Shown one piece after another: positions 1-35,039 of a DNA stretch of 35,039 nucleotides (positions are counted from its first letter, which is position 1; every line of letters starts with the position of its first letter). The DNA is from an uncultured Gammaproteobacteria bacterium. Lineage in GTDB: Bacteria; Patescibacteriota; Patescibacteriia; UBA2196; GWA2-42-15. The notes under the pieces were generated by a model. The model ran no database searches and had not been told where the DNA came from. It was given only the letters and a program-made list of their open reading frames with translations. The position numbers and the translations under genes are program-made. The DNA is taken from positions 1-35,039 of the forward strand of contig CAZVLW010000003.1 of the NCBI GenBank assembly GCA_964628705.1. Reading direction: 5' to 3'.

Positions 1-180
<180 letters not shown>

Positions 181-260
181 TTAGACAAAGTGTTTTATAA
201 ATAATAACTTTGCCTAAAATAATTAATTATTAATTTAATAAACATTTAAACATTCAGACC

Positions 261-324
261 TCGCCGCAAAATATTAAAAAATATTTTGCCGCGACATCTC
301 CCCTCCTTTAAAATTTGGAGGGGA
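261..324 (-). other. Two adjacent hairpins in the hsp20-dnaK spacer (stability, processing or attenuation element)
   Basis: TCGCCGCAAAATATT/AATATTTTGCCGCGA (261-294, 1 mismatch) and TCCCCTCC/GGAGGGGA (299-324). Confidence 0.55.
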
Positions 325-331
325 AATTTTA

Positions 332-742
332 TTATTTCTTCACATTCACCTTGACTTTCTTAGGCCTTGCCCTTTCTTCTTTTGGAATAGTCACCTTTAA
401 TACACCGTCTTCATAATCAGCTTTTGCCTTATCGCCCTTAACTGCTGAAGGTAAAGCTACCGCTCTATGGAAAGAACCATAACGGACCTCTTTACGATAA
501 TAATCCTTCTCATCTATTTCACTTTTCTTTTTATTCTCTCCGCCCAATGTTAACACATCATTTTCAATAGAAATATCCACCTTTTCTGCATCTATACCGG
601 GCAATGGGGCTTCTACATAGACATTATTCTCATCTTCCCATACATCTACCGCTGGTGCCGCAGTACCTGCAGGCCAACCCTCAAACAACTTGTCCCAATC
701 ATTAAATGGTTCTGGCATTGGAGACCACTTAATTAGTGACAT
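332..742 (-). CDS. Small heat-shock protein, Hsp20/alpha-crystallin family
   Basis: PAVDVWE, YGSFHRAVALP and ADYEDGVLKVTIPK motifs. Start moved to ATG 742 (MSLIKW), preceded by AGAGGA. Confidence 0.95.
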   Translation of the reverse strand: MSLIKWSPMPEPFNDWDKLFEGWPAGTAAPAVDVWEDENNVYVEAPLPGIDAEKVDISIENDVLTLGGENKKKSEIDEKDYYRKEVRYGSFHRAVALPSAVKGDKAKADYEDGVLKVTIPKEERARPKKVKVNVKK

Positions 743-821
743 ACATTCCTCTTTTATCCCGCACAATCCTTATTTAAAGGAACTGTGTGAGATTTAACTT
801 ATAATAAATTTTGAAATTAAT

Positions 822-1367
822 CTAATCTTTTTTTAAGCTAACTTTGGCTGGATATAATAATTTTCCATTCAGTTTGTAACCCGGTCTAATATCTTTTTTG
901 ATTACCATATCACCTTCATCTGCCAACTTATCTCCACCATCTTCGCTATCATTCAAATCAATTACTTCATGCACTTGTGGATCAAACTGCTCCCCAACTG
1001 TCTTTATCTCCTCTACACCATGCTCCCCTAACACCTTGCCAAACTGTGATTTAATATGCTTAAATCCTTCCAACCACTTACTTCCCTCTTCATCTTTTTC
1101 AGCCGCGCTCAAAGCTAATTTTAAATTATCATAAACAGGCAAAATATTAACCAGTAATTCCTCGTTTGCCATCTTAATCCAATTCTCCTTCATCTGCTGT
1201 GTTTGTCTTTCTAAATTTTCATAATCAGCCCTGGCTCTTTTCCAACCCTCCAAATAATCATTGGAAAGTTTTTTTAATTCCTCAAATTCTTCTTCGGTTT
1301 GATCGCTTTTTTTACTACGCTTAGTTGTTTTATCCAACTGATTTTTATACGTTTTTTTATGCGCCAT
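822..1367 (-). CDS. grpE: Nucleotide exchange factor GrpE
   Basis: RARADYEN, LPVYDNL, FDPQVHE, GYKLNGKLLYPAKV motifs; operon context. Confidence 0.97.
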   Translation of the reverse strand: MAHKKTYKNQLDKTTKRSKKSDQTEEEFEELKKLSNDYLEGWKRARADYENLERQTQQMKENWIKMANEELLVNILPVYDNLKLALSAAEKDEEGSKWLEGFKHIKSQFGKVLGEHGVEEIKTVGEQFDPQVHEVIDLNDSEDGGDKLADEGDMVIKKDIRPGYKLNGKLLYPAKVSLKKD

Positions 1368-1373
1368 ACTTTT

Positions 1374-2057
1374 TTAATTATTGATTAAACGTTTAGTATA
1401 ATTCACCAAACAAATATTTCTTTGATAATCCATGCGCATTGGACCCAATATGCCGATTAAATTTTTATTTACTTTCGCTAAAATAGCAGCACAATTGTCA
1501 TTAAAACTATTATCAGATCCTATATTTACCTCAACTTCTTGTATTTGATTGTATATCTTACCAACCCCTTCATCTAAATGATCAATTACTGCTCCCATAT
1601 GGTATATAGCATCAAAATCACGGAACTCAGGCTGGCTAAAAAGGTTTGAAATACCGGTATAATAAACATCGTGTTTATCAAAAGCTATAAAAACTGCTGC
1701 ATTAGATAATTCCGCCATTTGTTTAGCCAACCTTTTCATTTTAAGCAATACATCTTTATTTTTAATTTTATTCACTTTATCTAATATTTGCTTGTCTTTT
1801 CTGTTTAAGGGTTTATTAAAATCTATAAAATTATCAACATAAAATTTATATCCTTTTTCAGTTGGCACCCTGCCCCCTGAAGTGTGCAAATGAGTTAAAA
1901 ATCCATAATCTTCCATGATTGACATATCATTTCTTACAGTCGCAGGCGATACATCCAAACTATATTTATCTACCAATAACCTTGAACCTACTGCTTGGGC
2001 AAAATCAATATGCTCTTTGACTAAATTCTTAAACAATTTTTTTTGCCTTTGATTCAT
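1374..2057 (-). CDS. hrcA: Heat-inducible transcription repressor HrcA (short form, 227 aa)
   Basis: SPATVRNDM, HTSGGRVPTEKGYKFYVD, GILGPMRMDY; CIRCE directly upstream. Confidence 0.97.
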   Translation of the reverse strand: MNQRQKKLFKNLVKEHIDFAQAVGSRLLVDKYSLDVSPATVRNDMSIMEDYGFLTHLHTSGGRVPTEKGYKFYVDNFIDFNKPLNRKDKQILDKVNKIKNKDVLLKMKRLAKQMAELSNAAVFIAFDKHDVYYTGISNLFSQPEFRDFDAIYHMGAVIDHLDEGVGKIYNQIQEVEVNIGSDNSFNDNCAAILAKVNKNLIGILGPMRMDYQRNICLVNYTKRLINN

Positions 2058-2088
2058 AAAATCATTTATTACTATTATATCTCTCTAT

Positions 2089-2115
2089 TTAGCACTCATC
2101 AAGTGAGAGTGCTAA
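2089..2115. promoter_or_regulatory. CIRCE operator (HrcA binding site)
   Basis: Exact TTAGCACTC-N9-GAGTGCTAA between the promoter and the hrcA start. Confidence 0.98.
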
Positions 2116-2119
2116 ATAT

Positions 2120-2148
2120 ATTATAACTCTGCCTTTATCTGTTGTCAA
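2120..2148 (-). promoter_or_regulatory. sigma70-type promoter of the hrcA operon
   Basis: Minus strand TTGACA (2143-2148), 17 bp, TATAAT (2120-2125): perfect consensus. Confidence 0.9.
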
Positions 2149-2159
2149 GAGTTAAACCA

Positions 2160-2833
2160 AAAAACAAATAAAAACCAAGACTAACAATAAAAATAAATGT
2201 GATTAGCTGTTGGCTGAATAAAACCAAAAGGCCGCTGATTTTTGGCCAAAGTTCAGGAATTTAAAATTTTTTGAGAAGAGAGATTTTTATCCGACGATAA
2301 GTCAGATTTTTCTAATTCCTAAACTTCTTTAAACCAGCGGCCTTTTAATAACAATAATCAACTTGAATTATTATTAACTTTATTTTTTTTAAAAAATTTA
2401 TGGTTATTTCTAAACAGTCCAATACCAAACCAGTGTAACATAAATTTAACAAATAGACAACTCCACCACATAAAAAACAATGGCTATTAACCAAAGCCAG
2501 AAAAAATTAACGGCTTAAGTTGGAGGCTTGGTAGTGCAATAAATGCACATAGCCTGAAGATAAATAAATAGCATTATGGCTACTAGCCATTTGCTTAAAG
2601 TGCACGATATGTGGGTAAATCCAGTCGTAACCAGATTATACCTACTACCATACACCCGCCTCCAACTTAAACCGTTAAAATAATATGATTACTTATTAGG
2701 ATAGGGATCTTTCACCTAAAAGGCGGTTTGGAAGAGAGCTTCCAAACCGCCTTATTAGGCTACTAGAGATTATTTTCTACTTAAAAACAATCTCTAATAT
2801 CTCTCTTCTCAAATTTACAAATTTATGTAAATT
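2160..2833 (-). ncRNA. Candidate large structured non-coding or leader RNA, family unknown; 3' boundary approximate
   Basis: No ORF of 60 aa or more; own promoter; many long stems whose mismatches become G-U pairs on the minus strand; 15-bp pairing between 5' and 3' regions. Confidence 0.65.
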
Positions 2834-2838
2834 ATATT

Positions 2839-2867
2839 ATCATAACATACATAAAAATATTTGTCAA
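2839..2867 (-). promoter_or_regulatory. sigma70 promoter pointing into the non-coding region
   Basis: TTGACA (2862-2867), 17 bp, TATGAT (2839-2844) with extended TGn; predicted start about 2832. Confidence 0.75.
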
Positions 2868-2883
2868 GCAAAAAATAAATAAA

Positions 2884-2910
2884 AAACTAATATTTAGCTA
2901 ATATTAGTTT
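2884..2910 (-). terminator. Intrinsic terminator of the DUF4012 gene
   Basis: AAACTAATATT-TAGCT-AATATTAGTTT hairpin followed by a T-rich tract on the minus strand. Confidence 0.55.
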
Positions 2911-2936
2911 AAAAAATATTCTTAACTAACTCCTGA

Positions 2937-5615
2937 CTAATTATTTTTGGTCTTAAATCCAAATACTTTATCGCTATCCAATTGGGTCTCATATTTAAGT
3001 CCCCCACCTTCTATTATTTCAACTTCCGAGTTTGGTACATAATCAAAAATTTGCCAGCCCGGCGCAGGTTTAATCTGGCTTACAAATTTAACATCTGAGC
3101 TACCAGGCTGTTTTTGTATATATAGACTATAAACATTATTGCGATCATCCTGTGCTATACTCCCCAGCTTATGATATTTATCTACAAAATACTTGATAAC
3201 TAAATCATAAAAATTATAATCTCTCTCAATGACATCCAACTTATTCCCTTGAGATAATCCAAAAGGTAAAATATATTTTAGTGATACTTGTTTTTCTTCA
3301 CCCGGCTCAACACTTACCCAGCCAGCATACACATATTTATCAAATTCCTGTTTAATACGCACATTCTGTTTGTCATCAACTTGAATTAATTTTTCATATT
3401 TTTTTAAACTAGGATCTGGTGAAACTGCCATGTCCACTTTATAATCTCTATCAATCGGCATCTCATCAAAACCTTGGGCTGTAATTAATTGACTGCCTAA
3501 AGGCACATAAATCCTCATATAATTAGTATTCTTATGTCCCTCAAAAACATCGTCCGGCTTACCATTATGAATGGTATTTATCTTCAACTCCACTACAAAT
3601 TTACCATTGGACAACATTTGCAAATTGTGTTTCACCCCCCTTTCAACTACCTTATCTGTTTTTCCACCGGCCACATTGGTATTAACTATTTGTAAATAAT
3701 CCCCATCTGTTTGTTGAATTCTACCAGCCCAACTAAATTGCTCAATTTTATGCTGAATCTTATCATCTTGACTATATAACAATATTTGCTTATTTTCCAA
3801 TAAGTCAGATAATCTTAAAACTAACTCCATTGCCTTTTCAGAATCAAGCTCATTTAAGCGATTCAACACTTTAGGCATTAAATCGGCAATAAATTGTTTG
3901 GGCTTATTTTCCTGCTTGTCATATTCCAACTCCACTTCAATTTGTGTCATACGCACAAAATTTTTACTGTTCACAGCAGTATTATATTGGGGCATATCTA
4001 TTTCGCCTACTAAATTTAATATCTCCTCCATTACATCTGGTGTAAAAGTAATTATTCCATCTACTGTTGGGCCTCCGGACTTATCATAAAACCACATTAT
4101 TTTTTCAGATGATACTTTCCAATCAGGAAACCAATTGGCATTCCATGGTTGCCAAACAGGACTAAATAAATGAAACGGGTGGGGCGCGTCAACTCTTGCC
4201 TCAAGGCTACCCTTTAAATCATAAAAACCGCCCCCGGGAACTTCTACCTGTTTAATTTCCCCATTTTTAATATCCACTATGGCGTAGGAACCCATAAATC
4301 CACCGGTTGGCCTAATCTCACGATTGTTTTGAAAAACCAACATTAACCTGCGTGGCTCTTCTGCCCCAATGAAATAACCTGCTAACTCAAATAAATTTCT
4401 ACTTTCAACTAAATAATTTTCTAATAGTGGTAAATTTTGCCGATAGCTCTCTAATATAGGAGCATATTCACCTAAATTGGATTTCTTAATATCCAAATCT
4501 GACATCAGATTTATAATCTGGACAGTCTTATTAGCTGCCAAATCCAATTCATTTACTATAGAGCCCCATTTCACATCCTGCCCATACTCTATATTGTCTG
4601 CAGAGCTTTCATTTGCCGCTAATTCAAAATTGGCTTGCTTAAAAAATCTGTCTAACCCATCAGCTGCTGTGCTAAGATGGGCACCCACCTCTGCTGTGAG
4701 TCTACTCATTTGAATTAACTCTTTACCTTGTTTAAATTCTGGAAAAAAATTACCTACTTGATTGGCTATTAATCCTAAATTGGATAAACTTACCTCAGCA
4801 TAACTCAACTTGCTTTGAGCCAACTCAAAATTGTCTTGAGCCGCGTTAAAATCCAACTTCATACCTGCCTCACCCCCCTGTTTTAAATAATCCAAACCCA
4901 TCTTAGAAGCTCCCATTACCTCACCCTTAACTTGGTCTATCTGCCTATATTTAGATAAACTATAAAAAGGCAAAATCAATAAACTCGCTACTAACACAAA
5001 AGATAATGATTTCTTCAAAACTGTTGACATCCCATAAAATCTTATTTGATTCTTTTCTACTGGCCAATCTATATCCTGCTCAATCTCAGCATGGTCACCC
5101 CGACTGCCAAAAAGATATACATATACATGCTTAAAAGCCATAATAAACTCCCAAAAATAGACTAAAATCACTTTTAATAACGCAAAAAACAATTTAACAA
5201 ACCTGCCGGCATTCTTAAATAACACATACACACCATTCAACACGGCCCTGGCCAAACTAACAAGACCACGCTTTATAAAAACATAACACCTATCATACCA
5301 AGCATATCTCAATTTTGGCGGCTTATGCCAATCTCTAATTTTCGCTTTTTCCAGCTTTTCTTCGTCAAACACAATACCCAAATCTCTACCCATTTGATTT
5401 ATATCATAATCATAAGACTTATTTTCCATCCAACGCCCGAGTTCGTCGTCTTTGGCATACAATTTATCTATTTCTATATCATCATCTTCTTCAAAGGCGT
5501 CTGTTAACGGCTCTTCATATTCTTTTTGCAGTTTTTCTTTCTCCACTTCCAACTCCCAAGATAATCTTTCAATCTCGGATTGAATTTGGCTTTTTTTGTT
5601 ATATTTATCAGCCAT
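2937..5615 (-). CDS. DUF4012-domain membrane-anchored protein
   Basis: VFQNNREIRPTGGFMGSY, NANWFPDW, VDGIITF, NVAGGKTD motifs as recalled for DUF4012; hydrophobic segment near aa 205-218. Confidence 0.85.
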   Translation of the reverse strand: MADKYNKKSQIQSEIERLSWELEVEKEKLQKEYEEPLTDAFEEDDDIEIDKLYAKDDELGRWMENKSYDYDINQMGRDLGIVFDEEKLEKAKIRDWHKPPKLRYAWYDRCYVFIKRGLVSLARAVLNGVYVLFKNAGRFVKLFFALLKVILVYFWEFIMAFKHVYVYLFGSRGDHAEIEQDIDWPVEKNQIRFYGMSTVLKKSLSFVLVASLLILPFYSLSKYRQIDQVKGEVMGASKMGLDYLKQGGEAGMKLDFNAAQDNFELAQSKLSYAEVSLSNLGLIANQVGNFFPEFKQGKELIQMSRLTAEVGAHLSTAADGLDRFFKQANFELAANESSADNIEYGQDVKWGSIVNELDLAANKTVQIINLMSDLDIKKSNLGEYAPILESYRQNLPLLENYLVESRNLFELAGYFIGAEEPRRLMLVFQNNREIRPTGGFMGSYAIVDIKNGEIKQVEVPGGGFYDLKGSLEARVDAPHPFHLFSPVWQPWNANWFPDWKVSSEKIMWFYDKSGGPTVDGIITFTPDVMEEILNLVGEIDMPQYNTAVNSKNFVRMTQIEVELEYDKQENKPKQFIADLMPKVLNRLNELDSEKAMELVLRLSDLLENKQILLYSQDDKIQHKIEQFSWAGRIQQTDGDYLQIVNTNVAGGKTDKVVERGVKHNLQMLSNGKFVVELKINTIHNGKPDDVFEGHKNTNYMRIYVPLGSQLITAQGFDEMPIDRDYKVDMAVSPDPSLKKYEKLIQVDDKQNVRIKQEFDKYVYAGWVSVEPGEEKQVSLKYILPFGLSQGNKLDVIERDYNFYDLVIKYFVDKYHKLGSIAQDDRNNVYSLYIQKQPGSSDVKFVSQIKPAPGWQIFDYVPNSEVEIIEGGGLKYETQLDSDKVFGFKTKNN

Positions 5616-5672
5616 GAGTGAACTTTAAATATCAAAAAATTAAAAAAGTAAAACTCTCCTATCTACATATAG

Positions 5673-5681
5673 ATTATACCA
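5673..5681 (-). promoter_or_regulatory. Extended -10 promoter for the DUF4012 gene
   Basis: TGGTATAAT on the minus strand about 60 bp upstream of the ATG. Confidence 0.5.
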
Positions 5682-5714
5682 TTTTCCGGCAAAACAAAAA
5701 AGGCAGTATGCTTT

Positions 5715-5921
5715 TTACGGCCCTTTAAAAAAAATAGGAACTTTCAGCTCATTTAAGCGCATCGCTGCCCTGGCTCTTGTTTTCTCAAAAGCTTTAATAC
5801 CACTCTCTTTTTGTTTACATACCTCCAGCATACAACAACCCCTCTCGATTGCTTTATATGCTTTTTGAGAGCCCTTTGAAAACCGCAATGGTTTCTTTAT
5901 TCTCAATTTTTCTACAAACAT
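5715..5921 (-). CDS. Small basic hypothetical protein
   Basis: ORF track 5715..5948; more likely start MFVEKL after GGGAGA; no recognisable motif. Confidence 0.4.
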   Translation of the reverse strand: MFVEKLRIKKPLRFSKGSQKAYKAIERGCCMLEVCKQKESGIKAFEKTRARAAMRLNELKVPIFFKGP

Positions 5922-6016
5922 AATAATCTCCCCATTAAAAAATTTCACCTGTTTTATTCAATTTTTAATAATTTTCTTTTTATTATTAACTCTAACCTCC
6001 TTTTATTTCTTTAAAT

Positions 6017-6532
6017 TTACATTTTACGGCTATCATATGCCCAATGTAAAAGTGCCTGACGCTGCTTTCGCCTGCAATTATAATCACCCCGCCTGCAATT
6101 TTTTATTATTTGCGCAACATGGCGCCGCATAGTTCGCCATCTTTTAATTTGGCGTGCATCCTCGCCCTGAATACGCCTGCCCATATAGTAACGGCAATAC
6201 CATTCAAACCAGCCACGTGGATCATCTTTATATATCCAACCCTTTTCTTGCCAAATCCTATACGGTTGGCTGGCGTGCACTTTAAAATAATTTAAACCAA
6301 CCTCCGGCTTATCTGAAAGTTTTGCTTCTCTAAACCAGCTTACAGGGTATTCCTTTTCTTGCTTGCTTAAATAATGACCGTCAAAAACGCCTAATTTAAG
6401 CATCTCTTGCGGTGTTAAATCTGGCTTAAAATTACTGGCAAAATTTTTACCTATTGCTTCAACTAATTCATAGCTATAATTTTTCTGCCAATTATTATTT
6501 ACTTTTACTTTTTCTACTTTTTTTCTGGGCAT
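6017..6532 (-). CDS. Conserved protein of unknown function (DPRGWFxWYCRYYxGRR family)
   Basis: LTPQEML.LGVF.G, DPRGWFEWYCRYYMGRR, DARQIKRW, RQALLHWAYD; extended -10 TGGTATAAT at 6595-6603. Confidence 0.85.
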   Translation of the reverse strand: MPRKKVEKVKVNNNWQKNYSYELVEAIGKNFASNFKPDLTPQEMLKLGVFDGHYLSKQEKEYPVSWFREAKLSDKPEVGLNYFKVHASQPYRIWQEKGWIYKDDPRGWFEWYCRYYMGRRIQGEDARQIKRWRTMRRHVAQIIKNCRRGDYNCRRKQRQALLHWAYDSRKM

Positions 6533-6617
6533 TCATATTAATTATATATAACTCTACAAAAATTAAAAGCCAAACTGAGCTTAATTGTGTATTTATTATA
6601 CCATTTTTTCAAATAAT

Positions 6618-6650
6618 AAAAAAAGCTGGTTATTTTTATCATAACCAGCT
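6618..6650 (-). terminator. Intrinsic terminator
   Basis: 10-bp perfect stem AGCTGGTTAT/ATAACCAGCT followed by a T-run on the minus strand. Confidence 0.75.
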
Positions 6651-6743
6651 AAACCAGTTTAAATTTTTCGCGGGATGATTATTATTAATAATACTGCTAT
6701 TAATAACAATCCTAAATAAAAAATAAATTTCATTTATCAATCC

Positions 6744-7160
6744 CTATATAAATTTAACAGATTGGCGAAATCTGATATCTACCCCATCAAACTCAACACT
6801 CAACTCGTTAATCTCATTTAATAGCTTTGAAATCCTTCGCAAAAATTTATAACTTTTAGATAAACTATTAAATGACTTGCCGCAATAGGCTGCCATTTCA
6901 GCAAAGAGCAGGTGCTCTCCATCCACGTCTTTTATTGCTATTTTACCCTCCACTGGCAAACTCTTTAAAAATTTCAATAGAATGAAGATATGTAAAAATA
7001 ACTCCATTGCAAACAGCACCTCCTGTTTGCTTTGGCTCATAAAAAATGTAGGAATTTTTTGTGAATCAAAAAATTGTTCAGTCTTAAAAGTATGATATTT
7101 AACCCCTAAAAAAACGGGGTAAATTATACTCATCTCTTCCAAGTCACCTGCGTTCATCAT
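6744..7160 (-). CDS. Hypothetical protein (orphan)
   Basis: 138-aa ORF with strong AGGAGG SD, TTGACA at 7248-7253 and its own terminator. Confidence 0.65.
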   Translation of the reverse strand: MMNAGDLEEMSIIYPVFLGVKYHTFKTEQFFDSQKIPTFFMSQSKQEVLFAMELFLHIFILLKFLKSLPVEGKIAIKDVDGEHLLFAEMAAYCGKSFNSLSKSYKFLRRISKLLNEINELSVEFDGVDIRFRQSVKFI

Positions 7161-7259
7161 TATAATCCTCCTATTATATTATATTTTTTATAAAATATTT
7201 ACCATTAACCGTTTACATAAAATTAAACTTAACAAAATGAATAAATATGTCAAATATTA

Positions 7260-7287
7260 AAAATCGCTCTACCTAAAGAGCGATTTT
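7260..7287 (-). terminator. Intrinsic terminator after the antiporter
   Basis: AAAATCGCTCT-ACCTAA-AGAGCGATTTT hairpin about 20 bp past the stop codon. Confidence 0.75.
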
Positions 7288-7307
7288 ATTAATTAAATAA
7301 ATGTACG

Positions 7308-8732
7308 CTATTGGGTCTTGGTCTTATCCTGCTTTCTAAGTAATGCTGTTAATACGGGTGGTGGAACTAAAGTGGAAACTATCACCATAATCACAATAAT
7401 AGAAAAAGTGGTATCATCACCCAAACCTCGTCCAATAGCGGCAAAGATTAAACCTACTTCACCTCTGGGCACCATACCCCAACCTACAATCTGCCTGTTA
7501 ATATCTTTACCTGCCGCATAACCAGACACAAGTTTACCGATAAAAGCGGCAACAGTCACCCCCAAAGCAATTGCTAAAACTTTAAAATCAAACATAGTTT
7601 CCAATTTAACTGCCATACCTGTAAACACAAAGAAGATAGGTACTAAGAAATAACTAATCGGCTCAATAATATCTTCAATATGCTTTTCACTATGCGGCTT
7701 AATAGCACCGAGTATTCTACTTTTTATACTCTCATCTTGACACTCATTAGCTACTTCTTCCATTTCGTCTACCATTTTTGGATTTTTAAAATACCTAAAA
7801 TGAACCGCGTCCAATATCAAACCAGCCGCAAAAGCTCCCACAATTGGAGCCAACCCTAATAGAGCCGCCAGATAAGCAAAGACTAAAGCAAACACAATGG
7901 CAATGGTGAATTTCATACCAATACCAGTATGAATTTTTGAGAAAAATTTACACAAATAAGGTGCTAACAGCTGACCTAGCACAATCGCGCCCACCAAAAA
8001 AAGAATAGCTTTAGCCGCAATCCAAGTAATTGTGCCTAAACTAACTGCCCCTACAGTTACAATAGCTGAAACGACAGCTAAAATAATCAAACCTAATACG
8101 TCATCAATAACTGCCGCACCTAAAACAACTTTAGCTTCAGCAGTTTGGAGTTTGCCTAAATCACGGAACACTCTGGCCGTAATACCTACAGAAGTCGCAG
8201 TTAAGGTAGCCCCTAAAAAGATATAAGCATTTTGGCTCAATCCCGGCACTAACCACGGACCCACAATATAAGTACCGATAATAAATGGTAAAACCACACC
8301 AATTATTGCTACAAAAAAAGCTCGCATACCCACTTTTTTCATCTCCCTAATATTGGATTCCAGTCCAATTTGAAATAACAAAATAACCACACCCAACTCT
8401 GATAAAAACTCAATAATATGGTTATCTTTTATCCAATCCAATCCATTAAAACCAATTAAAGTTAAATTGCCCAACACCACACCCATAACTAACTCTCCTA
8501 AAACTGAGGGTTGGCCAATTTTTTCCACCAAACTGGAAAGCTTAGCGGCAATTAAAATAATGGCAATAGCTAAAAAAGCCATGACCGCCTCTCCCGGACC
8601 TTCACCTCCCGAAGATGCCCATATATTAGAGCTAATAACAACTGACAATATAATAGCCAGCCAAAAAATAGCACGTAATTTTTGACGGCTCAATTTTGGC
8701 ATCCAAGACAAAAGCGAAATACTTGGTGTCAT
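7308..8732 (-). CDS. Cation:proton antiporter, CPA2 (NapA/Kef-like) family
   Basis: Many hydrophobic helices; LLFQIGLE, ATSVGIT, AAVIDDVLG (DD motif), GMVPRGEVGL. Confidence 0.93.
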   Translation of the reverse strand: MTPSISLLSWMPKLSRQKLRAIFWLAIILSVVISSNIWASSGGEGPGEAVMAFLAIAIILIAAKLSSLVEKIGQPSVLGELVMGVVLGNLTLIGFNGLDWIKDNHIIEFLSELGVVILLFQIGLESNIREMKKVGMRAFFVAIIGVVLPFIIGTYIVGPWLVPGLSQNAYIFLGATLTATSVGITARVFRDLGKLQTAEAKVVLGAAVIDDVLGLIILAVVSAIVTVGAVSLGTITWIAAKAILFLVGAIVLGQLLAPYLCKFFSKIHTGIGMKFTIAIVFALVFAYLAALLGLAPIVGAFAAGLILDAVHFRYFKNPKMVDEMEEVANECQDESIKSRILGAIKPHSEKHIEDIIEPISYFLVPIFFVFTGMAVKLETMFDFKVLAIALGVTVAAFIGKLVSGYAAGKDINRQIVGWGMVPRGEVGLIFAAIGRGLGDDTTFSIIVIMVIVSTLVPPPVLTALLRKQDKTKTQ

Positions 8733-8747
8733 AATTCAATACATTTT

Positions 8748-8801
8748 TTAGCAAGGAGTTTCATTTACCCCAAGCGGCAAGCATAACTGCCTGCACTCTA
8801 A
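8748..8801 (-). promoter_or_regulatory. Candidate monovalent-cation (Na+/Li+) riboswitch-like leader
   Basis: GC-richer island GAGUGCAGGCA-GUUAUGCU-UGCCGCUUGGGG..ACUC in an AT-rich spacer just 5' of the antiporter; GGCA/UGCC and GAGU/ACUC stems. Confidence 0.45.
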
Positions 8802-8822
8802 TAAAATAAAAAAAGTTTACTG

Positions 8823-9248
8823 CTAACTGTTAATTGTTTTTCTTCTTCGTCTGACTACTTTTAATCTAGCTAATTCTTTTTGGAGTTTGGCTGCCACCAT
8901 TGCATAATCAGCTTCATCTACTTGTTTTTCTCTAAGTAATTTTTCAGCTCGCTGCCTTGCTTCTTCTGCTCTGGCCTCATCGATTTCTTCAGCATATTCG
9001 GCAGTATCTGCTAAAATCACCAATTGATTAGGTAAAACTTCTACAAAGCCCCCTGAAACAGCCATCCAATTTTCTTCTTGGCCATCTTTTTTTACCCCTA
9101 TCTCTCCAGCGGATAATTGACTCACTAAAGGAATATGATGTGGCAGAATTGTAATTTGCCCCATTGTGGTATTTAAAGAAACCTGACTTACTTCATCAGA
9201 TAAAACTACTTTTTCTGGTGTTACAATTTTTAATTTTAATTTATCCAT
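8823..9248 (-). CDS. atpC: ATP synthase epsilon subunit
   Basis: IVTPEK, GQITILPHHIPL, VSGGFVEV, ILADTAE. Confidence 0.97.
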   Translation of the reverse strand: MDKLKLKIVTPEKVVLSDEVSQVSLNTTMGQITILPHHIPLVSQLSAGEIGVKKDGQEENWMAVSGGFVEVLPNQLVILADTAEYAEEIDEARAEEARQRAEKLLREKQVDEADYAMVAAKLQKELARLKVVRRRRKTINS

Positions 9249-9269
9249 ACACTTAAAAATTTATAAATT

Positions 9270-10658
<1,389 letters not shown>

Positions 10659-10730
10659 TTATCTTTAATTACTAAATTAAATTTAAAATTAAAATCTTAT
10701 ATTTTATTTTTTATATTTAACATTTTATAG

Positions 10731-11024
10731 TTATTCTAGTGCCGCCGAGCCGCTTGCAATTTCAGCTAATTCACTAGTAATTGTCGCTTGACGCGCTTTA
10801 TTATAAGCCAAAGTTAAATCTTCTATCATCTCTTCTGCTGCTTCGTTAGCATTTCGCATAGCCATCATACGCGCTGAGTGCTCAGATGCTTCACTTTCAA
10901 GTACCGCTTGATAAACTTGAACCTCTACTAAACGCGGCAAAAAAGCATCTAATAAATCTTGTGTTGAGGGCTCAAATACATAGTCAGAAAAATCAAGCTC
11001 TTTGGCAGACCCTTCATTTAACAC
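10731..11024 (-). CDS. atpG: ATP synthase gamma subunit, C-terminal part (split by frameshift)
   Basis: [39 protein letters not shown]. Confidence 0.9.
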
Positions 11025-11650
11025 TGAAACCTCATGGCTGATATGACCAATCTTTTATCAACTTCAGGCTCAATCGGCAAAATTTGCTTGACATGGGGAT
11101 ATTGCTTCAAGGCAGATTCGTAATCAGTATAAGCTACAAAAACCTTGTTATACTCTTTTTCCTTAAATCCCTTGACTGCCATATTTACCACTGGACGAAT
11201 AGTAAGAGAGTTGTAAGTAATATCTTCTTTTTCAAAATCTGCTACAATCTTTAAACTCCTGCGTTTAGCTTCTGCTCCAGCTTTTGCCCCTAAAGTTAAT
11301 ATATCTGTATGGCGTTTTTCAGGATAATGCAACTTGATTGACTCCTCTACTTTATCAGCTAACTGGGTATTGAAACTGCCACACAAACCACGATTTGCGC
11401 TAATCATAATAATAGCTACCCTATCCACCCTTTTGGGCACTTCAAAAAAAGGATGGCTTTGTCGCTCAATCTTCTTAGCTAAATGCATCACTGTCTGCCA
11501 AGCTAAATCAGCATAAGCACGGGAAGCCAAAACTCTTTCAACCGCTCTTTGCATTTTAGCTGCTGAAACCATTTCCATAGCCTTGGTAATCTTTTGAGTA
11601 TTACCAACTGACTTAATTCTTCTTTTGATGTCACGTGTACCTTTTGGCAT
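11018..11650 (-). CDS. atpG: ATP synthase gamma subunit, N-terminal part (ends in an out-of-frame tail)
   Basis: [33 protein letters not shown]; start at ATG 11650 (MPKG). Confidence 0.9.
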
Positions 11651-11712
11651 ACCAATCAATTAAAAATAAATTAATAAATTTTTACCTAAATAATATTTAC
11701 TCTAACCTTCAT

Positions 11713-13248
11713 TTATTCACCCGCCTTTTCCTCCTCTTTATATCCAGTATTAACCAACTCTTCAATTAATTGTTTCAATTTTTTTTCATTTTCTTCACTC
11801 AACTCCCCACTCTTTTCAATTTGCTTTAGTAAATCAGGTGCTTCCGCATCCAACTTGCTGTATAAATCCTCTTCAAAATCACTAATTTTATCCACTGGCA
11901 CCACATCAACTAAACCTTGGGTGGCCGCATATAAAATAGCTACCTGTTTGGCTTGTGGTAATGGATTATATTGGCCTTGTTTTAAAATTTCAGTCACCCT
12001 TTTCCCTCTCTCTAATTGTTTTTTAGTTTTTTCATCAAGATCAGAGCCAAATTGGGCAAAAGCTTCCAACTCCCTAAACTGGGCTAAATCCAATTTAAGC
12101 TTGCCTGCTACTTTTTTCATAGCTTTAATCTGAGCGGCTGAACCAACTCTAGAAACAGACAATCCCGTATTCAATGCTGGCCTTACCCCTTTATAAAATA
12201 AATCCGTTTCAAGAAAAATTTGTCCATCAGTAATAGAAATCACATTTGTTGGAATATATGCAGAGATATCACCAGCTTGAGTTTCAATAATAGGCAAAGC
12301 CGTCAACGAGCCACCCCCATACTTATCACTCATTTTAGCCGCGCGCTCCAACAAACGTGAATGAAGATAAAATACATCACCCGGATACGCTTCCCTACCC
12401 GGCGGTCTTCGCAAAAGCAAAGCCATCTGTCTATAAGCTACGGCATGCTTGGATAAATCATCATAGACCACCAAAACGTCTTTACCTTTATCCATAAAAT
12501 ACTCCCCCATAGAGCAACCCGCGTATGGCGCAATATATGAAAGAGCAGCTGAATCAGAAGCCCCTGCCAGCACCACGGTAGTGTGTTCCATAGCGCCAGC
12601 CTCTTCTAATTTAGAAACTATTTTAGCCACTTTTGATTCCTTTTGTCCTATAGCTACATAAATACAAATCACATCTTTGCCTTTTTGGTTAATAATAGCA
12701 TCAATTGCTAAAGCAGTTTTACCAGTCTGCCTGTCGCCAATAATTAGCTCTCTTTGCCCTCGCCCAATAGGAATAATGGAATCAATCACTTTCACGCCTG
12801 TCTTTAAGGGTTCTTTAACTGATTCACGCGTAATTACACCGGGTGCAATCTTTTCTACTGGATAAACTTCACTGCTCTGAATATCCCCCTTGCCGTCTAA
12901 CGACTCTCCCAAAGGGTTGATTACCCTACCCTGGACCGCTTCTCCGACCGGAACTTCTAAAATTCTCTTAGTTTGCCTAACTTTATCACCTTCCCGTAAT
13001 TTTTCATACTCACCCAAAATAATCGCACCAATTGAATGTTCTTCTAAGTTTAGCGCTACACCATAAACCTTATCTCCATCTGCCGACTCAAATTCAAGCA
13101 TTTCCGATGATGACGCATTGTGTAAACCGCTTATTTTAGCAATCCCATCCCCTATTTCAATTACTTCACCAATTGATTCCTCTTTAACTTGGGGCTGCCA
13201 ATTATCTAACTGCTGTTTAAGACTTTTTATTAAATAATCATGAGGCAT
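11713..13248 (-). CDS. atpA: ATP synthase alpha subunit
   Basis: [30 protein letters not shown]. Confidence 0.99.
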
Positions 13249-13259
13249 AATATTCTAAT

Positions 13260-13664
13260 TTAAGTTGATAATTGATTAACTAAATTATTCAGTTGGCGAT
13301 TCAAGCTCAAATCTATCAATTTATCTTGATAACGAACAACTAAACCGCCTAAAATATTTTTATCTAAATTTTGCTCAATGAATACCTTGTTTTTATTCCT
13401 ACTTTCTAAAAATGTCTTGATTTTATTTAATTCACCCTCATCTAACTCATGCCTGCTATCAATCCTTGCCTTAAATAAACCCTTAGCGCGACGATCTAAA
13501 AACTTAACTTGCTCGATCACTTTAGGCAATAAATACTCTAAATGTTTGCTCACTAAATAATTACAAAATCTTAACACCAAATCTTGGGTCTGCTGTTGAT
13601 CCTTATGACGACTAAGGTCATACAGGGCTTTAGCTAAAATTTGTATCTGCTCACTTTGTTTCAT
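13260..13664 (-). CDS. atpH: ATP synthase delta subunit (short)
   Basis: LAKALY at the N-terminus, DKNILGGLVVRYQDKLIDLSL at the C-terminus; lies between atpF and atpA. Confidence 0.9.
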   Translation of the reverse strand: MKQSEQIQILAKALYDLSRHKDQQQTQDLVLRFCNYLVSKHLEYLLPKVIEQVKFLDRRAKGLFKARIDSRHELDEGELNKIKTFLESRNKNKVFIEQNLDKNILGGLVVRYQDKLIDLSLNRQLNNLVNQLST

Positions 13665-13669
13665 AAAAG

Positions 13670-14164
13670 TTACTTAACTTTTTTAATCACTTCATCAATA
13701 TATTGGCGATCAACCCCTTTGGAAAACTTCTCAGTCAGTATCTTCTCTAGAGCACTTGAAACCAATTCAGCCAATTCTTCTTTAGCTCCGTCCAGCATAG
13801 CTTTATGCTCCGCTTTTATCCTCTCCTCTGCCCGCTTCATCATTTGCTCAACCTCTGCCCTGGTTTTTTCCATTTCCTCTTTTTTAATCTGACTGGCGTG
13901 CTGGTTGGCTGAATCTATAATCTTCTGCGCCTCTAAGCGCGCTTGCTTAAATTTCTCTTCAACTTCCTGCTCCACCTGAATCAATCTTTGTCGCGCTTCC
14001 TCAGCATCATCTAACCCTTTTTTAATCTCAGCATTTCTTTTATCCATAGTTTTTATCAAGGGTTTAATAGCAAATCTCCATAATACAAAAACAACTATCA
14101 AAAAATTAATTAACTGAGCCAGCATTAATTTCCAGTCAATACCAAAAAGTTCTAAAATTTCCAT
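13670..14164 (-). CDS. atpF: ATP synthase b subunit
   Basis: AQLINFLI transmembrane helix followed by KP...R and a long charged coiled coil. Confidence 0.96.
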   Translation of the reverse strand: MEILELFGIDWKLMLAQLINFLIVVFVLWRFAIKPLIKTMDKRNAEIKKGLDDAEEARQRLIQVEQEVEEKFKQARLEAQKIIDSANQHASQIKKEEMEKTRAEVEQMMKRAEERIKAEHKAMLDGAKEELAELVSSALEKILTEKFSKGVDRQYIDEVIKKVK

Positions 14165-14252
14165 AATAATTTATTAATTATTTATAATGATTACCTGATT
14201 GAATGGCTAAATAGCCAATCTGCCATTTAGCCATCTAAACCAAGTAAACATT

Positions 14253-14540
<288 letters not shown>

Positions 14541-14589
14541 TTAATAATTAAATCAATATACATTTTTGGTAAATTCTATTTTGCTTTTT

Positions 14590-15483
14590 TTAATGTTCAT
14601 GCTCCATACTGGCAATAGTAAAATAAACCAAAGTTAACACAGCAAAAATTAATGCCTGCACCAAGCCCACAATAATTTCCAAAAACATAAATGGCAAGGG
14701 CACTAAATAAGCCGCCATGGCCGCGATCGCTCCTAACAGCACCTCTCCTGCAAAGATAATACCAAACAACCTAAATGACAAGGAAGCAACCTTGGCCACC
14801 TCTCCAATAATCTCAATTAATCCTACAAAAAAGTTTATGGGATTAACTAAAACCACCGTTGGATCACTGGTTATTTTCTTAGGAATAGCAGCCAGTGCTT
14901 TTAAATTTATAAATTTGTTAAAATAATTCCAAACACCAACTATCATCACCCCAAAAACATTAGCCGCCAATACCGCAAACAATCCTAAAGCTAAAGTAGT
15001 ATTTAAATCAGCCGTACCCCCTCTAAAAATATGATGTCCATCAAAACTAATAGAACCGACTCCCGGAATTAAACCCAACCAATTATTTATTAAAATAAAT
15101 ACAAACACAGGAAAAACAATCGGAAATATTTTTTTACTCCTTACCCTGTCATTTGTCACTAAATCCATCATAGATAATGCCCCTTCTACAATTTTTTCTA
15201 CCATAGCTTGAAATACTCCGGGAATTTTTTTTATTTTAAATCGAATCACTACAGATAAAATAATAATTAAAAAAACTGCCAACCAAGACGTAAGCAGTGT
15301 ATTTGTTACTGGAAAATCATTTATATGAAAAACAGTAGTGGCCTTTAGGGTTAACTCGTGCCCCTCTTCATGGCTTTCTCCATCTGTTGCCATATGATTA
15401 TCCTGATGCTCGTCAATTCCCGATACATCATTTGCTATCTGATTTTGTTTAATACTATGGCTGTCAACGTCGTTTGAACTCAT
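14590..15483 (-). CDS. atpB: ATP synthase a subunit with His/acidic N-terminal extension
   Basis: NWLGLIPG, TADLNTT, SLSFRLFGIIFAGE, VQALIFAVL. Confidence 0.97.
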   Translation of the reverse strand: MSSNDVDSHSIKQNQIANDVSGIDEHQDNHMATDGESHEEGHELTLKATTVFHINDFPVTNTLLTSWLAVFLIIILSVVIRFKIKKIPGVFQAMVEKIVEGALSMMDLVTNDRVRSKKIFPIVFPVFVFILINNWLGLIPGVGSISFDGHHIFRGGTADLNTTLALGLFAVLAANVFGVMIVGVWNYFNKFINLKALAAIPKKITSDPTVVLVNPINFFVGLIEIIGEVAKVASLSFRLFGIIFAGEVLLGAIAAMAAYLVPLPFMFLEIIVGLVQALIFAVLTLVYFTIASMEHEH

Positions 15484-15530
15484 GTATAAATATCCTTATC
15501 TTTAAGTATTATTTGATGATTAATAATATT

Positions 15531-15890
15531 CTAATGTTTTCCTTTATCTTTTATATCAAGCTGAGTTTTTTTACTTTGCCTATCCTCATGGCTATCAATG
15601 AGTTTAATATATTTTACCCCGGTAATAGCAACACCTACGCTTGAAATAACAAATGCCACTATAGTTAACCCTATAGAAAATAGGGGTTCGCTATCAAATC
15701 TATCATCTAAAAAATTACCCGCCAACAGAGCCACTAAAACAGGACCCGCTATCCAACCCGTTGATTCTGCAAACACCTTCATACCCAACTGCCACCAATA
15801 TTGTTTGTCCGCCTCAGATCTCCGCTTGCTATGCTTTAAATCAACATCATCTTGTTTGTCTGTATTATCTTTATTATCTTCAAGGTACAT
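15531..15890 (-). CDS. AtpZ/AtpI-family (ATPase gene 1) membrane protein
   Basis: Two hydrophobic helices around GNFLDDRFDSEP; first gene of the atp operon; start uncertain (track gives 15932). Confidence 0.8.
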   Translation of the reverse strand: MYLEDNKDNTDKQDDVDLKHSKRRSEADKQYWWQLGMKVFAESTGWIAGPVLVALLAGNFLDDRFDSEPLFSIGLTIVAFVISSVGVAITGVKYIKLIDSHEDRQSKKTQLDIKDKGKH

Positions 15891-15974
15891 ATTTTTAAAA
15901 TAAATTGAGTCAAGCAAAAAATAATCCCACAATGGGAATATAATTTATTTATCCACAACTGTTCTAATATTTAT

Positions 15975-16003
15975 ATTTTAGACCGTTTTTTTTAACCAGT
16001 CAA
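15975..16003 (-). promoter_or_regulatory. sigma70 promoter of the atp operon
   Basis: TTGACT (15998-16003), 17 bp, TAAAAT (15975-15980). Confidence 0.65.
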
Positions 16004-16048
16004 GACCCTGAAAAAATAAGAACATCCAGCTATACAGGACCGAAATGT

Positions 16049-16141
16049 TTACCACATTCTTTTTTTGTTAACTCCCTTGTTATACCTCCAATAACAGTAG
16101 CCAACCACGGCTACCGCTAAGACAACTAAAAATGTCTCTAT
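16049..16141 (-). CDS. Putative 30-aa single-TM peptide with ATA at the start position
   Basis: AAGGAGGTGA SD (16147-16156) followed by ATA-ETFLVVLAVAVVGYCYWRYNKGVNKKRMW. Confidence 0.45.
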   Translation of the reverse strand: METFLVVLAVAVVGYCYWRYNKGVNKKRMW

Positions 16142-16360
16142 AAAAATCACCTCCTTTTTGCTTTTTAATTTGCCAATATCAATTTTTATTAAAATATATT
16201 TACCACTCATTACAATAAAACAACCGTTCTTTTTTTTAGAAACGACCAAAAAAACAGATATAATCTGCCTGGGCTATTTAATTTAGTGGTACTAAACTTG
16301 CTAATTCCATATTATCAATAACACCTTGAAATAATTTACTAATCATGTCAAATTTACAAT

Positions 16361-17404
16361 TTACTGCTCAATTTTTGGCTTATCAATTTCCTCAACCTCA
16401 ATCCGCCGCTCAACTTCAGTTATTTTAGTCACGTCTTTATCAATTTTACCAAACTCCTTATACGCTTTGTTATACATATTGACTGTAGTGCCTAAATAAT
16501 TACCCATTTTTTTCATATATTCATCAAAACTAAGTAAGTGCTTAGCAAGTGCCTCTACCTTATGGCGGATTTCCTTGGCAGACTCTTCAATTTGTAATGC
16601 CTTTAATCCCTGTAAAACAGTCTGTAAATAAGCAAAAAATGAGGTGGGTGAAACTATAATCACGTGCTTATCCTTAAAAGCATACTCAATTAAATCACGA
16701 GTATTAACTTTGATTGCCCCAACTTGGTTAACCAATAAGTCATAATAAATTCCTTCAGCTGGAATAAACATAAATGCAAAATCCATAGTATTCTCCTTAG
16801 GTTTAATATATTTACTAGTTTCATCAATTCTAGACTTTAAATCAGCTTTAAATTTCTTTTCTAATTGTTCTTTGGTTGTTTTATCTTTTTCTTCAACTAA
16901 ACGGTTATAATTTTCCAAAGAGAATTTAGAATCAATTGGCACCATACGATCTTTAATAAAAATAACAGCATCCACTATCTCTCCATCTTCAAATTTATAC
17001 TGCATTTGATAAGAATTGGGCGGCAATACATTTTTAAGAACTGTTTCAAGATAATACTCTCCCAACACCCCTCTATGCTTCGGGTTTTGCAATACATTTT
17101 GGAGATTCTCCAACTGCTCAGTAAAACCTATGACTTGTTTATTGGTGGACTCCAATTTTTCCAACTTAGAGGTTACATCTTTAATAATATTACCCGTCTG
17201 CCATGATTGCTTTTGCAAAAACTCCAAATTTTTCTCCAAACTTCCTTTCATTTCTTCTTTAACTTTAGCCAACTCGTCGCGCATATCCTTAAATTGGCTA
17301 TCTTGACCCTCATCTTTACTGCCTTGACGTAAATTCAACCAAATTAAAACTATCAAAGCTATGACTATAACTGATAAAAATATAATTTGAAAAATAGATG
17401 TCAT
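16361..17404 (-). CDS. rmuC: DNA recombination protein RmuC
   Basis: N-terminal TM and coiled coil, RGVLGEYYLE, PIDSKFSLE, DFAFMFIPAEG, VSPTS. Confidence 0.93.
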   Translation of the reverse strand: MTSIFQIIFLSVIVIALIVLIWLNLRQGSKDEGQDSQFKDMRDELAKVKEEMKGSLEKNLEFLQKQSWQTGNIIKDVTSKLEKLESTNKQVIGFTEQLENLQNVLQNPKHRGVLGEYYLETVLKNVLPPNSYQMQYKFEDGEIVDAVIFIKDRMVPIDSKFSLENYNRLVEEKDKTTKEQLEKKFKADLKSRIDETSKYIKPKENTMDFAFMFIPAEGIYYDLLVNQVGAIKVNTRDLIEYAFKDKHVIIVSPTSFFAYLQTVLQGLKALQIEESAKEIRHKVEALAKHLLSFDEYMKKMGNYLGTTVNMYNKAYKEFGKIDKDVTKITEVERRIEVEEIDKPKIEQ

Positions 17405-17424
17405 AAAATAATAAAACTAATAAT

Positions 17425-17922
17425 TTAACTATTATTTAACTGTTTATCAAGATACTGCTGTAAGATAATTCTGGCAGACTCCTCATCGCGGCTATGGCTA
17501 TTTTTTGTTTTATCCGCCTCCAAACTAGACATTCTTTCATCCAGACTATGCACTATTATTTCGGTCTTAATTTCAAGTTCTTCAATAAAATAAGTTACCT
17601 CTTCAGTTTTTTTTGTATACTTACCACTTAGACCGAGGGGTAAACCCACCACTATCTTATCAATCAATTCCTGTTCACATATTTCCCTAATGCGCTCAAA
17701 AGTATTGCGCTTAACCTCTAAAGTATCATACACAAAAGCTTGCCTTTGAGATTCATCAGAAATGGCTAAACCTATGCGCTGAGCGCCATAATCAATACCT
17801 AAAATTTTACCACTACTCTTGGAACTGGTTTGCTTAAATTCATCTTCAGAAATATCTAAATAATCCAAAGCTTTTTTGCGCTCCTTTTGCAATTTAATTT
17901 TTTGACTATTTCGGTCAGACAT
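17425..17922 (-). CDS. ruvX: RuvX/YqgF family nuclease
   Basis: LGIDYGAQRIGLAISD, IVVGLP, DERMSS. Confidence 0.93.
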   Translation of the reverse strand: MSDRNSQKIKLQKERKKALDYLDISEDEFKQTSSKSSGKILGIDYGAQRIGLAISDESQRQAFVYDTLEVKRNTFERIREICEQELIDKIVVGLPLGLSGKYTKKTEEVTYFIEELEIKTEIIVHSLDERMSSLEADKTKNSHSRDEESARIILQQYLDKQLNNS

Positions 17923-17928
17923 ATAAAA

Positions 17929-18690
17929 TTAATTAATTAAAGTTGCTATTTCAGCGCCTTGTGGTGTAACTATCAAAGTGTTTTCATAATGCGCGCTTAA
18001 CAGTCCATCAACTGTCTCCACGCTCCATCCATCTTCACTAATTTGTAAATCATAACTACCTTGGCAAAGCATGGGTTCTATAGCTAAGACCATCCCCTCT
18101 TTTAACACCTGCCCCTGGCCCGGAGTCCCATAATTTGGCACCTTAGGCTCTTCGTGCACTTGATGGCCCACACCATGACCGGCTAAAGACCTAACTACTG
18201 AAAATCCCTGCCTCTCAGCAAATTGCTGAATAGTATAACCCACGTCACCTAAACTCACGCCCGGCTTAATTATATCTACTCCTTTAAAGAAAGACTCACG
18301 CGTAGCCATAATCAATTTTTGAGCCTCATCAGTTTTTTGGCCCACTTGAATAGTTCTGGCCATATCAGTTATCAGGCCATTCTTGAGAGGATATTGCATA
18401 CCAATATCAAAACCCACCACATCGCCGTCCTTTAAATACAATCCATTTTTAGGTATGCCATGGACTACCGCTTGATTAATAGAAACACATAAACTACCAG
18501 GAAAATTCTGATACCCCTTAAAAGCCGGTCTGCCGCCCGCTTTTCGTATCAGTTTTTCTGCTAAACTATCTAATTCTATAATCTCCTTGCCTACTTTAGC
18601 TTGCTGTAAAACCTGATCTAAAATCTCAGCCAATATTTTACCGCCTTCCTTTATTGTCTCAATTTCTTTTTGACTTTTGATTAACGCCAT
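17929..18690 (-). CDS. map: Type I methionine aminopeptidase
   Basis: VVHGIP, DMART, GHGVGHQVHEEP, AIEPM, SAHYENT. Confidence 0.97.
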   Translation of the reverse strand: MALIKSQKEIETIKEGGKILAEILDQVLQQAKVGKEIIELDSLAEKLIRKAGGRPAFKGYQNFPGSLCVSINQAVVHGIPKNGLYLKDGDVVGFDIGMQYPLKNGLITDMARTIQVGQKTDEAQKLIMATRESFFKGVDIIKPGVSLGDVGYTIQQFAERQGFSVVRSLAGHGVGHQVHEEPKVPNYGTPGQGQVLKEGMVLAIEPMLCQGSYDLQISEDGWSVETVDGLLSAHYENTLIVTPQGAEIATLIN

Positions 18691-18696
18691 AAATAT

Positions 18697-19329
18697 TTAA
18701 TCTTCTAAAATTTTAAAAATATCTTGGCTCACCGACTCAATCGGCTGCTCACCATTAATTTTATAATAAATACCACTTTCTTTATACCATTCTAAAACTG
18801 GTTTTGTTTTTTTATGATAATTTCTCAACCTCTCTTTTACCACTTCAGCTTGTTCGTCCCCGCGCACAACCAATCTACTGCCATCTTTATCGCACACATC
18901 TTTCTTTTGTGGGGGATTAGTTTGAATATGATAAACCGTTTGACATTCAGGGCATGTGCGCCTACCACTGATGCGCTTAACTGCCTCTTTGTCACTTATC
19001 TCTATTTCAAAAATATAGGTTAATCTTTCATAACTGTCTAAAAATTTGGCTTGGCTTAAATTGCGCGGATAACCATCTAAAATATACCCTTTTGGGGCTT
19101 GTTCGGTTATTTTTTCTTTGACAATTTTATTTACCATCTCATCTGGCACCAATTGACCTTGGTTTACCAATGCTTCTACCTGTCTGCCAAGCTCATCACC
19201 TTGGGATATTTTTTGTCTCAATATATTACCCGTAGAAAAAATAGGTAAATCAAATTTTTCTGATAAAATTTGGGCTTGCGTGCCCTTGCCAGACGCTTGT
19301 GGTCCTATTAAAAGAATTTTATATATCAT
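18697..19329 (-). CDS. adk: Adenylate kinase with Zn-type LID
   Basis: GPQASGKGTQA, ILDGYPRN, CPEC...CDKD; start moved to ATG 19329. Confidence 0.96.
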   Translation of the reverse strand: MIYKILLIGPQASGKGTQAQILSEKFDLPIFSTGNILRQKISQGDELGRQVEALVNQGQLVPDEMVNKIVKEKITEQAPKGYILDGYPRNLSQAKFLDSYERLTYIFEIEISDKEAVKRISGRRTCPECQTVYHIQTNPPQKKDVCDKDGSRLVVRGDEQAEVVKERLRNYHKKTKPVLEWYKESGIYYKINGEQPIESVSQDIFKILED

Positions 19330-19361
19330 AAAATAAAAATTGTAATTTAATCTATGCTTAA

Positions 19362-19979
19362 TCAATTATTTAAATTAAATTCACTTGCTAAATAATTAAC
19401 CAACTTATCCAAAGCTTTACGCCGATGACTAATTTTATTTTTTTCATCTTCACTCAACTCAGCTAAATGTCTATCTAAAAGTTGATAATAAAAAATAGGA
19501 TCATAGCCAAAATTATGACTGCCCTTGGGTTGAGTAGCAATAACGCCTTCACACCATCCCTCAAAAATTTGTATAGAATCATCTATTGGGTTAAATAAAG
19601 CTATCACAATTCTATATCTAGCTGTTCTTTGCTCAGAATCCACCCCCTCTAATTCAGTTAATAATTTAGTATTACGATGTTGACTATCTTTGCCATAACG
19701 AGCTGAATAAACTCCCGGCCGACTACCCAAAGCATCAACCTCCAAGCCTGAATCATCGGCCAATGTTAATATACCCGCTCGTTTGCCAAAACTCTTGGCC
19801 TTTAATATAACATTATCCTTATAACTCTGAGCAGTCTCTGCAACGTCAAAATCCTTATCAACACCAGCTTTATCCAAATCTATCAAATCCCAATCAAATA
19901 TACCCAAATCTTCTAAAATTTGATTAATTTCCTTTAATTTGTGACTATTTCTGGTGGCAATTAATAACTTTTTAGCCAT
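19362..19979 (-). CDS. rdgB: Non-canonical purine NTP pyrophosphatase (RdgB/HAM1)
   Basis: ATRNSHK, ADDSGLEVDAL, PGVYSARY, FGYDPIF, KNKISHR. Confidence 0.96.
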   Translation of the reverse strand: MAKKLLIATRNSHKLKEINQILEDLGIFDWDLIDLDKAGVDKDFDVAETAQSYKDNVILKAKSFGKRAGILTLADDSGLEVDALGSRPGVYSARYGKDSQHRNTKLLTELEGVDSEQRTARYRIVIALFNPIDDSIQIFEGWCEGVIATQPKGSHNFGYDPIFYYQLLDRHLAELSEDEKNKISHRRKALDKLVNYLASEFNLNN

Positions 19980-20090
19980 AAATAAATACTCAATACTAAA
20001 TTATAACTATCCAATGATCATTATTATGCTTTTATTCTAATTATATAAATATAATACTTTATACTGCTGGTGACAGCCATATATTACTTA

Positions 20091-20303
20091 CCATGGCATT
20101 TCTTGTACTTTTTTCCACTCCCACACCCGCCAATAAACTCGCGACGGGCAGGAGCCGCCCAAAGCTTCGCAGTCAGGCCTGTCCGCCTTACTACGCAAGC
20201 GTAGCGCAGCGTTGTAGGCGCGACGGGCAGGACTTGGATTATCCATCCCATTGCTATGCGTTACGCTCCATGGCATTTCTTGTACTTTTTTCCACTCCCA
20301 CAC
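20091..20303. repeat. 36-bp perfect direct repeat of the secA 3' end flanking a 141-bp GC-rich palindromic insert
   Basis: CCATGGCATTTCTTGTACTTTTTTCCACTCCCACAC at 20091-20126 and 20268-20303; internal 14-bp repeat CGCGACGGGCAGGA at 20140-20153 and 20219-20232. Confidence 0.95.
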
Positions 20304-23089
20304 GGGCAAGGGTCATTTCTGCCAACTTTTTCCTTTTTTTCTACTGGAGCAGAATGAGATTGAACCATAGTTGAACTAACTGCCCCCTGTTGGGTTGGCT
20401 TAGCTAAATTGGACGTATTATCAGACTTGACATAATCCTGTATTTTGGACGCTTTATCCGAACTTTTATCTGCACCCTTAAATTGCAGATTATCTTGTCT
20501 TTGACCTTGAGACTGCATAACACCTGAAATCTTGAAAATACTATACGCCACTTGTTTTTGAATATTATTCTGCAATTGAATAAACATTTGATAAGCTTCT
20601 CTTTTATACTCAATCAAAGGATCTTTTTGGCCATATCCCCTTAAACCAATCCCGGTTCGTAGATGATCCATGGCATCAATATGCTCTACCCATAGCATAT
20701 CAATAGCTCTAAGTAAAATCATTTTTTCAACCTCATGTATTGGCTGAAGGTTACCTTGCATCTCTATTTCAGAATGGCCATTAATTTCTTCTTCTAAACG
20801 ATCATAAGTTTGATACGCTAAATCAATTAAATAACTAATCAATTTACTGCGCGCAGCCGCATCAGCCCGCTTATCACCAGCAGTTTTGTGAATATCATCC
20901 ATCTTCAATCTAACCTCTAAAGGCAGGGAGAAAATAGTATCTACCACCTCATAAATTTCATCTATATTCCATTCTTCTTCCTGCTCTTGTTGGGTATGGA
21001 AACTGACTACTGCTTCAATTTCAGATTCTACCATATCCATAATTATATCTCTAAAATTATCCATCTCTTCAGAATTGTCTGATTTTACCTTAGCCGACTT
21101 GGGATAAGCATTGGCCTTACCTTTTTTCAACTTTTCATAAACATCCAAAATGCGAACACGCCTGCGATATATTGTTTCACGATGCTTATTGATAACATTA
21201 TCATACTCCAATAAATGCTTTCTAATGTCAAAATTATGCCCCTCAACTTTTTTTTGAGCTGACTCAAGCGCACGGCTAATCATCTTGTGTTCAATCGGCA
21301 CGTCATCCGGCAAACGTAAAGTTTGCATCATACCTTTTATCCTATCTGAAGCAAATACTCGCATTAAATCATCTTCTAATGAAACAAAAAAACGTGACTC
21401 TCCTGAATCACCTTGACGCCCTGATCGGCCTCGCAATTGGTTATCTATACGCCGTGACTCGTGCCTTTCAGTGCCAACCACATACAATCCACCCAATTGT
21501 TTAACTTTCTCTTTTTCTTTTTCACCAGCGCCTTCTCCGCCCAATTTAATATCCACACCACGACCCGCCATATTAGTTGCTAAAGTAACCGCATGTCTCT
21601 TACCTGCTTCAGCTATAATAGTCGCCTCTCTAAGATGATTTTTAGCATTTAAAACATTATGAGGTATACCGTTCTGCTCCAACATATGTGAAAGTAACTC
21701 ATTTTTCTCAATAGAAATAGTTCCCAACAAAACCGGCTGGCCTGACTCATAGCGTTTTTTAACATCTTCAATAACTGCCTTAAATTTAGCTTGATCTGTT
21801 TTATAAATCAAATCACCCCTATCTTGCCGAACTACCGGTTTGTTGGTGGGAATTTCAATTACATCTAAATTGTAAATTTTGGAAAATTCCTCTGCTTCAG
21901 TTGCCGCTGTACCCGTCATACCAGCCAACTTATCATAAGTTCTAAACAAATTTTGAAAAGTAATAGTGGCCATAGTAACTGACTCCTGTTTAATCTCCAC
22001 CCCCTCTTTAGCTTCTATGGCTTGGTGTAGCCCTTCTGAATATCGCCTGCCATACATTAATCGTCCAGTAAACTCATCAACGATAATTATTTCTCCGTCT
22101 TTGATAACATAATCCTTATCCCGCTGAAATAAAGCGTGTGCCTTTAAAGCTTGTTCTATATGATGCACGTCGCTGAGTCCCCCTTTAGTATAAATATTTT
22201 CCACACCCAACCATTCTTCCATTTTCTGAATACCCCCTTCAGTCAAGGTAGCTGCTCTCATTTTTTCATCAATATTATAATCCTGACCTTCTTTTAAACG
22301 TGGGATCAAATGAGCAAACTTTTGATATTTATCAGTCACCCCTTGGCTGGGAGAAGAAATAATCAACGGAGTTCTCGCTTCATCAATTAAAATAGAATCA
22401 ATTTCATCAATAATGGCATAGTTAAATCCACGCTGCACCTTCTGCTCTTTATCTTGAACCATATTATCGCGTAAATAATCAAAACCAAACTCGTTGTTTG
22501 TGCCATAAGTAATATCACACAAATAGGCATCTTTCCTATTGGCTGGCTTCAATCTCTTCAAGCTTTCATCATTAAATTCTTCATTTTCATAATCTTCATC
22601 ATAAATATAAGCAGCATCATGGACTATCGCTCCCACTGATAAACCAAGGGCATGATAGACTGCGCCAATCCAAGCCGCGTCTCTACGAGAGAGGTAATCA
22701 TTCACCGTCACAATATGCACCCCCTTGCCCGGCAAAGCATTTAACACCGCTGCCGGCGAAACAGCATAAGAAGTTTTTCCCTCACCTGTTTTCATTTCAG
22801 CTATTTTACCTTGATGCATTACGTATGCGCCTATCATCTGCACATCAAAATGACCTGATCCCATCTTTCTTTTAGCCGCCTCTCTGGTAGCAGCAAAAAC
22901 ATAACTCAATAAATCATCTAAACTTTTACCCTTAGCCAGCTCATCTCTCCAATGCGAAACCAAACCATTTAACTGGCCAATATTCATCTGCTTATATTTA
23001 TCAACCAAATCATTAATTTCATCTAATACAGGCTGAATTTTTTTTACATATTTTTTATTTGGATCACCAAAAAATTTATCCAAAAACAT
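20261..23089 (-). CDS. secA: Preprotein translocase ATPase SecA
   Basis: [38 protein letters not shown]-terminal [19 protein letters not shown]. Confidence 0.99.
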
Positions 23090-23370
23090 AGTCAAAAATA
23101 AAACTTAAATATTAAAAATAAATACACATTCAACACAAAATAAACCGATGACAGGTTAAATAGTTTTATGATTTACCTAAGCCCATCAAAACATAAAACC
23201 GCTTTAATTATTCATCTCACAAATAACATTTTAAAAAAATCTTTATGCTCCACACTTGATATCAATTAGTATCTCCAGCTTACCATTATTTACCCTAAAA
23301 ATCAAATCTAAATCATCCTCAAAGCTAATAACAAAATAACTTAACTGGTTTTAAAAATAAGGTATTATAA

Positions 23371-23398
23371 AACAAAAGAGGCCCCTCATTCAGGGACC
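23371..23398 (-). terminator. Terminator-like hairpin at the end of the prs fragment
   Basis: Minus strand GGTCCCT-GAATG-AGGGGCC followed by TCTTTTGTT. Confidence 0.55.
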
Positions 23399-23649
23399 AA
23401 AATTACTATCCGGCTGTTGAGTAGAGGATATGATAAATACTTTCCTATTGCGCAAATTCTGTTGGAACTGAAACGCCCTTTCCCCATCAGAAAACTCAAT
23501 CACTTTTGGAGGGCTATAAGACACTCCTAATTTATCGCACACTTTTAAAATAAACTGTTTTTTATTGGGAGTTGACGTTATAACTAAAGGCCAAAAGCTT
23601 TTTATAATTCTTTTTTAAAAGCATTTGACAACTTACCATTCAACTTCAT
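23390..23649 (-). pseudogene. prs: Truncated, frameshifted ribose-phosphate pyrophosphokinase (N-terminal ~85 aa)
   Basis: AAGGAGG SD plus ATG 23649; after a frameshift in an A6 run it reads VCDKLGVSYSPPKVIEFSDGERAFQFQQNLRNRKVFIISSTQQPDSNF, matching the FxDGE...R.xxVFII.ST..P..N pattern of PRPP synthetase. Confidence 0.75.
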
Positions 23650-23685
23650 ATCAGCCTCCTTAATGTTTTATTTTTATTTTTATTT

Positions 23686-25089
23686 TTACATCTCATCAAT
23701 TAATAAATCTACATCACCTGCTCCCATTGTTATTACAACATCCCCCTTGTTTGTATTTTGTTTTAAATAATCTCTTATTTTTTTATAGTTATCTTTTTTA
23801 TCGCTCTCATAATGACTGCCTATAAATAATGCCTTATTTTCACGCTGGTAATTAACATTAATTTTTTCAACTATATCTCGGCTACTAATATCCCACTTAT
23901 TTTCTTCCCGCGCAGGATAAATTGGAGCTAAAATCAAATTCGGGGCTTTATTTAAAACAGTTACAAAATCATCTAAAAAATCATAAGTACGTGAATATAA
24001 ATGCGGTTGATAAACTAACCACCAATTTCGTCCTTTAAATTTTTGCTGGGCTAACTCTAAAGTAGCTTTAATTTCAGTCGGATGGTGGGCATAATCATCA
24101 TAAAAAACCAAACCCGACTTAATACCTCTTTGCTCAAATCTTCTCCAAATACTTTCAAACGAACTTAAAGCTCGCTGAATAGCTTCCACATTAATGCCCG
24201 CAAGAGCCGCACTGGCAATAGCTGATAAAGCATTATAAACATTAAATTTGCCTGCTATTTGTAATTCAATCTGCTGATTATCATAAGCGCGCCAAGCTCG
24301 CGCTGTTTTTAATGTAAAATAAATTTTATCACTTTGTTGAATATCAACTGCCATAAAATCGGCTTGCTTTTCAAGCCCAAAGGAAAGTTTTCTACCCTGA
24401 TAACTGTTTGCTACTTTTTCAGCATGTCTGCTATCAGCATTAAAGACTAAATATCCACCTTGTTGTATTTGAGTGCTAAATTGCTTAAAACTTCTTAATA
24501 CACCATTAAGATTTTTAAAATAATCTAAATGTTCTGCTTCAATATTAGTGACTACCCCCATCCAAGGATAAAAATTTAAAAAATTATCTTTATATTCACA
24601 AGCTTCGCTGATAAAATATTCACTCTTGCCTATCCTTAAGTTGCCCTGCCATTCTTTGACTTGCGAACCTATAAAAACCGTTGGGTCAAGTTTTGCCCGC
24701 TCAAAAATTCTACCGATCATAGCTGTCGTGGTGCTCTTGCCGTGCATACCTGAAATAGCTATGCTTTTTTTATTTTGGCTTAACATACCCAACACCTCAA
24801 AAACAGTTAATACAGGAATGCCCAATTTATACGCCTTGCTCAACTCTTCATTATTTTTATCTATGGCAGTTGTATAAATCACTAAATCATAATCCTTTGT
24901 AATATGTTTAGCACTGTGCCCATAAAAAACTTTTAACCGATTAGACAGCTGTTGGGTAATTTCCGTTTTATCCCTATCAGAACCAGCCACCGCTTTGCCT
25001 TGAGCGGCAAAATATTTAGCCAAAGCACTCATCATTATCCCCCCGATGCCAATAAAATATATATCATTAACTTTTGTTAAATTCAACAT
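23686..25089 (-). CDS. murC: UDP-N-acetylmuramate--L-alanine ligase
   Basis: FIGIGGIMMSALA, GMHGKSTTT, TNIEAEHLD, DDYAHHPTE, QPHLYSRT. Confidence 0.97.
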   Translation of the reverse strand: MLNLTKVNDIYFIGIGGIMMSALAKYFAAQGKAVAGSDRDKTEITQQLSNRLKVFYGHSAKHITKDYDLVIYTTAIDKNNEELSKAYKLGIPVLTVFEVLGMLSQNKKSIAISGMHGKSTTTAMIGRIFERAKLDPTVFIGSQVKEWQGNLRIGKSEYFISEACEYKDNFLNFYPWMGVVTNIEAEHLDYFKNLNGVLRSFKQFSTQIQQGGYLVFNADSRHAEKVANSYQGRKLSFGLEKQADFMAVDIQQSDKIYFTLKTARAWRAYDNQQIELQIAGKFNVYNALSAIASAALAGINVEAIQRALSSFESIWRRFEQRGIKSGLVFYDDYAHHPTEIKATLELAQQKFKGRNWWLVYQPHLYSRTYDFLDDFVTVLNKAPNLILAPIYPAREENKWDISSRDIVEKINVNYQRENKALFIGSHYESDKKDNYKKIRDYLKQNTNKGDVVITMGAGDVDLLIDEM

Positions 25090-25197
25090 AAAAAAATAAA
25101 TCAACTCTATAATTTAATAATTTTATGGTTTGCTATGTAGCCATTAAACCATAGGGGCATATTTTAAATTAAATATAAATTATTATTAACCACCAAT

Positions 25198-26274
25198 CTA
25201 CTCAGCCATCTCCAAAACCATTTCAGCTATCTTGGATTCAGCCCCCCACTTCATAATTAAATGAATTTCTTTGGTAAATTGATGTCTCTTTTTAGTATCT
25301 GCTATAAGTTGTTTCAACTTTTCAGCAAATATCTCGCCATGTAATTCACTTTGATCCAAAATCATTCCAGCCCTGTGTTTAAAAAAATATGCCGCGTTAT
25401 CTTCTTGGTGCGAATCGGGGATGGGTATAATTATTGAAGGTTTTGATAAATAAGCTACTTCCGTCAACGCCCCCATACCGGCTCTAGTTACTACCACATC
25501 AACTAAATGCAATAAACTGGTAGTATCTTTTACAAAATCAAAATGCTTATAATTTACGTACCCCGAAACAGAACTTGTGTCTAAAAACTTATGTTTACCA
25601 GTAATATGTACAACTTGGCAAATATCTGCCAAATAAGGCAAAGCTTGAATTACTATTTGATTTAGCTTAAGCGCACCAGTCCCTCCACCCATCACTAAAA
25701 CTATAGGTAAATGATCACCCAATGCCAACTCTTTCTTAACCCGCTCTAAGCTATCTTGGTCTGGATACTTAATAGCTTGACGCACAGGGTTGCCAACTAC
25801 TAAACTTTTATTTGTTTTAAATTTTACCAAGCTTTCCTTAAAGCACAATGTTGTTTTATGTGCCACAAGAGCGCACAACCGATTAGCTAAACCAACTCTC
25901 ACGTCTTGCTGATGGATTAAACCAGGCACTCCTAACATAGCCCCTGCCCAAACTACTGGCACAGCCACATAACTGCCAGCTGATACAATAACTTTCGGCC
26001 TCAATTTAATAATCAAATAAATGGCTTCAAAAAAAGCTACCATAATATAAAAAATATCAAAAAAATTTTGCCAACTAAAATAACGGCGCAATTTACCGCT
26101 ATGCACTCCATAAAAATCCATATTATAATCTTTTACTATCTCCTTTTCTGGGCCATTCAAAGTTCCTACAAAGATATATTCAAAATCAGGCCGTCTATCT
26201 TTTAATTCTTCAGCTACAGCCATGAGTGGAACTACTGAACCAAGCGTACCGCCTCCGCAAAATAATATTTTCAT
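25198..26274 (-). CDS. murG: Lipid II GlcNAc transferase MurG
   Basis: GGGTLGSV.P, HQQD, GNPVR, GGGTGA, TRAG, HQEDNA. Confidence 0.95.
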   Translation of the reverse strand: MKILFCGGGTLGSVVPLMAVAEELKDRRPDFEYIFVGTLNGPEKEIVKDYNMDFYGVHSGKLRRYFSWQNFFDIFYIMVAFFEAIYLIIKLRPKVIVSAGSYVAVPVVWAGAMLGVPGLIHQQDVRVGLANRLCALVAHKTTLCFKESLVKFKTNKSLVVGNPVRQAIKYPDQDSLERVKKELALGDHLPIVLVMGGGTGALKLNQIVIQALPYLADICQVVHITGKHKFLDTSSVSGYVNYKHFDFVKDTTSLLHLVDVVVTRAGMGALTEVAYLSKPSIIIPIPDSHQEDNAAYFFKHRAGMILDQSELHGEIFAEKLKQLIADTKKRHQFTKEIHLIMKWGAESKIAEMVLEMAE

Positions 26275-26284
26275 AAAAAAATAA

Positions 26285-27394
26285 TTAATTAGCAAACTTA
26301 CTATATTTAGAAATATTAACCACTACTCCTATAGCCGCCATACTAATCATTAAAGCTGTTCCTCCATAACTTACCAAAGGCAAAGGTAGCCCGGTTAAGG
26401 GAAATAAATTTAACATAGCGCCCACATTCACCATAAACTGTCCACCAAACCAAATAGCTACTCCGCTAACTACTAAATACCCGTAAAAATCATCTATCCC
26501 GCTGGCTATCTTCAACATACGGTAAATCATAAATAAAAACAAAAGTATAAACACTGTAACTACGACAAAACCCAACTCTTCAGCAATCACAGCGAAAATA
26601 GAATCCCCCATCACTTCTGGTAAATATTGATATTTTTGCTTTGAATCTCCCAATCCCTGACCAAGCCAGCCGCCTGAGCCAATAGCTAATAAAGCTTGGT
26701 TGATATGATATCCAATATCTTGAGGATCCACGCCGGGATCTAAAAAAGAAATTAATCTCTGCAAACGGTAATCAGCTACTTGAATCAAGCCCCACAGAGA
26801 AATTCCAGCGGCTAAAAAGATATATGCTAAATGACTCCATTTTGCCCCAGCTAAATAATACATACCAATAGCTATAATAAGTATTACAGACAAAGTCCCG
26901 ATGTCAGGTTGAAGTATAATTAATAGACCCACTATAACAAGGTAAATTACAAAAGGCAAAAGGCCATAAGCCAGACTGCTTATTTTCTCTCTATGGCGGG
27001 TAAACCTTGAAGCTAAGAAAAAAATCATAAATAATTTTACAATCTCAGCCGGCTGAAATGATTTACCAAACAACACAACCCAAGAGGTTGAACCAGTATT
27101 ACGATTGGTGCCCAAACCCGGTATAAACACCGCCGTCAATAATATAACGGACAGTATTAAAAATAAAGCACCGAATTTTTTATAAAAATTATAGTTAATC
27201 TTTGAGAATAAAAAAAATAAAACTAAACCCGGCAAAAAACCGAACAACAACTGATGCTTAACAAACCAATAACTATCTTGCCAGTTTATAAAACCCTCCA
27301 CCGAGCTAGCCGAAGACAGCATAATTAGCCCAAATAAAACAATTATGCCAAAAACCACTATTAAACTATAATCCGCTTCATGTTTAACTCGCAT
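26285..27394 (-). CDS. ftsW: SEDS peptidoglycan polymerase FtsW
   Basis: FQPAEIVK, QPDIGT, YLPEVMGDSIFAVIAEELG, PLTGLPLPLVSYGG; adjacent to murG-murC. Confidence 0.95.
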   Translation of the reverse strand: MRVKHEADYSLIVVFGIIVLFGLIMLSSASSVEGFINWQDSYWFVKHQLLFGFLPGLVLFFLFSKINYNFYKKFGALFLILSVILLTAVFIPGLGTNRNTGSTSWVVLFGKSFQPAEIVKLFMIFFLASRFTRHREKISSLAYGLLPFVIYLVIVGLLIILQPDIGTLSVILIIAIGMYYLAGAKWSHLAYIFLAAGISLWGLIQVADYRLQRLISFLDPGVDPQDIGYHINQALLAIGSGGWLGQGLGDSKQKYQYLPEVMGDSIFAVIAEELGFVVVTVFILLFLFMIYRMLKIASGIDDFYGYLVVSGVAIWFGGQFMVNVGAMLNLFPLTGLPLPLVSYGGTALMISMAAIGVVVNISKYSKFAN

Positions 27395-27424
27395 ATATCA
27401 TTATTTTAGCAAAGTTAATTAAAT

Positions 27425-27450
27425 ATTCAAAAAGCCGTCCAGGACGGCTT
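27425..27450 (-). terminator. Intrinsic terminator
   Basis: AAGCCGTC-CAG-GACGGCTT hairpin with a T-run on the minus strand, just after the stop of 27460..27840. Confidence 0.65.
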
Positions 27451-27459
27451 GATTTTTAT

Positions 27460-27840
27460 TTATCTTTTCAATTTTAACTTAGCCAATACGCTTTGCTGGA
27501 TATCCTCTTTTAACTCAAAATCAAAACCACGATAAAATAATTGCCTTAATAGTTCGTTATCCCTGCATACACAAAACTGGCTAAAACCAAATAAATCAGT
27601 TTGAGTCATACCCTTTTCATAAGCTAACAATAAATCAATAAAATTTTTTGCTGCCCGATTAGCACTTTTTATAGCTTTCATCTTAAGCACCAATTTCTTG
27701 TTACCTAACCGACTTTCACGCCAACCCAAACCGACTAACTTAGTCACAGACTGGTTAGTTATAATAAAATTTACTTCCTTCAAACATTTTTTGACTATTA
27801 ACCCATCACTTATATCACTATAAGATATTTGATTATTCAC
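27460..27840 (-). CDS. Hypothetical protein
   Basis: 126-aa ORF overlapping the upstream stop by 8 bp. Confidence 0.65.
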   Translation of the reverse strand: MNNQISYSDISDGLIVKKCLKEVNFIITNQSVTKLVGLGWRESRLGNKKLVLKMKAIKSANRAAKNFIDLLLAYEKGMTQTDLFGFSQFCVCRDNELLRQLFYRGFDFELKEDIQQSVLAKLKLKR

Positions 27841-28189
27841 TTTTGACCTCCTCTTTATTTATTTTTACATTTAATTTTCGTAAATCTTCCAATATTTCTT
27901 GAGGGACCGGCACTTTTTCCCCCGCTTCAGTTTCTCCCGGATAACGCCATGCTGAAATCATCTTAATTTTATCACTGCCAATTTGATACATAATCCAAAT
28001 TTCATATTTTTTCTTACCACCAGCTCGCTGCATAGCAGCTATTGTCTTTGGGGCAATCCCCTTCTCAACCCTTTCCGGATGGCGCAAAACACGCTTAACT
28101 CGCTGTTTAGAAAGTTGATAATATTTCATTTTTTTTAAAATATGACGGGTCCAAAAAAACTTTTTTATTTTGCTCTTTAACTCAATCAT
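27833..28189 (-). CDS. Conserved hypothetical protein, DUF4258-like pattern
   Basis: WT.H...KM...LS...VKRVL..P...IWIMYQ...ISAWRYPG. Confidence 0.7.
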   Translation of the reverse strand: MIELKSKIKKFFWTRHILKKMKYYQLSKQRVKRVLRHPERVEKGIAPKTIAAMQRAGGKKKYEIWIMYQIGSDKIKMISAWRYPGETEAGEKVPVPQEILEDLRKLNVKINKEEVKSE

Positions 28190-28195
28190 ATCTTT

Positions 28196-28420
28196 TTATA
28201 ATTTTTGCTCTCTTAATTTCTGACCAAAGTTGCTTCTATTCCAAACTCTCTCATGAATGTAGAAAAAAGCAAATTTAATCAGCTGTATTACTGCCGCATG
28301 CCAGGCCGCCGATCTCCAATCATCGCCAATTAAAACTAAAAGTATCCAGGTCACACTAAAAGCTACAACCAACCAAGTTAACGATTTTAGAGTTGTTCTT
28401 AAATGAAGTTCATGAAACAT
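28196..28420 (-). CDS. DUF2061-family small membrane protein
   Basis: E...RT..KS.TW ... FYIHERVWN...G pattern with two hydrophobic segments. Confidence 0.8.
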   Translation of the reverse strand: MFHELHLRTTLKSLTWLVVAFSVTWILLVLIGDDWRSAAWHAAVIQLIKFAFFYIHERVWNRSNFGQKLREQKL

Positions 28421-28889
28421 ATTTTTTCCTATAAACTAAAAATAAATAAATAATAACTATTGTTAAACCAATAATTAAACCAAAATACAAACCTTTTTCA
28501 GTAACCATCTCTCCCCCGCTTAAAAATTTAAGCCATAAGTTATCATTTAACCACGGCAGCTTATCAGGTATAAAATCAGCTCTCTGAATAGCTCTTGAGG
28601 GGTTCAAAAATGGCTGTAATAAATAGTATGCAAAATCTTCCGCACCACTAACCATTATTATCATCAAACTCACAAAAAAATGCCAGGCTCTGCTAATAAT
28701 TGATATAACTAAAATATTTAACACCGCAAAAGTCCAAAAACCATATAAATATGCCTTAGTTGCACTTTCTATATATCCTCCTTTATAATATGGCACCAAA
28801 CCATAATCATGCAACCAAATATCAAAAACTGCCCAAACAACAACAGTTAAGCCAATCATGGCTAATATTTTAAATATTTTATTTATCAT
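28410..28889 (-). CDS. Hypothetical membrane protein
   Basis: About four hydrophobic segments; GAEDFAYY and LPWL motifs. Confidence 0.75.
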   Translation of the reverse strand: MINKIFKILAMIGLTVVVWAVFDIWLHDYGLVPYYKGGYIESATKAYLYGFWTFAVLNILVISIISRAWHFFVSLMIIMVSGAEDFAYYLLQPFLNPSRAIQRADFIPDKLPWLNDNLWLKFLSGGEMVTEKGLYFGLIIGLTIVIIYLFLVYRKKYVS

Positions 28890-28903
28890 CAGCTAATTTA
28901 AAG

Positions 28904-29158
28904 CTAATTAATATTTTCTTTTTTTAATAATTTTTCAAGATAATCCTTAATCTCAATATTATTACTCTCTCCATTTTCCGGATCAGGATCAGGAAAAATT
29001 TTTCTTTTGGGGATATAAATATCCCGATTGCCATCCTTAACTATAAAATGCTCTTGATCGCTTGTATAATCAAGACCATAAGCTGCAAATTGCTGACCAA
29101 TCTCCTTAATCTCCTTTTGGTTTAGCTTATTAGGTATAAATTTTTCTTTTTCACGCAT
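28904..29158 (-). CDS. Hypothetical protein
   Basis: 84-aa ORF tightly packed downstream of aspS. Confidence 0.6.
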   Translation of the reverse strand: MREKEKFIPNKLNQKEIKEIGQQFAAYGLDYTSDQEHFIVKDGNRDIYIPKRKIFPDPDPENGESNNIEIKDYLEKLLKKENIN

Positions 29159-29182
29159 ATTTTTACATTAACTAATAATTTA

Positions 29183-30604
29183 TTATTTTTTAACTATTTT
29201 TAAACCCAACTCATCAAGCTGCTCGCTGCTAACCTCACTCGGCGCATCCATCATTGGGTCGTGCGCATCAGAAGTTAGTGGAAAAGCTATAATCTCACGG
29301 ATACTATCTTCCCCTTGCAAAATTGACAACAATCTGTCAAATCCCGGGGCAATGCCGCCATGCGGTGGCACACCATATTTAAAAGCTTCCAGTAAATGCT
29401 TAAATTGCTCCTTTTGATCACTGTCAAAACCAATTAAATCAAAAACTTTTTCCTGGATTTCAACATCATAAATTCTCAAAGCGCCACCCCCGACTTCTAC
29501 CCCGTTAAGTACTAAATCATGTTGATACGATTTAACTTTATCCGGTTGACTATCTAATAATTCTAAATCTTCATCCTTAGGACGGGTAAACATATTGTGT
29601 GAAGGAGCCCACTTACCACTGGTGCCGACAAATTGTTCGTCTTCCTTGCGCTGATCAACTAATAACGGAAAGTCCACCACAAATGCAAAAGCCAATTCAT
29701 TTTTATCCTCCTTATTTTTTCTCAAATCGGGTTTATCAGTGCCATACTTTTCCATCACCTCACTCCATGTAAGACAAGGCCATTTATCAAAAGTCATTTT
29801 CTTTTCCGGCCATAATTTTTTAACCATGGTGGTAAACATCTCCTCAACTAAATTCAAAATATCTTCTTGGCTTACAAAGCTCATTTCCATATCAATCTGA
29901 TAAAACTCTCCGGGGCTTCGGTCTGCCCGAGCATCCTCGTCTCGGAAACACGGCGCAATCTGAAAATACCGCTCCATACCGGCTACCATCAATAACTGCT
30001 TATATTGCTGCGGTGCTTGTGGCAAAGCAAAAAACTTACCAGGAAACTTGCGGCTTGGGACCAAATAATCCCTAGCCCCTTCAGGGGTCGATTTGGACAA
30101 AATTGGTGTATGAATTTCTGTAAAATCTTTGTCATGCAAGTAATTTCTCACAAACTGCATCATTTCCGAACGTTTCACCATATTTTCATGCATACGTTCG
30201 TGCCGTAAGTCCAAGTAACGGTACTTCAAACGCAGTTCTTCATTTGCCTGCCGATCCTCGTTTTCTATCTCAAACGGAGGAGTTTCAGCTTTAGTTAAAA
30301 TATTAATTTTTTTTGCCAAAATTTCAATATTGCCAGTTTTCATATCAGCATTTTTCTGCTTCTCTCCTCGCTCTTGGACCACACCCTCCAACTCAAGCAC
30401 ATATTCAGCCCTCACATTTTTTAACTGCTCATTTGAAACCTCATCTAATTCAGCAGGTAAACAAACTACCTGCACAACACCCCACCTATCTCGCATATCC
30501 AAAAATACAATCTTACCCATATTGCGCCTCACATGCACCCAGCCATTAAGTTTTACCTTCTGCCCTATTTTATTAACAATTTCAATAGAAATAGTTCTTT
30601 GCAT
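29183..30604 (-). CDS. aspS: Aspartate--tRNA ligase, bacterial type lacking the GAD insertion domain
   Basis: OB-fold N-terminus, TPEGARDYLVP, QIAPCFRDED.RADR, PPHGGIAPGFDR; start ATG 30604 (MQRT). Confidence 0.97.
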   Translation of the reverse strand: MQRTISIEIVNKIGQKVKLNGWVHVRRNMGKIVFLDMRDRWGVVQVVCLPAELDEVSNEQLKNVRAEYVLELEGVVQERGEKQKNADMKTGNIEILAKKINILTKAETPPFEIENEDRQANEELRLKYRYLDLRHERMHENMVKRSEMMQFVRNYLHDKDFTEIHTPILSKSTPEGARDYLVPSRKFPGKFFALPQAPQQYKQLLMVAGMERYFQIAPCFRDEDARADRSPGEFYQIDMEMSFVSQEDILNLVEEMFTTMVKKLWPEKKMTFDKWPCLTWSEVMEKYGTDKPDLRKNKEDKNELAFAFVVDFPLLVDQRKEDEQFVGTSGKWAPSHNMFTRPKDEDLELLDSQPDKVKSYQHDLVLNGVEVGGGALRIYDVEIQEKVFDLIGFDSDQKEQFKHLLEAFKYGVPPHGGIAPGFDRLLSILQGEDSIREIIAFPLTSDAHDPMMDAPSEVSSEQLDELGLKIVKK

Positions 30605-30630
30605 ATAAATCATCAATTTAATGGTTAATT
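30555..30630. repeat. Direct repeat copy A (aspS start region)
   Basis: 71/76 identical to 34795-34870. Confidence 0.93.
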
Positions 30631-30791
30631 GACTTTTAACATAATATTTATTTATGACTTAAATATTTTTATTTAAATATATGACCAGTTTTAAAATAAA
30701 TTATAACAAACAACACTCTGTAAAAACAACTCTTTAAAGCTCAAATATAATAACAAGCCAAGCTTATTATAAAAAACAAAAAACTAAATAA

Positions 30792-32636
30792 CTAATTAAT
30801 AGGCTTGGCTATTTGATAATATTGCAATACTCTATCAGGTGCTTCATAAATCCATGGCCATTTATAGCCCAATTTCTCAAATACGGCAGCCGACATAAAT
30901 GGCCGCACTTGACTATGATTATTTACCACATAAACCGCACTCTTGTTATATGCCTTTATTAAACTACCAACTGGAAAATACAACATCTCACCTAAAGGAT
31001 ATTTTTTCAGCTCCTCTTGGCTGACCATAATGATCTCATCCCATCTGTGACCATATGCCTCAAATGCGGCGGCTGAAACAATGGGATGTTTTTTGCCATT
31101 CTCAATATAATATACCGCGCTCTTACCAACCCTTTTAAGCAAGACTCCGTCAGGATATCTATCACCCGTGGTCAATGGACGACCTTCTTCATAGCGCCTT
31201 AATTCACTCTGACTAACATCTATTATGTTACTAAATTTAAATCTTTTTAAAGCCTTAAGGCTGTCAATACGGTGCTTTTTGCTATGTGAGACAGCATACA
31301 CCTCGCCTGATTTACGATCTCTTAATACTTTACCGTCTTTATATATCAAATCATCACCCCTGCTAATTTCATCAATTTTTTCCTGCGGTATCTCAATAAC
31401 TTTTGACCAGTCAAAATTATTATTCTCAAAAATTATAGGGGAATTGATTTGTCGTTTTTTTCCGTTTTGGATAATATATATGGCTGGCTTCCGGTCACCT
31501 TTAATTAAACTATTATTTGGATAAATAAAATCACTTTGCGCTACGCTACCCAATTTATAATCCAAAACTACTAAACCGTTTCTTGCTAAGGCTAAATAAA
31601 TATAATCTTTATCCGTGGTTGATTTCATAAGGGCAGTCAAAATCATGCCAAAATTATCCAAAAAATCAAACTCTTTTAAAATCAAATCTGGCCCTGCTGG
31701 ATTAGTAATGTCAAAAATTGTCAATTCACTGCCTCTAATGTAATACAAAAATTTATCATCCCATATACCCACACCATCAATGGCAGTAACGTCTCCCTGC
31801 TGTAGCTTAATCCTTCTCATCTCCTTTATATTATGAATATCAGCTAAATTATAGAAAACAATTTCATCATACCAACTAGACTTATCTTCTCCATCATGAT
31901 GCACTTCAAAAGTATACCCATAATCACCCTTCGTTACTATCCGCCGCTTAGCTACATCAATATTGCGCACAAAAGAAGGGTCATCTACTTCAAATAAATC
32001 AATCACATAGTTGCCCCAATCATCTCTCTCATGCGGCCAGCAAAATCCTTCTATCCGCGATGACAATAAGTACCGATGATTTAAAATATCAAACTCTATC
32101 AAACACCCGTGTTCGCGCTTAATGCCCATCTGATAATTACCGCTCAATAAAATATTATCCAAATTAGCAACATCAAAAATCTTCAAACCGTTTATTGCCG
32201 AAACTAATAAATAATTTCCTTTATATAATTTCAACTTTTTATACTCTTCATCCTCATTTAGATGGCTATCGTCTATGGTGGCGCGGTGGCTCAATTGATT
32301 GCCACTTATTATATCATAAACCTCAATGCTCTCACCTAAAGATATAAACAATAGATCTCTTTCCTTGTCTATCTCAATCCAACCACTATATGAGCCAAAA
32401 TCTTGATAATTACTCAAACGAAAATCATCAACTTCACTTATATCTATTATCTCTAATCTTTTTCTCTCATTGTTATAGGTATATAAATAATCTCCGTCTA
32501 ATATAATATTTTTATAATACAAATCACCTTTACCATACTGGCTAACTTTTTCCAAACTAAAATCACTCGCCCCTACATTTATAGGTAAAAATATCAATAA
32601 AAAAACAATGATGTGGAAAAATTTTTTAATCATCAT
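30792..32636 (-). CDS. Exported surface protein: signal peptide, probable beta-propeller region, four C-terminal repeats
   Basis: KK-hydrophobic-VGA/S signal; repeated L.I.DI.. strands (LVIVD-like); four ~60-aa repeats of Y(P)xG.LIK....AVY.I..GKK..I.S...F. Confidence 0.8.
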   Translation of the reverse strand: MMIKKFFHIIVFLLIFLPINVGASDFSLEKVSQYGKGDLYYKNIILDGDYLYTYNNERKRLEIIDISEVDDFRLSNYQDFGSYSGWIEIDKERDLLFISLGESIEVYDIISGNQLSHRATIDDSHLNEDEEYKKLKLYKGNYLLVSAINGLKIFDVANLDNILLSGNYQMGIKREHGCLIEFDILNHRYLLSSRIEGFCWPHERDDWGNYVIDLFEVDDPSFVRNIDVAKRRIVTKGDYGYTFEVHHDGEDKSSWYDEIVFYNLADIHNIKEMRRIKLQQGDVTAIDGVGIWDDKFLYYIRGSELTIFDITNPAGPDLILKEFDFLDNFGMILTALMKSTTDKDYIYLALARNGLVVLDYKLGSVAQSDFIYPNNSLIKGDRKPAIYIIQNGKKRQINSPIIFENNNFDWSKVIEIPQEKIDEISRGDDLIYKDGKVLRDRKSGEVYAVSHSKKHRIDSLKALKRFKFSNIIDVSQSELRRYEEGRPLTTGDRYPDGVLLKRVGKSAVYYIENGKKHPIVSAAAFEAYGHRWDEIIMVSQEELKKYPLGEMLYFPVGSLIKAYNKSAVYVVNNHSQVRPFMSAAVFEKLGYKWPWIYEAPDRVLQYYQIAKPIN

Positions 32637-32710
32637 AGATTTGAGCTATTAATTAATATTTTAAATTAACTGTGTCTAATTTTAACACGCAAACCTTGCT
32701 AAAAAATAAC

Positions 32711-33643
32711 CTATTTATAACACACCCCGTCTTGGCACCAACTGCCCCGCATCTTTTTGTCACATTCGGTATCGTTTTGGCATGCCACACACTCATCTCC
32801 GATATTTAGCTTAATGCGGCGTGCTTCATCAAATACCTCTCCTGTAGCTGTGTTCGTTACGTGCTGAGTTTTTCCCAAACTACAACTACAAAAATCATTA
32901 CAGTCTGCAGGTATACCTGTCGTACAAAACCTACTCCACTCTCCACCACTCTGAAAACAACGATCTTGGCGGTAACTATCAGTCAATAGCACATAATTAC
33001 CGAGCTCATAATATATGTTACCCCCGCCAAAATTGTTGTAAAGAATAGTAAATTCGTACTCTTTGTTCTCCTGTAAGCTCTTTGCCTTATTTGGATCAAA
33101 GCCCACCCGTATTTCTTTTTCTGTAATATCACCTGCGTTCTTAATACTGGCATCCTTATCGCTGGATATAATAATATGGTCAAACTGGCATGTTTTGCAC
33201 TGGGCGTCCTCTGGACACGGAGGGCATATTTCAACGTGAACCACATACCCGTCAATTCTGGCTTGGGTGGGTTTAGTAATCAATAATTCATCTTGTAGAT
33301 AAGCACTAATATCGCTAATACTATATTTCTTGGCTCTGACACTACTATCTTTAGGTGGTTTAGTTACCACAGGCTGATTTTTTAAATCATCCTGTACAAT
33401 TTCCAACTCTTCTTGGCACTCCGCGACTGATTCCTCAACCGTGCTGAGCAAACTATGGCAACTCTCAATTTGGTCTTGCTGGTGAGCGATAAATTTTACC
33501 TGACTGGAACTCACCTGAAGATAAACCAAAAAACTAACCACCACAGCTGTGATAACCGCTGATAATAATATCCACGGCCAGAGCTTTCGCTGCCTTGGCG
33601 TTGGTTCTAAAACGGAATCTGGTTGTAAATTTTCTTGGGGCAT
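32711..33643 (-). CDS. Single-TM anchored exported protein with coiled-coil stalk and Cys-rich regions (paralogue 2)
   Basis: MPQENLQPDSVLEPTPRQRKLWPWI plus TM; CPPCPEDAQCKTC; C-terminal C..D.EC......C..G.C. Confidence 0.85.
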   Translation of the reverse strand: MPQENLQPDSVLEPTPRQRKLWPWILLSAVITAVVVSFLVYLQVSSSQVKFIAHQQDQIESCHSLLSTVEESVAECQEELEIVQDDLKNQPVVTKPPKDSSVRAKKYSISDISAYLQDELLITKPTQARIDGYVVHVEICPPCPEDAQCKTCQFDHIIISSDKDASIKNAGDITEKEIRVGFDPNKAKSLQENKEYEFTILYNNFGGGNIYYELGNYVLLTDSYRQDRCFQSGGEWSRFCTTGIPADCNDFCSCSLGKTQHVTNTATGEVFDEARRIKLNIGDECVACQNDTECDKKMRGSWCQDGVCYK

Positions 33644-34702
33644 ATACTATTTATTACTAGCTCACTACCCTAATCTAAAAGTTAAAAATTTAACAAACTA
33701 AATACTAAAATAAAATCTAACTATATTACATAACTTGTTTATGTTTCACTCTGTTAATATTCCGCATTTAATTGTTATTGATCTCTTTAAATCACTACCC
33801 TGGCTACTCAATAATTTTCTATAAATATCATCTTTTCCGCCTTTATATTTATTAATTACTTGACATACTAAATTATCTCTCTGATAGCCGCTTATGCCAC
33901 TAATAGTCCCGTCTACTTTATTAACAAAACTTTTTTCAAATCCTTCCTCTTTTAAAATACCATATATATTAACCCCCTCAAAAGCTGACTCGTCCGCTAT
34001 GATCTGGTATCCATCAATATCTAAAGTTTTTAGATTGGCACATTTTAAAACGTCAATTGTGCTGTCATCCGACAAAATCAGTTCTTCCTTATACTCATCG
34101 CAATCCTTCCACTTAAAAACCGCATCCTTAATAACAAAGTCAGTACTCACCTCTAAAATAATTTTTCTTAAAAAAACATACGCCTTATCATACCCACACA
34201 GCATCACTTCACTACCCACATCACCCTGCCAAACTGGATAGCTTTGACACGATTGCCCAAAAGGACAACCTTCGTCATTTTGACACAACTGATGACACTT
34301 GCCGTCACCAATTTTACGACATTCTTTTCCGTCTCTAGTCAAACTACACCTAAGTGACAAATTACATTGATAACCCGACTGGCAGTCATTATCTGCTTTG
34401 CACGGCCGCAACCCTCCAACCTCGGTAACTTCATCTTCACTGCTTATTTTTGCTTCCTCCAGTTTTTCTCGGCACTCCGTAAGTAACCCCTTTTCCATAG
34501 CCAACAAATATTCACAACTATTAATTTGATCTTGCTGGTAAGAAACAAACTTCGCTTGACTATTACTCACCTGAAACCACACTATAGAGCCGACTATCAC
34601 CGCAGTAATAACAACCGCTAAAACAATCCACGGCCAGAGCTTTCGCTGCCTTGGCGTTGGTTCTAAAACGGAATCTGGTTGTAAATTTTCTTGGGGCATA
34701 TA
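33570..34702. repeat. 77-bp identical direct repeat covering the first 25 codons of two paralogues
   Basis: 33570-33646 equals 34626-34702. Confidence 0.95.
33746..34699 (-). CDS. Single-TM anchored exported protein with coiled-coil stalk and Cys-rich repeats (paralogue 1)
   Basis: Same N-terminus as 32711..33643; CKADNDCQSGYQC and CQNDEGCPFGQSC repeats. Confidence 0.85.
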   Translation of the reverse strand: MPQENLQPDSVLEPTPRQRKLWPWIVLAVVITAVIVGSIVWFQVSNSQAKFVSYQQDQINSCEYLLAMEKGLLTECREKLEEAKISSEDEVTEVGGLRPCKADNDCQSGYQCNLSLRCSLTRDGKECRKIGDGKCHQLCQNDEGCPFGQSCQSYPVWQGDVGSEVMLCGYDKAYVFLRKIILEVSTDFVIKDAVFKWKDCDEYKEELILSDDSTIDVLKCANLKTLDIDGYQIIADESAFEGVNIYGILKEEGFEKSFVNKVDGTISGISGYQRDNLVCQVINKYKGGKDDIYRKLLSSQGSDLKRSITIKCGILTE

Positions 34703-34778
34703 ATTATATCACTAAATTTTTACTAACCTTCAAACTTATATATAAAAATCGCCTGAATAATCATCCACTACCACTTTT

Positions 34779-34870
34779 TTATGCAACCGCTAAAACCTTT
34801 TGCTCTATTTTATTAACAGTTTCAATAGAAATAGTTCTCGGCATATAAATCATCAATTTAATGGTTAATT
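34779..34870 (-). pseudogene. aspS: Truncated duplicate of the aspS 5' end (repeat copy B)
   Basis: ATG 34844 gives MPRTISIETVNKIEQKVLAVA* versus AspS MQRTISIEIVNKIGQKVKLNG; 26 bp upstream are identical. Confidence 0.85.
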
Positions 34871-34899
34871 AATTTTCACAAAATTAACATATTCATAAA

Positions 34900-35037
34900 T
34901 CAGTTCTTCATCTTCTTTTTAACCTTTTCCTCAATTTTCTTTTCCTCTTCCGCCTCTTGTATTTCTTTTTTAAGCTCCTCTTTCTTCTTTTTCTCTTTCT
35001 CTTTTTCCTTTTCCTTAATTTCTTTTTTGACAGCTTG
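34900..35037 (-). CDS. 3' end of an upstream gene with a Lys/Glu-rich tail (partial)
   Basis: QAVKKEIKEKEKEKEKKKKEELKKEIQEAEEEKKIEEKVKKKMKN*. Confidence 0.7.
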   Translation of the reverse strand, partial: QAVKKEIKEKEKEKEKKKKEELKKEIQEAEEEKKIEEKVKKKMKN

Positions 35038-35039
35038 TT

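Follow-up and report, generated by a model that had tools for sequence, protein, structure and literature searches.

Within the 35,039-nucleotide stretch of DNA analyzed here (hereafter the window), which belongs to an 879-kb genome (G000) of family f1, the interval between hrcA and a gene for an 892-aa DUF4012 protein holds no ORF of ≥60 aa (2160-2935 included), as originally predicted, its longest ORFs being 49, 46, and 40 aa. The 46-aa ORF lies within the RNA domain A described below (2515-2655) and was not kept, as relatives have stops in all three frames just past a conserved GGAGG; the 49-aa ORF, in a spacer, is without counterpart in relatives. The interval carries two conserved structured RNA domains, A and B, both on the minus strand, along with promoter-like, terminator-like, and mutually complementary elements (Table 1).

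Table 1 Features of the RNA locus and its surroundings, in window coordinates unless a contig is named.
Feature	Position	Strand	Basis or remark
892-aa DUF4012 gene	2937-5615	minus	Domain match
A+T-only palindrome, then T run (to ~2871)	2884-2910	minus	Inverted repeat 2871-2894/2900-2923; upstream of promoter
RNA-1 promoter, TTGACA-17-TATGAT, TG before -10	2867-2839	minus	11/12 matches
Leader purine (GA) tract	2799-2813	minus	Unpaired in predicted fold
Leader hairpin	2761-2799	minus	Inverted repeat; varies among relatives
Very stable hairpin, then four U	2715-2759	minus	-30.4 kcal/mol
Domain A, five-way junction	2507-2678	minus	Models R2, R3; folds; covariation
Run of six U directly after P1	2501-2506	minus	Read by eye
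Candidate weak RNA-2 promoter, TTGTCT-17-TACACT, TG before -10	2432-2460	minus	By eye; 8/12, under scan threshold
Domain B (RNA-2), long hairpin, ~125 nt	2226-2346	minus	Model R1, 78.6 bits
Pyrimidine (CU) tract in B apical loop	2270-2284	minus	Unpaired in predicted fold
U-rich tail after B closing stem, terminator-like	2215-2225	minus	Read by eye; conserved in relatives
hrcA promoter	2148-2120	minus	12/12 matches; outside RNAs (boundary)
CIRCE inverted repeat of hrcA	2086-2097/2107-2118	minus	Inverted-repeat search; outside RNAs
hrcA	1374-2057	minus	HrcA domain match
Inverted repeat, domain A P1	2507-2527/2658-2678		21 nt, 95% complementary
Inverted repeat, very stable hairpin	2720-2734/2739-2753		15 nt, 100% complementary
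Inverted repeat, leader hairpin	2761-2776/2784-2799		16 nt, 88% complementary
Inverted repeat, domain B closing stem	2226-2241/2331-2346		16 nt, 94% complementary
Inverted repeat, domain B middle stem	2249-2266/2309-2326		18 nt, 83% complementary
Smaller related RNA, ~105-nt hairpin	Contig C45, ~164-281 (genome G000)		Same promoter type, terminator, fold z -9.5

The region 2160-2867 folds far better on the minus strand (-229.9 kcal/mol versus -148 ± 6.4 kcal/mol for 20 dinucleotide shuffles, z -12.7) than on the plus strand (-177.7 kcal/mol, z -7.9), in agreement with the G-U pairs for which the minus strand had been proposed. Covariance-model scores show the same asymmetry, with 148.6 bits forward versus 35.6 reverse for the window copy of domain A, and 213 versus 33 bits for another example. 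All but two of the stems listed in the original prediction were recovered as inverted repeats: the 7-bp stem 2529-2535/2644-2650 occurs in neither the minimum-energy fold nor the consensus of the relatives, and the hairpin 2812-2833 consists of A and T only and is not conserved in relatives.

The near-consensus promoter that had been proposed upstream of these stems was confirmed by the promoter scan, including an extended -10 element, and the same promoter type precedes domain A in 12 of the 16 relatives' loci examined. The RNA driven by it, RNA-1, would start near 2832. The palindrome further upstream had been read as a terminator. Palindrome and T run do exist, and palindromes with the core GCTAAT..ATTAGC can be read by eye upstream of the -35 in same-family relatives, but the terminator scan does not call this element for lack of G-C pairs. 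It may serve to terminate the 892-aa gene and/or to bind a protein. The very stable hairpin in the leader of RNA-1 is not called by that scan either. It has the appearance of a terminator or attenuator; pyrimidines predominate in its loop and 3' arm, which are complementary in part to the GA tract. Analogous modules were read by eye in relatives of genus g5 and families f2 and f3, where a purine tract is followed by a pyrimidine (CU) segment forming one arm of a hairpin that is followed by a U run; these U runs are clearer in the g5 and f3 relatives than the four U of the window.

The multibranch domain anticipated downstream of the leader, with a UACG hairpin inside, turned out to be a five-way junction (domain A). 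The junction is closed by a long helix, P1, whose GGAGG-type/CCTCC-type core is conserved, and P2 is a long hairpin whose conserved tip (~2611-2642) carries tandem G-U pairs and a loop that is UACG here and UNCG generally. P3 and P5 are present in the window copy, and the P4 of relatives is missing. Together with the six U that follow it, P1 resembles an intrinsic terminator, putatively that of RNA-1. Both the closing and the middle stem of the predicted 3' domain were likewise found, as parts of a hairpin (domain B) whose apical loop is open in the predicted fold. No scan-level promoter precedes domain B in the window; at the position equivalent to its weak candidate, G008 has TTGTCT-17-TATAAT (10/12).

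Next, we evaluated the distribution of these domains. A BLAST search of 2160-2935 in 40 relatives gave no match longer than 70 nt, though 22 of 41 genomes were matched, and these matches of ≤70 nt were the promoter, one hairpin, and the CU tract. Since BLAST matched only such short pieces, homologues were found by reading and with covariance models, which were built on sequences of this locus. The UACG-loop hairpin was matched in three same-family genomes, and a pattern scan provided a fourth locus. All four share one order, i.e., a strong promoter, a short leader, a multibranch domain A of ~190 nt, a terminator-like hairpin, a second promoter, domain B as a hairpin of ~115-125 nt with a U tail, and hrcA with CIRCE. 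Model R2 recovered domain A at 66-213 bits in 10/10 f1 genomes, the window among them, and at 26 bits in the only f2 genome; model R3, built from f3 copies, recovered it in 13/13 f3 genomes and at the same places in seven of the nine other f1 genomes. Each of the 24 sampled genomes of the order thereby proves to carry a single copy of domain A. Domain B was located in 17 genomes (in G004 the contig ends before B), and 16 of these 17 have it next to A, in constant order. Elsewhere in the class, R3 gave matches in 8 of 147 sampled genomes; in family f16 (3/3), a three-way form of 163 nt shares the P1 core. Within the order, 10 of the 14 genomes sampled contain the pyrimidine 13-mer of B; outside it, the 12 matches in 387 genomes are at chance level (~9 matches for a reversed-pattern control). 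Judging from the genomes sampled, the two RNAs appear specific to one order of CPR (Patescibacteria), plus a few families.

Homologues with compensatory changes were found in f1, in f3, and for domain B. Both sides had changed in 34 of 74 pairs of domain A among 10 f1 sequences (84.5% of cells paired, versus 31-50% in slid controls), in 36 of 63 pairs among 7 f3 sequences (92.9% versus 36-49%), and in 13 of the 16 pairs of the domain B closing stem among 17 sequences (97.1% versus 28-53%); the slid controls overall were 28-56% paired, and because the domain A structures derive from a single member or the alignment consensus, the observed values are somewhat favored over these controls. In each of the three alignments, 0/500 shuffles reached the observed covariation, a measure that kinship among the genomes inflates and that rests here on small alignments (7-17 sequences). 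These counts, and forward scores far above the reverse ones, indicate RNAs under selection for structure on the minus strand, in line with the functional structured RNA originally proposed.

Rfam 15 gave no match at the gathering level anywhere in the window, including to large ornate RNAs and HEARO/omega-type RNAs, and searches of 2000-3000 at E up to 10 returned only sub-threshold chance matches to unrelated families. ARAGORN detected no tmRNA or tRNA in the window. The RNase P RNA and the tmRNA, from which the locus had already been set apart, are located on contigs C29 (125.9 bits) and C57 (117.3 bits), respectively. A literature search, limited largely to freely accessible journals, found no description of these RNAs. 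The RNA locus is real, conserved, and structured, and matches no described family, which supports the proposal of an undescribed RNA class. It is new at the level of the RNA family, its general kind, the orphan structured non-coding RNA, being familiar.

The two domains are also linked by complementarity, a feature absent from the original prediction and the one through which a single fold of all the parts could still come about. The leader purine tract is the exact 15-nt complement of the tract in the B loop; the predicted folds of leader and B leave both tracts unpaired, and their duplex is predicted at -23.0 kcal/mol. The 12-mer core has just these two sites in the 879-kb genome; as a target elsewhere, it has no exact site, and one-mismatch sites number 5 versus 7 for the reversed control. 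Across three families (the window, genus g5, f2, and f3), both tracts are conserved nearly letter for letter. Among 18 loci, both are present in 10 and neither in 4 (G003, G005, G007, and G008); G001, G002, and G009 have 2-substitution matches only, at wrong positions, which were discounted, and the downstream DNA of G004 falls outside the count. Joint presence and joint loss across loci point to tracts that work together, keeping in mind that related genomes are not independent.

For the leader and B loop of the window, duplex energy (-34.7 versus -27.4 ± 4.7 kcal/mol for shuffled leaders, z -1.6, one genome) was judged not to discriminate, and the longest exact complement was used in its place. 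By that measure, shuffles reached the observed complementarity in 0-8 of 500 cases in G000, G010, G011, G014, G016, and G023, and less clearly, in 69-152 of 500, in G006, G012, G020, and G022. The leader/B complements of genus g6, at 5-10 nt, are at chance level (21-500 of 500). A 16-nt complement in G005 was rejected, being A/T-only and upstream of the -35. The sole compensatory case for the intermolecular helix is an altered yet still complementary 10-mer in G002, only one being available because the tracts are almost invariant. From these sequence comparisons, we consider it fairly probable that the leader and B-loop tracts pair. Such pairing cannot be essential to the core role of A or B, since genus g6 and G001 keep both RNAs without the tracts.

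Could the locus nonetheless be something already known, or nothing functional? A very divergent SRP RNA or 6S RNA missed by the Rfam models would suit a genome in which neither was found anywhere, and domain B is roughly the size of a small SRP RNA. However, models of SRP RNA (RF00169, RF01854) gave no match at the gathering level in the window, none at E up to 10 on 2000-3000, none genome-wide, and 0/121 in the class. An SRP RNA is not expected here, since the genome is without Ffh M domain (PF02978; 0 in G000 and 0/61 in the class, controls 14/14) and without SRP54-type GTPase domain (PF00448; 0 in G000 and 0/41 over cut-off in the class, controls 14/14), and loss of the SRP in Parcubacteria is reported in a published study (PMC4508563). 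The 6S RNA model (RF00013) matched neither at the locus, even at E up to 10 on 2000-3000, nor genome-wide. SRP RNAs have an apical GNAR-type tetraloop and conserved purine-rich internal loops, and 6S RNA is a rod of ~180 nt with a large central bubble. No GNAR-type loop with SRP internal loops occurs in A or B, whose apical loops are UNCG and variable 4-6 nt, respectively; nor is there a central-bubble rod, A being a five-way junction and B a ~125-nt hairpin with an apical multi-loop. With both domains limited to one order plus a few families, a divergent SRP or 6S RNA is very unlikely. Palindromic debris, a MITE, or a decayed gene could produce long, nearly perfect stems and a plus strand that folds well too (z -7.9). 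Such non-functional DNA would hardly be kept in 24/24 genomes of the order with compensatory changes and strand asymmetry, and the locus has a single full-length copy in the genome (other matches span 35-47 nt) and no match in phage or plasmid collections, which led us to reject a MITE or repeat element and makes this explanation extremely improbable. The tie to the hrcA operon drawn in the original prediction did not hold up. A role in cis for the hrcA-grpE heat-shock operon, as leader, thermosensor, or riboswitch, would agree with a locus just upstream of it and with the same arrangement in 8 of 10 f1 genomes, but hrcA lies downstream of the RNA locus nowhere else among 18 loci. Domain B ends with a terminator-like stem and U tail, after which hrcA has its own promoter, matching at 12/12 positions, and CIRCE; G003 has domain A without hrcA downstream, and the f3 and f2 loci have other neighbors, e.g., a lepA-like gene in G012. 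Upstream, the DUF4012 gene is found in 10/10 f1 genomes and in G012 (f3). The hrcA gene is a mere neighbor of the RNAs through synteny at the level of family f1, and the RNAs are not the leader of the heat-shock operon; we rate any such cis-acting role as highly improbable.

Whether A and B belong to one RNA is a closer question. The single transcript of 600-670 nt originally envisaged is at odds with the relatives, which resolve the locus into separately conserved units. One RNA of ~620 nt (2832 to ~2215), closed like a large ornate RNA by cis pairing between the purine tract and the 3' hairpin loop, would account for the adjacency and constant order of A and B in 16/17 genomes, and the minimum-energy fold of the whole stretch does use this long-range pairing. 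The window has no strong promoter before B, so A and B could be co-transcribed, and, as read by eye, G014 has no terminator after A and f3 loci have a strong one after B. On the other side, terminator-like hairpins with U runs follow the leader and domain A. Most f1 relatives have a G+C-rich one after A (read by eye), and five same-family genomes have both a terminator-like hairpin and a second promoter between A and B; in G008, the scan detects a promoter before A (11/12) and another between A and B (10/12). In G011, a 58-aa ORF and a further hairpin separate the domains, and in G003, a terminator and a protein gene come next after A, the only B-like match (39.8 bits) being on another contig. 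Genus g6, moreover, keeps A and B without the closing complementarity. We infer the starts, ends, and number of transcripts from such sequence signals. The terminators, second promoters, ORF, and split contigs of relatives, together with P1 and its six U and the U tail of B in the window, lead us to favor two genes, with read-through between them as a possibility, over one long RNA. A single RNA is possible, if unlikely, and two conserved structured RNA genes whose products work together, including in trans, are on balance the probable arrangement.

Under this two-gene arrangement, RNA-1 would start near 2832 with a leader made of the purine tract, the variable hairpin, and the terminator-like hairpin, continue through domain A, and end near 2501, for a length of ~330 nt. 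RNA-2 would be a hairpin of ~125-135 nt, its G+C-rich closing stem and U tail serving as terminator and its open apical loop displaying the pyrimidine tract. Both RNAs, separately conserved and encoded on the minus strand, would act in trans and would form a helix (15 bp in the window) between the pyrimidine tract of RNA-2 and the 5'-terminal purine tract of RNA-1. This pairing could join RNA-1 and RNA-2 into a two-piece particle, either in trans or through cis read-through. Alternatively, the leader could be an attenuator, in which pairing with B would decide whether the hairpin forms and hence whether domain A is made. For the window copy, the case for attenuation is weak, since a hairpin of -30.4 kcal/mol would not be opened by the alternative pairing of the purine tract with the hairpin loop and 3' arm (-15.1 kcal/mol). 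Considering these predicted energies, attenuation by B pairing seems rather doubtful.

Several known systems offer partial parallels. raiA, OLE, ROOL, and GOLLD are orphan structured bacterial RNAs without known function. The locus shares with them a covariation-backed multi-helix architecture, lineage restriction, an own promoter, and a noncoding nature; it differs in matching none of their Rfam models, in its smaller size (a ~170-nt core and a 125-nt partner), and in consisting of two RNAs whose mutual complementarity is conserved. In plasmids pT181 and pIP501, transcription attenuation is driven by a countertranscript, and the locus may resemble them in that a small RNA has a loop complementary to the terminator-hairpin leader of another transcript. 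A second RNA complementary to the leader (15 nt exact, -23.0 kcal/mol) is indeed a feature of antisense-controlled attenuators. Here, however, the small RNA would act in trans and is encoded on the same strand rather than antisense, the controlled product would be an RNA rather than a replication protein, and the predicted energetics of the window copy do not favor a switch. RoxS and RosA of Bacillus are an sRNA-sponge pair in which, as here, two small RNAs are complementary in a conserved single-stranded tract, with a pyrimidine-rich seed in a loop; unlike in that pair, no mRNA targets are evident here. With 6S RNA, the locus has in common an abundant-looking, promoter-driven, terminator-ended, housekeeping-style character, and differs in architecture and in giving no model match.

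The closest relative is encoded in the same genome, on contig C45. This 105-nt RNA, without match to an Rfam family, consists of a single long hairpin, and its 10-nt bulge bears a 14-mer that is invariant; both sides changed in 23 of its 32 pairs (13 sequences), a covariation that 0/500 shuffles reach. In common with domain A, its 5' strand is rich in purines and pairs with a 3' strand rich in pyrimidines, and its promoter is of the same type; its tip resembles the P2 tip of A through a GAGCATGGG-type element, also present in P4 of the f3 copies. The f3 domain-A model matches it at 24-35 bits, and the remaining R3 matches outside the order belong to this smaller RNA. In contrast to the order-wide five-way junction of domain A, the 105-nt RNA is a single hairpin, is class-wide, and has no adjoining B-like partner. 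Domain A seems to be related to it as an enlarged form particular to the order.

CPR genomes of ~1 Mb have lost much, including the SRP pathway, yet these RNA genes were kept. Found in every sampled genome of the order with a near-consensus promoter, strong covariation, and no described family, domain A is a candidate for a new RNA function, and the conserved complementarity between two structured RNAs provides a concrete hypothesis for their joint working. Speculatively, these ultra-small bacteria could have a ribonucleoprotein or catalytic system, as yet undescribed, to which domain A, domain B, and the 105-nt relative contribute the RNA. The five-way junction would then be a scaffold or ribozyme with its assembly or synthesis gated by B pairing, and the 14-mer would bind a conserved partner in the cell, an idea that we consider improbable as a whole. 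Of 151 genomes sampled from the class, 99 contain a degenerate form of this 14-mer, most of them a single time (5 matches for the reversed control), which suggests a wider unrecognized RNA family in this part of the tree.

Domain A, the five-way-junction RNA at window 2507-2678, has a class-wide relative: an RNA of ~105 nt on contig C45 of the window's own genome is a second structured RNA, related to domain A. An invariant 14-mer sits in its bulge, and a degenerate form of this 14-mer is present in 99 of the 151 sampled genomes of the class, while the reversed control pattern gave 5 hits. Across 13 sequences of the small RNA, both sides have changed in 23 of the 32 pairs; Rfam holds no family for it. 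An RNA in a Candidatus Falkowbacteria record shares both the P2 tip of domain A and the 14-mer of the small RNA, which shows that the small form occurs in another CPR lineage.

Location of features at and around the RNA loci
Feature	Location	Remark
hrcA and control region	window 1374-2148	12-of-12 promoter, CIRCE-type repeat
A+T-only palindrome	window 2884-2910	upstream of the promoter of RNA-1 (leader plus domain A)
DUF4012 protein gene	window 2937-5615	directly upstream of the RNA locus
Small structured RNA, ~105 nt	G000 (window's genome), contig C45, about 60-310 (locus L003)	own promoter and terminator
RNA of ~150 nt with promoter and terminator	L031, about 5120-5330	Candidatus Falkowbacteria record
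58-aa ORF between domains A and B	L043, about 1730-1905 (relative G011)	preceded by a Shine-Dalgarno-like stretch
G+C-rich insert, ~130 nt, long hairpin	L023, about 815-940 (relative G001)	leader, between promoter and domain A

Searches for the components of SRP detected SRP RNA in 0 of 24 genomes of the order and 0 of 121 of the class. The Ffh M domain was absent from all 61 genomes of the class that were searched and from the whole genome of the window, and an SRP54-type GTPase domain over the cut-off was likewise absent from 41 genomes of the class, with none in the window's genome; control searches were positive in 12-14 of 14 genomes. These absences agree with the loss of SRP in Parcubacteria described in PMC4508563.

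The purine tract of the leader, the complement of the loop tract in the domain B hairpin, may have another partner in f3, a different family of the same order. There, the P5 loop of domain A carries an invariant TTCTCTA (loci L057, L053, L043 and L045), complementary to a TCTAGAGAA stretch that lies just upstream of domain A and overlaps the purine tract, so that the P5 loop is, judged from this complementarity, a possible second partner. The P5-loop partner is absent from the window's family.

In the window, hrcA is short (227 aa), and only two domains were detected in its product: the C-terminal HrcA domain and, by a weak match, an HTH. Its promoter is accompanied by a perfect 12-nt inverted repeat of the CIRCE type, and grpE and an Hsp20 gene follow hrcA. 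The neighbor of the RNA locus that is more widely kept than hrcA is the DUF4012 gene: all 10 of the 10 genomes of the window's family have it immediately upstream, as does G012, which belongs to another family.

Two relatives carry additional sequence at the locus. The ORF between domains A and B in G011 has no counterpart in the window, and the leader insert, seen in one relative, is possibly a small mobile repeat. Finally, the core of the palindrome (GCTAAT..ATTAGC type) recurs in same-family relatives ~35-45 nt upstream of the -35 element; the palindrome may be a regulator-binding site instead of, or in addition to, a terminator.
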